From: Spirochaetia bacterium
Lineage (GTDB): Bacteria > Spirochaetota > Spirochaetia > CADAEX01
Direction of reading: 5' to 3'
Assembly (NCBI GenBank): GCA_045606105.1
Contig: JAZURI010000010.1
Span: forward strand, 83,726 to 147,725
Length of the DNA: 64,000 nucleotides
Part shown: piece by piece, positions 1-64,000 of the stretch
How the letters are laid out: each line of letters starts with the position of its first letter
Numbering within the stretch: position 1 is the first letter of the stretch
Notes under the pieces: model-generated
Databases searched by the model: none
What the model was told of the DNA's origin: nothing
What the model saw: only the letters and a program-made list of their open reading frames with translations
Position numbers and translations under genes: made by a program

Positions 1-254
1 TGCTGCCCTGTTTCCCCGCCCGGAACCACGGCTCTGACCTTGATCATTCCGTACTGAGAAAGAAGCTTTTCCAGATAAGGAATCCAGTCCTTGATACAGG
101 CAATGACTATGTTGTCTATTTCAGGATGCTTCTGGAAGTTTTCCAGGGTATGGATAATAATTTCCTTGCCGTAAAGGCTGAGAAACTGCTTTGGCTTTGA
201 TCTGCTGTTCATCCTGCTGCCGGATCCTCCGGCAAATATAAGTACATTATTCAT
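1..254 (-). CDS. IspD/TarI-family cytidylyltransferase, 5' part only (runs off the window edge)
   Basis: Not in ORF track. Manual translation from ATG at 254: MNNVLIFAGGSGSRMNSRSKPKQFLSLYGKEIIIHTLENF...VVPGGETGQ, carrying the AGGxGxRM...PKQF and GG(E)T motifs. Context suggests TarI-like CDP-polyol synthesis. Confidence 0.85.
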   Translation of the reverse strand, partial: MNNVLIFAGGSGSRMNSRSKPKQFLSLYGKEIIIHTLENFQKHPEIDNIVIACIKDWIPYLEKLLSQYGMIKVRAVVPGGETGQ

Positions 255-266
255 AGATTGATCCCT

Positions 267-1715
267 TTATCCTCTGCTTAATCTTCTTTGAATCGCTTTC
301 AAAAAATCCATTATAAACCTGTTCTTTTCTAAAATAAGCATTATTCCGTAAACAAGCAATCCCGTAAAAATCGCAATTCCGGTACTGAGCCACATACCCG
401 GAATAAATCTGATACAGATATAAACAAATATACCCATTACAGAAGCATTGAACAAATACAAAAGAAAATATCTGCCTACTTGTTTCAGGTCAACGATTTT
501 ACGACCGTGATAAAACAAAAAAGCTGTATAAAATGTCTGCGAAAACAAAGTAGTGATTGCTGCCCCGTATATATTAAATTCCGGAATAAGTATCAGATTC
601 AGAATAAAATTCATACATACAGCGAGAAACAAACCGCAGAAAACTATTTTCTCCTTTCCTATTGGAATAAAAGTCTGTCCTCCCATCACGGAACTGAGAC
701 CGGATGAAACAATCAGCAGTGTCATTATCCTCATGGCCGGCACAGCAGAGATGTATTTTTCTCCGCAGAAAGCAGATATGGCCGCATGACCTACAAGAAT
801 CAGCCCCAGAAAACAAGGTATAGCCATCATAAGAAAAACATCGAAATTCTTATGTACAAGAGACCGGAATTTGTCTTCCTCTCCGGTCTGGACATAGTAT
901 GAAAGCCGAGGAACTATAACAGCTCCTACTGCAACTACCATAGTTAAAGTCAGACTGATTATCTTATGGGAAGCAGTATAAATTCCCACATACCAGTCTC
1001 CGCATAGAAAACCAAGCATTACATTGTCTATTGTCACATGAACAGTTACAACAACGGCAGTAGCAAATAAAATGAAAATAGGCTTCAGATGTTTTTTAAG
1101 CTCAAGCTTCTTTACCAGAGAAAAATCAATAAACTTCCGGCTGTAGAACCAGTTACATATATTCGAGCCGACATTTGAAATAACGGCAATAGAGGCGTAA
1201 ATGAGATAATCCTCAGGTTTTTTCACAAAAACATAAAGCAGGACAACACTCAGCACCTGAAAAAAGAATGCCCTGACTGTAATATATTTAAAATCCTCCA
1301 GTCCGCCGTATAACCACTCAAACCCCAATACAATAAAAAGGATCTTGGAACTGATCAGAATAATCAGGCTTCTGTATTCAGAGAGTTTAGGAACAAAAAA
1401 AACAGCGGCAAAAAGAAGAAAATAAGCTACCGCTGTCGAGCAGATATTGATTGTAAATATTTCCTTGGTAACCTTTGAAAGCTCTGCTTTATTGTCCCGC
1501 ACCTTGGCTGTTTCCCTGACTCCATAGGCGCCGACTCCTAAAGATGCAATCATAATAAAAAAATCTACAAAAGACCGGGCAAACGAGACCATTCCTATTC
1601 CTTCCGGCAAAAGAACTCTGGAAGCATAAGGAAATGTTATGATTGGGAAAAATGTGCTCATGAAAACTCTCATGGCGTTCAGAACTGCATTTTTCTTCAG
1701 TGACGGTGTTTTCAT
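267..1715 (-). CDS. wzx: Wzx-type oligosaccharide flippase
   Basis: 482 aa polytopic membrane protein; N-terminus SLKKNA...FPIITFPYASRVL..GIG typical of Polysacc_synt flippases. Confidence 0.85.
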   Translation of the reverse strand: MKTPSLKKNAVLNAMRVFMSTFFPIITFPYASRVLLPEGIGMVSFARSFVDFFIMIASLGVGAYGVRETAKVRDNKAELSKVTKEIFTINICSTAVAYFLLFAAVFFVPKLSEYRSLIILISSKILFIVLGFEWLYGGLEDFKYITVRAFFFQVLSVVLLYVFVKKPEDYLIYASIAVISNVGSNICNWFYSRKFIDFSLVKKLELKKHLKPIFILFATAVVVTVHVTIDNVMLGFLCGDWYVGIYTASHKIISLTLTMVVAVGAVIVPRLSYYVQTGEEDKFRSLVHKNFDVFLMMAIPCFLGLILVGHAAISAFCGEKYISAVPAMRIMTLLIVSSGLSSVMGGQTFIPIGKEKIVFCGLFLAVCMNFILNLILIPEFNIYGAAITTLFSQTFYTAFLFYHGRKIVDLKQVGRYFLLYLFNASVMGIFVYICIRFIPGMWLSTGIAIFTGLLVYGIMLILEKNRFIMDFLKAIQRRLSRG

Positions 1716-1720
1716 GAAAT

Positions 1721-2680
1721 CTAAAAAATAAAAAATACTGCCATCAGAAAAAACCTGTATTTCTGACGGGATGTAGTAAAAATATGATCATAATTATTCC
1801 AGATCATCTTCAAAGCCTTGATTCTTCCCGCAAGAGGAAGTTTCCTGGCTCTCATGTTAAAATAGAATATACAATCCTGTATTATTTTTTCCTGTCCGGC
1901 TGTTACTGAATAGCGTTTTTTCAGTTCATTGATATAATCAAACCGGTCTGTTTCATACTTTTTTCTTTCAAATATTCTGGAAATACAGGTCCTGATTAAA
2001 GTCAGTGTACTTCTTTTATTATGCTGTGTAACCTGAGTTGTATGCTGCCTGTACCTTGTTATTATATCAAAAGTATATCTTATTCTGTCTGAAAAACAGG
2101 AACAGAAAGCAAACCATGTATCATGAAAAGGAATATTTTCCGGTATAGGCAATGCTTTTTCAAAAAAACTACGGTGCATCAGCATGGATGCTCCCTGAAA
2201 CGGATTTCTGGTACAGAACAGTTTATAAAGAAGATTGTCCGAATCCTCAAACTTGTGCAGTCCCTCGGTTTCATTGAGATTTATCCCTTTGCTGTTATTG
2301 TTTTCATCAATCAGCTCTGCATTTCCGCATGCAATTAGATGACCTTGGATCAGATTCAATAATTTTTCCAGGTGTTCCGGCAGCCATATATCATCCTGAT
2401 CGCTCAGGGCTATATATTCTCCTTTGCAGAGTGAAATTGCTTTTTCAAAGTTCTTTTTAAAACCAAGATTTTTCTCATTTACATATAATTTGATTCTGGA
2501 ATCTTTACCGCAGTAATCCTTGATGATTTTTACAGTGGAATCCTTTGAACAATCATCACATATGATTAATTCAAAATTGTCATAGGTCTGGGTTAATATT
2601 GAGTCCAATTGTTCTGCAATATATTTTTCCCCGTTATAAGAGGTCATTGCAATGGATATCAGCTCATTTTTTTCAAGCAT
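1721..2680 (-). CDS. Family 2 glycosyltransferase, likely rhamnosyltransferase
   Basis: ISIAMTSYNGEKYIAEQLDSIL, DDCSKD, ALSDQDDIW, HD motif; adjacent to rml genes. Confidence 0.85.
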   Translation of the reverse strand: MLEKNELISIAMTSYNGEKYIAEQLDSILTQTYDNFELIICDDCSKDSTVKIIKDYCGKDSRIKLYVNEKNLGFKKNFEKAISLCKGEYIALSDQDDIWLPEHLEKLLNLIQGHLIACGNAELIDENNNSKGINLNETEGLHKFEDSDNLLYKLFCTRNPFQGASMLMHRSFFEKALPIPENIPFHDTWFAFCSCFSDRIRYTFDIITRYRQHTTQVTQHNKRSTLTLIRTCISRIFERKKYETDRFDYINELKKRYSVTAGQEKIIQDCIFYFNMRARKLPLAGRIKALKMIWNNYDHIFTTSRQKYRFFLMAVFFIF

Positions 2681-3516
2681 TTTTTAAGTGAATCCTTCCA
2701 ATAAGGTATTGTTATGTTAAATGTGTTTCTGAATTTAGCCTTGTCAAGAACCGAGTAGGCCGGTCTTTTTACCTTTGACGGAAACTCCTCAGACCTGCAG
2801 GAAAATATCCTGCATTTTGTGTGACCGGAAATCTCCGCAATTTCCTTTGCAAAATCAAACCAGGAGCATACTCCTTCATTGGTATAATGATAAATTCCAT
2901 CATTTCCGATAAAACCGTTGCTTTCAACCAGATTAAAGATTGCTGCGGCCAGATCTCCGGCATATGTCGGTGTTCCTATCTGATCATAAACCACTTTAAT
3001 ACTTTCCTTTTCAGCGGTAAGACGGAGCATTGTCTTTACAAAGTTGTTTCCGAAAGAAGAATAAAGCCATGCGGTACGTATTATAACAAAACGGCATCCC
3101 GATTCCTTTACAGCTTTCTCGCCGGCAAGCTTTGTCCGTCCATAGACGCCTAAAGGATTTACATCATCATCTTCCGAAAAAGGGAGATTCTTTGTTCCTC
3201 CGAATACATAATCGGTAGAAACATGCACCAGCAGTGCATTGCTTGAAAGAGCTGCCTCTGCAAGGTTCTTAACAGCGATATGGTTTATTCTGTCGGCCGA
3301 TACTTCATCATCCTCTGCCTTGTCAACTGCGGTATAGGCGGCACAGTTTATGATTACATCAATCTCTCTTTCTCTGACTGCTTCAAAAACCGCATTACGG
3401 TCTGTAATATCAAGCTCTGAAACGTCAGTAAAAAAATATTCGTTTGCGGAACTTACGACCAGCTGACGGATTTCGCTGCCAAGCTGTCCGTTTGAGCCGG
3501 TTACAAGTATTTTCAT
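2659..3516 (-). CDS. rmlD: dTDP-4-dehydrorhamnose reductase
   Basis: GSNGQLG, NCAAYTAVDKAE, STDYVF, YGRTKLAGE motifs. Confidence 0.95.
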   Translation of the reverse strand: MKILVTGSNGQLGSEIRQLVVSSANEYFFTDVSELDITDRNAVFEAVREREIDVIINCAAYTAVDKAEDDEVSADRINHIAVKNLAEAALSSNALLVHVSTDYVFGGTKNLPFSEDDDVNPLGVYGRTKLAGEKAVKESGCRFVIIRTAWLYSSFGNNFVKTMLRLTAEKESIKVVYDQIGTPTYAGDLAAAIFNLVESNGFIGNDGIYHYTNEGVCSWFDFAKEIAEISGHTKCRIFSCRSEEFPSKVKRPAYSVLDKAKFRNTFNITIPYWKDSLKKCLKKMS

Positions 3517-3522
3517 GTTACC

Positions 3523-4071
3523 TCAATCAAAAAGCCATGCATCCTTGAAAAGCGGATGCTTCTTATCCTTTTCTGAAAGAATTATATCCGCTGCCGGAAT
3601 TTTCCAGTCTATTCCCAACTCCGGATCATTCCAGATAATTGCACCTTCACTCTGCGGAGCATAATAATTATCGCATTTATACTGAAAAACCGCCTCCTCG
3701 CTGAGAACAACAAAGCCGTGGGCAAAGCCTTTAGGAATAAAAAGCTGGCGATGATTATCCTCGGAAAGCTCAATTCCGATATGTTTCCCGAAAGTCGGAG
3801 AACTTTTACGGATATCTACTGCTATATCCCACACACGCCCCTTTACTACCCGGATTAGCTTTGACTGGGTATAAGGAGGTTTCTGGAAATGGAGTCCCCT
3901 GAGTACACCGTAAGAGGATTTGGATTCATTATCCTGTACAAAGGTTGTTTTACAAACTTTTTCCTCAAATTCAGATAGGACAAAGCTTTCAAAGAAATAT
4001 CCTCTGTTATCTCCGAAAATCCTTGGCTCAATTATAAAAACACCCTCAATATCTGTCTTTATATAGTTCAT
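3523..4071 (-). CDS. rmlC: dTDP-4-dehydrorhamnose 3,5-epimerase
   Basis: DNRGYFFE, QDNES, LRGLHFQ, GFAHGF motifs. Confidence 0.95.
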   Translation of the reverse strand: MNYIKTDIEGVFIIEPRIFGDNRGYFFESFVLSEFEEKVCKTTFVQDNESKSSYGVLRGLHFQKPPYTQSKLIRVVKGRVWDIAVDIRKSSPTFGKHIGIELSEDNHRQLFIPKGFAHGFVVLSEEAVFQYKCDNYYAPQSEGAIIWNDPELGIDWKIPAADIILSEKDKKHPLFKDAWLFD

Positions 4072-4087
4072 TTATTATCCTTTCCGG

Positions 4088-5587
4088 TTATTTTACATAA
4101 ACCCCTTTATACATTTTCACTGCCTCTTTAGGATCTCCGTCAAACAAAATCCTGCCGTGATCAAACCAGATTGCTCTGGTACAGACTTTCTCTACAAAGC
4201 TTAATCCGTGGGTTACCACAATTACTGCCTCTGCATTTTTTATCATTTTCTGTATTGTTTCACTGGCTTTTTTCTTAAAAGAAGCATCTCCTGCACTTAA
4301 TGCCTCATCTATGATAAAAAGCTCAGGCTGAATGGCAGCTGCTATACTGAATCCTAACTTGGATCTCATCCCGCTGGAATAATTTTTTATCGGTTTTTCG
4401 GCATGTTCACCCAACTCTGCAAACTCCAATATTTTAGGCTGGAGTTCCTTCAGTTTTTTCCTGGGAATACCTATCATCATGCCGTTAAGCATTATATTGT
4501 CTTCAGCGGGAAGCTGATTATTAAACCCGGAACCAAGGCTCAGAAGGGCTGAAGTTTTTCCCTTAACCTCAAGTGTCCCTTCATTCGGCTTATAAATTCC
4601 TGTCAATGTACGACATAACGTCGATTTACCGGCTCCGTTATGACCGATAATTCCAACAATCTCCCCACGGTTTATACTGAAAGAGACATTTCTCAATGCC
4701 CAGAATTCTTTCTTTTTTATTTTAAATAAGATTCCGAGATTTTCAGCCTTAATGACACATTCATCCTTAATATCAGCGACAGTCTGTCTATACTCAGCAT
4801 CCTTTTCGATAGGCTTATTCAAAAGAGTTGTTTTTTTTATGGGAACAATATTTTTAAGATAGGCATCTGCAACTTCATTTGGTTTTCCTTCTGCTTTTAC
4901 AAATCCCTTGTCAATCCAGATTGCCCTTGTACAACGATTCCTTACAAACTCCATATCGTGGGTAACAATAACAATCATCCGTGCTTTGGAAATAAGCTCT
5001 TCCATTTTTCCGGCAGATCTCTTTCTGAATTCCAGATCCCCCGTACTCAGAGTTTCATCCAGAACCAAAGTCTCCGGAGCCAGCATAGCAGCAATACTGA
5101 AGCCCAATCTTATTCTCATGCCGGTTGAATATTTTTTCATGGGAACATCTATGAATTCCTTTAATCCTGAAAATTCAAGAATCGTTTCATAATACTCTTT
5201 CATCTGCTTTCGGGATAAGCCCATCATGGTTCCATTCAGATAAATATTCTCTTTTCCTGTCAGTTCAGGATTAAAGCCGGCTCCCAAGGCAAGAAGGGCT
5301 GATACACTCCCATTTATATCAATGGTCCCCTTATCCGGCTTAAGCAAACCGCCTAGAATACGACATAAAGTAGTTTTTCCGGTTCCGTTTGAACCGATTA
5401 CTCCCAGAATTTCACCGGAATATCCCTCAAAGCTTATGTCGTTAAGCACCCATTTTTTCTTTTTTTTAAAATTTTTGAGCCTTATTTTATTTAGAATATA
5501 AGACCTGAAATCTTCCCGATTCTTATCAGTATTGTAACAAAGCCCCAGATTTTTAGCTTTTATAATCAGTTCTTTTTTTTCTGTCAT
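4088..5587 (-). CDS. wzt: Wzt/TagH-like polysaccharide ABC exporter ATPase with two tandem NBDs
   Basis: Two full motif sets: GSNGTGKTT/YSTGM/LVLDE/VTHD and GHNGAGKST/YSSGM/FIIDE/VTHG. Confidence 0.85.
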   Translation of the reverse strand: MTEKKELIIKAKNLGLCYNTDKNREDFRSYILNKIRLKNFKKKKKWVLNDISFEGYSGEILGVIGSNGTGKTTLCRILGGLLKPDKGTIDINGSVSALLALGAGFNPELTGKENIYLNGTMMGLSRKQMKEYYETILEFSGLKEFIDVPMKKYSTGMRIRLGFSIAAMLAPETLVLDETLSTGDLEFRKRSAGKMEELISKARMIVIVTHDMEFVRNRCTRAIWIDKGFVKAEGKPNEVADAYLKNIVPIKKTTLLNKPIEKDAEYRQTVADIKDECVIKAENLGILFKIKKKEFWALRNVSFSINRGEIVGIIGHNGAGKSTLCRTLTGIYKPNEGTLEVKGKTSALLSLGSGFNNQLPAEDNIMLNGMMIGIPRKKLKELQPKILEFAELGEHAEKPIKNYSSGMRSKLGFSIAAAIQPELFIIDEALSAGDASFKKKASETIQKMIKNAEAVIVVTHGLSFVEKVCTRAIWFDHGRILFDGDPKEAVKMYKGVYVK

Positions 5588-6363
5588 CAGAGAGCCTTAA
5601 TTATCCTGTGTTCATTATCGCTGTAAAATTTAAACAAACCTAAAATAGCTGTTACAGAAATTGCAGCCAATAACAAAAGCAGTTTGAAATCCGGAAGCTG
5701 ATGATACATGAGAATATCCCTGTATGCCTGCAATATCCAGGCAAGAGGATTGAATTTAAGAACCCAGTGATATTTTTCAGGAAGAAATGAAACATCCCAG
5801 ATAACAGGGGCAACAAAATGCATTATTGTAACCAGATGTCCTACCACATTCTTGAAATCTCTGATAAATACGCAGATATATGAAAGAAACAGTGCGATTG
5901 CAAGCTGGAACAAAAGCTGCACTATCAGAACTATCGGAAGATAAAAAATATGTATAGTTGGAAAAACATGGTTACACAGTAAAAATATTTCTACTATCAC
6001 CAACCCGAAAAGAAAATTAATAGTCTGGGATATTGTGGTCCCGAAGGAAAAAATAGCCTTGGGCAGATATATCTGAGTAATTATTCCTGCCTTTGTTACG
6101 ATTGCATTTGTCGAAAGGAGAACCGAAGTGCTGAAATATCTGAAAACCACCATTCCTATAACAAGAAAACATGGATAATCAGCCCCACCCCTCCTCATAA
6201 TGATAACCACAAGAAAGTAATAAACAATAATACTCAGGAACGGATCAAGGAGCCACCATAAATAACCCAGAAATGTATTCCTGTTTTCTGCCTTAAGATC
6301 TGATGTTACCAGATAGAAAATAAGGTCTTTTCTCCGCCACAAATCTTCGATGTATTTTCTCAC
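5587..6363 (-). CDS. wzm: Wzm/TagG-like ABC-2 permease
   Basis: 258 aa; LGYLWWLLDP, IYLPK, NPL motifs; 1-nt overlap with wzt. Confidence 0.9.
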   Translation of the reverse strand: MRKYIEDLWRRKDLIFYLVTSDLKAENRNTFLGYLWWLLDPFLSIIVYYFLVVIIMRRGGADYPCFLVIGMVVFRYFSTSVLLSTNAIVTKAGIITQIYLPKAIFSFGTTISQTINFLFGLVIVEIFLLCNHVFPTIHIFYLPIVLIVQLLFQLAIALFLSYICVFIRDFKNVVGHLVTIMHFVAPVIWDVSFLPEKYHWVLKFNPLAWILQAYRDILMYHQLPDFKLLLLLAAISVTAILGLFKFYSDNEHRIIKAL

Positions 6364-6366
6364 TTT

Positions 6367-7437
6367 CTATTCCCTGTCTCCGTAGTTTTTCTCAATCCAT
6401 TTAAGGTATTCCCCGGAGCGGATTGAGCTGCTCCATTCTGTATTATCAAGATACCATCTTACTGTTTTTCTCAGCCCCTGGGCAAAATCCACGGACTGCT
6501 TCCAGCCCAGCTCACGCTTCAGCTTGCTGCAGTCGATGGCATAACGCCTGTCGTGTCCCGGCCTGTCCTTTACAAAGGTAATCAGCCCTTTTATCTCATC
6601 GGCATCGGCTCCTGTCTCCTCGGCAAAAATCTCGCAGAGGGCATGAACCAGACGGATGTTTTCCCATTCATTTTCTCCGCCGATATTGTAACTTTCCCCC
6701 ACAACACCCTTTTCCAGCACAGCCCAGACCGCACTGTTGTGATCCTCCACATAGAGCCAGTCCCTGATATTCTTTCCGTCTCCGTAAACCGGCAGAGGCT
6801 TCCTTTCCTGCATGTTGCTTATCATTACCGGAATCAGCTTTTCCGGAAACTGATAGGAGCCGTAATTATTTGAGCAGTTGGTCAGAGTAATCGGAAGTCC
6901 GTAGGTATGGAAATAGGCCCTTACCAGGTGGTCGCTTGATGCCTTGGAGGAGCTGTAAGGGCTTCTCGGATCGTAAGGGGTCTCCTCTGTAAAATACCCC
7001 TCTTTCCCCAGGGAACCGAAAACCTCATCGGTGCTTACATGGTGAAACCTCACATCCTTTCTCTCTCCCCATACGGAGCGGCATGCCTCAAGAAGGGCAA
7101 AGGTACCGTTTATGTTTGTCCTGATGAACTCTCCGGGTCCCATAATACTTCTGTCCACATGGCTTTCTGCCGCAAGATGAATGACAGCATCGATTTCATG
7201 CTCTTTCATTATGCGGATATTGTTTTCTGTATCACAGATATCGGCATGCTCGAAGAAATAGCGTTTTCCCCCTTCCCTTGCCTCAATGTCGGCTATGTTA
7301 AGGGGATTTCCCGCATAGGTAAGCTTATCCAGATTCACCACCTTTCCGTCGAAATCTGTCTTTTCAAAGATATATCGGATAAGGTTACTGCCTATAAATC
7401 CGGCACCGCCGGTGATAAGTATATTTCTGAATTTCAT
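6367..7437 (-). CDS. rmlB: dTDP-glucose 4,6-dehydratase
   Basis: [44 protein letters not shown]. Confidence 0.95.
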
Positions 7438-8312
7438 AACAGATCCTCAGCAATGAATTTAAGATATGTTCCGTAATCTGTCTTATATCCGGATGCAATC
7501 TCCAGAAGCTGTTCTTTTGTAATCCAGCCTTTTCTGTATGCAATTTCTTCGATACAGGAAACATAAAACCCCTGTCTTTTCTGTATTGCCGCCACAAAGT
7601 TGGTGGCCTCCATCAAACCATCATAGGTTCCGGTATCCAGCCATGCAGTTCCACGGCCTAGAAGCTGAACCTGAAGCTTACCCTCGTTCATGTAATCGTT
7701 GTTGATGGAGGTGATTTCTATTTCGCCCCTGGCTGACGGCTTGGTGTTCAATGCCTTCTGAATAACATCGTTAGGATAGAAATAGAGCCCCGGAACTGCA
7801 TAGTGGGATTTAGGCTTTGCCGGCTTTTCTTCAATGGAAACTGCCTTTCCATCTGCATCGAATTCCACTACACCGTAAGCTGTGGGATCCTTTACATAGT
7901 ATCCGAAAATAACTGCGTTATCTGTGTTTTCAATACATTCCCGGCTTTTTTTCAGAATACCTGTCATTCCCTGTCCGTAGAAAATATTGTCTCCCAGAAC
8001 AAGAACCACGGAATCATCTCCGATAAACTCCTGCCCTACAATAAATGCATCGGCCAGTCCCCTCGGCTTTTCCTGAACCTTGTATTCAAACTTCATGCCG
8101 ATTTTTTCACCGGAACCCAGAAGTTTTTCAAAAAGAGGCAGATCTGCCGGAGTGGAAATAATCAGGACCTCCCGTATTCCTGCCAGCATGAGCATGGAAA
8201 GCGGATAATATATCATCGGTTTATCATATACCGGAAGAAGCTGCTTTGATACGGCGTGAGTTATAGGGTAGAGCCTGGTTCCGGCCCCGCCTGCAAGAAT
8301 AATCCCTTTCAT
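7434..8312 (-). CDS. rmlA: Glucose-1-phosphate thymidylyltransferase
   Basis: [31 protein letters not shown]. Confidence 0.95.
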
Positions 8313-8836
8313 TTGATATTTCCCTTTATAATAATATCATTCAGCCGGCATACACCGGTTATACTGTTTTTTTCTGACTGTTCGCTGACAATAACATATG
8401 TATCGTTATCCTCTGTTCCGGTGTAAATATCCGAGACAGAAAATTTAATGTTTCTTTTCACACAGGCATATTCCACCAGAAATTCCAGATCGCTTTTTCC
8501 CGCAAGAAGAACCTTGCCGAATCCCTGTTCCGCCGCCTGTTCCACCGCTTTTTCGATTTCGCTCCGATAAAAGGAAATGTCTGCCACTGTCTGCCTGAAG
8601 CAACGGTAGCTTCTTTTAAGGATTTCCTCCACTCCGGCCGGAGAAACCCGGTATCTGATATTTCTGCTGTTAACCTTTTCAATGGTCAGAAAACCCCGTT
8701 CCTCGAGATTCCTGAGCACAGCATTGGTCATTCCCAGGGAAATACCTGCCTTTTCAGCTATATCCCGCTGTTTTATTGAGTTATCGTTATAGATGTATTC
8801 AAGAATTGATGTTTCTTTTTCGGATGTAATGATCAT
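8309..8836 (-). CDS. Winged-helix (MarR/AsnC-like) regulator heading the polysaccharide operon
   Basis: QRDIAEKAGISLGMTNAVL HTH; ATGA overlap with rmlA; start moved to ATG 8836, which has GAGGT upstream. Confidence 0.75.
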   Translation of the reverse strand: MIITSEKETSILEYIYNDNSIKQRDIAEKAGISLGMTNAVLRNLEERGFLTIEKVNSRNIRYRVSPAGVEEILKRSYRCFRQTVADISFYRSEIEKAVEQAAEQGFGKVLLAGKSDLEFLVEYACVKRNIKFSVSDIYTGTEDNDTYVIVSEQSEKNSITGVCRLNDIIIKGNIK

Positions 8837-9002
8837 AAAAGGGCATACCTCGCCCGTTGTCATTCCTGAGATCATGGACCGAAGGCTCGGAAACGCCGCC
8901 GGAACAGGCTGTTTCTCCGCACAACAGATTGAGTTGTTCAATTATAGAACATTTTACTTTATTTGTTTTTATAAATCAATAATTATTTGATATATATAAT
9001 AT

Positions 9003-9029
9003 AAAAAAAGGAGCTCTCAGAGCTCCTTT
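9003..9029 (-). terminator. Intrinsic terminator of ahcY-metK
   Basis: Stem AAAGGAGCTC-tca-GAGCTCCTTT (9007-9029) with a U-tract on the minus strand. Confidence 0.7.
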
Positions 9030-10171
9030 CTTATTGCTTCTGCCATATCTGTCTTTTCCCAGGAAAAAATATCCCGGCCGAAATGACCGTAGGCTGATGT
9101 CTTCTGGTAAATCGGCTTCTTGAGATCCAGAGTCCGGACAATTCCTGCCGGTGAAAGATCAAAGAGCTTCCTTACAGCCTTTTCGATGCCCTTTTCCTCA
9201 ACCTGTGCGGTTCCGAAGGTATTTACCATTACAGAAACGGGAAACGGTACTCCGATGGCATATGCCAGCTGTACCTCGCATCTTGTACAGACTCCCGATG
9301 CCACTATGTTCTTGGCTATGTATCTGGCCATGTAGGCTGCAGATCTGTCCACCTTGCTTGGGTCCTTCCCAGAGAAGGCACCTCCTCCGTGACGCCCCAT
9401 TCCGCCGTAGGTATCAACTATGATCTTGCGGCCTGTAAGACCGGTATCTCCGTGAGGTCCGCCGATAACAAAACGCCCTGTAGGATTGATGAAATACTTG
9501 ATGTCTTCGGTTCCGAAATCGGCCTCTGTCAGCACCGGATTGATTATGTCGGAAATGATGGTATCCCTGATTTCGTCATAGCTTATATCCTCATCATGCT
9601 GATGGGAAACAACCACGGTATCAATTCTTTTCGGAACAAAGCCCTCGTATTCTATGGTTACCTGGCTCTTGGCATCCGGTCTGAGCCATTTTATTGCCTT
9701 GCTCTTTCTCAGTGCTGCTGCCCTGATAAGAATCTTGTGAGCCAGCATGATAGGAGCCGGCATAAGCTCCTTGGTCTCATTGCAGGCAAATCCGAACATG
9801 AGCCCCTGGTCCCCGGCTCCCTGCTCCCCTTTGTAGAGACCTGTTCCGGAAACTCCCTGGGAAATGTCCGGCGACTGGTTGTGGATAACATTGAGAACTG
9901 CCATGGAATCGCAGTCCAGGCCGTAATCTGCCTTTGTATATCCGATATCCCTTGCCACTTCGCGGGCAATCTGCTGGATATCCACATATGTTTCGGTGGT
10001 TATTTCCCCTCCGATGAGCACCATTCCTGTGGTTGCAAAACATTCGCAGGCCACCCTTGATTCGGGATCCTCCCTGAGACACGCATCCAGAACTCCGTCT
10101 GAGATCTGGTCACAAAGCTTGTCGGGATGCCCTTCGCCCACCGATTCCGATGTAAAAAGATAATTCTTCAT
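9017..10171 (-). CDS. metK: S-adenosylmethionine synthetase
   Basis: [28 protein letters not shown]. Confidence 0.97.
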
Positions 10172-10180
10172 TCCTTTTCC

Positions 10181-11605
10181 TTAATATCTGTAATGCTCCG
10201 GCTTGAACGGACCATCCACAGAAACGCCTATATAATCTGCCTGTGCCTGTGTAAGCTTTGTCAGCTTAACTCCGATCTTTGAAAGATGGAGTCTTGCCAC
10301 CTCTTCGTCCAGCTTCTTAGGGAGACAGTAAACCTTTTTCTCAAGCTCATCCTGCTTTTCCCAGAGCTCAATCTGTGCCAGAGCCTGGTTTGTAAAGGAA
10401 TTTGACATTACGAAAGAAGGATGTCCTGTTGCACAGCCCAGGTTAACAAGTCTTCCCTCTGCCAGGATGTAGATTGATTTTCCGTCAGGGAATACATACA
10501 TGTCGTACTGAGGCTTGATGTTTACTTTTTTGATTCCTTCGATTTCATTGAGACGACCCACCTGGATTTCCATATCGAAGTGACCGATATTGCATACAAT
10601 GGCCTGATCCTTCATTCCCTTCATGTGCTCGGCGGTAATGACATCACGGTTTCCGGTGGCTGTAACATAGATGTCGGCCCATCCCTGTGTATCCTCCACA
10701 GTCTTTACCTCGTACCCTTCCATTGCAGCCTGAAGCGCACAGATCGGATCTGCCTCTGTAACTATAACTCTTGACCCCATGCCTCTCAGCGACTGGGCAA
10801 CTCCTTTTCCCACATCCCCGTAACCACAGACAACCGCCACCTTTCCTGCCACCATTACATCGGTTGCTCTCTTGAGACCGTCCAGCATGGATTCCCGGCA
10901 TCCGTAGAGGTTGTCAAACTTGCTCTTGGTAACAGAGTCGTTTACATTGATTGCAGGAATAAGAAGCTTGTTCTCTGCAGCCATCTTGTACAGACGGTGA
11001 ACGCCTGTGGTTGTCTCCTCGGAAACACCTTTCAGCTCCTCCATGATTCTGTGCCATCTGTCCTTGTCTTCATTGTAGATACGACCCAGGGTCTTCAGCA
11101 GCTGGAGCTCATCCTCGCTTTCCGCCTCCTTGTTGAGAAGCTCGGGATTTTCCTCGATTTCATATCCCAGATGAACCATAAGGGAAGCATCCCCTCCGTC
11201 ATCCACGATAAGCTGAGGTCCTTTTCCTTCCGGAAATGATATTGCCTTGTAAAGAAGCTCCCAATATTCGGAGATGGCCTCTCCCTTGTATGCAAATACC
11301 GGAACTCCTGCCGGATTTTCTGCTGTTCCTGGACCCACCACGATACCTGCAGCAGCATGATCCTGTGTGGAGAAGATATTACAGCTTGCCCACCTTACAT
11401 CTGCACCCAGATGAACCAGTGTTTCTATAAGAACTGCTGTCTGAATGGTCATGTGAAGGGAGCCTGTGATCCTGACCCCTCTGAGAGGCTGAGCGTTGCC
11501 GTACTTCTCCCTGACAGCCATAAGGCCGGGCATTTCGAACTCGGAAATGGTGATCTCTTTTCTGCCCCATTCATGCAGATTAATGTCTTTTATCAAATAT
11601 TCCAT
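10181..11605 (-). CDS. ahcY: Adenosylhomocysteinase
   Basis: [43 protein letters not shown]; start set at ATG 11605 (GGAG upstream). Confidence 0.97.
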
Positions 11606-11666
11606 ATAAATCTCCAATTATAAAATATCACTTTTATTTTTTTTGATAAAGTGTTATCCTTTAAAT

Positions 11667-12755
11667 ATGCTCAGGGTACTGGTTTTTACCATAGCTTTTT
11701 TCCTCGCATTTCTCATAAATCTCGGTGTTACACCGCTTCTCATCAGGATTTCCCACAAATTCAAGTGGTATGATACCATTGATGAAAGAAAAATTCATCC
11801 CGACAGGATGCCCCGTATAGGCGGAGTAGGTATTTTTGTCGGCTTTGCGGCAGCAGCCTTTGTATATGTCGTAGGTTGTCATATCTTTGATGTGAAGGAG
11901 CTGAACGATCTTTCAAAATATTCCCACCTGTTATTGGTTATCGGATTTTTTATCATAACCTCAATGGGTCTTATGGATGATTTCCTGAATCTGAGAGCCA
12001 GGCTCAAATTTGTTATACAGATAATTGCAGCCCTGTGTATATCTCTCGGCGGCTTCCACTTCCATGTCATCCACATTCCGGGAACCGAAATCGGCTTTGA
12101 ACTGAATCCTGTCATTGCCCATGCCCTTACTGTACTCTGGATAATTGCCTTCTGCAATGCCATAAACCTTATGGACGGAATGGACGGCCTGGCCGGCGGT
12201 ATCTCCTTTATCGGAGCTGTTTTCTACATTATCCTTTTCGGTCTTTCATCCAACTTCACCGCAATGGCGGTTTCAGCCTGTATACTGGGAGCTATATTTG
12301 CCTTCCTTTTCTACAACTTTCCTCCTGCAAAAATATATATGGGGGATTCAGGGAGCCTTCTGCTGGGCTTTTCAATGGCGGTAATACCCCTTATCAACAA
12401 CCAGCCTCCCGTTTCCAGCAATGTCCTTCTCCCTGCTCTGCTGATCTTTATCATTCCTGTAATGGATATGCTGGCAGCAATTCTCAGGCGACACAGAAGA
12501 AAACGCTCCATATTTTCGCCGGACAGGGAGCATCTTCATCACAAGCTTCAGGATTTCGGTCTTCCGGTAAAGGGAGTACTGGCGCTTATCTATTCCTTTT
12601 CCGCACTGGCCGGTATATGTGCACTGATTTTCAGCTCCATAGACAACGGTGCCTTTGCCATGCTTTTTTTCTTTGCGGTGTGGTTCTTCTATGTAAGTCT
12701 CTTCCTGATTGTCCATTTCAAGAACAGGGCCAGAAAGAAGCAGCGTTATAACTGA
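11667..12755 (+). CDS. wecA: WecA/TagO undecaprenyl-phosphate GlcNAc-1-phosphate transferase (GT4/MraY family)
   Basis: RKIH..PRIGG, DD, NLMDGMDGL, YMGDSG, DREHLHH; start moved to ATG 11667. Confidence 0.88.
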   Translation: MLRVLVFTIAFFLAFLINLGVTPLLIRISHKFKWYDTIDERKIHPDRMPRIGGVGIFVGFAAAAFVYVVGCHIFDVKELNDLSKYSHLLLVIGFFIITSMGLMDDFLNLRARLKFVIQIIAALCISLGGFHFHVIHIPGTEIGFELNPVIAHALTVLWIIAFCNAINLMDGMDGLAGGISFIGAVFYIILFGLSSNFTAMAVSACILGAIFAFLFYNFPPAKIYMGDSGSLLLGFSMAVIPLINNQPPVSSNVLLPALLIFIIPVMDMLAAILRRHRRKRSIFSPDREHLHHKLQDFGLPVKGVLALIYSFSALAGICALIFSSIDNGAFAMLFFFAVWFFYVSLFLIVHFKNRARKKQRYN

Positions 12756-13588
12756 GGTTTTTCAAGACAGAACCGGCATATCCTTCCGTCTCTTATTTCG
12801 GTCAGGAATATTCTGGAGGCCTTTTCCGTATCCACCTTTCCCCCTGAAACCAGACAGCCCCTTTTCCTGCCGATAAGCTCCAGAAGCTCATAGTCCCCCA
12901 GCTCAAGATCCTTTTCCTCAAGCCCGAATCTTTCGGCCAGCTTTTTCGGATAGAGATTCCTGAACAGCTCTATTCCCTTGGCTGCAATATCTTCGCGGAA
13001 GAGAATTTCGTCGTTTATGCTTCCGAGAACCGCCAGCTTTTCCCCCACGGCAGGGTCCTCGAACTTATGCCAGAGAATACCCGGTGTATCCATTACCTTC
13101 ATGGAGGCAGATATTTTTATGGACTGTGAAACATCCCTGGTTACTCCCGGCCTGTTCTCCACTTTTCTGGAGCCCTTTCCCGACAGATAGTTGATTATGG
13201 CCGATTTTCCCACATTCGGAACACCCATTACCATGGCTCTGACAGCCCTTCTGCCTGCCCAGTTCATGTTCCTGCAGAGATATTTTCCCTTTTCGATAAG
13301 CTGTGAAAGGTTTTTGCCTGTCTTTGCCGATATCTGGACCACGGCAATGGAATCGTCGGTCCTGAGATACCTTTCCCACTGGCCCAGCAGGTTGGGATCT
13401 GCCAGATCGGCCTTGTTGAGAACCACGATACGGGGCTTTTTCCCTACAATTTCGCTGATCATGGGATTACGGCTTGAGAGAGGAATCCTGGCATCCAGCA
13501 CCTCGATTACAATGTCGGCCTTGCAGAGATTTTCCTTTATGAGCCGGACAGCCTTGGTCATGTGTCCGGGAAACCATTGTAGCGGCAT
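12746..13588 (-). CDS. rbgA: Ribosome biogenesis GTPase RbgA/YlqF
   Basis: QWFPGHM, DARIP, NKAD, GVPNVGKS, DTPG (circularly permuted GTPase). Confidence 0.95.
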   Translation of the reverse strand: MPLQWFPGHMTKAVRLIKENLCKADIVIEVLDARIPLSSRNPMISEIVGKKPRIVVLNKADLADPNLLGQWERYLRTDDSIAVVQISAKTGKNLSQLIEKGKYLCRNMNWAGRRAVRAMVMGVPNVGKSAIINYLSGKGSRKVENRPGVTRDVSQSIKISASMKVMDTPGILWHKFEDPAVGEKLAVLGSINDEILFREDIAAKGIELFRNLYPKKLAERFGLEEKDLELGDYELLELIGRKRGCLVSGGKVDTEKASRIFLTEIRDGRICRFCLEKPQL

Positions 13589-13591
13589 AGC

Positions 13592-14467
13592 TTATCCTAC
13601 TTTAATTAAAATCACTCCCAAAACCATAAAGAGGATTCCGAGAATCTTGTTGACTGTAATCCTTTCCCGGAGAAAAATAAAGCCCAGGACAGAACCCAGA
13701 ACCACGGATATTTCCCTTATCGGTGTAACATAGCTGGCCTTGGCTTCGGCAAACATGGCATAGATAAAAAGGATGATTCCGTAGGAACCCATGATTCCAT
13801 ATCCTATTATGGCCGAATATTTCCATTCCTTCAAGAACAAATTTTTCACCCCTTCCCTGCTTCTGAGAGCCCCGGTGAATACGAAAGGGGTAAGGATGGC
13901 CATGGCAAACAGCTCCTGCAGATTGAAATAGACCAATGGATTGCAGTAGGTGACCCCCACCCTGTCCACCAAGGTATACATTACAGTGCTGAACCCCAGA
14001 AAAAAGGCAAAACGCTGGCTTTTTACATTGTTGAGGAAATCCCGTATCTTATATCCCTTGCTCATGCCGAAAGCCATGATACCGCAGATAATGAGTCCGA
14101 TTCCCCATCTGGCAGCCCCTGAAACCGTTTCTCCCAGGATAAGCATGCTGAATATTGTTATGAAAAGGACACTTGTTCCCCTGGAGAGAGGATAAGCAAG
14201 TGAGATATCCCCGATCTTGTATGACTTTATTATCAGTATGTAATAAAGGTCGTCAGCCAGGGCAGCTACAAGAAGAAAGGGGAGACACCTGAAGTCAAAG
14301 CCGGTGTTATTGATTATCAGAAGCGAAACAGGCAGCAGAGTTACATTAGCTAACCAAAGTCCCATGACCATTACAGGCAGGTCCGATGCTTTTTTCTTGC
14401 TGAAAAAATTCCAGATTGCGTGCAGTGTACCGGAGCACAGAGCCAGAGCAAAAATGGCAGCATTCAT
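13592..14467 (-). CDS. EamA/DMT family transporter (paralog 2)
   Basis: 291 aa hydrophobic; HAxWN, GDISLAYPLSRG, PIRE motifs. Confidence 0.85.
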   Translation of the reverse strand: MNAAIFALALCSGTLHAIWNFFSKKKASDLPVMVMGLWLANVTLLPVSLLIINNTGFDFRCLPFLLVAALADDLYYILIIKSYKIGDISLAYPLSRGTSVLFITIFSMLILGETVSGAARWGIGLIICGIMAFGMSKGYKIRDFLNNVKSQRFAFFLGFSTVMYTLVDRVGVTYCNPLVYFNLQELFAMAILTPFVFTGALRSREGVKNLFLKEWKYSAIIGYGIMGSYGIILFIYAMFAEAKASYVTPIREISVVLGSVLGFIFLRERITVNKILGILFMVLGVILIKVG

Positions 14468-14471
14468 TTTT

Positions 14472-15347
14472 CTATCCTAATTTTATAAAGATTACTCCCA
14501 TAACCATAAACAGGATTCCTATAACCTTATTGACAGTCACCCTTTCTCTCAGAAAGATAAAGCCCATGATAGAGCCCATTACCACCGACATTTCCCTTAT
14601 TGGTGTCACATAACTGGCCTTTGCATCGGGAAACAGAGCATAGATGGAAAGAATCAGTCCGTAGGAGACCATGATTCCGTATCCGATTATAGCTGCATAT
14701 TTCCACTCATCCTTTATAAGCTTGCTTACACCATTCACTGTCCTGAGGTTTCCGGTAAACACAAACGGGGTAAGAACCACTATTGCAAGAAGCTCCTTCA
14801 GATTGTAATAGACCAGAGGGTTGCTGTATGTCACCCCATATTTGTCTATAAGGGTGTAGGCAACAGTGGTAAATCCGAGAAAAAAAGCGAAACGCTGATT
14901 CCTGACATTTCTCAGGAAATCCCGGACCGTATACCCCTTGCTCATACCGAAGGCCAGGATACCGCAGATTATAAGGGCAATTCCCCTTTTTGCCGGTCCT
15001 GAAACCGATTCTCCCATAAACAGCATGCTGACAATGGTGATGAACAGCACACTGGTTCCCCTTGATAAAGGATATGCCAGTGAGATGTCTCCCAGCTTGT
15101 ACGACTTTATTATAAGGATATAATAAAAATCATCTGCCAGCGCTGATAAAATCATATACGGAAGGCATCTCGGATCAAATCCAAAATACTCTATGATTAT
15201 CAGTGATAAGGGTAGCAGGGTAATATTTGCCAACCACAGTCCCATTACCATTACCGGTAAATTTGATGCCTTCTTCTTGCTGTAAAAATTCCATACCGCG
15301 TGTAGTGTTCCGGAGCACAGTGCTATGGCAAATATTGCCGCACTCAT
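14472..15347 (-). CDS. EamA/DMT family transporter (paralog 1)
   Basis: 291 aa, colinear tandem paralog of 13592..14467. Confidence 0.85.
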   Translation of the reverse strand: MSAAIFAIALCSGTLHAVWNFYSKKKASNLPVMVMGLWLANITLLPLSLIIIEYFGFDPRCLPYMILSALADDFYYILIIKSYKLGDISLAYPLSRGTSVLFITIVSMLFMGESVSGPAKRGIALIICGILAFGMSKGYTVRDFLRNVRNQRFAFFLGFTTVAYTLIDKYGVTYSNPLVYYNLKELLAIVVLTPFVFTGNLRTVNGVSKLIKDEWKYAAIIGYGIMVSYGLILSIYALFPDAKASYVTPIREMSVVMGSIMGFIFLRERVTVNKVIGILFMVMGVIFIKLG

Positions 15348-17003
15348 TTATTTCGACCAACCATCCTTCAGAGATACACTCCTGTTAAAAATCAATTTAT
15401 TCTCTGTGGAATCCTTGTCAGGAGAGAAATATCCCTGTCTCAGGAACTGGAAATATTCTCCCTTTCCGGCCTCTTTCAGAGAAACCTCTGCAAAGCAGCT
15501 TCCGAGCACCTTACAGGAATCCGGATTGAGATGATTTATGAAATCTCCCTCCTCGTCCGGGTTTTCCTTGGAGAAGAGCCTGTCATAAAGACGGACCTCC
15601 ACCTTGGTATTCTCTGCCGCACTTACCCAATGGGATGTTCCCTTGACCTTCCTTCCGTCCTCTGTCCAGCCTCCGCGGCTTTCAGGGTCGTAGGTACAGT
15701 GGATAAGGGTTACATTTCCCGCTTCATCTGTCTCGTAGCTTGTACAGGTTACATAATAAGCATGCTTGAGTCTGATTTCCTTTCCCGGTGAAAGTCTGAA
15801 ATACTTCTTAGGAGGATCAATCATGAAGTCCTCTCTTTCGATGTAAATCTCTTTGCTGAAAGGAATTAACCTGCTTCCGCCATTCTCGTCCTCCGGGTTG
15901 TTTTCCCCTTCGAACCATTCAATTTTATCTTCAGGATAGTTGTCGATGACCACCTTTACGGGATCCAGCACCACCATCCTTCTGAGTGCTCTTTTGTTCA
16001 GGTCCTCCCTGAGACAGTATTCCAGCAGTGCGATATCCACGATACTGTCCATTTTGGCCACACCGATCTTTGCCGCAAAGTCCCTGATGGATTCCGGGGA
16101 ATAGCCCCTTCTCCTGAGGCCTGAAATAGTAGGCATTCTCGGATCGTCCCATCCGCTTACATACCCTTCCTTCACCAGCCTGAGAAGCTTTCTCTTGCTC
16201 ATTACGGTATAGTTAAGGTTCAGGCGGGCAAACTCGATCTGCTGCGGATGATGCATTCCCGGCAGCTGCTCAAGGAACCAGTCATACAGCGGTCTGTGGC
16301 TTTCGAATTCCAGGGTACAGATGGAATGGGTGATTCCCTCCACGGAATCCTCAAGTCCGTGAGCCCAGTCGTACATAGGATAGATGCACCACTTGTTTCC
16401 CTGTCTCGGATGCTCGGCCCTTACTATTCTGTACATTACAGGATCTCTGAAGTTAAGGTTTCCGGAAGCCATGTCAATCTTGGCACGCAATGTCTTAGAA
16501 CCGTCGGGAAATTCTCCGTTCTTCATTTTTTCGAAAAGCTCCAGGTTCTCCTCTACGGTGCGGTTTCTGTAAGGACTCTCCTTTCCAGGCTCTGTGAGTG
16601 TTCCCCTGTATTCCCTTATCTCTTCTGCGGAAAGATCATCCACATAGGCCTTTCCTGCCTTGATGAGATCCACAGCCAGCTCATACATTTTTCCGAAATA
16701 GTCGGATGCATAATAAAGGTGCTGTCCCCAGTCAAAGCCCAGCCACCTTACATCCTCCTGGATTGATTCTATATATTCTGTCTCTTCCTTGGCCGGGTTG
16801 GTGTCGTCGAAACGGAGATGTGTTTCACCGTTGTACTGCTTTCCCAGTCCGAAATTCAGGCAGATAGATTTTGCGTGTCCGATGTGCAGATAACCATTCG
16901 GTTCGGGAGGAAATCTGGTAATGACCTTACCGCCGTTCTTTCCTTTGCCGATATCCTCTTCAATGATTTTCTGGATAAAATTTTTTAATACTACCTCTTC
17001 CAT
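15348..17003 (-). CDS. glnS: Glutamine--tRNA ligase
   Basis: [38 protein letters not shown]. Confidence 0.96.
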
Positions 17004-17015
17004 TTTTACTCCAAT

Positions 17016-17870
17016 TTATTCCAATATCTCAAAGATTCTCTGAAGATCTCTCTGAGAAAAATAAGAAATTTCAAGTTTTCCTTTGCTCAGGGTCCCTTTT
17101 ATGGAAACCTTGGTTCCAAGCCTGTCCATGAAGCGCTGCTCCGCCTCCTCTATTTCCCGGCTCTTGGTGCTGCCCCTTACGGTGATGTCGGGGCCCTTCT
17201 CTCCGTTCAGTTCCGCAGCCATCTTTTCTGCCTGTCTCACTGTAAGACCTGCACTTATTATCTTATCGAAAAGGACCTTTCTCTTCTCCTCGGCATCTAC
17301 CGAAAGAATTGCCCTGGCATGTCCTGCGGAGATATCGTTCTTTCCCAATGCCTCCTGCATTTCGGGTGCCAGCCTGAGAAGCCTTATGCTGTTGGCCACT
17401 GTGGAGCGTTTCTTTCCTACTATCTTTGCCAGCTCCTCCTGACTGTGACCTCCGGAAACCATAAGGGCGTTATATGCCATAGCCTCCTCTATAGGGGTAA
17501 GGTCCTTTCTCTGAATATTCTCTATAAGGGCAATTTCCAGCTTCTCATGCTGTGAAAATGTACCGATTATAATAGGAATCTTGTCCATTCCGGCCATTCT
17601 TGCCGCTCTGTAGCGCCTTTCACCGGCAATAATCATGTACCGGTCACCCTTTTCCTCAACAAGAATAGGCTGGATTATTCCCTTTTCCTTGATCGATTCA
17701 GCCAGCTCTTCAAGGGATTCCCTGTCAAACTCCTTTCTCGGCTGATCCGGATTCGGAACTATGCTGTTTATGTCGGCAAACTGCTTATCCGTTTTTTCCC
17801 TGCCGTTGTCCTCATAGGAGCCCCGCATGAGAGCATCCAGCCCCTTTCCCAGTCTTTTATCCCTAGACAC
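17016..17870 (-). CDS. parB: Chromosome partitioning protein ParB
   Basis: LGKGLDAL, NPDQPRK, AGERRYRA, ENIQR. Confidence 0.95.
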   Translation of the reverse strand: MSRDKRLGKGLDALMRGSYEDNGREKTDKQFADINSIVPNPDQPRKEFDRESLEELAESIKEKGIIQPILVEEKGDRYMIIAGERRYRAARMAGMDKIPIIIGTFSQHEKLEIALIENIQRKDLTPIEEAMAYNALMVSGGHSQEELAKIVGKKRSTVANSIRLLRLAPEMQEALGKNDISAGHARAILSVDAEEKRKVLFDKIISAGLTVRQAEKMAAELNGEKGPDITVRGSTKSREIEEAEQRFMDRLGTKVSIKGTLSKGKLEISYFSQRDLQRIFEILE

Positions 17871-18618
17871 GACTCAACACCTCTTCTGCTAATTTTTTAT
17901 ATCCTGCAGCTGCCAGACAGTCAGATCTGTAGAGATTGATAGGCATGCAATGGGACGGAGCCTCTGCCACCGCCACATTACGAGGGATTACAGTCCTGAA
18001 AACCTTATCCTTGAAATAATGAGTTACATTTCTGACCACTTCATTGGCAAGCTTTATTCTGGAATCATACATTGTAAATACGATTCCCCCTATCTTAAGC
18101 TCCGGATTCATCCCTTTTCTGATGGTATTTACTGTCTGGACCAGGAGACTGAGCCCCTCCAGCGCAAAATACTCACACTGCATGGGAATAATGATGTAAT
18201 CTGCGGCCACCAGCCCGTTCAATGTAAGAAGACCAAGGGAAGGGGGACTGTCGATGAAGATATAATCCCATTCATCCCGCACCTCTGACAATACATTCCT
18301 GAGAAACCGTTCATTGTCTGCCTCGTTCACAAGCTCCACTGCTGCCCCCGAAAGGTTTATATTGGAGCTGATTCCGCTGAGATTCGGCACCTTGGTTTCC
18401 TGAATTACCTCTTTTATATCCTTTAATCCGGAAATTGCTTCATAAATACCGGCGCACTCCTTATCCAGACCGGCAAAGGTTGAGAGATTTCCCTGGGGAT
18501 CGAAATCCACCAGCAACACCCTTTTCCCTTTTTCGGCAATGTATGCGCCTAAATTAACGGCTGTGGTTGTCTTACCTACGCCGCCCTTCTGATTTGCAAA
18601 AACAATTATTTTAGCCAT
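17863..18618 (-). CDS. parA: Chromosome partitioning ATPase ParA/Soj
   Basis: NQKGGVGKTT, DFDPQGN, DSPPSLG, IPRNV. Confidence 0.95.
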   Translation of the reverse strand: MAKIIVFANQKGGVGKTTTAVNLGAYIAEKGKRVLLVDFDPQGNLSTFAGLDKECAGIYEAISGLKDIKEVIQETKVPNLSGISSNINLSGAAVELVNEADNERFLRNVLSEVRDEWDYIFIDSPPSLGLLTLNGLVAADYIIIPMQCEYFALEGLSLLVQTVNTIRKGMNPELKIGGIVFTMYDSRIKLANEVVRNVTHYFKDKVFRTVIPRNVAVAEAPSHCMPINLYRSDCLAAAGYKKLAEEVLSRV

Positions 18619-18718
18619 CCGGGTTTATTATAACCAAGTTTATTTGTTTTGTCTTTAATTTTTTTGATATTGCTATTTTTTTGCATATGGTTTAATAGTT
18701 AACTAAAAGGAGTCAATC

Positions 18719-18946
18719 ATGAAAGATAAAGTAAGCGCAGCTATCCAGAATATCAGACCAAGCCTCCAGGCTGACGGCGGAGATATCGAACTTGTAAGTG
18801 TTAATGAAGAAACAGGAGAAGTTCTTGTAAAGCTCCAGGGTGCATGTCATGGCTGCCCTATGGCTAAGATTACACTCAAGAATGGCGTTGAAGCATATCT
18901 CAGAAAAGAGGTTGCAGACAATATCGTTGTTGAAGAAGCAGAATAA
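18719..18946 (+). CDS. NifU C-terminal domain (Nfu-type) Fe-S carrier
   Basis: IRPSLQADGGDIELV, LQGACHGCP (CxxC); AAGGAG RBS. Confidence 0.9.
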   Translation: MKDKVSAAIQNIRPSLQADGGDIELVSVNEETGEVLVKLQGACHGCPMAKITLKNGVEAYLRKEVADNIVVEEAE

Positions 18947-18962
18947 TCTGTTTTATTTCATT

Positions 18963-18995
18963 AAAAAAGGCGGCTTTTCACAGCCGCCTTTTTTT
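18963..18995. terminator. Bidirectional intrinsic terminator between nifU and gyrA
   Basis: AAAAAAGGCGGCT-tttcac-AGCCGCCTTTTTT between convergent genes. Confidence 0.85.
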
Positions 18996-19010
18996 GTTTC
19001 ACGTGAAACA
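18995..19010. promoter_or_regulatory. parS: parS centromere site
   Basis: Perfect palindrome TGTTTCACGTGAAACA, matching the bacterial parS consensus; about 0.4 kb from parA and 4.5 kb from oriC. Confidence 0.95.
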
Positions 19011-21476
19011 TTATTCTTCGCTTTCCAGTTCCTCGCCCTGCTTTGAAACCTTGGCAATACTTATAATGTAATCTCCCTCATTGACATTGACGATTCTTAC
19101 ACCCATGGCATTCCTTCCCTGCTCGGAAATCTCCTTGACCTTAACCTTCAGGGTATTACCGTGGAATGTAATGCACATAAGCTCATCATCCTCTGTTACG
19201 GAAACCACGCCGGCCACGGAACCGGTCTTCTCGCTTACGGAATAGACACGCTGTCCCTTTGTGGATCTGCCGTGGGCCTTAAAAAGGTCGCAGTCCACTC
19301 TCTTGCCGTATCCCTGCTCGGACATGACAAGCATGAGAGAGTTTTCACCTACTGTGATGATTCCGGCAACCTGGTCTCCATCAGGAAGATTCATTCCCTT
19401 AACACCAACTGCGGTTCTTCCCATAGGACGAACTGCGCTTTCACTGTATCTGAGGGCGTTTCCTGATGTGGAAACAACCATGATATCATCTTTTCCGGAA
19501 GTAAGGACTGCACTTACGAGACGGTCTCCTTCCTTGAAATCGAGAGCTCTGATACCCTTTCTTCTGGCATTTCTGAAAGCGCTTGTAGCCACCTTCTTTA
19601 CAACACCCTGGGCTGTTCCCATGAAGATGAAGGAATCTTCGCTGAAGTCCTTCAGGGAAATTACTGCCTCAATCTCCTCTCCGGTCTCCATGCTGAACAT
19701 GGCTCTGGCCAATGCACCTCTGGAATTCTTGCCGGCCTCCGGAATCTCATGAACCTTGAGCCAGTATGCACGGCCCATGGAGGTGATGAAAAGGATATAG
19801 TCGTGGGTGGATGCAATGAAAAGATGCTCCACAAAGTCCTCGTTTCTCAGCTTTGAAGCCATGGAGCCCTTTCCTCCGCGCCCCTGGTTCTTGTAGGATG
19901 TCATGGCCACTCTCTTGATAAAGCCTTTCTTTGAAAGGAGAACTGCCATGTCTTCCTTGTTTATCATATCCTCGGCATTGAACTGCTCCAGCTCATCAAA
20001 AACAACCTCTGTCCTTCTTTCGTCTCCGAAGCGGTCTGCAATGTCGTTGGTTTCTTCCTTCACTATAGCCAGAATCTTCTCGTGGTGGGCAAGGAGATCG
20101 TTCAGATGGGCAATCAGAGCCCTCAGCTCCTCCATCTCCTTCCTGAGCTCATCAATCTGCAGATGGGTAAGGCTTCTGAGTCTCATGTCAACGATAGCCT
20201 GAGCCTGGACATCATCGAAGCCGAACCTTTCCATAAGGCCGTTCTTTGCATCCTGTACATCAAGGCTTCCGCGGATGATTCTTACTACCTCGTCAATGTT
20301 GTCAACAGCTACAATAAGAGCCTCCAGAATGTGGGCCCTTTCCATGGCCTTTCTGAGCTCATATCTTGTCCTGCGGGTTACAACCTGGTCCCTGTGCTTT
20401 ACGAAATAACATATAAGTTCTTTTAGTGTAAGGATTTGCGGCCTTCCGTCCACCAGTGCAAGATTAATGACACCAAAGTTGGACTGAAGGTCTGTCTTTA
20501 CAAAAAGCTGGTTGAGAACTGTTCTCGGATTCATTCCTCTCTTGAGGCCGATAACAATACGCATACCTGCCCTGTCGGAGGTTTCGTCGTTGGCATCTGT
20601 AATTCCGTCCAGCTGCTTTGCCTTTACCAGATCCTTGATCTTCTTGATGATATTGGTGGTGTTGACACCGTAAGGAACCTCTGTGAAAACAATGGATTCC
20701 TTGCCGTTCTTGGCTTCCTCTATAGTATATTTGGAGCGGATGACTATCTTACCGCGCCCGGTCCTGTAGGCCTGCTTATAGCCTGATGTTCCGTAGATGA
20801 CACCCCCGGTAGGGAAATCAGGTCCCTTCACATAGTTCAGGAGCTCATCGGTAGTGATATCGGGATTATCGATATATGCGGCTGTGGCAGCTGCAATTTC
20901 ACGGAGGTTATGAGGCGGCATGTTGGTTGCCATACCTACTGCAATACCTGTGGTACCGTTACAGAGAAGGAACGGGAACTTTGCAGGAAGGATTGTAGGC
21001 TCCTTCACGGTCTCATCGAAGTTAGGAGACATATCCACAGTCTCCTTATCGATATCCTTTACCATCTCCTCAGCAATTTTGGCCATCTTGGCCTCTGTAT
21101 ACCTGTATGCGGCTGCAGGGTCACCTGCAATGGTACCGAAGTTACCCTGCGGTGTGATTACCGTATATCTCTGGGCAAAATCCTGTCCAAGACGAACAAG
21201 GGCATCATATACGGAGGCATCTCCGTGCGGATGATACTTACCGAGCACGTCACCGACAATCTTTGCACATTTTCTGGTAGGTCCGCTGTTTACAAGATGA
21301 AGCTCATCCATGGCATAGAGAATACGGCGGTGAACCGGCTTCAGGCCGTCACGGACATCAGGCAGGGCCCTCTGCACGATAACAGACATGGAATAATCTA
21401 TGTATGCCTGCTTTACCTCGGCTTCAATAGGAATCTGTATAAGTGTTCCACCTTCCGGTGTCAGAATTTCTTCCAT
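19011..21476 (-). CDS. gyrA: DNA gyrase subunit A
   Basis: DVRDGLKPVHRR, YHPHGD, AAYRYTE, GyrA-box QGRGGKG. Confidence 0.96.
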   Translation of the reverse strand: MEEILTPEGGTLIQIPIEAEVKQAYIDYSMSVIVQRALPDVRDGLKPVHRRILYAMDELHLVNSGPTRKCAKIVGDVLGKYHPHGDASVYDALVRLGQDFAQRYTVITPQGNFGTIAGDPAAAYRYTEAKMAKIAEEMVKDIDKETVDMSPNFDETVKEPTILPAKFPFLLCNGTTGIAVGMATNMPPHNLREIAAATAAYIDNPDITTDELLNYVKGPDFPTGGVIYGTSGYKQAYRTGRGKIVIRSKYTIEEAKNGKESIVFTEVPYGVNTTNIIKKIKDLVKAKQLDGITDANDETSDRAGMRIVIGLKRGMNPRTVLNQLFVKTDLQSNFGVINLALVDGRPQILTLKELICYFVKHRDQVVTRRTRYELRKAMERAHILEALIVAVDNIDEVVRIIRGSLDVQDAKNGLMERFGFDDVQAQAIVDMRLRSLTHLQIDELRKEMEELRALIAHLNDLLAHHEKILAIVKEETNDIADRFGDERRTEVVFDELEQFNAEDMINKEDMAVLLSKKGFIKRVAMTSYKNQGRGGKGSMASKLRNEDFVEHLFIASTHDYILFITSMGRAYWLKVHEIPEAGKNSRGALARAMFSMETGEEIEAVISLKDFSEDSFIFMGTAQGVVKKVATSAFRNARRKGIRALDFKEGDRLVSAVLTSGKDDIMVVSTSGNALRYSESAVRPMGRTAVGVKGMNLPDGDQVAGIITVGENSLMLVMSEQGYGKRVDCDLFKAHGRSTKGQRVYSVSEKTGSVAGVVSVTEDDELMCITFHGNTLKVKVKEISEQGRNAMGVRIVNVNEGDYIISIAKVSKQGEELESEE

Positions 21477-21492
21477 TTTATTTCCTCATCCA

Positions 21493-23421
21493 TCAAACAT
21501 CCAGTTTGGCGTAAACTGCGTTTTCTTCGATAAATCTTCTTCTAGGCTCAACTTCCTCGCCCATGCAGACTGTAAAGATCCTGTCTGCAGCCTCTGCATC
21601 CGGAATTGTAACCACCTTCATCTTTCTTCTGGTAGGGTCCATTGTTGTTTCCCAGAGCTGTGTACCGTCCATCTCACCGAGACCCTTGTATCTCTGTACA
21701 TTGGCACGGCTTCTGTTTTCTCCCAGCTTGGCCAGCTCTGCTTCCCTCTCCTCTTCGGTGTAGACATATACAGGCTTGCTTTTTCCCAGCTGAACCTTGT
21801 AGAGAGGCGGCATTGCCAGATAGACATAACCGTTTTCGATAAGCTCAGGCATGTACCTGAAGAAGAAGGTCAGGAGAAGTGTCCTGATATGGCTTCCGTC
21901 AACGTCGGCATCGGCCATGATGATGATCTTGTGGTAACGGAGCTTTTCTATGTTGAAGGTCTCGCCGAAGCCTGCACCCAGGGTTGCGATAACCGGTTCA
22001 AGTTTGTCATTGTTCATTACCTTGTCGGCCTTGACCTTTTCTACATTGAGCATTTTTCCCCAGAGCGGAAGAATAGCCTGTGTACGGCTGTCCCTTCCCT
22101 TCTTTGCAGATCCTCCCGCACTGTCTCCCTCAACGATATATACCTCGCAGATTTCAGGATCCTTGAGTGAGCAGTCGGAAAGCTTCTCCGGAAGTCCGAA
22201 GCCGTCTGCAAACGATTTTTTCCTGAGGGCATCCTTGGCCTTTCTGGCTGCAATACGGGCAGAGGCCTCGCTTACGGCCTTATCCAGGATCTTGTCCAGA
22301 ACATCGGGATTAAGTTCAAAGAAATTATTCAGCTGATCCTTCACCAGGGAATCAACTATTCCCCTTACCTCGGTATTACCCAGCTTTTCCTTTGTCTGTC
22401 CCTCAAATTCAGGATTTGGAACCTTCATGGAAAGAATAACAACTACTCCGGCCCTTACATCCTCGCCGGTAAGCTTTTCTTCCTTTTCCAGCTTCTTCTT
22501 GAGCTTTTCCTTGGAATCCAGCGCCTTGTTGAGAACATAGGTAAGAGCTGACTTGAAGCCGTCCAGATGGGTTCCTCCCTCTCTGGTATTGATATCGTTT
22601 ACATAAGTATTGATGTTTTCGCTGTATAAATCGTTGTACTGAAGGGCAAGCTCGGTAACCACGCCGGCCTTCTCCCCTGTGATATATATAGGGTTTTCGG
22701 GAAGGAAGAACTTGCTGTTGGTTCTGCTGTTTATCTGCTTTACATATTCTACGATACCGCCTTCATAGCGGATGGTCTCCTCTTTGGCAGATTCGTCCCT
22801 TTCATCCTTGAAAAGAATGGTGATGCCGCTGTTGAGGAATGCAAGCTCGCAGAGACGCTTCCTGAGTGTATCGTATTCATGGTAGGTGGTTTCCTTGAAA
22901 ATGGTGCTGTCCGGCTTCCAGCGGATGGTGGTTCCGTGGCTGTCGGTTTCTCCCACAATTTCTACCTGTGTTACTGAGGAGCCTCTGGAATAGCGCTGCC
23001 TGTAGACATGTCCGTCTCTCCGTACTTCTGCCTCAAGCCATTCGGAAAGGGCGTTTACACAGCTTACACCTACACCGTGAAGACCTCCGGACACTTTATA
23101 GGAGCCCTTGTCGAATTTTCCGCCGGCATGAAGCTGGGTAAGAACTACCTCGAGAGCGCTTTTATGTTCGTCCTGCTGTTCATCCACAGGAATACCGCGG
23201 CCGTTATCCTCCACACGGACAATATCGTCGTTTTCCAGTGCTACGGTAATCGTATCACAGTAACCGGCCATGGCTTCGTCAATGCTGTTATCTATAACTT
23301 CGTATACAAGGTGATGAAGCCCTGCAGATCCGGTAGAACCGATGTACATACCGGGACGTTTTCTGACAGGATCCAACCCCTTGAGTACCTGAATATTCTG
23401 CGCAGAATATTTGTTTTCCAT
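21493..23421 (-). CDS. gyrB: DNA gyrase subunit B
   Basis: VRKRPGMYIG, GGLHGVG, VEGDSAGG, DADVDG, RYKGLGEM; true start is ATG 23421 (MENKYSAQNIQ); the ORF-track extension runs through the origin. Confidence 0.96.
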   Translation of the reverse strand: MENKYSAQNIQVLKGLDPVRKRPGMYIGSTGSAGLHHLVYEVIDNSIDEAMAGYCDTITVALENDDIVRVEDNGRGIPVDEQQDEHKSALEVVLTQLHAGGKFDKGSYKVSGGLHGVGVSCVNALSEWLEAEVRRDGHVYRQRYSRGSSVTQVEIVGETDSHGTTIRWKPDSTIFKETTYHEYDTLRKRLCELAFLNSGITILFKDERDESAKEETIRYEGGIVEYVKQINSRTNSKFFLPENPIYITGEKAGVVTELALQYNDLYSENINTYVNDINTREGGTHLDGFKSALTYVLNKALDSKEKLKKKLEKEEKLTGEDVRAGVVVILSMKVPNPEFEGQTKEKLGNTEVRGIVDSLVKDQLNNFFELNPDVLDKILDKAVSEASARIAARKAKDALRKKSFADGFGLPEKLSDCSLKDPEICEVYIVEGDSAGGSAKKGRDSRTQAILPLWGKMLNVEKVKADKVMNNDKLEPVIATLGAGFGETFNIEKLRYHKIIIMADADVDGSHIRTLLLTFFFRYMPELIENGYVYLAMPPLYKVQLGKSKPVYVYTEEEREAELAKLGENRSRANVQRYKGLGEMDGTQLWETTMDPTRRKMKVVTIPDAEAADRIFTVCMGEEVEPRRRFIEENAVYAKLDV

Positions 23422-23547
23422 CACTCTTCCTTCAATATTACTATTGTATAAAAAGTATATATTTTTATCTTGCAAATAGCAACTCTTTGATTTAAAATTT
23501 AATTGTGTTTTTGAAGAAAATCCCTGAAAAAGGGCTTTTGTACCAAA

Positions 23548-23734
23548 TGTGAATAAACTGTGGAAAACTTTTTTAAAACATGCTATAAAAAGGTAATTCC
23601 GCATAATTGACAGAGGATTATTTTTAAAGCCTTATAAAGGCTTATATAGAAAGAAATTAAACTGCTTCAAAACACGAGAAGAAAATAGTGAAAAAAAACA
23701 GGATTTCACCCGATTGTGAATAACCTGTGGAAAA
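23548..23734. promoter_or_regulatory. oriC part 1: two tandem DnaA-box pairs upstream of dnaA
   Basis: TGTGAATAA-NN-TGTGGAAAA at 23548-23567 and 23715-23734 (reverse complements TTATTCACA and TTTTCCACA). Confidence 0.8.
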
Positions 23735-23749
23735 AGGAAATAAAGTATT

Positions 23750-25120
23750 ATGTATAAGCCATTTTGGGACCAAACTCTCATAACGATTAAACAGACAATT
23801 TCTCCCGAAGAATATAACATGTGGTTCGTCCCTGTTTCCTATGCTTCCACCGAGAACAACAAGATTACCCTTAATGTTCCCAGCGAGTTTTTCCGCGACC
23901 AGATTACGGATAAATATCTTAAGCTGATTGAGAATACATTTGAGGATCTTGCCGGCAAGAAGATATCATTTTCCTTTGTTATCAACAAGAAAAACAACGA
24001 GGAAAAAGATTACAGAAAGGCATCGGAAATCCTGGATAAGGCAAAGCTTTCCGACGGATCGGAGCTGGTTGCAAAAAAAAGCCATCCTGATTTAAAGGAA
24101 GAATTCAATTTCGACAGTTTCGTGGTAGGACCGAGCAATGATTACGCATATAATGCGGCGGTAGCCATCTCATCCGCACCGGGAAAACAGTATAACCCGT
24201 TCTTCATCTACGGCGGCGTAGGACTGGGAAAAACCCACCTTCTCCATGCCATCGGAAATTCTGTTTATGAAAAATTCCCTAACAAGAAGATAATTCTGAT
24301 TACAGCGGAAAATTTCACCAACGAATTTATCTCTTCAATTAACTCAAAGAAGACATCAAGCTTCAAGAACAAGTACAGAAATGCTGATGTACTGCTTATC
24401 GACGATATTCACTTCTTTCAGGACAAGCAGGGAGTCCAGGAGGAGCTTTTCAATACCTTCAATGCTCTCTACGATGCCAAGAAGCAGATGGTATTTACCA
24501 GTGACAGACCCCCTTCCGAGCTGAAGAACCTGACACCGAGAATGCAGAGCCGTTTCCAGATGGGGCTTACAATAGACCTCAAGATGCCGAATTATGAAAC
24601 CAAGATGGCCATCATGAGAAGCAAGGCTGCAGCAATAAAGATAAATGTGGAGGATGGTGTTCTCGAACTTATCTGCAAGAATATCAACACAAGCATACGC
24701 GACCTGGAATCGGCACTTCTTAATGTAGCTGCCTATTCAAAGATGCTGAAGAAGGATGTTACAACCGCCATTGCCAGTGATATTCTTTCATATCTTTTCA
24801 TGGATAAGAAACAGGGAAATCTTTCGGTAGATACCATAATCAGGGCAGTTGCAGAATATTTCAACATTTCCGCTTCAGATATAAGAGGAAAGAAAAGAAC
24901 CAAGAAAATAGTGATGCCGCGTCATATTTCCATGTATATAACAAGAGATATGACAGAGCTTTCCACTTCAGAAATAGGAAACGAATTCGGAGGAAGAGAC
25001 CACACTTCCGTAATCCATGCTCTCCAGAAGGTGGAGGCTGAGATGAAAATGGATATGACTCTGGAGACAGTAATCCAGAAAATTGAAGACAAACTCAGCA
25101 AAAATGTGGGAAACAGTTGA
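23750..25120 (+). CDS. dnaA: Chromosomal replication initiator DnaA
   Basis: YNPFFIYGGVGLGKTHL, LLIDDI, GGRDHTSV. Confidence 0.97.
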   Translation: MYKPFWDQTLITIKQTISPEEYNMWFVPVSYASTENNKITLNVPSEFFRDQITDKYLKLIENTFEDLAGKKISFSFVINKKNNEEKDYRKASEILDKAKLSDGSELVAKKSHPDLKEEFNFDSFVVGPSNDYAYNAAVAISSAPGKQYNPFFIYGGVGLGKTHLLHAIGNSVYEKFPNKKIILITAENFTNEFISSINSKKTSSFKNKYRNADVLLIDDIHFFQDKQGVQEELFNTFNALYDAKKQMVFTSDRPPSELKNLTPRMQSRFQMGLTIDLKMPNYETKMAIMRSKAAAIKINVEDGVLELICKNINTSIRDLESALLNVAAYSKMLKKDVTTAIASDILSYLFMDKKQGNLSVDTIIRAVAEYFNISASDIRGKKRTKKIVMPRHISMYITRDMTELSTSEIGNEFGGRDHTSVIHALQKVEAEMKMDMTLETVIQKIEDKLSKNVGNS

Positions 25121-25274
25121 TAAAGTTGACAGAAAATAAGACTTATCAACATGAAAAAAACCTTATATATTAAGGACAAATTTTGATTTTTAACATTTAC
25201 CGGGTGATTACTATTACTTTTACTGATTTATACTAATAAATTAGTAGTTATTAATAACGGGAAAAGGGGAAAAC
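25121..25274. promoter_or_regulatory. oriC part 2: unwinding region with DnaA boxes, DnaA-trios and AT-rich DUE
   Basis: TTATCAACA 25143-25151, TTTTTAACA 25187-25195, GC patch CCGGGTG, trinucleotide tract TTA CTA TTA CTT TTA CTG 25208-25225, then AT-rich DNA. Confidence 0.75.
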
Positions 25275-26375
25275 ATGAAATTCAGATGCAATAAGAATTC
25301 AATACTTAACGAAATCTCAACAGCACAGGGAATTATTTCTTCAAGGAATAATTTATCCATTCTTTCCAATGTACTGCTGGAAGCCGGTAACGGAAGTCTC
25401 TGTATCAAGGCTACAGATCTCAAGATAGGTTTTGAAACCGTTATTCCCGTAGATGTAGAAGAACCGGGAAGTACAACCGTATTCTGTGACAAGCTTCTCG
25501 GAGTTCTCAGAACATTTCCCGAAGGTGATGTGATTTTTACTCTTGAAGGTGATAACTTTATAATTGATTCTGAATGTGAGGATTCAAATGTAAAGCTTAA
25601 GGTTATCGATTCCTCAAAGTTTCCTGAGCTTATCGAAACAGAGCAGGATAAATATTTTGAAATAGCTCAGGCCGATTTCCTGGATATGATAAACAATACA
25701 TCATTTGCAGTTTCCAATGATGAAAAGAAATTCTTCATGAACGGAGTTCTTCTGGAAAAAGGGGAAGATACACTTAATATGGTAGCTACCGACGGAAGAA
25801 GGCTTTCCGTAATCAGGAAAAAAACAGATATTCAGAACGATTTCAGAAACGTTATCATTCCGGTTAAGATTTTCGGAATCATAAAGAAGCTTGCATCCGG
25901 CGAAGGAAACATGAAGATAGCTGTTACCGAAAAATGCTTCTTTGCAGAATTTGACAACAACAAGATCTATACAACACTTATCGACGGAGTATTTCCTAAT
26001 TATTCAAAGGCTATTCCGACAGATCAGAAATTCACTGCCGTTATCAGCAGGAATACCTTCAGCAACGCCCTGAGCAGGGTATCGGTTTTTGCAGAACAGA
26101 AATCCAAGAAGATCTTCTTCAATTTCTCTCAGGATTCACTTCTTATTACCTCCGAAGAGAGCGATATCGGAGAAGCAAAGGTGAAGATGGAATGCGGCTA
26201 CAGAGGAGACGATATCAGGATTGCGGTGAATTATGTTCATTTCGCAGAACCTATAAAAGCCATGAAGGAAGAGGATGTCTCAATCCGGTTCTCCTCCACA
26301 AATACAGCCCTCACACTCAACAGCGTACCGGAAGGAGATTTTCTGCACGTTATAATGCCGATGCAGCAGCTTTGA
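25275..26375 (+). CDS. dnaN: DNA polymerase III beta clamp
   Basis: ATDL, VATDGRRL, FPNY, IMPM; follows dnaA. Confidence 0.95.
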   Translation: MKFRCNKNSILNEISTAQGIISSRNNLSILSNVLLEAGNGSLCIKATDLKIGFETVIPVDVEEPGSTTVFCDKLLGVLRTFPEGDVIFTLEGDNFIIDSECEDSNVKLKVIDSSKFPELIETEQDKYFEIAQADFLDMINNTSFAVSNDEKKFFMNGVLLEKGEDTLNMVATDGRRLSVIRKKTDIQNDFRNVIIPVKIFGIIKKLASGEGNMKIAVTEKCFFAEFDNNKIYTTLIDGVFPNYSKAIPTDQKFTAVISRNTFSNALSRVSVFAEQKSKKIFFNFSQDSLLITSEESDIGEAKVKMECGYRGDDIRIAVNYVHFAEPIKAMKEEDVSIRFSSTNTALTLNSVPEGDFLHVIMPMQQL

Positions 26376-26376
26376 T

Positions 26377-27447
26377 ATGTTTTTATCCGTAAGGGCATAC
26401 AATTTCAGGAACCTGGCCGACAGAACCGTGGATACGGATGCGGAGAACATCTATCTTATCGGGGAGAACGGTCAGGGAAAAAGCAATTTTCTCGAAATGG
26501 TCTACATCCTGTGCTTCGGGTCATCCTTCCGTACCAAGCAGGATAAGCTTCTCATACGGCAGGGCTCCGGCGACATGATGATCGAAGGGGATTTTCTGGA
26601 CAGGAATTCCATGAAAAACAACATTTCCTTCAGGATTGAAGAGGGAAAGAAAGAAATAAAGCAGAACGGAAAACCGGTCCGTGACAGAAAGGATCTTATA
26701 GAAAATATTCCCTGCATAGTCTACAAGCACGAGGATATCTATTTTGTAAACGGCACCCCGGACAAAAGAAGGCTTTTCTTCAATCAGGTAATGGGAATCT
26801 ACGATATTCCTTTCCTTATGTCTCTCCGCGAATACAACAGGATACTGAAAATGAGAAATGTGGTGCTGAAGGAAAACAGGCAGGAATATCTGCCGGTTCT
26901 TGACAGGCAGCTGACAGAGAAGGGTCTTGAGATACAGCAGAAAAGGAAACAGGCCACAGAGGAGTTCGCACCCCTGTTTTCAGAGGTTTTCCGGCAGGTT
27001 TCGGGAAGCGGCATGGATATCAGGCTCAGATATATTCCCTCCTGGGGAGACGACCCTGAAAGTCAGATAAGGAAGGAGAGAATCAGGGACCTGGAAACAG
27101 GTCTTACCAACAGCGGCCCTCACAGGGACCGTTTCTGCTTCTATATGTCTGACAGCGATTTTTCCAAGGTAGCCTCCACCGGCCAGTCCAGGCTGATAAC
27201 CCTGGCCATGCGCAATGCCCAGGCCTGCTTTTACAGCCGGAAAACAGGACGGAAGCCGGTTTTTCTCATAGATGATGTCCTTCTGGAGCTGGACAGGAAA
27301 AAGAGGATAAGGTTTACGGAGCAGCTGCCCGAATACGAACAGGCCTTCTTCACATATCTGCCGGGAGAGGAGATTCCCACAGGCCGGGGAAGGGAAAAAT
27401 TCTACGATGTAAAGGACGGATTCATAGATGAGCGCCAGGGCATTTGA
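26377..27447 (+). CDS. recF: DNA replication/repair protein RecF
   Basis: NFRNL, GENGQGKSN, GPHRD, STGQ, IDDVLLELD. Confidence 0.93.
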   Translation: MFLSVRAYNFRNLADRTVDTDAENIYLIGENGQGKSNFLEMVYILCFGSSFRTKQDKLLIRQGSGDMMIEGDFLDRNSMKNNISFRIEEGKKEIKQNGKPVRDRKDLIENIPCIVYKHEDIYFVNGTPDKRRLFFNQVMGIYDIPFLMSLREYNRILKMRNVVLKENRQEYLPVLDRQLTEKGLEIQQKRKQATEEFAPLFSEVFRQVSGSGMDIRLRYIPSWGDDPESQIRKERIRDLETGLTNSGPHRDRFCFYMSDSDFSKVASTGQSRLITLAMRNAQACFYSRKTGRKPVFLIDDVLLELDRKKRIRFTEQLPEYEQAFFTYLPGEEIPTGRGREKFYDVKDGFIDERQGI

Positions 27448-27724
27448 CGAGCTTCTGAAAAATTTCATGGATTCCCTGGGTATTCCCGAAAAGACCGTAA
27501 TAACGGAATGGGAGCGGCTGGCCGGAAAGGAGATGGCGGCACATGTCAGGGTTACCGACCTTTCGGGAGGCATTCTCAGGCTGGAGGCAGACCATCCGGG
27601 CTGGAGCCAGATAGTGAACCTGCAGAAGAAAGAGCTGCTTGAAAGGATAAACCGGGAGTTTCCCGATGAAAAAACAGTAAAAATTATGGTTGCTTTAGGA
27701 AAACATAGGCAGTGTGATAGTTGA
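27428..27724 (+). CDS. dciA: DUF721/DciA family helicase-loading factor
   Basis: 98 aa, W..LAG..MAAH...L.L.ADHPGWSQ pattern; typical position after recF. Confidence 0.75.
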   Translation: MSARAFDELLKNFMDSLGIPEKTVITEWERLAGKEMAAHVRVTDLSGGILRLEADHPGWSQIVNLQKKELLERINREFPDEKTVKIMVALGKHRQCDS

Positions 27725-27809
27725 CATTCAAACTGAATCTGAATTATATTGTTAACTCAAAGCAAAAAAATCTAACTAAGTTAGAAACTTATATAAGGAG
27801 TTTCTTGAT

Positions 27810-27977
27810 ATGAGAGGAACAGACAAAAGAACTTATCAGCCAAGTAAGGTAAAAAGAAACAGAAAATTCGGTTTCAGAGCAAGAATGAAAACTGTAGGCG
27901 GACGCCTTGTACTCATGAGAAGAAGACAGAAAGGCAGAAAAAAATTATCTGTTTGTGATGAGAAAAAGCCTTACTGA
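27810..27977 (+). CDS. rpmH: 50S ribosomal protein L34 (absent from ORF track)
   Basis: [55 protein letters not shown]; AAGGAG RBS. Confidence 0.95.
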
Positions 27978-28305
27978 TAAAGAGCGTTTAAAAAAAACAG
28001 AAATAAAGCGGGTTTTTCGTGAAGCTGCAACAGCGAAATGTTTTGGGTATAAGATCCTGTATTGCAGAAACAATGCAGGATTGAACCGGATGGCGGTTAC
28101 CACCCCCAGAAACTATGGTAATGCGGTAGAAAGAAACAGGACCAAACGGATAGTAAAAGAAGTATACCGGAATATTAAGGAAAAAATAGTATTGGAGGGA
28201 TACGACTTTCTTTTTATTGTCTATAAAAAAAATCTGGAATATAAAGATACTTTTTTAGAGCTCTTCACTATCTGCAGACAAGCAGGTATTTTGAATGATT
28301 TTTAA
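27955..28305 (+). CDS. rnpA: Ribonuclease P protein component
   Basis: [14 protein letters not shown] (RNR motif); follows rpmH. Confidence 0.9.
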
Positions 28306-28522
28306 TAAAATTGTAAAAAAAATTTTTTTATTTTTAATCTGGATATACCAGAAAACCATTTCACCTCTATTTCCGCCGTGTTGCAGATATATCCCTACAT
28401 GTTCGGCATATGCGGTTCAGGCAATCGAAAAATACGGACCATGGAAAGGTAGTTACCTTGCGGCCAGAAGGATACTGAGATGTCATCCCTTCCACGCCGG
28501 CGGTTACGATCCTGTCCCGTAA
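28295..28522 (+). CDS. yidD: Membrane protein insertion efficiency factor YidD
   Basis: [30 protein letters not shown]. Confidence 0.95.
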
Positions 28523-28550
28523 CGTAAAAATAATTTAGGAGCTTTTATTT

Positions 28551-30302
28551 ATGGAAAAAAATACCCTTGTGGCTATCATACTTTGCGTAGTGGTAATAAC
28601 TGCGGGATATTTTGTTCAGGTAGTTTTTTTCCCTGTGGAGGAACCACCGAAAATCCAGCTGGAGGAGAGTGCTGCTGCCGAAGAACCAACAGTTCCGGGA
28701 GAGTCCCTGTCCCCTGTCCAGACTACGGCCTCTGTTTATGAAACTGACAGTACGGCCTATCAGGATATAGAAATAGAAACGGATGTATTCAGTGCTGTCT
28801 TCACCACCAAAGGGGGAAGTGCCAAGTCAATCAAGCTGAAGCATCATAAGGAATCTGACGGTCAGCCCCTTGATATGATTCACAGGGAGGAGAGCAAGCT
28901 CAATGCCTTCGACCTCTATTTCGGCGATATCAACAGCCGTCCTCTCGATGCAGCCTTCAACTACAAGAAATACAACAAAGGAAATGATACAGTCCTTGAG
29001 TTCTGGAAAGAGCTGGATATGACCATGGGAAGCGGAGTCCGCATTCCTGTAGAAATAAGAAAGAAGTATCTTTTCAAGCCGGACGAATATGTGGTGGAGC
29101 TTGAGGTTCAGCTTACCAACAAGGCCGGAAAGGCAGTTCAGTTCAACTACAACGGATTTGCATATTCCCTGGGATTCGGTCCTCAGATCGGTCCTAACTA
29201 TGAAAAGCTTGACGGAAAGTACGACTTCAGGAAGTACATAACCTTCAACGGCGAAAAGAAGAAAGAGGTGAAGCTCCCTAAGCCTGATACAAAGGAAGTG
29301 GACGCAAGAACCAGCTGGTCCGCAATTTCGGGAAAATACTTTGCAGTAATCGGTATTACGGATGCAACACAGTACAAGACTGTTTTCTCAAGCATTGATC
29401 TTCCGGGTCTGGGGGATTCCTCCAGGATGTTCTTCTCAAGACCTGCTTTCAAGAGCGCCAATGTAATCGATACATTCAGATTCTACATCGGACCTAAGAG
29501 CAGCAACGAGCTCAGAAGATACGACGAGGCTGAAACCAACGGCTTCGGCATGACAAAGATGGAGCTGGACAGGGTTCTGGATTCCGGAGCTATCCTGGGC
29601 TGGCTGCAGCAGCTGCTGAAATGGCTCCTGCTGGCATTCTACAACCTTATCCCTAACTACGGTGTGGCTATCATTCTTCTTACCGTTGTGGTTAAGATTG
29701 TTCTTTATCCTCTTACAAAGAAAAGCTTTGAATCATCAGCCAAGATGGCTGCCCTTTCACCTAAGATGAAGGAGATTCAGGCAAAATATAAAGGAAACCA
29801 GCAGAAGATGAATTCGGAGCTTTCTGCCCTTTACAAGAAGGAAGGGGTTAACCCTATGAGCGGATGTCTGCCTATTCTTCTCCAGATGCCGATTTTCTTC
29901 GCATTGTACGGACTCCTCAACAGCTTCTTCGAGCTGCGCGGATCGGGATTCATGGAGCCGTGGATTACAGACCTTTCACAGCCTGATTCCATTTTCAACT
30001 TCGCTCCTACATCCTACTTCTTCATCGGAAGCGATATCAGACTTCTCCCTATCCTCATGGCGGGAACCCAGATTATCTCTTCCATGCTCATGCAGCCTGC
30101 GGCAGGTGCAACCGGCGGCAGCGGCGGTCAGCTCAACCAGATGAAGATGATGACTTATGCAATGCCTGTAGTATTCCTTTTCGTTCTTTATGATGTTTCA
30201 TCCGGACTTCTCCTTTACTGGACAATGACAAACATCATATCCATAGGACAGCAGCTCTGGATCAACTACAGAAGCAAGAAGAAGGCAGAGGCAAAAGGCT
30301 GA
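28551..30302 (+). CDS. yidC: Membrane protein insertase YidC
   Basis: YIGPK, NYGVAIILLT, GCLPILLQMPIF, WITDLS, LYW. Confidence 0.95.
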   Translation: MEKNTLVAIILCVVVITAGYFVQVVFFPVEEPPKIQLEESAAAEEPTVPGESLSPVQTTASVYETDSTAYQDIEIETDVFSAVFTTKGGSAKSIKLKHHKESDGQPLDMIHREESKLNAFDLYFGDINSRPLDAAFNYKKYNKGNDTVLEFWKELDMTMGSGVRIPVEIRKKYLFKPDEYVVELEVQLTNKAGKAVQFNYNGFAYSLGFGPQIGPNYEKLDGKYDFRKYITFNGEKKKEVKLPKPDTKEVDARTSWSAISGKYFAVIGITDATQYKTVFSSIDLPGLGDSSRMFFSRPAFKSANVIDTFRFYIGPKSSNELRRYDEAETNGFGMTKMELDRVLDSGAILGWLQQLLKWLLLAFYNLIPNYGVAIILLTVVVKIVLYPLTKKSFESSAKMAALSPKMKEIQAKYKGNQQKMNSELSALYKKEGVNPMSGCLPILLQMPIFFALYGLLNSFFELRGSGFMEPWITDLSQPDSIFNFAPTSYFFIGSDIRLLPILMAGTQIISSMLMQPAAGATGGSGGQLNQMKMMTYAMPVVFLFVLYDVSSGLLLYWTMTNIISIGQQLWINYRSKKKAEAKG

Positions 30303-30321
30303 TTAAAAACAGGAGACTAAT

Positions 30322-31023
30322 ATGGAATTTGAAGGAAAGACAGAAAAAGAAGCGATAGACAAAGCTATAGAAGCCCTGGGGCTGGAAAGAGATGAATTTG
30401 ATGTGGAAATCATCGAAACCTGCAAACCGGGTCTTTTCAAGAAGGGAAGCGTGAAGATCAGGGTTCATGTTAACACACCTGAGCCGGAACCTGAAGAGGA
30501 AGTCGAAGAGGAGGAGGGATACGACGAATCTGTTCCCGAAGCCGAAAGACTTGATGCAGACAGCGATTTCGAAAACGACCTTCTTGATTTTGTCGAGGAG
30601 CTTATCGACAGGATGGATTATCCCGGAGAAGCATATATCTGTTTCAGGAAGGAAAACAAGATCGGCGTGATGATCGAATCAGAGCATTCCGGAATCCTTA
30701 TCGGAAAGAAGGGAAAGAACCTGGATGCAATCCAGCTGCTTGCAAACGTTTTTGCCGGCAAGCTTCTTGAAAATCCTCCTAGGATTATCGTGGATGTGGA
30801 AAAGTACAGGGAAAGAAGGGAAAGCAACCTGGTAAAGCTTGCAATGAAGACAGCAGATCAGGTACGCAGGACAAAGAAATCCAAGCTTCTTGAACCGATG
30901 AATCCGTTTGAAAGAAGAATTATCCACACTGCCCTCAACGACATGGACGACATTGCCACAAAGAGCGACGGAGAGGGACTCATGAAGCAGGTCCGCATTA
31001 TCTACAGGGAAAATTACAGATAA
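30322..31023 (+). CDS. jag: Jag/EloR/KhpB RNA-binding protein
   Basis: Jag N-domain (FEGKT..AI), KH LIGKKGKNLDAIQ, R3H ERRIIH. Confidence 0.92.
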   Translation: MEFEGKTEKEAIDKAIEALGLERDEFDVEIIETCKPGLFKKGSVKIRVHVNTPEPEPEEEVEEEEGYDESVPEAERLDADSDFENDLLDFVEELIDRMDYPGEAYICFRKENKIGVMIESEHSGILIGKKGKNLDAIQLLANVFAGKLLENPPRIIVDVEKYRERRESNLVKLAMKTADQVRRTKKSKLLEPMNPFERRIIHTALNDMDDIATKSDGEGLMKQVRIIYRENYR

Positions 31024-31070
31024 TATAATTCCGTGGTAATTTTCGCAAATTTATAAATAAAATGAGTAAA

Positions 31071-31115
31071 AACCCCTACTTGCCTTATTCCGCAGGTGGG
31101 GGTTATACTTTTTTT
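31071..31115 (+). terminator. Probable terminator after jag, overlapping the next promoter
   Basis: AACCCCTACTTGC...GCAGGTGGGGGTT stem (with G-U pairs), T7 tract at 31109-31115. Confidence 0.55.
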
Positions 31116-31979
31116 ATGAATAGATTACGCTTTGTTATTGCATATAACACTTCCGGTTTTATCGGAACAAAAAAATCAGTTGAGGAAATAATCGACATTT
31201 GTAAGGCCTCCGGATTCTACGGTCTTGAAGGAGACCCGGAGGGAATTTTCAACAAATCTCTTTCCGAACTCACAAAACTGGGGGAAACCTTTAAAAGCGC
31301 AGGCCTCTCCCTGGAAACCTTCCATCTTCCCTACAAGGACCCGGTTCTTGACGACATTGCCACACTGTACGAAACCGACAGAAGAAAGGTTGAGGACAGG
31401 ATGAAGGAGTGGATTGAGAAATCGGCGGCTGCAGGAAGCAGGATCGGTGTTATCCACCCTACCACCAGAAAGGGCTACAACGTGGATATCGAAGGCCTTG
31501 AAAGGATCTGTCTCCAGGCCGACAAGACAATTCAGACCATGCTGAAGTTCGGCGAACAGTTCGGCTATAAGATTGCCCTTGAGAACATGCTCCCTTATTC
31601 AGGCGGCAGACTGGGCTGTAAGAATGAGCACATGCTCCGTCTCTACGAGAACAACAAACACCCTAACCTCGGTTTCTATCTTGATACAGGCCATTCTTTG
31701 GTAGCCCACGGAAAGGATGCCATGGGTGCATACCATGCCATGAAGGAGCATCTTTTCGGATTCCATCTGGCAGACAACGGAGGAGACAGGGACTCCCATC
31801 TCCAGCCGGGAAAGGGAAACTACTGCTGGGGCGATTTCTTCAGAGAAGTGGAAAAACTGGATTTCAGGGGCAATGTATGTGTGGAAGCTCCCCCTTTCGC
31901 ATTGGGTCCCGATTACTCAAAGGAAGCATGGGCAAAGATGTTTGCCGAGCTCAATGAACTTGCGGAAAAAAAAGCTTGA
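31116..31979 (+). CDS. Sugar-phosphate isomerase/epimerase, xylose-isomerase-like TIM barrel
   Basis: Metal-ligand pattern ALEN / LDTGH / FHLAD..DSH / VE; start moved to ATG 31116. Confidence 0.8.
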   Translation: MNRLRFVIAYNTSGFIGTKKSVEEIIDICKASGFYGLEGDPEGIFNKSLSELTKLGETFKSAGLSLETFHLPYKDPVLDDIATLYETDRRKVEDRMKEWIEKSAAAGSRIGVIHPTTRKGYNVDIEGLERICLQADKTIQTMLKFGEQFGYKIALENMLPYSGGRLGCKNEHMLRLYENNKHPNLGFYLDTGHSLVAHGKDAMGAYHAMKEHLFGFHLADNGGDRDSHLQPGKGNYCWGDFFREVEKLDFRGNVCVEAPPFALGPDYSKEAWAKMFAELNELAEKKA

Positions 31980-32020
31980 AATAAGTTTTTGAATAAAAAA
32001 ATAAAATTGGAGGAAAACAA

Positions 32021-33574
32021 ATGAAAAAAGTCTTAATGACATGCCTTATGCTTATGCTTGCATTCAATGTTTTTGCAGCAGCCAACGCAGAACAGGCCCC
32101 TAAGAATGTAGACGAGCTCGTAGTTGCTGTTCCTGCTCTCCCCGCAACACTGGAGCCGGCTGATATTTCAAACGCAACCGTAGCTATGTACCGTGTTTTC
32201 ATGAACATGTATGACACACTCATTTCATTCGACTACAAGAACAACACAGGTATCAAACCGGGTCTTGCAGAATCCTGGAAGCAGATTGACGATACCACTC
32301 TCGAACTTTATCTCAGAAAGGGTGTAAAGTTCCATGACGGTTCAGATTTCACAGCTGACGATGTTGTAGCAACATTCGGACCTAGAAGACCTTTCTCTGC
32401 AGATTCCATCATGGGAAAGGACAAGAACTTCCCTTCATTCAAGGAAGTACAGAAAATTGATGATTACACAGTAAGAATCGTGACAAAGAAACCGGATCCT
32501 ACAGCAAAGCAGATCCTTTCCCTTTCACCTTACTCCATCATCAGCGGCAAGGCTTTCAATTCAACAGATTTCAAGCAGTGGCAGTACAAGCCGGTTGCTA
32601 CAGGACCTTACAAGGTAGTTGAATTTGTAGATTCCGAACACCTTATCCTCGAAGCAAACGAGAATTACTGGGGCGGAAAACCTGCATACAAGAAAATCTC
32701 CTTCAAGGTTGTTCCTGAAATCGCAGCAAGAATCGCAGGTCTCCAGGGCGGCGACTACCATATCATCGTAGACGTATCTCCTGACCTTCATGCAACAGTT
32801 GCTGCAGACAACAGAGTTGAAATCATCGGCGGACCTATCACAACCGCAAGAACAATCTATTTCAACATGCACAAGCCTTACATGGACCTTTACCTCAGAT
32901 ATGCACTCAGCTATGCTATCGACAGACAGCTTCTCTGCGACACACTGTGGAACGGCATGGTAGAAGTTCCTAACGGAATCCAGTGGCAGTCTTACGGCGA
33001 TATGTTCATCGGCGAACACAAAAAGCCAAAATACGATCCTGCTCTCGCAAAGGAAATGCTCAAGAAGTCAAAGTACAAAGGCGAGGTTCTTCAGTACAGA
33101 GTACTCAAGGACTACTACACAGGCGAGCTTGACACAGCACAGGCTTGTATCGAGATGTGGAAGGCAGTAGGAATCAACGTGGAAATCCAGGTATGTGAAA
33201 ACTGGAGCCAGGTAAATGCACCTGATGCAAACGGAATCAGAACATACGACATGAGAAACACTTCTCACAACGGTCTGTTCCCTGACCCTGCAGCAGCTCT
33301 CTGGAGAACATACAAGCCTACATACGATGCTACAAGATTCAACAACTGGAATGCACCTGATTTCCATGCACAGGGTGAAATTCTTGCATCATCCCTTGAT
33401 CAGGCCAAAAGACGCGCAGCATTCAAGAAAATGCTCGAGATCTGGGATGAAAACCCACCTGCAGTTCTTCTTTACAGCAATGCGGTATTCTTCGCAAAGC
33501 TCAAAGGTGTAGACTGGCAGCCATATGAAGCAAACTTCATGGATTTCGGTCCTAAGAATGTGACTGCAAAATAA
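32021..33574 (+). CDS. ABC transporter solute-binding protein, family 5 (DppA/OppA-like)
   Basis: Signal peptide; PGLAESW, LRKGVKFHDGSDFTADDV, TGPYK, AIDR; GGAGG RBS. Confidence 0.9.
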   Translation: MKKVLMTCLMLMLAFNVFAAANAEQAPKNVDELVVAVPALPATLEPADISNATVAMYRVFMNMYDTLISFDYKNNTGIKPGLAESWKQIDDTTLELYLRKGVKFHDGSDFTADDVVATFGPRRPFSADSIMGKDKNFPSFKEVQKIDDYTVRIVTKKPDPTAKQILSLSPYSIISGKAFNSTDFKQWQYKPVATGPYKVVEFVDSEHLILEANENYWGGKPAYKKISFKVVPEIAARIAGLQGGDYHIIVDVSPDLHATVAADNRVEIIGGPITTARTIYFNMHKPYMDLYLRYALSYAIDRQLLCDTLWNGMVEVPNGIQWQSYGDMFIGEHKKPKYDPALAKEMLKKSKYKGEVLQYRVLKDYYTGELDTAQACIEMWKAVGINVEIQVCENWSQVNAPDANGIRTYDMRNTSHNGLFPDPAAALWRTYKPTYDATRFNNWNAPDFHAQGEILASSLDQAKRRAAFKKMLEIWDENPPAVLLYSNAVFFAKLKGVDWQPYEANFMDFGPKNVTAK

Positions 33575-33600
33575 TTTCTGTATAAAATACAGCAATACAG

Positions 33601-33624
33601 CCCCGCAATTTGCGGGGTTTTTTT
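33601..33624 (+). terminator. Intrinsic terminator after SBP gene
   Basis: CCCCGC-aattt-GCGGGG-TTTTTTT. Confidence 0.85.
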
Positions 33625-33663
33625 ATTTACTTTTAAAAAAATAAGGTGTATAATGTCTACAAT

Positions 33664-34185
33664 ATGGCAAAAGCAAAATCTAACACTTTTTTTTCTGTCG
33701 GAGAATATGTCGTGTACCCTGTCCAGGGGGTAGGCGAGATCAGAACCATTGAAAAAAGACCGTTCAAGGATCAGGAAGTACTCTATTACGAAATCTATTT
33801 CGAAACCACCGACATGACAGTCATGGTTCCGGTAGAAAAGGCTGAGGCAATCAGGATAAGGAAGATCATTTCCGAGAAGGAAGCCCTGAAGGCCTTGGAC
33901 CGGATAGGAGAGGACTATATCCCATCCACAGCTGACTGGAAGACAAGATATCAGCAGAACCTGGACAAGCTCAAGACCGGCGATATCAACGATGTGGCCG
34001 TGGTGGTAAGGGCACTTTATGACAGAAGCAAGCTGAAGGAACTTCCTATACTGGAGAGAAAGCTCTATGACAATGCCATAAAGCTTCTTATTGACGAAAT
34101 TTCCATCGCCATGAAAAAGTCCAAGAAAGAGAGCGAGACCCTTATTTTCGAAAAGCTTGAAGCTGAAAAAACCAAGGAAGAATAA
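33664..34185 (+). CDS. carD: CarD family RNA-polymerase-binding factor
   Basis: FSVGEYVVYPVQGVG, conserved W (DWKTRY); start moved to ATG 33664. Confidence 0.9.
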   Translation: MAKAKSNTFFSVGEYVVYPVQGVGEIRTIEKRPFKDQEVLYYEIYFETTDMTVMVPVEKAEAIRIRKIISEKEALKALDRIGEDYIPSTADWKTRYQQNLDKLKTGDINDVAVVVRALYDRSKLKELPILERKLYDNAIKLLIDEISIAMKKSKKESETLIFEKLEAEKTKEE

Positions 34186-34240
34186 CAAATAATTTTTTTA
34201 GTTACTTGACCATATTTAAATCAAAATGTTATCTATATAT

Positions 34241-35620
34241 GTGGAAAACATTTTAGATAAAATCAAACATTATTGCGGAATCGTGGGAATCTATTCAAAG
34301 AACCCATGCAATATCCCGCAGCATCTCTTTTACACTTTATTTACCTTACAGCATCGTGGTCAGGAAAGTGCCGGTATTTCCTATCTCAAGAACGGTGAAA
34401 TCGTTACCTACAGAGATTTGGGTTCAGTGCCGACAGTTCTCTCAAGATACCTGTCCATGGACAGACCTACCTGCACAGGAATAGGACATGTGTGTTACTC
34501 AACAAAGGGGGGAAACAGAATAGAGAGCGCACAGCCGATTCACGTTGTATGCAACAAGGGGCAGATTGCTCTGGCACACAACGGAGCTATTACCAATGCA
34601 GACAAGATCCGTAAAAGCCTGGTGGATATCGGTGCGATTATCAGAAGTACAACAGATACAGAACTTATCATTCATCTGCTTTCTCGAACTATTACTTCGG
34701 ATTTTGACGAAGCGCTGAAAGAGGTTCTCGGAAAACAGGTCGAAGGTGCATACGGCCTCGTCATGATGCATGAGCAGGATCTTTACGGAATGAGGGATCC
34801 GAACGGTATCAGACCTCTCTGGGTAGGTAAGAAGGATGACATGGTGGTTTTCGCTTCGGAAACCTGTGCCCTGGATATTCTTCAGATTACAGATTACAGG
34901 GAAGTGGAGCCGGGAGAAATCGTCAAGGTACATGAGGGCGAGATTTCCTCCTTCTTCATTGAGCCTAAAAAGAAGAATGCCTGTATTTTCGAACTTATTT
35001 ATTTTGCCCGCCCTGATTCAAGAGTTTTCGGCAAATCGGTATACATGATGAGAAAAGCCATGGGAAGAGCTCTGGCCGAAGAGGAAACCGTGGAAGGAGA
35101 TGTTGTTATCTCTGTTCCTGATTCCGGTAACTATGCAGCCCTCGGTTATGCTGAGAGATCGGGACTTCCGTTTGAGTACGGACTTTCCAGAAACCACTAT
35201 GCCGGAAGATCATTCATCATGCCATCCCAGAGCCAGAGAGAGTTTATGGTAAGAATGAAGCTCAATCCTATCAAGGAGGTTGTGGCAGGCAAGAGAATCA
35301 TCATGGTGGACGATTCCCTCGTAAGAGGTACCACAAGCAAGCTTATCATCAAAATGCTCAGGGAAGCAGGAGCCAAGGAAATCCATCTCAGGCTCTCTTC
35401 ACCGGAGGTAAAATGGCCATGTTATTTCGGTATAGACATCACCACCCGTGACGAGCTTATTTCCAACAGGCTTACACCGGAAGGTCTTGCAGAATACACA
35501 GGAGCCGATTCGGTAAAATTTCTCTCACTGGAGAGTCTGAAAAAATGTGTTACAGAGGGCGATGACTTCTGTTGTGCATGTTTTTCTGGAGAATATCCGG
35601 TAAAAGTTGAAGGAGTTTAA
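34241..35620 (+). CDS. purF: Amidophosphoribosyltransferase (Fe-S, propeptide type)
   Basis: CGIVG, QHRGQ, CIFE.IYFARPDS, VDDSLVRGTT, CxAC. A GTG start at 34241 gives an 11-residue propeptide before the catalytic Cys. Confidence 0.93.
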   Translation: MENILDKIKHYCGIVGIYSKNPCNIPQHLFYTLFTLQHRGQESAGISYLKNGEIVTYRDLGSVPTVLSRYLSMDRPTCTGIGHVCYSTKGGNRIESAQPIHVVCNKGQIALAHNGAITNADKIRKSLVDIGAIIRSTTDTELIIHLLSRTITSDFDEALKEVLGKQVEGAYGLVMMHEQDLYGMRDPNGIRPLWVGKKDDMVVFASETCALDILQITDYREVEPGEIVKVHEGEISSFFIEPKKKNACIFELIYFARPDSRVFGKSVYMMRKAMGRALAEEETVEGDVVISVPDSGNYAALGYAERSGLPFEYGLSRNHYAGRSFIMPSQSQREFMVRMKLNPIKEVVAGKRIIMVDDSLVRGTTSKLIIKMLREAGAKEIHLRLSSPEVKWPCYFGIDITTRDELISNRLTPEGLAEYTGADSVKFLSLESLKKCVTEGDDFCCACFSGEYPVKVEGV

Positions 35621-35621
35621 A

Positions 35622-36590
35622 ATGGCAGTAGTAAAATCTTATGAAGAAGCCGGCGTTAGCATTGAAAAAGGGGATAAATTTGCAAGCTTCATCGGAGCAA
35701 TGAAATCAAAGGCAGTATCAAAAAGCATCGGTGGTTTTGCAGGCGGACTTCCTATCGATCTCAAGAAGTACAAGAATCCTGTAATGCTTTCCACCACTGA
35801 CGGAGTAGGAACAAAGCTGCTTATTGCCCAGGAGCTGGGAATATATGACACAGTGGGAATCGACCTGGTAGCCATGTCCGTAAACGACCTTATCGTATGC
35901 GGTGCGGCACCTATGACATTCCTGGATTATATTGCATGCGGAAAAATCAACGAGGAAATGCTCCATGAGATCATCAAGGGGGTAATCACAGGCTGTGAAC
36001 AGGCTGAATGTACCCTTTCCGGCGGAGAAACAGCAGAGATGCCTGATGTATATTCAGAGGGCGACTTTGATCTGGCCGGCTTTGCGGTAGGTATCGTGGA
36101 CAAGGACAAGATGCTTCCGAGAAAGAAGAATATAAAGAAAGGGGATATCATCCTCGGTCTTCCTTCCGCAGGTATCCACTCCAACGGTCTTTCCCTGGCA
36201 AGAAAGGTTATCGACAAATCTGACAAGGAAGGAAGAAAAGAGCTTCTCAGACCTACAAAGATCTATGTAAAGGAGCTCAAGAAGCTTCTCGCCAAGGATA
36301 TGATCGAAGCTGCGGCCCACATCACAGGCGGCGGTCTTACAGGAAACCTGGTTCGTACACTTCCTAAGACAGTAAAACCTGTTTTCGATACAACAGCATG
36401 GGAGGTTCCTGAAATCTTCAAGAAAATCCAGAAGGACGGAGAAATCGATCCTGTGGAAATGGAGAGGGTATTCAACATGGGAATCGGTATTGCAATGGTT
36501 GTAAAGAAAGAGAATGCGGCTGAGGTTATCAGCAGCGCCAAGAGAAGCAGAATTGCAATCAAGGTTATCGGAGAGATTGTAAATGGCTGA
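35622..36590 (+). CDS. purM: AIR synthetase
   Basis: TDGVGTK, GGETAEMP, HSNG, HITGGG, FNMGIG. Confidence 0.95.
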   Translation: MAVVKSYEEAGVSIEKGDKFASFIGAMKSKAVSKSIGGFAGGLPIDLKKYKNPVMLSTTDGVGTKLLIAQELGIYDTVGIDLVAMSVNDLIVCGAAPMTFLDYIACGKINEEMLHEIIKGVITGCEQAECTLSGGETAEMPDVYSEGDFDLAGFAVGIVDKDKMLPRKKNIKKGDIILGLPSAGIHSNGLSLARKVIDKSDKEGRKELLRPTKIYVKELKKLLAKDMIEAAAHITGGGLTGNLVRTLPKTVKPVFDTTAWEVPEIFKKIQKDGEIDPVEMERVFNMGIGIAMVVKKENAAEVISSAKRSRIAIKVIGEIVNG

Positions 36591-37170
36591 TTTTGCTGTC
36601 CTGGTATCGGGAAACGGATCCAATTTTCAGGCAATAGCCGAAAAGCTGGCAGACTCAGGTCACTGCCTCAGATGCATGATCTGCGACAGGAAGGATGCTT
36701 ATGCCTTTGAAAGGGCAAGGAATCTCGGTATAAAGGCCTATCACGTTTCCTATTACAAGAGGGACAGGGAAGAGGCAGAAAAGGAAATATGCTCCATACT
36801 TGAGGCTGAAAACATTCAGCTGGTGGTACTGGCCGGATTCATGAGACTTCTTACTCCGTTCCTGGTAGACAGATTCAGGAACAGGATAATGAACATCCAT
36901 CCGGCCCTTCTGCCGAAGCATCCGGGTACCCACGGAATTCCGGACAGCTACAATTCCGGTGACAAGGAACTCGGCATTACTATCCATTACGTGGATTACG
37001 GCATGGATACAGGCCCGGTGATTGTCCAGAAATCCTTTGAAAGGGACTTTACCGAGTCTATCGAAGAAATCGAAGAAAAAATACATAAATTAGAACATAT
37101 ACATTATCCGGAAACCATCAGAAAGGTTCTGGATTCGCTGAATACCCAGCAACAGAGGGGGAAATTTTGA
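36583..37170 (+). CDS. purN: GAR transformylase
   Basis: SGNGSN, LAGFMR, NIHPALLP, DTGP. Confidence 0.95.
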   Translation: MADFAVLVSGNGSNFQAIAEKLADSGHCLRCMICDRKDAYAFERARNLGIKAYHVSYYKRDREEAEKEICSILEAENIQLVVLAGFMRLLTPFLVDRFRNRIMNIHPALLPKHPGTHGIPDSYNSGDKELGITIHYVDYGMDTGPVIVQKSFERDFTESIEEIEEKIHKLEHIHYPETIRKVLDSLNTQQQRGKF

Positions 37171-38420
37171 AAGTTTTGGTTCTTGGTTCAGGTGCAAGAG
37201 AGCATGCAATAGCATGGAAGTTTTCTAAAAGCAAGATTCTTTCAGGCCTTTATGTGGCCCCGGGAAATGCCGGAACAGAAGAGATTGCCGAAAATCTTTA
37301 TGATGTTGATCCCTGCAACAGTGCCAGTGTAATCAATGCCTGCAGAAAATACGGTATCGACTTTGTTTTCGTAGGGCCGGAAGCACCTTTGGCTGCCGGT
37401 GTGGTGGATGATCTTGAAGCGGAAGGAATCTATGCCTTCGGGCCGTCAAAATATGCGGCACAGCTTGAATCAAGCAAGCTTTTCTCCAAGTCATTCATGC
37501 AGAGACATAACATTCCTACAGCCTATTCCGAGGAATTCGACAATGTAAAGGCCTTTGAAAAGGCTATCTACAAGACAAGCGGCAAGGTGGTAATCAAGAA
37601 GAACGGTCTTGCGGCAGGAAAGGGTGTACTGGAATCTGACAATATTGACGAGCTTCTGGAGTTCGGAAGAAATATCCTCAAGGATGATACTCTTCTGGTG
37701 GAGGAATTCCTTACAGGATGGGAAACCTCGGTTTTTGTCCTGTCCGACGGAAAGAACTATGCTATCCTCCCTCCATGTGCAGACTTCAAGAAGGCTTATG
37801 ACGGAGACAAGGGTCTCAATACAGGAGGAATGGGCTCCATCTGTCCTGTACCTACAGTTTCCAGAAAGCTTCTGGAGCAGATAAAGAAAGAGGTGATTGA
37901 TCCTACCTTCGAGGGAATAAAGAAGGACGGATTCACATATAAGGGACTTCTCTATTTCGGTATCATGGTAACCGAAAAGGGCCCTATGCTCCTGGAATAC
38001 AATGCCAGGTTCGGGGATCCTGAAACACAGGCTCTTCTCCCCCTTATCGAATCTGATTTCGGAAGCCTTTTCGATGCAGTGAGAAAGCAGGAGCTCAACA
38101 CCTTCCCGCTGGAGGTTTCCAACAAGTGCTCCCTGTGCGTTGTAATTGCCGCAGGCGGTTATCCGGGTGCATACAAGAAGGGGAATGTGGTACATTACAT
38201 GCCGAGATTCAGGGATGAGTTCGTGGTTATCTTCCACGCCTCCACAAAGCTGGATATCGAGAAGAATATCGTGACAAACGGCGGAAGATGCTTCTCCGTG
38301 GTAGGTCTGGGAGACGATTTCACAGAAGCAAGCAGAAATGCCTATATCGGTACCAACGAGGTTTACTTCAAGGACTGCTTCTACAGAAGCGATATCGGCA
38401 AGAAATTTTTCGAGGAATAA
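37167..38420 (+). CDS. purD: GAR synthetase
   Basis: GSGAREHA, GPEAPL, GLAAGKGV, NTGGMG, EYNARFGDPE. Confidence 0.95.
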   Translation: MKVLVLGSGAREHAIAWKFSKSKILSGLYVAPGNAGTEEIAENLYDVDPCNSASVINACRKYGIDFVFVGPEAPLAAGVVDDLEAEGIYAFGPSKYAAQLESSKLFSKSFMQRHNIPTAYSEEFDNVKAFEKAIYKTSGKVVIKKNGLAAGKGVLESDNIDELLEFGRNILKDDTLLVEEFLTGWETSVFVLSDGKNYAILPPCADFKKAYDGDKGLNTGGMGSICPVPTVSRKLLEQIKKEVIDPTFEGIKKDGFTYKGLLYFGIMVTEKGPMLLEYNARFGDPETQALLPLIESDFGSLFDAVRKQELNTFPLEVSNKCSLCVVIAAGGYPGAYKKGNVVHYMPRFRDEFVVIFHASTKLDIEKNIVTNGGRCFSVVGLGDDFTEASRNAYIGTNEVYFKDCFYRSDIGKKFFEE

Positions 38421-38423
38421 AAA

Positions 38424-38828
38424 ATGAAGGATATACTTTTTATCATCGGTTCCGAGTCTGACAAGGCTGCAGTTGAACCGGGAATGAACCTTATTGCTGA
38501 AAAGAACATGACAGGAGACCTGGTGGTATATTCTGCCCACAGACATCTTCCTGAGCTTACAGAGTTTCTTAAGGAACATGAGGATGAATACAAGATCATC
38601 ATTACAGCCGCAGGACTTTCAGCCGCCCTTCCGGGTGTGGTTGCAGCCCTTTCAAAGAAGCCTGTAATCGGAATCCCGCTGGTGGCAGGTGCCCTCAACG
38701 GAATCGATGCTCTCCTTTCAATTCTCCAGCTGCCAAAGGGAATTCCTGTGGCAACCATGGGAATCGGCAAGCAGGGTGTCCTTAACGCAGTTCACCTGGC
38801 AGAGCGTATTATCAGGAATTTTGCCTGA
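38424..38828 (+). CDS. purE: PurE-family AIR carboxylase/N5-CAIR mutase (atypical)
   Basis: GSESD, SAHR, PVIGIP, P.GIPVAT. Confidence 0.9.
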   Translation: MKDILFIIGSESDKAAVEPGMNLIAEKNMTGDLVVYSAHRHLPELTEFLKEHEDEYKIIITAAGLSAALPGVVAALSKKPVIGIPLVAGALNGIDALLSILQLPKGIPVATMGIGKQGVLNAVHLAERIIRNFA

Positions 38829-39534
38829 CAGCCTCATACATCAATATTCCGGCCGCCACGGAGACATTGAACGAATCCACATGTCCCTGTGCCGGAATTG
38901 AGATGATACCGTCACTTTTTTCAATCAGTATATTTGAAACTCCGGCCCCTTCGCTGCCCATGATGATGGCAGTTTTTCCCTTCAGGTTAAGCTTGTAGCA
39001 GGGGGTATCATCCATATCGGCCGCATAAACCCAGTAGCCGGCTTCCTTAAGCATATCCACCGATCTTGAAAGGTTTTCCACAGCCACGGATACGAACTCC
39101 CTGGCACCGGCAGAGGTCTTGCCTATGATCTCACTGTCCTTGGCGGACCGTCTTGAAGGAATGATGACAAGATCGACACCGAACTGGTCTGCAGACCTGA
39201 GTATGGCACCATAATTGTGGGGATCTGTGATTCCGTCCAGAAGAAGAACCAGGGAACTTTCCTTATTAAGCGATTTCAGAAATGTCTTGAGTGTGATGTT
39301 GCGGAGATCGGAATCGCGGCTTTCCACAGCCAGCATTATTCCCCGATGATCTTCTGTTCCCGAAAGCTTTCTTATTTCCTCGTCCGAGGTCTTTACACAC
39401 CTGATTCCGGCCCGGGCGGCCTCTTTTTCGATCTTCTGGTGTCTGCTTCCGGATTTTGATACATAAAGCCTGCCCCTGCTGTTTCCGGCCCGGACAGCCT
39501 CCTCTATTGCGTGGAAACCGGTAATGTATTCCAT
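38812..39534 (-). CDS. rlmB: 23S rRNA 2'-O-methyltransferase (TrmH/SpoU, RlmB-like)
   Basis: DPHNYGAILRSA, GSEGAG, SFNVSVA. Confidence 0.85.
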   Translation of the reverse strand: MEYITGFHAIEEAVRAGNSRGRLYVSKSGSRHQKIEKEAARAGIRCVKTSDEEIRKLSGTEDHRGIMLAVESRDSDLRNITLKTFLKSLNKESSLVLLLDGITDPHNYGAILRSADQFGVDLVIIPSRRSAKDSEIIGKTSAGAREFVSVAVENLSRSVDMLKEAGYWVYAADMDDTPCYKLNLKGKTAIIMGSEGAGVSNILIEKSDGIISIPAQGHVDSFNVSVAAGILMYEAVRQNS

Positions 39535-39539
39535 TTTTT

Positions 39540-39737
39540 TCAGTCGGCTTTCTTCAGGTCGGCAATGATATCGGCCATTTTACCGACAAATTCATCCCAT
39601 TCTTCTTCCTTGAAGTTGATACCCTGCTTTCCCGGCTTTTCAACGCCGTCCTCTTCATACCATCTTCTGACAGAGATGTAATTCTTGCCTCTGAATTCCT
39701 GCATCTGTACCTTGATGTCTTTTCCGATACTAATCAT
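39540..39737 (-). CDS. PC4-family ssDNA-binding protein
   Basis: 65 aa; EFRGKNYISVRRWY...KPGKQGI....EWDEF pattern; AGGAG RBS and TATAAT upstream. Confidence 0.75.
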   Translation of the reverse strand: MISIGKDIKVQMQEFRGKNYISVRRWYEEDGVEKPGKQGINFKEEEWDEFVGKMADIIADLKKAD

Positions 39738-39879
39738 CTTAACTCCTGGGCTATTATAACATATATATATAAAAAATAAAACTAAAAATTTTATTATTTA
39801 AATAAATATTGACTGAATAATTGTTTAGGTCTATTATTTTCTAAATATTAAATAAATATTCTTTTAAGAGGAGAAAAGA

Positions 39880-41217
39880 ATGTATAATTTAGACGAATTT
39901 ATGGCAGAATTGGAAAGAAAGAATCCTGCTCAGCCTGAGTTTATCCAGGCTGCAAGAGAAGTTGTGGCTTCAGTTATCGATATTGTTAACGGAACACCTA
40001 AATACCTTAACAACAAGATTCTCGACAGAATCATCGAACCTGAAAGAATTATCCAGTTCAAGGTTGAATGGGAAGATGACAACCACCAGATTCAGGTTAA
40101 CCGCGGTTACAGAGTTCAGTTCAACAGCGCTATCGGACCTTACAAGGGCGGTATCAGATTCAATAAGAACGTAACAATCGGAACACTTAAATTCCTCGGT
40201 TTCGAGCAGATTTTCAAGAACAGCCTTACAACACTCCCAATGGGTGGCGGTAAAGGTGGTGCAGACTTCGATCCTGTCGGAAAATCAGACAATGAAATTC
40301 TCCGTTTCTGCAGAAGCTTCATGACAGAGCTTCAGAAGCATATCGGACCAGATACAGACGTTCCGGCCGGAGACCTCGGTGTAGGCGGAAGAGAAATCGG
40401 TTTCATGTACGGACAGTACAAGAGAATCCGCCAGGAAAACACAGGTGTTCTCACAGGAAAGGGACAGACATGGGGTGGATCACTCATCAGACCTGAAGCT
40501 ACAGGTTTCGGTGCTCTCTACTTCACAGACGAAGTTCTCAAGCTTAACAATGACTCACTTGCAGGAAAAAGATGCTCAGTTTCAGGTTTCGGAAACGTAG
40601 CATGGGGTGCAGTAATGAAGGCTACAGAGCTTGGTGCAAAGGTTGTTGCAATTTCCGGTCCGGACGGATATGTAGTGGACGAAGAAGGAATCAACACACC
40701 AGAAAAATTCAACTACATGCTTGAGCTCAGAGCTTCCAACAAGAACGTTGTAGAGCCTTATGCAGAAAAGTTCGGTGCAAAATTCTTCAAAGGAAAGAAA
40801 ATCTGGGAGCTCCCTGTTGATATCGCATTCACAGCAGCACTTCAGAACGAGCTTAACGGCGATGATGCAGCTATGCTTATCAAGAACGGCGTAAAATATG
40901 TTATTGAAATCTCCAACATGGGTTGTACACCTGAAGCTATCGAAGCATTCCAGGAAGCAAAGATTCCTTTCTGCCCAGGAAAAGCAGCTAATGCCGGCGG
41001 TGTAGCAGTTTCCGGTCTCGAAATGAGCCAGAACGCAGGACACATCAAGTGGGAAGCAGAAGCAGTAGACAGCCAGCTCAAGACTATCATGAAGAACATC
41101 TTCGAAGCATGTGTACGCGAAGGAAAGCTTGCAGACGGTACAGTTGACTATGTTAAGGGTGCCAACATTGCAGGATTCAAGAAAGTTGCAGATGCAATGG
41201 TAGAGCTCGGATACTGA
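39880..41217 (+). CDS. gdhA: Glutamate dehydrogenase (NADP-type GdhA)
   Basis: GPYKGG, GGGKGG, DVPAGD, RPEATG, KAANAGGV. Confidence 0.95.
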   Translation: MYNLDEFMAELERKNPAQPEFIQAAREVVASVIDIVNGTPKYLNNKILDRIIEPERIIQFKVEWEDDNHQIQVNRGYRVQFNSAIGPYKGGIRFNKNVTIGTLKFLGFEQIFKNSLTTLPMGGGKGGADFDPVGKSDNEILRFCRSFMTELQKHIGPDTDVPAGDLGVGGREIGFMYGQYKRIRQENTGVLTGKGQTWGGSLIRPEATGFGALYFTDEVLKLNNDSLAGKRCSVSGFGNVAWGAVMKATELGAKVVAISGPDGYVVDEEGINTPEKFNYMLELRASNKNVVEPYAEKFGAKFFKGKKIWELPVDIAFTAALQNELNGDDAAMLIKNGVKYVIEISNMGCTPEAIEAFQEAKIPFCPGKAANAGGVAVSGLEMSQNAGHIKWEAEAVDSQLKTIMKNIFEACVREGKLADGTVDYVKGANIAGFKKVADAMVELGY

Positions 41218-41243
41218 TCCGTTTCTAAAACTCCGAATAAGAT

Positions 41244-41273
41244 AAAAAAACCCCGCAGCCCGCGGGGTTTTTT
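41244..41273. terminator. Bidirectional terminator gdhA / yhcC-like
   Basis: AAAAAACCCCGC-agccc-GCGGGGTTTTTT between convergent genes. Confidence 0.88.
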
Positions 41274-42186
41274 ATTGCCTGTAAAGCCGGCCCTGGAACC
41301 GGTTTCCGGCTGTCATCTTCTTTTTTACAAGGTCGTAGATATTGCCCTTGGACATGTACTTTCTGGGAGCAGCCCGGTCTGCCTCGTAGGTATCGCAGGT
41401 CAGCCTCATGATAATCATATCCTCCGGCAGCATTTCGATGCAGCTGATAAGATATTCTATGTATTTTTCCCTGGAAGGAACAGTCAGCTCCCCTTTAAGG
41501 TACTCCCGGAAAAGAACCGTGTTGTAGGTGATGTTCAGGTCGTGGAACTTGACTCCGTCGGGCTTTATACTGCTGACATATCTGACAGACTGCTCCATGT
41601 CTCCGAAATCCTCTCCTGGAAGGCCCAGAATGAGGTGTGTGGCGATTTTTACCCCTTTCTGACGTAAGATATCAAACGCCCTCTCATAGTCGTCCCTGGT
41701 GTGTCCTCTGTTGATTCTGGCCAGGGTCCTGTCGTTGGCCGACTGCAGCCCCAGCTCCACCCATACATCGAAGCCCTCCTTTTTATAGGAGGCCAGCAGA
41801 TCGGCCTTTTCCTCATCAATGCAGTCGGGTCTGGTGGCTACTATGAGCTCGCTGAAATCGCCCAGGGAAAGGGCATGGTCATATATTTTCCTGAGGTTTT
41901 CAGGGGTGTCGTATGTGTTTGAGAAGGCCTGGAAATAGAGAAGGAATACTTCGGCTCCGTAGCGCCGCCTGGTAAAGGCCAGCCCTCTGGTTATCTGCTC
42001 CTCTGTCATGGAGGCCTTGTCCAGGTATGATGCCCTGGCCCCCTGGGAGCTGCAGTAGATACAGCCCGGGCTGCTTCTGTCGGAGCCCCGGTTAGGGCAT
42101 GAGAAGCCGCCGTCCACCGCTATCCTGTAAGCTTTTTTTCCGTATTTTTCCCGCAGATAGGCGGAATATGAACGAAAGGGCTCCAT
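41272..42186 (-). CDS. TIGR01212/YhcC-family radical SAM protein
   Basis: GFSCPNR....GCIYC, YFQAFSNTY, TRPDC, VELGLQS; start moved to ATG 42186. Confidence 0.88.
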   Translation of the reverse strand: MEPFRSYSAYLREKYGKKAYRIAVDGGFSCPNRGSDRSSPGCIYCSSQGARASYLDKASMTEEQITRGLAFTRRRYGAEVFLLYFQAFSNTYDTPENLRKIYDHALSLGDFSELIVATRPDCIDEEKADLLASYKKEGFDVWVELGLQSANDRTLARINRGHTRDDYERAFDILRQKGVKIATHLILGLPGEDFGDMEQSVRYVSSIKPDGVKFHDLNITYNTVLFREYLKGELTVPSREKYIEYLISCIEMLPEDMIIMRLTCDTYEADRAAPRKYMSKGNIYDLVKKKMTAGNRFQGRLYRQ

Positions 42187-42190
42187 AGGC

Positions 42191-43117
42191 TTATTTTTCG
42201 TGCTGGATCCTGGTGATGTCGTACGGAGTTCCCTGATATACATAGTAGTTTATCCAGTTTCCGTAAAGGAGATGGGCGCTTGATCTCCAGGATGTAACAG
42301 GCTCTTTCTCCGGGTCATTGTCCGGAAAATAGTTTTCCGGGATATGGGGATTGATTCCTGCCTTCACATCCCTTAAATATTCCTTTTTCAGTGTATCGGC
42401 ATCATATTCGGCATGTCCCAGAAGAAAGATCTGTCTTCCCTTTTCATCTGCAACGGCATATATTCCTGCCGATTTGGAGGAAGCCATGATCCTGAGTCCC
42501 GGTATCTTTTCCACAGCTTCCCTTTCAATGGTGGTATAGCGGGAATGCGGTACGGAGAAGGTATCGTCAAATCCGCGGAACAGCATGGTGTTTCTGCTTT
42601 CAAGGGTATGTCTGTAGATTCCGGAAAGCTTTTTCTCCATGGCCACCTTAGGTATTCCGTAGTGGTAATAGAGTCCGGCCTGCGCACCCCAGCAGATATG
42701 GAGGGTGGAGTAGACATGGGTCCTGCTCCATTTCATTATCTCGCAGAGCTCCGGCCAGTAATCCACATCCTCGAAAGCAAGATGTTCCACCGGTGCTCCC
42801 GTGATGATAAGCCCGTCATAAAAATTTTCCTTCACATCCTCAAAGGTCTTGTAGAAGGCCAGCATATGCTCTGCCGGCGTATTCTTTGAGTTATGGGCGG
42901 AAGGGGCAATAAGCTCCAGGTCTATCTGAAGCGGTGTATTTCCCAGCACTCTGGCAAACTGAGTTTCGGTATCGATCTTTATAGGCATGAGATTGAGAAA
43001 CAGCACCTTAAGCGGTCTGATATCCTGGGACTGAGCCCTGGTTTCAGTCATGAAGAAGATGTTTTCTCTTTCAAGTATACTTGCAGCCGGCAGCTTGTTG
43101 GGAATTTTTATTGGCAT
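42191..43117 (-). CDS. metA: MetA-family homoserine O-acyltransferase (likely acetyltransferase)
   Basis: QDIRPL, NLMP, ITGAPVE, ICWGAQA; Glu in GAPVE is associated with acetyl-CoA preference. Confidence 0.93.
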   Translation of the reverse strand: MPIKIPNKLPAASILERENIFFMTETRAQSQDIRPLKVLFLNLMPIKIDTETQFARVLGNTPLQIDLELIAPSAHNSKNTPAEHMLAFYKTFEDVKENFYDGLIITGAPVEHLAFEDVDYWPELCEIMKWSRTHVYSTLHICWGAQAGLYYHYGIPKVAMEKKLSGIYRHTLESRNTMLFRGFDDTFSVPHSRYTTIEREAVEKIPGLRIMASSKSAGIYAVADEKGRQIFLLGHAEYDADTLKKEYLRDVKAGINPHIPENYFPDNDPEKEPVTSWRSSAHLLYGNWINYYVYQGTPYDITRIQHEK

Positions 43118-43129
43118 TTCAGTTCCTTA

Positions 43130-44410
43130 TCAGATAATTTCCAGACCTTTTTCCAGGTCCTCAATCAGATCGTCGACATTTTCAAGTCCTACGGAAAGGC
43201 GTACGAGACCTGCAGGAATACCGGCTTCCTTAAGCTGTTCTTCTGTAAGCTGGCGATGTGTTGCGGATGCCGGATTAAGACAGCATGTCCTTGCATCTGC
43301 CACGTGGGTCTCGATAGCTGTCATTTTCAGTGTCTTCATAAGAAGCTCTGCAGCCGGTTTCCCCCCTTTTACCTCGAAGGAGATGACACCGCAGGAACCG
43401 TTAGGAAGATATTTCTGAGCAAGCTTGTAGTACGGATCTGAAGGGAGTCCGCAGTAGTTTACTTTTTCAATCTTAGGATGCTTAACCAGGAATTCGGCTA
43501 CAGCCTGTGCATTTGAACAGTGGCGAGGCATTCTTACATGGAGGCTTTCCAGGCCAAGATTAAGGTAGAATGCATGCTGAGGAGACTGGATTGAACCGAA
43601 ATCCCTCATGAGCTGAGCTGTACATTTTGTAATGAATGCACCTGCCTGACCGAATTTCTCTGCGTATGTGATTCCGTGATAGCTGTCGTCCGGTTTGCAG
43701 AGACCCGGGAACTTGTCTGCATGGGCAAGCCAGTCAAATTTTCCGGAGTCTACGATTGCTCCGCCTACTGCTACTCCGTGTCCGTCCATATACTTGGTTG
43801 TGGCATGGGTAACGATATCTGCTCCCCATTCGAAAGGACGGCAGTTGATAGGGGTAGGGAAGGTGTTGTCCACGATAAGAGGAACACCGTTCTTGTGAGC
43901 AATGTTTGCCCAGCGTTCGATATCGAATACTGTCAGAGCCGGATTGGCAATGGTTTCTCCGAATACAGCCTTTGTGTTAGGCTTGAATGCAGCCTGGATC
44001 TCTTCGTCCGAAGCATCCGGTGAAATGAAAGTGAAATCGATTCCCATCTTGCGCATTGTAACATTGAAGAGGTTGAAGGTTCCTCCGTAGATGGATGCTG
44101 AGGAGATGATGTGGTCTCCGTTGTTGGCGATATTGAAAATGGCAAAGAAGTTGGCAGCCTGTCCGGAAGAGGTGAGCATTGCGGCTGTTCCCCCCTCGAG
44201 TTCGGCAATCTTTGCAGCTACATAGTCGTTTGTAGGATTCTGGAGGCGGGTATAGAAATAGCCTGAAGCTTCGAGATCGAAAAGTTTACCCATGTCCTCG
44301 CTGGTATCATATTTGAAGGTAGTGGACTGTACAATCGGAATCTGTCTAGGTTCTCCGTTCTTTGGTGTATATCCCCCCTGGATACACTTTGTTTCTATAC
44401 GTGTGTTCAT
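43130..44410 (-). CDS. metY: O-acetylhomoserine sulfhydrylase
   Basis: YTRLQNPT, LEGG, DNTF, HATTKY (PLP Lys), PASATH, RLSVGLE. Confidence 0.92.
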   Translation of the reverse strand: MNTRIETKCIQGGYTPKNGEPRQIPIVQSTTFKYDTSEDMGKLFDLEASGYFYTRLQNPTNDYVAAKIAELEGGTAAMLTSSGQAANFFAIFNIANNGDHIISSASIYGGTFNLFNVTMRKMGIDFTFISPDASDEEIQAAFKPNTKAVFGETIANPALTVFDIERWANIAHKNGVPLIVDNTFPTPINCRPFEWGADIVTHATTKYMDGHGVAVGGAIVDSGKFDWLAHADKFPGLCKPDDSYHGITYAEKFGQAGAFITKCTAQLMRDFGSIQSPQHAFYLNLGLESLHVRMPRHCSNAQAVAEFLVKHPKIEKVNYCGLPSDPYYKLAQKYLPNGSCGVISFEVKGGKPAAELLMKTLKMTAIETHVADARTCCLNPASATHRQLTEEQLKEAGIPAGLVRLSVGLENVDDLIEDLEKGLEII

Positions 44411-44428
44411 ATATATTTCTCCTGATAA

Positions 44429-46909
44429 TTATTTTATATATTCTTTTGTCAAATTATTAAAGTACTCACGGTAGGCAATTCTCATATTGGCCTTGGGTGC
44501 ACAGAAGAGAGTCTTTCTTTCAATCCTGCAGCTTTCCAGCGGATATTCCGTATCCAGCACCTCCCTCAGCATTCCCATGATATTTGCCTTCTTGTTTCCC
44601 TGTACCACATCCACGGTATAGCTTCCGTTTCCGCCCGAAACCGTAAGGTCTCCTTCCAGCCCGTTTTCCGCAATGTAGCTTCCGATTCCCTCCAGGAACC
44701 CGGCTTCATCATTTCCGGTATAGACAAGGTTGTAAAGGCTTCCCTTGTAAAGGCTCATGAGAGACGGAACCTTTCTTTCCTTGCAGAACTCCTTGGAGAA
44801 AGCAAAGGCCTCCCTGATTTCCAGTCCCCACGGAAGGCTTCTGTTAAGCTTTTCAATGAATTCGGTGCTGCTTATCCTGCCGTGGAGATTGATGGATGCC
44901 ACCTCGCATTCCGAGCTGATTCCCAGTGAAAGAGGATGGGCAAACTCCAGCTTTGGCTTAGGGTTGAAGCCCTGAGAGAATTCTATGGAGAGACCGGCCC
45001 TCTGAAGGGATTTTTCAAAGATGCCCATAAGGTCGAGATGTCCGATATAGATCTGCTCTCCTGTTTTTGCAAAAAGGAAATAGATTCTGGTTATGGCCGG
45101 ATCGGTCTGATGTACAGGAACCGGCTCATCAAGTACGGAGCTGTTCTGCCCGATGCTTCTTATTCCTGTTTCCCGGCCGCAGACACCGCACGGATGGTCA
45201 CAGTCGCTGCCGCAGATGCCGGTGAATTTTCCTGTTCCTATCTTGTTCCATTCCTTGATGTAGAAGCTTGGGGAAACGCCCATGGAGACATTATCCCAAG
45301 GGAGCTTTTCCTCGGTGGAACGGGCCCGGCATGTTTCTTCCTTCACATCCCAGTCTGCCTCATCCAGCACCTGATGCCAGACACTGAGTCTGGAGTATTC
45401 GTCCCATGCATCCAGCCGGGCCCCCATTCTGAAGGCCTTGATGAGAAGGTCGCCCGCCCTGCTGTCTCCTCTGGAAATGACACCTTCCAGATATGAAAGG
45501 AAAGGGGAGTGATATCCTACCTTTATCGGGAAGCCCCTGACACTGTCCTTGATGTAGGCCAGCTTGGCGGCGCTCTCCTCCACAGTCATCTGAGGTGCAT
45601 ACTGGAACGGTGTATGAGGTTTCGGAATGAAGGTTCCCACATTTATGTTCAGCTGGATCTTTGTCCTGTTGTAGACCTGCATGATGAAGCTGACTATTTC
45701 CTTTTCCTCGTTGATTCCTTCCGAAACCGGCAGCCCGATCATGAAGTAGAACTTGGCCACTCTCCATCCCAGCTTCTTGGCTTCGGTAATAATCTGCACG
45801 ATATTGTCTATGGAGGCTGTCTTGTTCAGGTCGGCCTGCCACCTGTCCAACGGGGTCTCCACCGCAAATGTCAGGCCGCTTTTCCGGACTTCATTGAGGT
45901 CTGAAAGCATGTTCAGTGTAAAGCTGCTGACTTTCAGGGACGGAAAAGAAAAGGAAACGCCGTAGGGAGCGTACTTTGCGCTGAGGTATGTTATCAGCTT
46001 AGGCATGACCGAATAGTCCCCCGAAGAGAGGGAAAGTAGGGTGATTTCCCGGTATCCGTACCTGAACACCAGGTTGTCCACCTCCTGTATGATCAGCTCT
46101 ATATCCTTTTCCCGCTGAGGTCTGTAATAGATTCCGGCATGACAGAAGCGGCATCCGTTGGGACATCCTCTCATTATTTCCACCACACCGTTGTTCTGCA
46201 CTGCCTTGATTGAAGGAACCGGTCCTCTTGCCTCAGGATAAAGCCTGGTTCCGAAGCCGTTCCATACCGCCCTTTTTACCGGAGTCTCCTTTTCAGCTGT
46301 CCAGATAAAGGGTCTGGATTCAAAGAGCTTTAAGATATCGCTTCTGGAACCGCCCTTTTTCTTTATTTCTACAGCCTCTGTCAGAAGCTCCTCGTAGGCA
46401 TCCTCTGCCTCACCGATAAAGACAGCATCAAATATCTTTCCGAAAGGGGCAGGGTTTGTAACTCCCGGACCGCCGGCAATGACAATCGGATCATCCTCTC
46501 CTCTTTCCCCTTTCTCTACCGGAATTCCTCCCATGTCCAGGATGTTCAGGACATTGGTTCCCGTAAGCTCGTAGCCGATGGTAAAGGCCATAATATCAAG
46601 CTTTTTAAGAGGAAGCCCTGTTTCAAGGGTGTAAAGGGGAATTTCTGCTTCTCTCAGCTTCTCTTCAAAATCAGGTGCCGGAGCAAAGACTCTTTCACAG
46701 TTGACTCCTTTAATCCCGTTGAAAAGGTTGTAAAGAACCTTCAGGGCAGTGTTTGACATGCCGATTTCGTAGAGATCCGGATAGGAAACTGCCATGTTGA
46801 GCGCCATTCCCTCTTTCCTGTAGGATCCGAATTCTCCCCCTGTGTATCTGGCAGGCTTGAGAACCTGCATAAGGATGTTGTCAAGATTTCTGTACTGTGA
46901 GATATTCAA
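44429..46909 (-). CDS. Radical SAM protein, TIGR03960-like fused to a TIGR03936-like (DUF2344) domain
   Basis: KPARYTGGE, YPDLYEIGMS, RGCPNGCRFC; C-terminal GHLDL..GFNPKPK..PLSLG. Confidence 0.85.
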   Translation of the reverse strand: MNISQYRNLDNILMQVLKPARYTGGEFGSYRKEGMALNMAVSYPDLYEIGMSNTALKVLYNLFNGIKGVNCERVFAPAPDFEEKLREAEIPLYTLETGLPLKKLDIMAFTIGYELTGTNVLNILDMGGIPVEKGERGEDDPIVIAGGPGVTNPAPFGKIFDAVFIGEAEDAYEELLTEAVEIKKKGGSRSDILKLFESRPFIWTAEKETPVKRAVWNGFGTRLYPEARGPVPSIKAVQNNGVVEIMRGCPNGCRFCHAGIYYRPQREKDIELIIQEVDNLVFRYGYREITLLSLSSGDYSVMPKLITYLSAKYAPYGVSFSFPSLKVSSFTLNMLSDLNEVRKSGLTFAVETPLDRWQADLNKTASIDNIVQIITEAKKLGWRVAKFYFMIGLPVSEGINEEKEIVSFIMQVYNRTKIQLNINVGTFIPKPHTPFQYAPQMTVEESAAKLAYIKDSVRGFPIKVGYHSPFLSYLEGVISRGDSRAGDLLIKAFRMGARLDAWDEYSRLSVWHQVLDEADWDVKEETCRARSTEEKLPWDNVSMGVSPSFYIKEWNKIGTGKFTGICGSDCDHPCGVCGRETGIRSIGQNSSVLDEPVPVHQTDPAITRIYFLFAKTGEQIYIGHLDLMGIFEKSLQRAGLSIEFSQGFNPKPKLEFAHPLSLGISSECEVASINLHGRISSTEFIEKLNRSLPWGLEIREAFAFSKEFCKERKVPSLMSLYKGSLYNLVYTGNDEAGFLEGIGSYIAENGLEGDLTVSGGNGSYTVDVVQGNKKANIMGMLREVLDTEYPLESCRIERKTLFCAPKANMRIAYREYFNNLTKEYIK

Positions 46910-48225
46910 ATTTTAAACCTGTACCGTCTATAATATATATTGATTAAAATTCCCGCCGCCGCCATGGAGGTCCAGAGCGATGAGCCTCCGTAGGAGAGAT
47001 ACAACAGAGGAATTCCCATAACAGGCATAATGCCCATTGCCATTCCTATATTTACCATAAAATGGAAAAATATCATAGCGGTGATACCTGTGGCCAGGTA
47101 TGAGCCGAAGGAGTCCTTGGAGGCACAGATTATAATAAGCCCCCTGAGAAGGATCAGAAAGAAGCAGAAGAATATGAACATGCAGCCCAGAAAGCCCGAT
47201 TCCTCGGCAATGATGGAGAAGATGAAGTCGTTGCTCTGCTCCGGAAGGTAGTGATAATGACTCTGGGTTCCCCGGAGAAAGCCCTTGCCCAGGATACCGC
47301 CGGAACCGATGGCTGTAAGGGACTGGATGATGTTCCAGCCTGCACCGTGGGGATCGATGGAGGGATCCAGGAATACCGCAAGCCTCATTATCTGGTAGAT
47401 CTTGAGGACCTTTCTTATCAGCAGTGAGAAAATGAGGGAGCCTGTCAGAATGACAAAGCTGTAGCACATCCAGTAATAGTATCCCTTCCTGAAGAAAATC
47501 CATCCTGCGGCGGAAAGGAGGGTGATAAGGACTGCAGCTCCCGCAATGTACAGGATTACGGTCTGGTTGTTCAGTATACCCGAAATGAGGTTTTCATGCT
47601 TGGTGATGTATGAATTCCATACCGGTATGATGGTGAAGACTATGGAGAGAAAGCCTGTGGCGGCCAGGAAGAAGAGGTACCTGATCTTTGCTCCTGCGAA
47701 AAAGTAGATTCCGAAGAATATCGGTACATAGATCAGGGCTGTTCCCAGGTCAGGCTGTGCCAGAATAAGCAGCATGGGGATAAACGGAATGACAAGTCCC
47801 TTCAGGAAAACCTTCATATCCTTTATGTTTTCCCGGTTTTTTGCACAGTAGGCCGAAAATGCGGCAATGGTTCCGATTTTGGCAAATTCCGAGGGCTGTA
47901 TACCGAAGCCCATGAAGCCCAGCCAGGATCTGGCACCGTTGACCTTGTTGCCGAGAAACAGGGTTATAAGAAGAAGCAGTATGGAGATTCCGTAGATATA
48001 TGCGGAAAAATCGTAAAGCATCTTGTAGTCAATGAAGATGAATACCATCATTATGATGAGGCCGGTGACAGCCCAGAGGGTCTGCTTGAGGTATTCGTTG
48101 GAGGTGTTGATTCCGTCGGAGTTGATGCCGCTGGAATAGATGAAGCAGATTCCCACGGTGATGACCGAGAGAACGGCGAAGAAAATGATAAAGTCAAAAT
48201 TCAGGAAGGATCTGTTGTTATTCAT
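46906..48225 (-). CDS. rodA: SEDS peptidoglycan polymerase RodA
   Basis: GARSW, QPSEFAK, QPDLGT, LPEQSNDFIF, SYGGSS. Confidence 0.95.
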   Translation of the reverse strand: MNNNRSFLNFDFIIFFAVLSVITVGICFIYSSGINSDGINTSNEYLKQTLWAVTGLIIMMVFIFIDYKMLYDFSAYIYGISILLLLITLFLGNKVNGARSWLGFMGFGIQPSEFAKIGTIAAFSAYCAKNRENIKDMKVFLKGLVIPFIPMLLILAQPDLGTALIYVPIFFGIYFFAGAKIRYLFFLAATGFLSIVFTIIPVWNSYITKHENLISGILNNQTVILYIAGAAVLITLLSAAGWIFFRKGYYYWMCYSFVILTGSLIFSLLIRKVLKIYQIMRLAVFLDPSIDPHGAGWNIIQSLTAIGSGGILGKGFLRGTQSHYHYLPEQSNDFIFSIIAEESGFLGCMFIFFCFFLILLRGLIIICASKDSFGSYLATGITAMIFFHFMVNIGMAMGIMPVMGIPLLYLSYGGSSLWTSMAAAGILINIYYRRYRFKI

Positions 48226-50089
48226 TGCGTTTCCTTATGATATCCTGCCCGTTGTTCAGATACCAGATATCCAGTGTCTTCACCACCTCCTCGTAGCTCT
48301 GACGGGCAAAAATTCCCTGAAAAATGGCGTTGCTGGCTTTCGGAGCCCACCATTCCCATTCATTTGCGGCATCCACCATCACCACAACCACCACCTGCTC
48401 TTCCGGGTTTGTGCTTTCATACGGTCCGTATGCAGCGAACCAGGATATCCACCTGTCATCCAGACCCACCTCGCCGGTTCCTGTCTTGCCGGCAATATTT
48501 ACCGCCTTGCAGTTGAATACCGCCTTTACGGTACCCTCCTCCACAACCCGGCGCATGGCTTTCCGTACCTCCCGGAAGGTACCCTTGCTTATTTCGGACT
48601 GGTGCAGTATCCGCGGCGCATATTCCTCAACCACGGAGCCTGATACCGTATCCCTTACTGTCTTTGCGATATGGGGAACATATATGGTGCCGTCATTCAC
48701 AATCATGGCAATCAGGTTTGCAATCTGAAGGTTGGTAACCTGGGTATATCCCTGGCCGATGGACATGTTGAAGGTATCTCCTCCCACCCACGGCTCCTTT
48801 ATGTTGTTCCTTTTCCACCGGGGCGTAGGAACAAGACCTGCAACCTCGCCCGGTATATCTATTCCGGTTTTCTCACCCAGACCCATTTTTTCGGCATATT
48901 CGGCAATTTTTTCAGGTCCCAGGTAATCCTTTCCCACTTCCCAGAAGTAAACATCGCAGGAATCCCTGAGTGCCTCGGACAGGTTTACCGGCCCGTGCCC
49001 CTTTTTCTCGTGGCAGTTGAAGGTCCTGTTTCCAAGCTCTATGGAGCCTTTGCATGTTATCTTCTTTTCGGGATCTATGGCCTTTTCCTCCAGAAGCGCT
49101 GTCATCATTACAGTCTTGAAAACAGAGGCCGGTGCAGAGGTTGACTGTATAGGACGGTTCAGGAACGGATAGTTGGGATCCTTGAGCAGTCTGCCGAAAT
49201 AGGCGGAGCTGCCGTCTCCGTACAGCATGTTGGAATCGTATGACGGATAGGAAACCATGGCCAGGATCTCCCCTGTTGCCGGCTTCAGTACAAGGACGGA
49301 ACCCATTCTGTCTCCCAGGGCCTTTTCACAGAGCTCCTGTATGTGCCGGTCGATGGTAAGGACAACATTTTTTCCGGGTACCGGAGCTATGATTTCCTTC
49401 TCCTCCCTGATTCTCTTGCCCCTGGCATCCACCGTATTGTATTTCAGACCGGAGGAGCCCTTCATTACAGCTTCGTACTGCTTTTCCACCCCGGTTTTTC
49501 CTATGATGCTTGAGGCGGAATATCCCTTGTTGTAGAGAGCCAGATGCTCTTCCGTGGTAATGTTGCCCACATATCCGATGATATGGGAGAGGGATTTTGT
49601 ATGATTGTAGCTTCTGATAGGCTTGCTGTTCCAGACAATGCCGGGAAAGTCCTCTATCCGGACCGCAATTTCCGAAATCTCTGCCAGGGATACATTGTCC
49701 TTCAGCGGTGTAGGCTGGTACAGATCTGCGGACGGAACCTTCTTCATGAGCTCGCTGCTGTCAGTTTTAAGGATAAGGGCAAGATTGCCGATTATTTCCG
49801 GCAGCCTTTCCCGGTCGGTCTCCATGGTTACTATGGAAATTTCAAAGGAATCCACATTGGTGGCCAGCGGAATATCATAGTTCCTGTCGTATATTTCACC
49901 CCTGAAGACCGGAATCTCCGAGGTCCTTCTGGAAACGGCCCAGGATCTCTCGCTGTATTCCAGCCATCGCGTTATCTGCATGGAGAAAAGATAGCAGGCA
50001 TATACGACAAAAACCACGGTTATGCAGACTGCCGCAAAGAGGACCCGTTCTCTTTTTATCCCGTCATTTCCGAAAATGTTCCCGCTCAT
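48218..50089 (-). CDS. mrdA: Penicillin-binding protein 2
   Basis: RGEIYDR, SxxK (SVFK), SCD, KTGT. Confidence 0.93.
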   Translation of the reverse strand: MSGNIFGNDGIKRERVLFAAVCITVVFVVYACYLFSMQITRWLEYSERSWAVSRRTSEIPVFRGEIYDRNYDIPLATNVDSFEISIVTMETDRERLPEIIGNLALILKTDSSELMKKVPSADLYQPTPLKDNVSLAEISEIAVRIEDFPGIVWNSKPIRSYNHTKSLSHIIGYVGNITTEEHLALYNKGYSASSIIGKTGVEKQYEAVMKGSSGLKYNTVDARGKRIREEKEIIAPVPGKNVVLTIDRHIQELCEKALGDRMGSVLVLKPATGEILAMVSYPSYDSNMLYGDGSSAYFGRLLKDPNYPFLNRPIQSTSAPASVFKTVMMTALLEEKAIDPEKKITCKGSIELGNRTFNCHEKKGHGPVNLSEALRDSCDVYFWEVGKDYLGPEKIAEYAEKMGLGEKTGIDIPGEVAGLVPTPRWKRNNIKEPWVGGDTFNMSIGQGYTQVTNLQIANLIAMIVNDGTIYVPHIAKTVRDTVSGSVVEEYAPRILHQSEISKGTFREVRKAMRRVVEEGTVKAVFNCKAVNIAGKTGTGEVGLDDRWISWFAAYGPYESTNPEEQVVVVVMVDAANEWEWWAPKASNAIFQGIFARQSYEEVVKTLDIWYLNNGQDIIRKRNE

Positions 50090-50601
50090 TTCTGATTTCC
50101 CCAGATATCTCCCGGAATAAGCCTGAAAAGCTTCATGAAATGGAAAACAGGAGGAGCAAGGAGGGAGTTGATGACGATTTCAAAAAGGAATGTTCTTGTA
50201 AATACGGGAACCGAGGAACCCGGCTCGAAGAACATGAGATTGATGAAGGATGCCAGCAGCCCCTTGAATACGGTTATTATGAGAATGAAGATCAGCGGAA
50301 ATATTACCGGGTCAAAGATGATCTTGTTCCGGAGGGAGCCGGAGAAAAATCCCAGCACTGTCTTTATCATTGCATTGAAGCCCGGCGGCGATACCGAAAG
50401 GAAGTCTTCGGCCAGTCCCATGGAGAAGCCCAGGAGCTGTCCCTGCATCATTCCGTTCCTTACCGCATAGAAGGAGGTGACAATAAGTGCCAGGTCGGGA
50501 ATTACCATATCCACGGAAAAAAGCCTGACCAGGGTACTCTGGTATACCACCAGAAACAGGGAGACGGCGGCTGTTATGAAAAAATTTCTGTTACTTTTCA
50601 T
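50086..50601 (-). CDS. mreD: Rod shape protein MreD
   Basis: Hydrophobic 171 aa, PDL motif, position in mre operon. Confidence 0.85.
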   Translation of the reverse strand: MKSNRNFFITAAVSLFLVVYQSTLVRLFSVDMVIPDLALIVTSFYAVRNGMMQGQLLGFSMGLAEDFLSVSPPGFNAMIKTVLGFFSGSLRNKIIFDPVIFPLIFILIITVFKGLLASFINLMFFEPGSSVPVFTRTFLFEIVINSLLAPPVFHFMKLFRLIPGDIWGNQK

Positions 50602-51457
50602 CCTGCTTCTCCCCCTTTGTCAGGACAAAGACATATTCCAGCCTGGCAAAATCCACGAAAGGCTCCAGCTCCAGCATCAGGGAGGTTTCGTACTCCTTGC
50701 TGCTTATGCTTTTTACCTTGCCGATATAAATATCTTCGGGATAGGAGCCGTTGAGACCTGAGGTTACTACCACATCCTCGTATCCGACCCTTCCGCCGGC
50801 CCCTTTCTTTACATAATTCATGAAAACCGTATCATCGTCGGCAGTCCTGTTTCCGTTGACCAGCCCCTGGTAACGGAGATCCCTGAGACGACCCGGAACA
50901 TAGAGGCTGTAGTCTGTTATCGGTTTTACCACGGAGGAGAAGGTACCTGTTTCCACCACCTTTCCCACCAGGGCTCTTATACCGCCTGCATAGGCAATCA
51001 CAGCCATGTTCTTTTCTATGCCGCTGCTGCTTCCGCGGTTTATGACCAGACTTTTGAAGAAGTTGTTGGTGTTGCCTCCGATTACGGTGGCTGAAATCAT
51101 TTTCCCTTCTGCTTCCTCCAGGTAGCCCAGCTGTTTTTTAAGCTCCGTGTTTTCCCGCTCCAGGGCAGCATAGTTCTTTTCCATGTAGCTGTATTCGGAA
51201 ACCCGGTCCAGAAGGGCGCTGTATTCCTTCTTTACATTCCTGAGCTCTGAAATGGAGTTGATGGTGCCCGATATGAACCGACCCGTGCCGGTGATTCCCC
51301 GCTGGCATACGGAAAGGAAATCCAGACCTGCCTTTTTAGGTCTGAAGGAGACATTCTCCCCGCCGGCAAAGAGCAGCAGCCCTATGCTCAGGGAGATAAG
51401 AATGAGAAAAGCTGTCAGTTCCCTGATATGCTTCCTTAAAGGCTGAAACTTCAACAT
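50591..51457 (-). CDS. mreC: Rod shape protein MreC
   Basis: TM plus coiled coil (ENTELK), INRG, LVGKV, VTSG, YPEDIYIG. Confidence 0.92.
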   Translation of the reverse strand: MLKFQPLRKHIRELTAFLILISLSIGLLLFAGGENVSFRPKKAGLDFLSVCQRGITGTGRFISGTINSISELRNVKKEYSALLDRVSEYSYMEKNYAALERENTELKKQLGYLEEAEGKMISATVIGGNTNNFFKSLVINRGSSSGIEKNMAVIAYAGGIRALVGKVVETGTFSSVVKPITDYSLYVPGRLRDLRYQGLVNGNRTADDDTVFMNYVKKGAGGRVGYEDVVVTSGLNGSYPEDIYIGKVKSISSKEYETSLMLELEPFVDFARLEYVFVLTKGEKQDEK

Positions 51458-51469
51458 TGCGGAAATGGA

Positions 51470-52498
51470 TCAGGAGAGCGATTTGCTCTGTTTTCTGTAA
51501 ACATTGCCCCTCATGTGGTCATAATATTTTCCGGCTCCCATGGCCACGCAGAGAAGAGGCTCCTCCGCCACGAAAACAGGAACACCGATTTCCTCTTCGA
51601 TAAGGGAATCCAGACCTTTGAGAAGAGCACCGCCGCCTGTAAGGATAATTCCCCTTTCGATGATGTCGGAGTTGAGCTCCGGCGGGGTTTCCGCAAGGGT
51701 GTTCTTGAGAGTGATGATAATGGATCTGACAGGATCCCGGAGAGAGTCCCTGATTTCAAGGGAATCCACCTCGATTCTTCTCGGAAGGCCGGTAATGGCA
51801 TCTGTTCCGCCGATTTCCATTTTCTCCACGGTGTTTGTGCTGTTGTATGCACTGCCGATCCTGATCTTGATCCTTTCGGCTGCCTGTGAACCGATGATCA
51901 TGTTATGTACGGTTTTGATGTGCTTTACGATGGAATCGTCGAATTCATCCCCGCCGATCCTGATGGAGTTGGTAACAACGATACCGCTCATGGAGATTAC
52001 TGAAACCTCGGTGGTTCCTCCTCCGATGTCACATATCATGTTTCCTGCCGGCTCCTGGATAGGAATATCGGCACCGATGGCTGCAGCCAGGGATTCCTCG
52101 ATTACCTTTACATCCCTTGCTCCTGCCTTGTAGGCGCATTCCTCCACGGCTCTCCTTTCCACCTCTGTGATGCAGCTGGGTATTCCGATGACCATTCTTG
52201 GCTTTACCAGCCATTTTCTCGGAAGCACCATGGCTATGAAGTGACGGATCATCTTCTCGGTGGTTTCTATATCTGCAATTACACCGTCCCTGAGCGGGCG
52301 GATTGCAACAATATCCTCAGGAGTCCTGAGAAGCATGTTCTTTGCTTCCCGTCCTACGGAGATTACTTTCTTAGTACTTTTTTCTATGGCAACAACGGAA
52401 GGCTCGTTGATAACAAGCCCTTTCCCTTTTATATAAACAAGTGTGTTACAGGTTCCAAGGTCCATTCCAATGTCTGTTGAAAACATATTTCCGAACAT
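51470..52498 (-). CDS. mreB: Actin-like MreB
   Basis: [38 protein letters not shown]. Confidence 0.96.
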
Positions 52499-52633
52499 AT
52501 AAATACCTCTCTATGATATATTATAAGTGAAAATATTTATTATGTAAATGAAAAATCCCCAAAATATCTCTACTTGACAAAATCGACAGTGCAAAGGTAC
52601 GATTTGAATAAGAAACAAACAAGGGGTGGGAAA

Positions 52634-53152
52634 ATGGGATTCATAAAAGATTTCAAGGCATTCATTTCCAGAGGAAATGTGGTTGATATGGCAGTCGGCG
52701 TTGTAGTCGGCGGTGCTTTCAGTAAAATAGTGTCCTCTCTGGTGGCAGATCTGGTGACTCCGCTTATCAGTCTGGCGACAAAAGGGGTCAATCTCCGGGA
52801 GGCATATCTGTGCCTCAATCCTGAAGCAGTGGCAGGGCAGGCTTTTGATTACCAGCTTTTTCCCACAATCGCAAAGGCAAGGGAGGCAGGCTACGCAACC
52901 CTTAACTACGGTATGTTTTTCCAGAACATCATTGATTTCATAATCATAGCTTTCTGTATTTTCTGCGTTATCAGGGCAATTTCCAGAGGCCGGGAGCTGA
53001 TGGAGGCAAAGAAGAAGGCTGAAGAGGCTGCCGCCAAGGCTGCGGAAGAGGCCGCAAAAGCTGCTGCGGAAGCTGCAAAGGCTGCCGAACCTCCTGCAGA
53101 GACAGTGGAAAGCATCCTTAAGGATATAAGGGCAGCCCTTCAGAAAAAGTAA
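52634..53152 (+). CDS. mscL: Large-conductance mechanosensitive channel
   Basis: FIKDFKAFISRGNVVDMAVGVVVGGAF, YG.F...IIDF, LKDIR; start moved to ATG 52634. Confidence 0.93.
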   Translation: MGFIKDFKAFISRGNVVDMAVGVVVGGAFSKIVSSLVADLVTPLISLATKGVNLREAYLCLNPEAVAGQAFDYQLFPTIAKAREAGYATLNYGMFFQNIIDFIIIAFCIFCVIRAISRGRELMEAKKKAEEAAAKAAEEAAKAAAEAAKAAEPPAETVESILKDIRAALQKK

Positions 53153-53255
53153 TAAAAACACTTGACAGGAAAATTGGGTCGGAGGCTCTGAAAACAGGGA
53201 TTTCCGGGGGTATTTTGACATTAAAGAACAAAAAAAAGTTTTTTTCGTAAAAGTC

Positions 53256-53284
53256 TTGCCCCCGACTTCCATTTTGTATAAAGT
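53256..53284 (+). promoter_or_regulatory. Putative sigma70 promoter of dat-ddc-WYL
   Basis: TTGCCC-17 bp-TAAAGT; predicts TSS near 53291. Confidence 0.5.
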
Positions 53285-53301
53285 AAGGTCTTACAACTAC
53301 A

Positions 53302-53384
53302 ATTACTGCCGTTGACAGAGATAAAAGGGCTTATGCCCCAGTTGGAAAATCCCAAGCGCAGCTTGAGTGCTGCATGTAATGGAG
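53302..53384 (+). ncRNA. Candidate structured cis-regulatory 5' leader of dat
   Basis: ATTAC/GTAAT closing stem enclosing hairpins GGGC-TTAT-GCCC, TTGG-AAAATC-CCAA and GCAGC-TTGAGT-GCTGC; ends next to the GGAG RBS. Confidence 0.55.
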
Positions 53385-53391
53385 AACGTCG

Positions 53392-54741
53392 ATGCTTGAA
53401 GAAAAGGGCACCAATCAGTATTACATTACCAGACAGGATTCCACAGAATCTAACGCCCGGAGCTATCCACGCAAATTCCCTTTTGCAATAGCTAAAGCAA
53501 AAGGCTCCTGGGTTGAGGACGTAGAAGGGAACAAATATCTGGATTTTTTGTGCGGAGCGGGAACTCTTGCACTCGGTCACAATGACCCGGAAGTAAACCA
53601 GGCAATGGTTGAAATGCTCACATCTGATGCACCTTTGCATACACTGGATTTAATGACACCTAACAAAGAAGAATTCGTACGTACAGTACTTTCTCTCCTT
53701 CCGCCGGAACTGGCAGAAAACGCCAGGATTCAGTTCTGCAGTCCGTCGGGTACCGACGCCACAGATGCAGCCCTGAAGCTCTGCAAGACAGCTACCGGAA
53801 GATCTTCGGTCATTGCTTTTCAGGGTGGATATCACGGAATGGGACACGGAGCCATGGCCTGTACCGGAAATCTTCATGCCAAGGAAAAGGTACACGGACT
53901 CATGCCTGATGTGCATTTCTTTCCGTATCCATACTCTTACCGCTGTCCTTTCGGGCTGGGGGGAGAAGCCGGAATTGATGCTGCCTGCAATTATTTCGAA
54001 AGGGTTCTCAAGGATCCTGAAAGCGGTATAACAAAACCTGCTGCCGTTATTCTTGAGCCTATCCAGGGAGAGGGAGGAGTAATTCCTGCCCCTGTAAAGT
54101 TCCTTCAGACAATAAGACGGGTAACCAGGGAACTGGATATTCCGATGATTGTTGATGAGATCCAGTGCGGAATCGGAAGATCGGGCAGGCTTTTTGCTTT
54201 CGAATATGCCGATATAGTACCGGATGTGATTCTTACTTCAAAGGCATTGGGCGGTTCACAGCCACTTTCCATCGTTATCTATAACAAGAAGCTTGATAAA
54301 TGGGAGCCGGGAACCCATGCGGGTACCTTCAGGGGCAACCAGCTGGCAATGAGAGCCGGAACAGTGGTTCTCAATCGTGTTTCACAGCCTGAATTCCTTG
54401 CCGATGTGGTCAGAAAGGGAAAGATCATCGAGGAAAGACTCAGGGCCCTCAAGGAAAAGGTTTCCATTATCGGCGATATCAGGGCAAAAGGTCTCATGAT
54501 CGGAACCGAATTCATAAATCCTAACGAAAAACCGGATCATATGGGAGCATATCCCCCTTGCGGTGCCATTGCAGCCAAGGTTCAGAAGCGTTGCTTTCAA
54601 AACAGGCTTATTCTGGAAAGGGGAGGCCGCGACGGAGCTGTCATGCGCTGTCTCTGTGCCCTCAATGTTTCAGACGATGAAGTGCTCAAGGCAATGGAAA
54701 TATTTGAAGAAGCTGTTCTTGCAGCAGATGCGGAGACATGA
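53392..54741 (+). CDS. dat: Diaminobutyrate--2-oxoglutarate aminotransferase
   Basis: ESNARSYPRKFP, LALGHN, YHGM, EPIQGEGG, DEIQ, SKA, HAGTFRGNQLA. Confidence 0.92.
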   Translation: MLEEKGTNQYYITRQDSTESNARSYPRKFPFAIAKAKGSWVEDVEGNKYLDFLCGAGTLALGHNDPEVNQAMVEMLTSDAPLHTLDLMTPNKEEFVRTVLSLLPPELAENARIQFCSPSGTDATDAALKLCKTATGRSSVIAFQGGYHGMGHGAMACTGNLHAKEKVHGLMPDVHFFPYPYSYRCPFGLGGEAGIDAACNYFERVLKDPESGITKPAAVILEPIQGEGGVIPAPVKFLQTIRRVTRELDIPMIVDEIQCGIGRSGRLFAFEYADIVPDVILTSKALGGSQPLSIVIYNKKLDKWEPGTHAGTFRGNQLAMRAGTVVLNRVSQPEFLADVVRKGKIIEERLRALKEKVSIIGDIRAKGLMIGTEFINPNEKPDHMGAYPPCGAIAAKVQKRCFQNRLILERGGRDGAVMRCLCALNVSDDEVLKAMEIFEEAVLAADAET

Positions 54742-56186
54742 AAAATATTTTTCTTACAGATTCTGAAAGTTCAAAAAAAGAGTATAAGGAGGTCATGGGT
54801 CAAACCGTGGCCTCTGTTGTTGATGTGTTCTCGGACGGAAAGGCATATTCGGGTCCTACTCCGGAGGAGCTTCACGACATAGTTCACCAGGATACCATTC
54901 TTCCCGAAAAGGGGCTGGGCTGGGATGTTACCTTCGAAAAGCTGAAAAAGCAGATTCTCCCGAACCTGCTGAGAACTCCTTCCTCCGATTACATGGCTCA
55001 CCTTCACGGTCCGTCACTTTTGGAAACCATTGCGGCGGAGGTGGTTATCTCCACCTTCAACCAGTCCATGGACTCCTGGGATCAGTCTCCCGTAGCTACA
55101 GAGGTTGAGGTTGAGGTTACCGATTATCTCTGCCGGCTCTACGGATACGATGAAAAAGGGGACGGTATCTTTACCTCCGGCGGTTCCCAGTCCAACCAGA
55201 CTGCCATTATCCTGGCCCGGGACTGGTTCTGCAATGAGATTCTTCATCACGATGTGAAAAAATACGGACTTCCCGAAAACTTCAGGAAGCTCAGGATGTA
55301 TACATCGGAGATTTCCCATTTCTCCATGGAAAAAAGTGCCCATGTACTGGGACTCGGCTACGAATCGGTAGTCAAGGTTCCGGTGGACAGTAAAAAAAGA
55401 ATGGATACCGCAGCTCTCAGACGGCTGGTGGAAGAGGATATAGAGAAGGGGAATATTCCGTTCCTGATCGTGGCTACCGTAGGTACCACCGATTTCGGAA
55501 GCATAGATCCTCTCAGCGAGCTTCATGAGATAGCAAAGGCCCATGACATGTGGCTCCATGCAGACGGCGCCTACGGAAGCGGAGTAATCATGTCCTCCAG
55601 GTACGGAAGCCGTGTTGACGGTTTCAGGCTCTGCGATTCCATAACCGTGGATTTCCATAAGATGTTCCTGATGCCTATAAGCTGCAGTGCGGTTCTGGTA
55701 AAGGATGGCTCCGTATTTGAGGCCCTGACTATCCATGCCGATTATCTGAACAGGACAGAGGATGAAGAGGACGGATATGTGAACCTTGTGGACAAGTCCC
55801 TGCAGACAACAAGACGCTTCGATGCACTGAAGGTATGGATTTCCTTCCAGATGAGAGGAAAGGATGGCTGGAGCAGGCTTATTGATACAAGCATGGAGAA
55901 TGCAGCCTATCTTTACGGCAGGCTGAAGGAAAGCAGCGATTTCCATGTGGTTACCGAACCGGAAATCAGTTCCGTGGTTTTCAGGTATATCGGCGACGGC
56001 AGCGAAAACTGCGACGAAATAAACAAGAAGGTCAGAAGAGCCCTGATACATAAGCACGGAGTGGTTATCGGTCAGACAGTGAGCGACGGTCATGTATGCC
56101 TCAAGTTCACATTGCTGAATCCTCTTATCACCCATGAGAAGCTGGACTCCCTGACAGAGCTTATAAGAACTCTGGCAAAAGCATGA
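54738..56186 (+). CDS. ddc: L-2,4-diaminobutyrate decarboxylase (group II PLP decarboxylase)
   Basis: YMAHLH, NQSMDSWDQSP, GTTDFGSID, DFHK, KSLQTTRRFDALK, LKFTLLNP; ATGA overlap with dat. Confidence 0.92.
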   Translation: MKNIFLTDSESSKKEYKEVMGQTVASVVDVFSDGKAYSGPTPEELHDIVHQDTILPEKGLGWDVTFEKLKKQILPNLLRTPSSDYMAHLHGPSLLETIAAEVVISTFNQSMDSWDQSPVATEVEVEVTDYLCRLYGYDEKGDGIFTSGGSQSNQTAIILARDWFCNEILHHDVKKYGLPENFRKLRMYTSEISHFSMEKSAHVLGLGYESVVKVPVDSKKRMDTAALRRLVEEDIEKGNIPFLIVATVGTTDFGSIDPLSELHEIAKAHDMWLHADGAYGSGVIMSSRYGSRVDGFRLCDSITVDFHKMFLMPISCSAVLVKDGSVFEALTIHADYLNRTEDEEDGYVNLVDKSLQTTRRFDALKVWISFQMRGKDGWSRLIDTSMENAAYLYGRLKESSDFHVVTEPEISSVVFRYIGDGSENCDEINKKVRRALIHKHGVVIGQTVSDGHVCLKFTLLNPLITHEKLDSLTELIRTLAKA

Positions 56187-57148
56187 AGAAGCAAAGGGAA
56201 GATAAGGTCAAATCCTTACGACTGCTGGAAATAGACCGGATAATCCGGGAGGGTAAATACCCTAACGCCACCAAGCTGTGCAGGATATTCGAGGTATCCA
56301 GAAGCACAGTCATGAGGGATCTGGATTTTCTCAGGGACCGCTACAATGCCCCTCTGGAATATGACCAGGAGCGGAACGGTTATTACTATTCCGACCCTAC
56401 CTTTTTCATAAAAAGCGTAATGCTTTCCGAAGGGGAGCTTTTTACCGTATCGGTAATGATGCCTCTTCTCGAACAGTACCGCAACACACCTCTCGAAGGC
56501 TCCTTCAAGAGCATTGTCGACAAGATTACAGCCATGCTCCCCGAGGAGGTTTCGGTAAATTCCGGCTTTGCGGCCAAGGATATCGACTTTATCACCGGCC
56601 CTCTGCCAAAAATAGAGGAGGAGGTTTTCAACAACACCTTCCAGGCGGTAAAGACCCGTACCTCCATGGAATTTTCATATCATTCATGTACCAGAAAGGT
56701 GGACCCCTACCATGTTCTCTGTCACAAGGGAGGCTGGTATGTGCTCGGTTACTGTCATGCAAAATGTGATATCAGGGTCTTTTCCCTGGCCAGAATGACA
56801 AATACACGCTGTACCAAGGAATTCTTCAGCATGCCGGAGAATTTCAACGTGAAGGATTATGTGGACCTTTCTTTCGGTATCTGGAACAATCCCGGCAGCG
56901 AACAGAAATATGAACTGGAATTCTGCAGCTCCCTGGCTACCCTGGTTTCGGAACGGATATGGCATGCCACCCAGGAGCTGGAGCATCTTGAAAACGGTTG
57001 TGTAAGACTTTCCTTTGTTTCCAACCAGCCTGAAGAAATCCTTTTCTGGGTGCTGGGCTTCGGCGGAGGAGTAAAGGTTATCAATCCCCCTGAGCTGGCT
57101 GAAAGAGTCAGACAGGAGGCTGAAAAAATACTGAAAAAATACAGCTGA
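56183..57148 (+). CDS. wHTH-WYL-WCX transcriptional regulator (PafC/YafY-like)
   Basis: HTH EVSRSTVMRDLDFLR, VDPY..WYVLG..RVFSLARM, C-terminal WVLGFG..VKVINPPEL; ATGA overlap with ddc. Confidence 0.9.
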   Translation: MKKQREDKVKSLRLLEIDRIIREGKYPNATKLCRIFEVSRSTVMRDLDFLRDRYNAPLEYDQERNGYYYSDPTFFIKSVMLSEGELFTVSVMMPLLEQYRNTPLEGSFKSIVDKITAMLPEEVSVNSGFAAKDIDFITGPLPKIEEEVFNNTFQAVKTRTSMEFSYHSCTRKVDPYHVLCHKGGWYVLGYCHAKCDIRVFSLARMTNTRCTKEFFSMPENFNVKDYVDLSFGIWNNPGSEQKYELEFCSSLATLVSERIWHATQELEHLENGCVRLSFVSNQPEEILFWVLGFGGGVKVINPPELAERVRQEAEKILKKYS

Positions 57149-57718
57149 TCAGAATCTGCCCGGACGGTTAAGCAGATTAAGGAATTCTTCCCTGGTGGAG
57201 AGATTCTTCCTGAAGGAGCCCAGCACGGAAGAGGTGGTCATCAGTGAGTTCTGCTTTTCCACGCCCCTCATCATCATGCACAGATGCTGGCATTCCATTA
57301 CCACACCCACACCCTCTGCATCCACGGCTTTCTTGATTTCTTCCGCTATCTGGACTGTCAGCCTTTCCTGTATCTGCAGCCTTCTGGCATACATGTCCAC
57401 AATCCTGGCAATCTTGCTTACCCCCAGAACTTTGTCCTTGGCAATGTAGCCCACGTGGCATCTGCCGAAGAACGGAAGCATATGATGCTCGCACATGCTG
57501 TAGACCTCAATATCCTTAAGGATGATCATGTTGTTGGCCTCTGATGAAAAAACCGCATTGTTTATGATTTCCTCGGGATCCTGACGGTAGCCCTTGGTAA
57601 GGAATTCCATGGCTTTGGCATAGCGCTCGGGTGTCTTGATAAGCCCTTCCCTGTCCGGATCCTCTCCGATCTCAATAAGAAGTTCCCTGATCAGCTCTTC
57701 AACTCTCTGACGGTTCAT
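57149..57718 (-). CDS. folE: GTP cyclohydrolase I
   Basis: [32 protein letters not shown]; start moved to ATG 57718 (GGAGG RBS). Confidence 0.95.
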
Positions 57719-58445
57719 TTTTCCTCCAGTCGGCATTTACGGTAAAGCAGGTCTGTTCTCCGCATTTTCCCGTAAGACGGAACTGTCCGCCGTTTTCGGA
57801 ATATTCCAGATTTACAGTCTCTCCCATGCGGATTTCCTTGTTGTAGCTGACAGAAAGTCCTTCTATGCAGCCTGTACGGAAAAGTTCCAGCGGGATTCTG
57901 TCCGTAAGCCAGTCTATATATCTTGAATTGTTCACATGGCCGTTTATGTCCAGATCCGAATATTTCGGTTCCTGGATGTTGCTGACGATTTCCCCTTCTG
58001 GCAGCTTGATTTTTCCGGGAAGAGCTATGACTGCAGGCCCTTTTTCCGGGGTGTCCACGCTTATACCCTTGGCTGTGGGGGAGACGATGGTTCTTGAATC
58101 TATATCCATGAGAGTCCACAGGGTGGATGCGCTTCCCAGCTGTTCTCCCTTTTCATCTTCAAAAACAAAGAAGCGGGGAAAGAACATTCTTCTTTCCGGC
58201 TCCGGCCAGGTGGTAATCCTGACGGTGGAGATTGATTCGGGATATCTGTTCATCCTGAGAGATGCCTTGATAAGAACCCAGCATACGTTCTTTTCCCGGA
58301 GGGCATCGTATCCTGCCCCCAGTGCCTCTGCGTGGGCTGCTGCCGCCTCCTGCATGGTCAGGAATATGTTTTCCGGCTTCCATAAGCCCCTGAAGTCCAG
58401 TTCGTGGTATGAAAGCTGCTTTGTACAGCTGTAAATCAGATCCAT
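57699..58445 (-). CDS. Acyl-ACP thioesterase
   Basis: [26 protein letters not shown]. Confidence 0.88.
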
Positions 58446-58511
58446 TTTTACCTCTGGGTCATTATTTCAGTTTTCAGATAATATTTCAATATATTCTAAT
58501 TATCTATCTCA

Positions 58512-58540
58512 TTGACAGAAGGGGCTGTAACTTATAAATT
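58512..58540 (+). promoter_or_regulatory. sigma70 promoter of gatCAB-aspS
   Basis: TTGACA-17 bp-TAAATT, 6 nt before the gatC ATG. Confidence 0.65.
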
Positions 58541-58546
58541 AAAGTG

Positions 58547-58825
58547 ATGCAGAAAGAAGAATTATTTAAGACTGCAAGCCTTGCCAGGCTTGAGCTTACA
58601 GAAAAAGAGGCCGACAATCTCAGTCAGGCCGTTTCTCAGATGATTGAGTATTTTTCCATGATGGAAAAGATAGATGTTGAGGGCATTGACCCTACGGTCC
58701 ACATTTCCGCAGGGAAAAACAGAGTCAGAAAGGATGAGATTGCCGAAAGCACTCTTGCCGATACCATGATTGAAGCATCTCCCGAACACGAGGAGAGATT
58801 CATCACTATTCCTAATGTTCTCTGA
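58547..58825 (+). CDS. gatC: Asp/Glu-tRNA amidotransferase subunit C
   Basis: ASLARL, R.D, F..P.V; directly upstream of gatA. Confidence 0.88.
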   Translation: MQKEELFKTASLARLELTEKEADNLSQAVSQMIEYFSMMEKIDVEGIDPTVHISAGKNRVRKDEIAESTLADTMIEASPEHEERFITIPNVL

Positions 58826-58835
58826 GGGTATGACC

Positions 58836-60221
58836 ATGCTTTGGAACGAAACATTAAAGACCGAAGAAAACAGACAGAAATACAGCCGTTTCGCAACAGA
58901 AAAGGATAAGGATATAAATTCCTTCCTTGAGTTCGATGCCATGAGGAAGTCTGATACCACAGACGGAAAGGGAGAGCTTGCCGGAATGCCTTACGGTGTT
59001 AAGGACAATATTGCCGTAAAGGATTTCAAGCTTACCTGTGCTTCCAGAATACTTGAAAATTTTGTCTCTCCGTACAATGCCACTGCCGTTGAAAAGCTTG
59101 AAAAGGCAGGCTGCGTTCCTGTGGGAAAAACCAATATGGACGAATTCGGAATGGGTTCTTCAACAGACTGTTCCGCTTTCTGCAATACCAACAACCCTTG
59201 GAACAAGGAGTGTGTTCCGGGCGGCTCCAGCGGCGGAAGCGCAGCTGCGGTTGCGGCAGGCCTGGTTCCGTTTGCCCTTGGTTCCGATACAGGCGGTTCC
59301 GTACGCCAGCCGGCAGCATTCTGCGGCGTATACGGTCTCAAGCCTACCTACGGAAGCGTTTCCAGATTCGGTCTGGTGGCTTACGCCTCCTCTCTTGACG
59401 TCATCGGAGTTCTTTCAAGGGATCTGGACCTGACAGAAAAGGTTTTCAACATAATCAAGGGACAGGATGAAAAGGACCAGACCTCCATCGAATATCCCGA
59501 TACTCCTGCAAAGCCGGTAAACGGCAAGCTCAGCTTCACCTATCTGGGGGGCGACCTGGGGCTTACTCCTGAAATCGAGAAAGGATACAAGGCCCTGATC
59601 CAGGCAATCAAGGACAAGGGCTTCGAGGCAAAGGAAGTGGAAATTCCGTCCCTGGAATATGTAATCCCGGTTTACTATACAATTGCCACAGCCGAGGCAA
59701 GTGCCAACCTGGCCCGCTTCAACGGTGTCCGCTACGGTTACAGAAGCACAAAGGGAGAAACTCCTCTTGAGCTCATGCAGAAGTCAAGAAACGAAGGCTT
59801 CGGCGACGAGGTAAAGCTCAGGATTCTTCTGGGAACCTATGTACTAAGATCCGGTTTCCAGGATCAGTACTACGGGAAGGCACAGAAGATCCGTACAAAG
59901 ATCATCAACGATTTCAAAAATATTTTCAGCAGCTCCGATATTCTTGTGATGCCTGCATTCCCATCTCAGGCTTTCCGCCACGGAAGTGCAGATCTCACAC
60001 CTTATCAGCAGAAGGTTGCCGATAAATTTACGGTTACAGCCAACCTGACAGGTCTTCCGGCCCTCAGCATTCCTGTATCCGTGGAAAAGGGACTTCCGGT
60101 GGGAATGCAGCTCTTTGCCAACTACTGCAGCGAGAATCTTCTCTTCGATGCAGCCCGTGAACTGGCAGACGTGTTCCCTGTAAGCAATCCTCCGGAGTTT
60201 GTTCCAGTGGAGGAAATATGA
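58836..60221 (+). CDS. gatA: Asp/Glu-tRNA amidotransferase subunit A
   Basis: VKDNI, GKTNMDEFGMGSS, PGGSSGGS, GSDTGGSVRQPA; start at 58836 or 58830. Confidence 0.95.
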   Translation: MLWNETLKTEENRQKYSRFATEKDKDINSFLEFDAMRKSDTTDGKGELAGMPYGVKDNIAVKDFKLTCASRILENFVSPYNATAVEKLEKAGCVPVGKTNMDEFGMGSSTDCSAFCNTNNPWNKECVPGGSSGGSAAAVAAGLVPFALGSDTGGSVRQPAAFCGVYGLKPTYGSVSRFGLVAYASSLDVIGVLSRDLDLTEKVFNIIKGQDEKDQTSIEYPDTPAKPVNGKLSFTYLGGDLGLTPEIEKGYKALIQAIKDKGFEAKEVEIPSLEYVIPVYYTIATAEASANLARFNGVRYGYRSTKGETPLELMQKSRNEGFGDEVKLRILLGTYVLRSGFQDQYYGKAQKIRTKIINDFKNIFSSSDILVMPAFPSQAFRHGSADLTPYQQKVADKFTVTANLTGLPALSIPVSVEKGLPVGMQLFANYCSENLLFDAARELADVFPVSNPPEFVPVEEI

Positions 60222-61645
60222 AGATAGAAACATTTATCGGACTTGAAATACATATCCAGCTCCTTACCAAGACCAAGATTTTCTGTAACTGCAGGAATGA
60301 GTTCACCCATATTCCGAACTCCCATGTATGTCCTGTATGTATGGGATATCCGGGGGTGCTTCCGGCACTGAACGAGGAGGCTGTGGAAAAGGCATATATC
60401 GTATGCCGAGCCCTTAACTGCCATCTGAACGAAAAGGCAGTTTTCGAAAGAAAGAACTATTTCTATCCCGACCTTCCTAAAAACTACCAGATTTCGCAGT
60501 TTGCCCTCCCGTTCGGAGTGAACGGCTATGCGGAAATGGATTTTGAATCGGGAAGAAGAAAGATAAGGATCCACGAGGCCCATCTTGAAGAGGATGCCGG
60601 CAAGATGATCCACCAGGGAACCACTTCCTACTGCGACTTCAACAGAACCGGTACACCGCTTCTGGAGATTGTAACAGAGCCTGACTTCAAGACAGGGGAG
60701 GAAGCCGAGCTTTTCATGCAGAACTTCCGCAAGATGGTTCGTTATCTCAAGGTGTGCGACGGCAACATGGAAGAGGGCTCAATGCGCTGCGATGTCAATG
60801 TTTCCGTAAACTTCGAGGGTATGGGACTGGGAAGAAAGGTGGAAATAAAGAACCTTAACTCCTTCCGCCATGTAAGACTGGCCCTTCAGCACGAAATACA
60901 GCGTCAGTCCAGGATGCTTACAGCCGGCGAGCATATCGTACAGGAAACACGCCTCTGGAACGACGAGAAAAAGCGCACAGAGAGCATGAGAAGCAAGGAA
61001 GATGCCAACGATTACCGTTACTTCCCTGAACCGGACCTGCCTCCGTACTATCCTTCAAAGGAGTTCCTGGCCGGAATCGAAAAGGCTCAGAAGGAGCTTC
61101 CTTGGATCAGAAAAAGAAGATTTATCGAAGAATATAACCTTCCTGAAGACGGAGCTGAGTTCCTGACAGAGGAAATAGAAAAGGCCGACTTCTTTGAGGC
61201 TTCCCTTAAAGAGGGGCTTTCGGTGGCTGCCGCTTCCTCCTGGATGAGAGGCGAAATGGCCAAGATTCTCAACAAGAACAAGCAGTCTCTTGCGGAAAGT
61301 GCCCTGACAGTGGGAAATTTCGTAAAGCTTATCAAGCTTCTTGAGGAAGGAAAGATCAATGCCCAGTCTGCAAAGACAGTTCTGGGAATCATTATTGGCG
61401 AGGACAGGGATCCGCTGGCTGTGGTTGAGGAAAACAACCTGATGCAGTCCAACGATACCGGAGAACTGGAGGCGCTGGTAGACAAGATCATTGCAGATAA
61501 CGGCAAGGTGGTGGCTCAGATTCAGGGCGGCGACCAGAAACCGTTGGGATTCCTTATCGGCCAGCTCATGAAGGCCAGCGGCGGCAAGGCAGATCCTAAG
61601 ATGGCAAGAGAAATCTTAATCAAAAAAATCTCCCTGCAGGGATGA
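60218..61645 (+). CDS. gatB: Asp/Glu-tRNA amidotransferase subunit B
   Basis: [35 protein letters not shown]. Confidence 0.96.
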
Positions 61646-61658
61646 TGAGGCGGAATAT

Positions 61659-63449
61659 ATGAGAATTAAAAGAAATTACAGATGCGGTGAGCTTTCCGCA
61701 AAAGATGTGGGAAAAGAGGTATGTATCTGCGGATGGGTAGAGAACTACCGTGACCACGGCGGAATTATTTTTATTGACCTTACAGACAGATGGGGTCTTG
61801 CTCAGATTGTATTTGACCCGGAAGTTTCCGGCAAGGAAATCCACGATCTGGCAGGCGGTCTCAGAAGCCAGTTTGTTGTGGCTGTAAAGGGTGAGGTAAG
61901 ACTCAGACCTGAAGGAATGGCAAATCCTAAGCTGGCAACAGGTGAAATCGAGGTTTACATCAATGATATGGAAATCCTCAATAAATCAAAGACACCACCT
62001 TTTGAAGCACTTCATGCGGAAAAGGTAAACGACGAGACAAGACTCAAATACAGATATATTGACCTCAGGAATCCTTCCATCAGAAACTGTCTTGTGTTCA
62101 GAAGCAACCTTATGCATGCCATCAGGGATTACTTCTTCAAGAACGATTTCGTGGAAGTTGAAACTCCTATCCTCAACAAGTCTACACCGGAAGGGGCAAG
62201 AGACTATCTGGTTCCGAGCCGTGTGAGAGAGGGCTGCTTCTACGCACTTCCTCAGTCTCCTCAGCTTTTCAAGCAGATTCTCATGACTGCAGGCTTTGAC
62301 AGATATATCCAGATTGCAAAATGTTTCAGGGATGAGGACCTGAGAGCCGACAGACAGCCTGAGTTCACACAGGTGGACATGGAAATGTCTTTTGTTTCAC
62401 AGGACGACATCATCAATATCGTGGAAGGGCTTTTCAAGGTTCTCTTCAAGGAATTCTTCGATGTTGACCTCAAGCTTCCTCTCACAAGAATGCCTTATAA
62501 GGAAGCAATGCTGAAGTACGGCTGCGACAAGCCGGATCTCCGTTTCGGACTTGAAATCAACGAGCTTTCAGACATCTTTGCCAATACAGAGTTCTCCGTA
62601 TTCAAGAATACTCTGGCCAAGGGGGGCAAGGTAAGAGGTATCAACCTTAAGGGTGCATGCGACAAGCTCACAAGAAAAGATCTGGATGCCATGACAGACT
62701 TTGTAAAGCCTCTCAGAGGAAAGGGTGTGGCATGGATCAAGATGAATGCCGACGGACCGCAGTCTCCTATCATCAAGTTCTTTACAGAGGACGAGGCCAA
62801 GGCACTTTATGAAAGAATGAATGCCGAAACAGGCGACGTTCTTATCTTTGTTGCAGATACAGAAAAGATTGTATGCAACTGTCTCTCCGAGCTCAGAAAC
62901 TTCTTCGGAAAGAAGCTTGCACTTTATGATGAAAACGAAAAGCATCTTTCATGGATTGTTGATTTCCCTATGTTCGAGCTTGATGACAACGGCAGACTTT
63001 CTGCAGTACACCATCCTTTCACAGCACCTGTGGCAGAGGATATGGACAAGCTTTATTCCGGAGATCTTCTTAATATCAGAACAGATGCATACGATATCGT
63101 ATTCAACGGACACGAGGCCGGCGGCGGAAGTATCAGAATCCACGATCCTGAGGTACAGGCAAAGGTTCTGGAGGTTCTCGGAATTCCTGCAGAGCAGGCA
63201 AAGGAGCAGTTCGGATTCCTTCTGGATGCCCTGGAGCTGGGAACACCGCCTCACGGAGGACTTGCACTGGGTCTGGACCGTCTCGTAATGCTTTTCCTGG
63301 GAACAGATTCCATCAGAGATGTAATTGCATTCCCGAAAACACAGAAGGCAACCTGTATGATGTGCGATACACCGTCAGTTGTTTCCAAGGAGCAGCTTGA
63401 GGAACTTCATATCGAAGTTACCCTTCCACCTGCGGAAGAGACAAAATAA
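61659..63449 (+). CDS. aspS: Aspartate--tRNA(Asp/Asn) ligase, probably non-discriminating
   Basis: [50 protein letters not shown]. Confidence 0.95.
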
Positions 63450-63523
63450 TCAGGGCCTGTAAGGTATCCCGACAGAAGCGGAGTGTCATGCTCCGCTTTT
63501 TTTATTGTCAGCCAGGCCCTGAT
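63449..63523. repeat. 11-bp perfect inverted repeat enclosing the aspS terminator
   Basis: ATCAGGGCCTG (63449-63459) / CAGGCCCTGAT (63513-63523). Confidence 0.7.
63476..63503 (+). terminator. Intrinsic terminator after aspS
   Basis: AAGCGGAG-tgtcatg-CTCCGCTT-TTTTT. Confidence 0.85.
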
Positions 63524-63602
63524 CACTCAATGAAGTTGAAAAATATTTCCTTACATTGAATCAGGTTTGAAAAAACTCCTGTAATCAATGCAAGGAGAAA
63601 AC

Positions 63603-64000
63603 ATGAGTGAAAAAATATACATCCCCCATGACATGAAGCTTCTGGACCCAAAGATTGACAGTACTTTCAAGACCCTCTTCACCCGGTCTGCCCCTGGCTC
63701 GGAAACCGCCCTGAAAGGGCTTGTAAAGGCAGTCACAGGCTACGAACCTGAAGAAATAACCATCCTCAACAGCGAACTTCCAAAGGATATCGCCCATGCC
63801 AAGGATATAAGGCTGGATCTCAGTTGCCGTATGAAGGACGGAAGCCTTATCGACATCGAGATGCAGACCTTCATCGGAAACGACAATCTCCGGCTCAGGT
63901 CCCTATACTACGGCTGCCGCATGGTATCAGCTGCCGAGATGAAGGGGCATTACTACCGCAGGCTTCCCAGGGTATATCAGGTAATGTTCACCAACTTCAG
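63603..64000 (+). CDS. Rpn-family (PD-(D/E)XK) recombination-promoting nuclease/putative transposase, 5' part
   Basis: Not in ORF track; open to the window edge: MSEKIYIPHDMKLLDPKIDSTFKTLF...KDIRLDL...IDIEMQ...RSLYY; AGGAG RBS. Confidence 0.85.
   Translation, partial: MSEKIYIPHDMKLLDPKIDSTFKTLFTRSAPGSETALKGLVKAVTGYEPEEITILNSELPKDIAHAKDIRLDLSCRMKDGSLIDIEMQTFIGNDNLRLRSLYYGCRMVSAAEMKGHYYRRLPRVYQVMFTNF

Follow-up and report, generated by a model that had tools for sequence, protein, structure and literature searches.

A conserved candidate control element centred on the start codon and early codons of dat in a spirochaete

A conserved, unannotated element is centred on the start codon and the early coding region of dat in a Spirochaetia bacterium and its relatives, and it is a candidate rather than an established RNA class. 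Its strongest signal is synonymous constraint in early dat codons, i.e., outside the 100-nt leader in which a sequence-only reading of the window (the whole 64,000-nt stretch of DNA analysed here) had described a riboswitch-like array of hairpins. The block around the Shine-Dalgarno sequence and the start codon, together with these codons, looks like an undescribed translational control element. The explanation that fits best, to which we give slightly less than an even chance when its parts are taken jointly, is that the leader represents, in this species, a modular 5' end common to the dat mRNAs of gut Spirochaetia, and that a translational control domain straddles the start codon, being made up of the block and two coding-region stretches whose candidate helices, H1 and H2, would limit initiation.

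The dat operon and its relatives

The genome is 1.46 Mb in size (99% complete), and in it mscL (52574-53152) is followed, after a 239-nt gap that contains the dat leader, by a plus-strand operon of three genes (Table 1). The names dat and ddc that had been given to the first two genes hold against the protein families, and the product of the operon is probably 1,3-diaminopropane. In a search of the genome nspC gave no match above its cut-off, so that synthesis of norspermidine by the usual route is not evident. The dat-ddc pair is kept in most of the related loci, and the WYL gene is confined, among those compared, to loci of the same genus. The distribution of dat itself is patchy, the gene being present in 7 of 8 genomes of the genus and in none of the order's 11 other genomes, which suggests transfer.

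Orthologues of dat were gathered from 60 relatives, from the 20 genomes of the entire order, from a set of 400 class members (41 of 401 have one at E <= 1e-150) and, by protein similarity, from metagenomes (80 loci); flanks were also fetched for matches to the block pattern in genomes of another family. The leader set was built from 132 loci with the block and at least 120 nt of upstream sequence, loci with shorter upstream sequence being dropped, and it comprised 106 distinct leaders. A pattern scan of the whole collection matched only a congener and two unrelated sequences. No further copies of the element were found in its own genome, and five other genomes gave 10 pattern matches against 10 control matches, those outside dat lying in ORFs or in a terminator-like hairpin.

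The sequence-only reading had placed a plausible promoter before the leader. A consensus scan found none on either strand, and what stands of this claim is a promoter-like box kept across the genus, which would imply a transcription start near 53289. The absence of a terminator was borne out, as no plus-strand terminator-like site occurs in 52900-53700, the sole such site there being P2 read on the minus strand. In metatranscriptome data, an RNA-library contig spans 53270-53431 with one difference, T53375A, from a near-identical strain; contigs of run X1 cover 53270-53431 and none of them covers 53140-53247, and one relative's contig extends 1.6 kb upstream of that relative's own leader. These contigs are weak evidence of expression because they show neither the strand nor the start of the transcript, and the library may contain DNA.

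Table 1. Coordinates of the dat operon, its leader and the conserved stretches within the window
Feature	Position	Strand	Basis or remark
Promoter-like box, TTGCCC (53256-53261), 15-nt spacer, TATAAA (53277-53282)	53256-53282	+	Kept in all eight same-genus upstream regions as TTGC.CC-N15-TATA
Strands of enclosing helix, ATTAC / GTAAT	53302-53306 / 53376-53380	+	Sequence check
P1, CTGCC-GTT-GACAG (previously drawn as CTG-CCGTTGA-CAG)	53306-53318	+	Leader comparison; C.A mismatch at stem positions 4/10
P2, GGGC-TTAT-GCCC	53327-53338	+	Lineage-specific; minus strand terminator-like
P3, TTGG-AAAATC-CCAA	53342-53355	+	Partly kept as TGG...CCA / A/T-rich TCC box, by eye
P4, GCAGC-TTGAGT-GCTGC	53358-53373	+	One of many unrelated hairpins directly 5' of the conserved block
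Initiation block, GTAATGGAGAACGTCGATG (GTAATGGAG..ATG; RNA GUAAUGGAG..AUG)	53376-53394	+	Leader comparison; start codon 53392-53394
Shine-Dalgarno sequence, GGAG	53381-53384	+	Sequence check
Operon dat-ddc-WYL	53392-57148	+	Pfam and NCBIfam matches
dat, class-III aminotransferase (diaminobutyrate aminotransferase)	53392-54741	+	Score exceeds the TIGR00709 'dat' cut-off
ddc, PLP decarboxylase	54738-56186	+	Pyridoxal_deC match; DABA decarboxylase is the top NCBIfam model, with a score under its cut-off
HTH-WYL-WCX regulator	56183-57148	+	Pfam/NCBIfam matches
Region 1, dat codons 7-22	53410-53457	+	Holds CATTAC (53424-53429), CCAGA (53429-53433) and the coding-region hairpin
Candidate helix H1, GTAATG with CATTAC (codons 11-13)	53376-53381 / 53424-53429	+	Complementarity
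Candidate helix H2, CCAGA with TCTGG (codons 49-51)	53429-53433 / 53538-53542	+	Complementarity
Coding-region hairpin, GGATTC-CACA-GAATCT	53436-53451	+	Sits between the strands of H2
Region 2, dat codons 47-55	53530-53556	+	Second patch of synonymous constraint; holds TCTGG

Constraint and complementarity around the start codon

The initiation block is invariant in all 20 aligned leaders and is kept in every leader class, including those that lack P1. The pattern GTAATGG(G)AG..ATG occurs in 48 of 112 leaders, and in another family 82 of 401 genomes match the block pattern, while the control gave no matches. It should be noted that invariance of the block in the constraint set is partly circular, since most sequences were picked by the block itself, whereas the contrast in codon conservation along dat is not. 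In a codon alignment of 68 distinct dat genes (77 before removal of duplicates), the majority-codon fraction is 0.94 for codons 5-14, 0.76 for codons 15-24 and 0.87 for codons 46-55, against 0.44-0.71 (about 0.55) in the remaining windows of ten codons and an average of 0.60 over the gene. Indeed, codons 7-10, 12 and 15 are the identical codon in 67 sequences of this alignment, and CATTAC and its surroundings are identical, synonymous sites included, in 43 of 46 distinct loci. In dat genes with other leader types, the same codons vary freely. Codons 2-6 vary in both sequence and number, and CATTAC is offset from the ATG by 29, 32, 38 or 41 nt; such variation fits a loop between RNA arms, whereas a protein site of fixed spacing would not vary in this way.

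The frozen codons are complementary to the block and to each other. H1, which would cover the first G of the Shine-Dalgarno sequence, is paired in 99.4% of cells and H2 in 97.9% across 59 aligned sequences (L182, a non-dat match, being excluded), and the coding-region hairpin is paired in 88.4%; for any helix whose partner is slid by 1-3 columns, the figure falls to 20-45%. Two pairs of H2 are changed on both sides (A-U to G-C; C-G to A-U or G.U) in five cells, all of which belong to three genomes of one genus. The observed covariation score was reached by 0 of 500 shuffles; one of the double changes, AGA to AGG with TAT to TAC, is automatically compensatory because of the genetic code, and the other varying H2 pair is mismatched in 3 of 5 variant sequences. 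The changes in L052 and L080 keep H1 through G.U pairs, and one leader, L125, keeps the block with neither helix. The near-invariance of H1 and H2 leaves little room for covariation, and the helices were read from the same sequences that score them.

The predicted probabilities of pairing are moderate. The pair probability exceeds 0.5 for H1 in 17 of 53 sequences and for H2 in 18 of 53, the two being often mutually exclusive; for H2 in the window it is 0.07. Of the two helices, only H2 is recovered by a consensus fold of the alignment, and the minimum-energy fold of 53370-53575 includes both. When the window is folded with 60 nt of coding sequence, GUAAU is predicted to be paired (unpaired probability 0.02). 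CATTAC in the coding region is a likelier conserved partner for GTAAT than ATTAC in the leader, i.e., the strand with which the enclosing helix had first been drawn.

Explanations that rest on reading frames were rejected. The upstream ORF ATG-TAA (53374-53379) is AAG-TAA in most relatives, and T53375A in the near-identical strain removes its ATG. On our own reading, an ORF that begins in the block runs for 6 codons in the window before its stop, and its end is not constant in other loci, and neither dual coding nor a +1 frameshift is conserved, again with T53375A in view. A leader-peptide attenuator of the speFL kind depends on a conserved short leader ORF, and none was found.

The upstream leader and competing explanations

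P1 is the only leader hairpin that recurs widely. It is present, in 10 sequence variants, in 62 of the 106 distinct leaders, namely as CTGCCGTTGACAG in 29, CTGCCGTTGTCAG in 10, CTGACGTTGACAG in 6, fully paired [CT]TGCAGTTTGCA[AG] forms in 11 and the remaining variants in 6, and the lineages that keep it have Dat proteins with 72-100% identity. Its pairing holds in 80.6% of cells in the 20 aligned leaders, and in one lineage 3 sequences carry a double change of one pair, from C-G to A-U; to these one further single sequence can be added, L204 (TTGCCGTTGGCAA), whose P1 stem is closed by U-A pairs. The distance from P1 to the block ranges from 12 to 66 nt. In its own genome the P1 pattern matches the leader site and, by chance, one site inside an ORF. 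The 3' half of P1, CGUUGAC, can also pair with GUCGAUG at the start codon, as it does in the minimum-energy folds of the window and four relatives. This candidate was rejected: 89.8% of its cells pair, yet 128 of 500 shuffles do as well, and the pairing is broken in 20 of the 29 leaders with canonical P1, so that no conserved alternative, mutually exclusive fold was found.

The recurrence of P1 bears first on an explanation at the level of DNA, in which P1 would be a palindromic operator (CTGnC-GTT-GnCAG) just past the start site and the frozen codons would be protein sites or an antisense promoter. Such a cause of the constraint is unlikely, though it still has to be reckoned with. The sequence of P1 is more conserved than its pairing, stem positions 4/10 being mismatched in 47 of 62 cases; judged by eye, some 19-28 nt separate P1 from the preceding -10-like box in most leaders; in this genus, the third operon gene codes for a WYL-type transcription factor; and the minus strand of region 1 reads TGgTAATGT, which we take as a weak extended -10. 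However, P1 is about 40-52 nt from the -10 box in L118 and in one class of leaders, and the variable offset of CATTAC tells against fixed protein sites. No neighbouring regulator gene common to the P1-bearing loci was found, the WYL gene being limited to one genus, and the promoter scan was empty on the minus strand as well. An antisense RNA ending at an A-tract and hairpin was likewise discarded, as terminator-like sites are not enriched on the minus strand (9 of 106 leaders, compared with 5 of 106 on the plus strand).

The conserved patches take in the stretch from the Shine-Dalgarno sequence to the early codons, a usual site of action of small RNAs and repressor proteins. A trans-acting RNA or an RNA-binding protein might recognise the single-stranded block and codons 7-22, for example through a small RNA seed against CAUUACCAGA, and H1 and H2 would then be incidental. 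Invariance of sequence instead of covariation is consistent with this explanation. Nonetheless, it is hard to see why such a factor would constrain region 2, which lies 140 nt into the gene, and no partner emerged. The obvious GGA-binding candidate, CsrA, can be set aside together with a CsrA/Rsm-controlled leader, because PF02599 was not found in the 99%-complete genome although control genomes gave matches. A trans-acting factor is therefore rather improbable.

The remainder of the leader bears on the riboswitch originally proposed, i.e., a small-molecule aptamer of P1-P4 inside an ATTAC/GTAAT helix that would control access to the Shine-Dalgarno sequence. Each hairpin and both strands of the outer helix are found in the window just where they had been described. 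As an aptamer of five helices, however, the structure is not shared: across orthologous leaders P1 recurs, the block is kept, P3 is kept in part, and the outer helix, P2 and P4 are not. In the enclosing helix 56% of cells pair, its middle pairs form in only 4 of 20 and 1 of 20 leaders, and there is no covariation. Nor did the 106 leaders show any general complementarity of leader to coding region or to block (mean duplex z -0.10, -0.32 and 0.04 relative to shuffled leaders). P3 shows no compensatory change and is missing from L118 and L045. P2 recurs in a weaker form in one congener (G001), and the same hairpin is found at another position in L064. The region from P1 to the block cannot be aligned and is made of lineage-specific hairpins; P2 and P4 are not homologous between lineages, the stem sequences at the P4 position differ from one lineage to the next, and minimal leaders, L043 and L118 among them, have neither hairpin. 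In 45 of 106 leaders a hairpin with an energy of -5 kcal/mol or below ends within 5 nt of GTAATGG, as compared with 25% of 530 shuffles; a hairpin abutting GTAATGG is thus enriched yet optional.

The same modularity is apparent within the genus, where the long leader occurs only in the window and in G001. Six of eight congeners have a 47-nt leader without P1, P2 and P4, and a seventh (G005) has a truncated locus. More widely, 44 of the 106 leaders lack P1 and bear other 5' modules on the same block: an AACAG-N5-CTGTT hairpin module in 13, a two-hairpin module with a CCCTGTAGAATTTTATGTT linker in 9 (a pattern-based count; inspection by eye gives about 12), the short form of the genus in 8 and other modules in 14. 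By folding energy, the leader is not more stable than expected by chance: for 53285-53400 the z-score is -0.77, 40 of 200 shuffles folding at least as well, and for 20 related leaders the mean is also -0.77 (range -2.67 to +1.39).

In favour of a riboswitch, both the sequence and the shape of P1 are kept, hairpins of variable length occupy fixed insertion points, as in many riboswitch classes, and the leader precedes a metabolic operon with no terminator and no Rfam family. Against it stand, in addition to the loss of the outer helix, P2 and P4, the exchange of whole 5' modules on one core and the chance-level folding energy, the single lineage-level compensatory change in P1 of the aligned set and the lack of a multi-helix junction with conserved unpaired bases. 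A classical leader riboswitch therefore appears distinctly improbable. Equally so is the absence of any regulatory role, with neutral or stabilising hairpins and a block that is simply the strong initiation region of a horizontally spreading gene, for although the folding energy, the congeners without hairpins and the patchy distribution of dat agree with it, neither transfer nor recombination accounts for frozen codons 7-22 and 47-55 amid diverging intervening codons, N-terminus and leader, and P1 is kept between lineages as well.

No Rfam family, including SAM-I, its spermidine variant and any polyamine-linked orphan motif in that database, reaches its gathering score at the leader: Rfam 15 gave no matches over the whole window at gathering scores, only a chance-level microRNA precursor and a Listeria small RNA at E <= 10 in 53100-53450, none at E <= 10 in 53250-53600, and only tRNAs in 20 related dat loci. 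Conserved cis elements are present in the dat leader, and no Rfam model explains them. Translational riboswitches that sequester the Shine-Dalgarno sequence include the SAM-II, SAM-III and preQ1 classes. As in these, the dat element precedes a metabolic gene, has no terminator and has a candidate pairing that takes in part of the ribosome-binding site; unlike them, its pairing partner lies in the coding region, it has no evident conserved ligand pocket and it matches no Rfam family. In the polyamine modulon of Escherichia coli, polyamines reshape mRNA structure near the Shine-Dalgarno sequence and the AUG, for example in oppA, stimulating translation of non-biosynthetic genes that share no conserved motif. 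The control proposed here would likewise act through structure at the initiation region, but the only link of the dat element to polyamines is the function of the gene.

Among RNAs that precede polyamine-related genes, the spermidine riboswitch, a proposed polyamine sensor before polyamine-synthesis genes, is a SAM-I variant with 13 representatives, a four-stem SAM-I fold and control by transcription termination, and is reported not to be triggered by 1,3-diaminopropane (PMC10853860); the dat leader has no SAM-type Rfam match. The ldcC motif, according to the main text of a 2017 survey (PMC5737381), is an orphan 5' UTR motif before decarboxylase and polyamine-related genes, and in this respect resembles the dat leader, which has no relevant Rfam match at E <= 10 (4227 models, which may not include ldcC). 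A 'DABA-DC-AT' motif named in the sequence-only reading would, if it exists as described there, share the gene association; it was found neither in a literature search nor in the main text of that survey (224 motifs; PMC5737381), whose supplements may list it.

Proposed mechanism and significance

From the conservation, the constrained synonymous sites and the complementarity described above we infer that H1 and H2 form in the mRNA and gate translation of dat. The constant core would be the GUAAUGGAG..AUG block and the two short coding stretches, and not the multi-hairpin leader. GUAAUG, whose last base is the first G of the Shine-Dalgarno sequence, would pair with CAUUAC in codons 11-13, and the next bases, CCAGA, with UCUGG in codons 49-51. 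Since the two helices would be adjacent on the same strand, and probably stacked, the ribosome-binding site and start codon would be held in a closed loop of about 40 nt and initiation would be limited. The level of Dat would be set by an effector acting on this junction to stabilise or open it, for which a polyamine (e.g., 1,3-diaminopropane), a protein and a small RNA are candidates. P1, close to the promoter, would be a second conserved element alongside the core, and P2 and P4 would be dispensable, lineage-specific hairpins that may buttress H1. Translational control, which the absence of a terminator had first suggested, thus remains the most plausible reading, and it is its classical leader aptamer that finds no support.

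Even if the element proves to be ordinary, the map of the dat leader is corrected, most of the hairpins in the sequence-only reading being lineage-specific decoration, and the frozen synonymous sites provide precise and cheap targets for mutation. An element with conserved arms inside the coding region would escape searches restricted to intergenic sequence, which may explain its absence from Rfam. To our knowledge, convincing polyamine-sensing RNAs are rare, the SAM-I variant with 13 members being the one validated class among those compared here, and we know of no sensing RNA described for the diaminobutyrate/diaminopropane branch. There is a slim chance that the dat mRNAs represent a new metabolite- or polyamine-responsive class whose domain straddles the start codon. 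Two stacked helices, made of the block before the Shine-Dalgarno sequence and two coding segments 50 and 160 nt downstream, would then act with an interchangeable upstream sensor hairpin (P1 or its alternatives) to determine how strongly the gene for the first enzyme in 1,3-diaminopropane synthesis is translated in gut spirochaetes.

Further leader types upstream of dat

In other spirochaete families, dat, the diaminobutyrate aminotransferase gene, is preceded by a second conserved leader that is distinct from the one in the window. Its parts follow a fixed order, i.e., a variable hairpin, ACTTAA..AAAGGG, a second hairpin and, after approximately 10 nt, a mini-ORF. The stem of the hairpin that follows AAAGGG changes across lineages while its pairing is kept. 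The mini-ORF consists of two codons and a stop (ATG-NNN-TAA/TAG/TGA) and directly adjoins the AGGA ribosome-binding site; its frame is constant, and its stop and middle codons are variable. A search of 20 related dat loci against Rfam returned no match for this leader. Inspection by eye revealed a third type, in which a hairpin is followed by GTTTATTTTCCC, located a few bases 5' of GGAG. Because its TTTTCC is complementary to GGAGAA, this element looks like an anti-Shine-Dalgarno box.

Features in and around the dat-ddc operon, and loci (L-numbers, dat loci from related genomes and metagenomes) carrying the further leader types
Feature	Position or loci	Strand	Basis
MscL C-terminal extension	52950-53152	+	
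Antisense open frame (139 codons) spanning the leader and dat start	53221-53640	-	
dat-ddc unit	53392-56186	+	
Third operon gene, HTH_11-WYL-WCX regulator	56183-57148	+	domain matches
Second leader type	upstream of dat; L119-L122, L128, L130-L135, L139-L141; metagenome loci L059, L063-L100		
Third leader type	upstream of dat; L094, L112, L129, L137, L138, L142		by eye

Neighbouring frames and the third operon gene

The start of the HTH_11-WYL-WCX gene overlaps the stop of ddc, the decarboxylase gene, and among the related dat loci compared, this gene lies beside dat-ddc only in the window's genus. Its product, to which no NCBIfam name was assigned, may control transcription of the operon. As regards the further use of the diaminopropane that Dat and Ddc probably make, no nspC (carboxynorspermidine decarboxylase, TIGR01047) scored above the cut-off in the window's own genome (1.46 Mb), where the best match reached 20 bits. 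The MscL encoded in the window (192 aa) has a long C-terminal extension rich in alanine, glutamate and lysine, and the MscL tails of congeneric species are likewise repetitive and of variable length. The antisense frame is probably spurious, since the leader that it crosses has many lineage-specific insertions and deletions.

Distribution and origin of dat-ddc

In a scan of the order, dat was present in seven of the eight genomes of the window's genus, whereas it was not found in the remaining three genera (0/11 genomes). The closest relatives of dat, identified by genome search and a scan of the class, belong to other families (57-78% identity). Taken together, this distribution and these relationships suggest horizontal transfer of the dat-ddc unit together with its leader.
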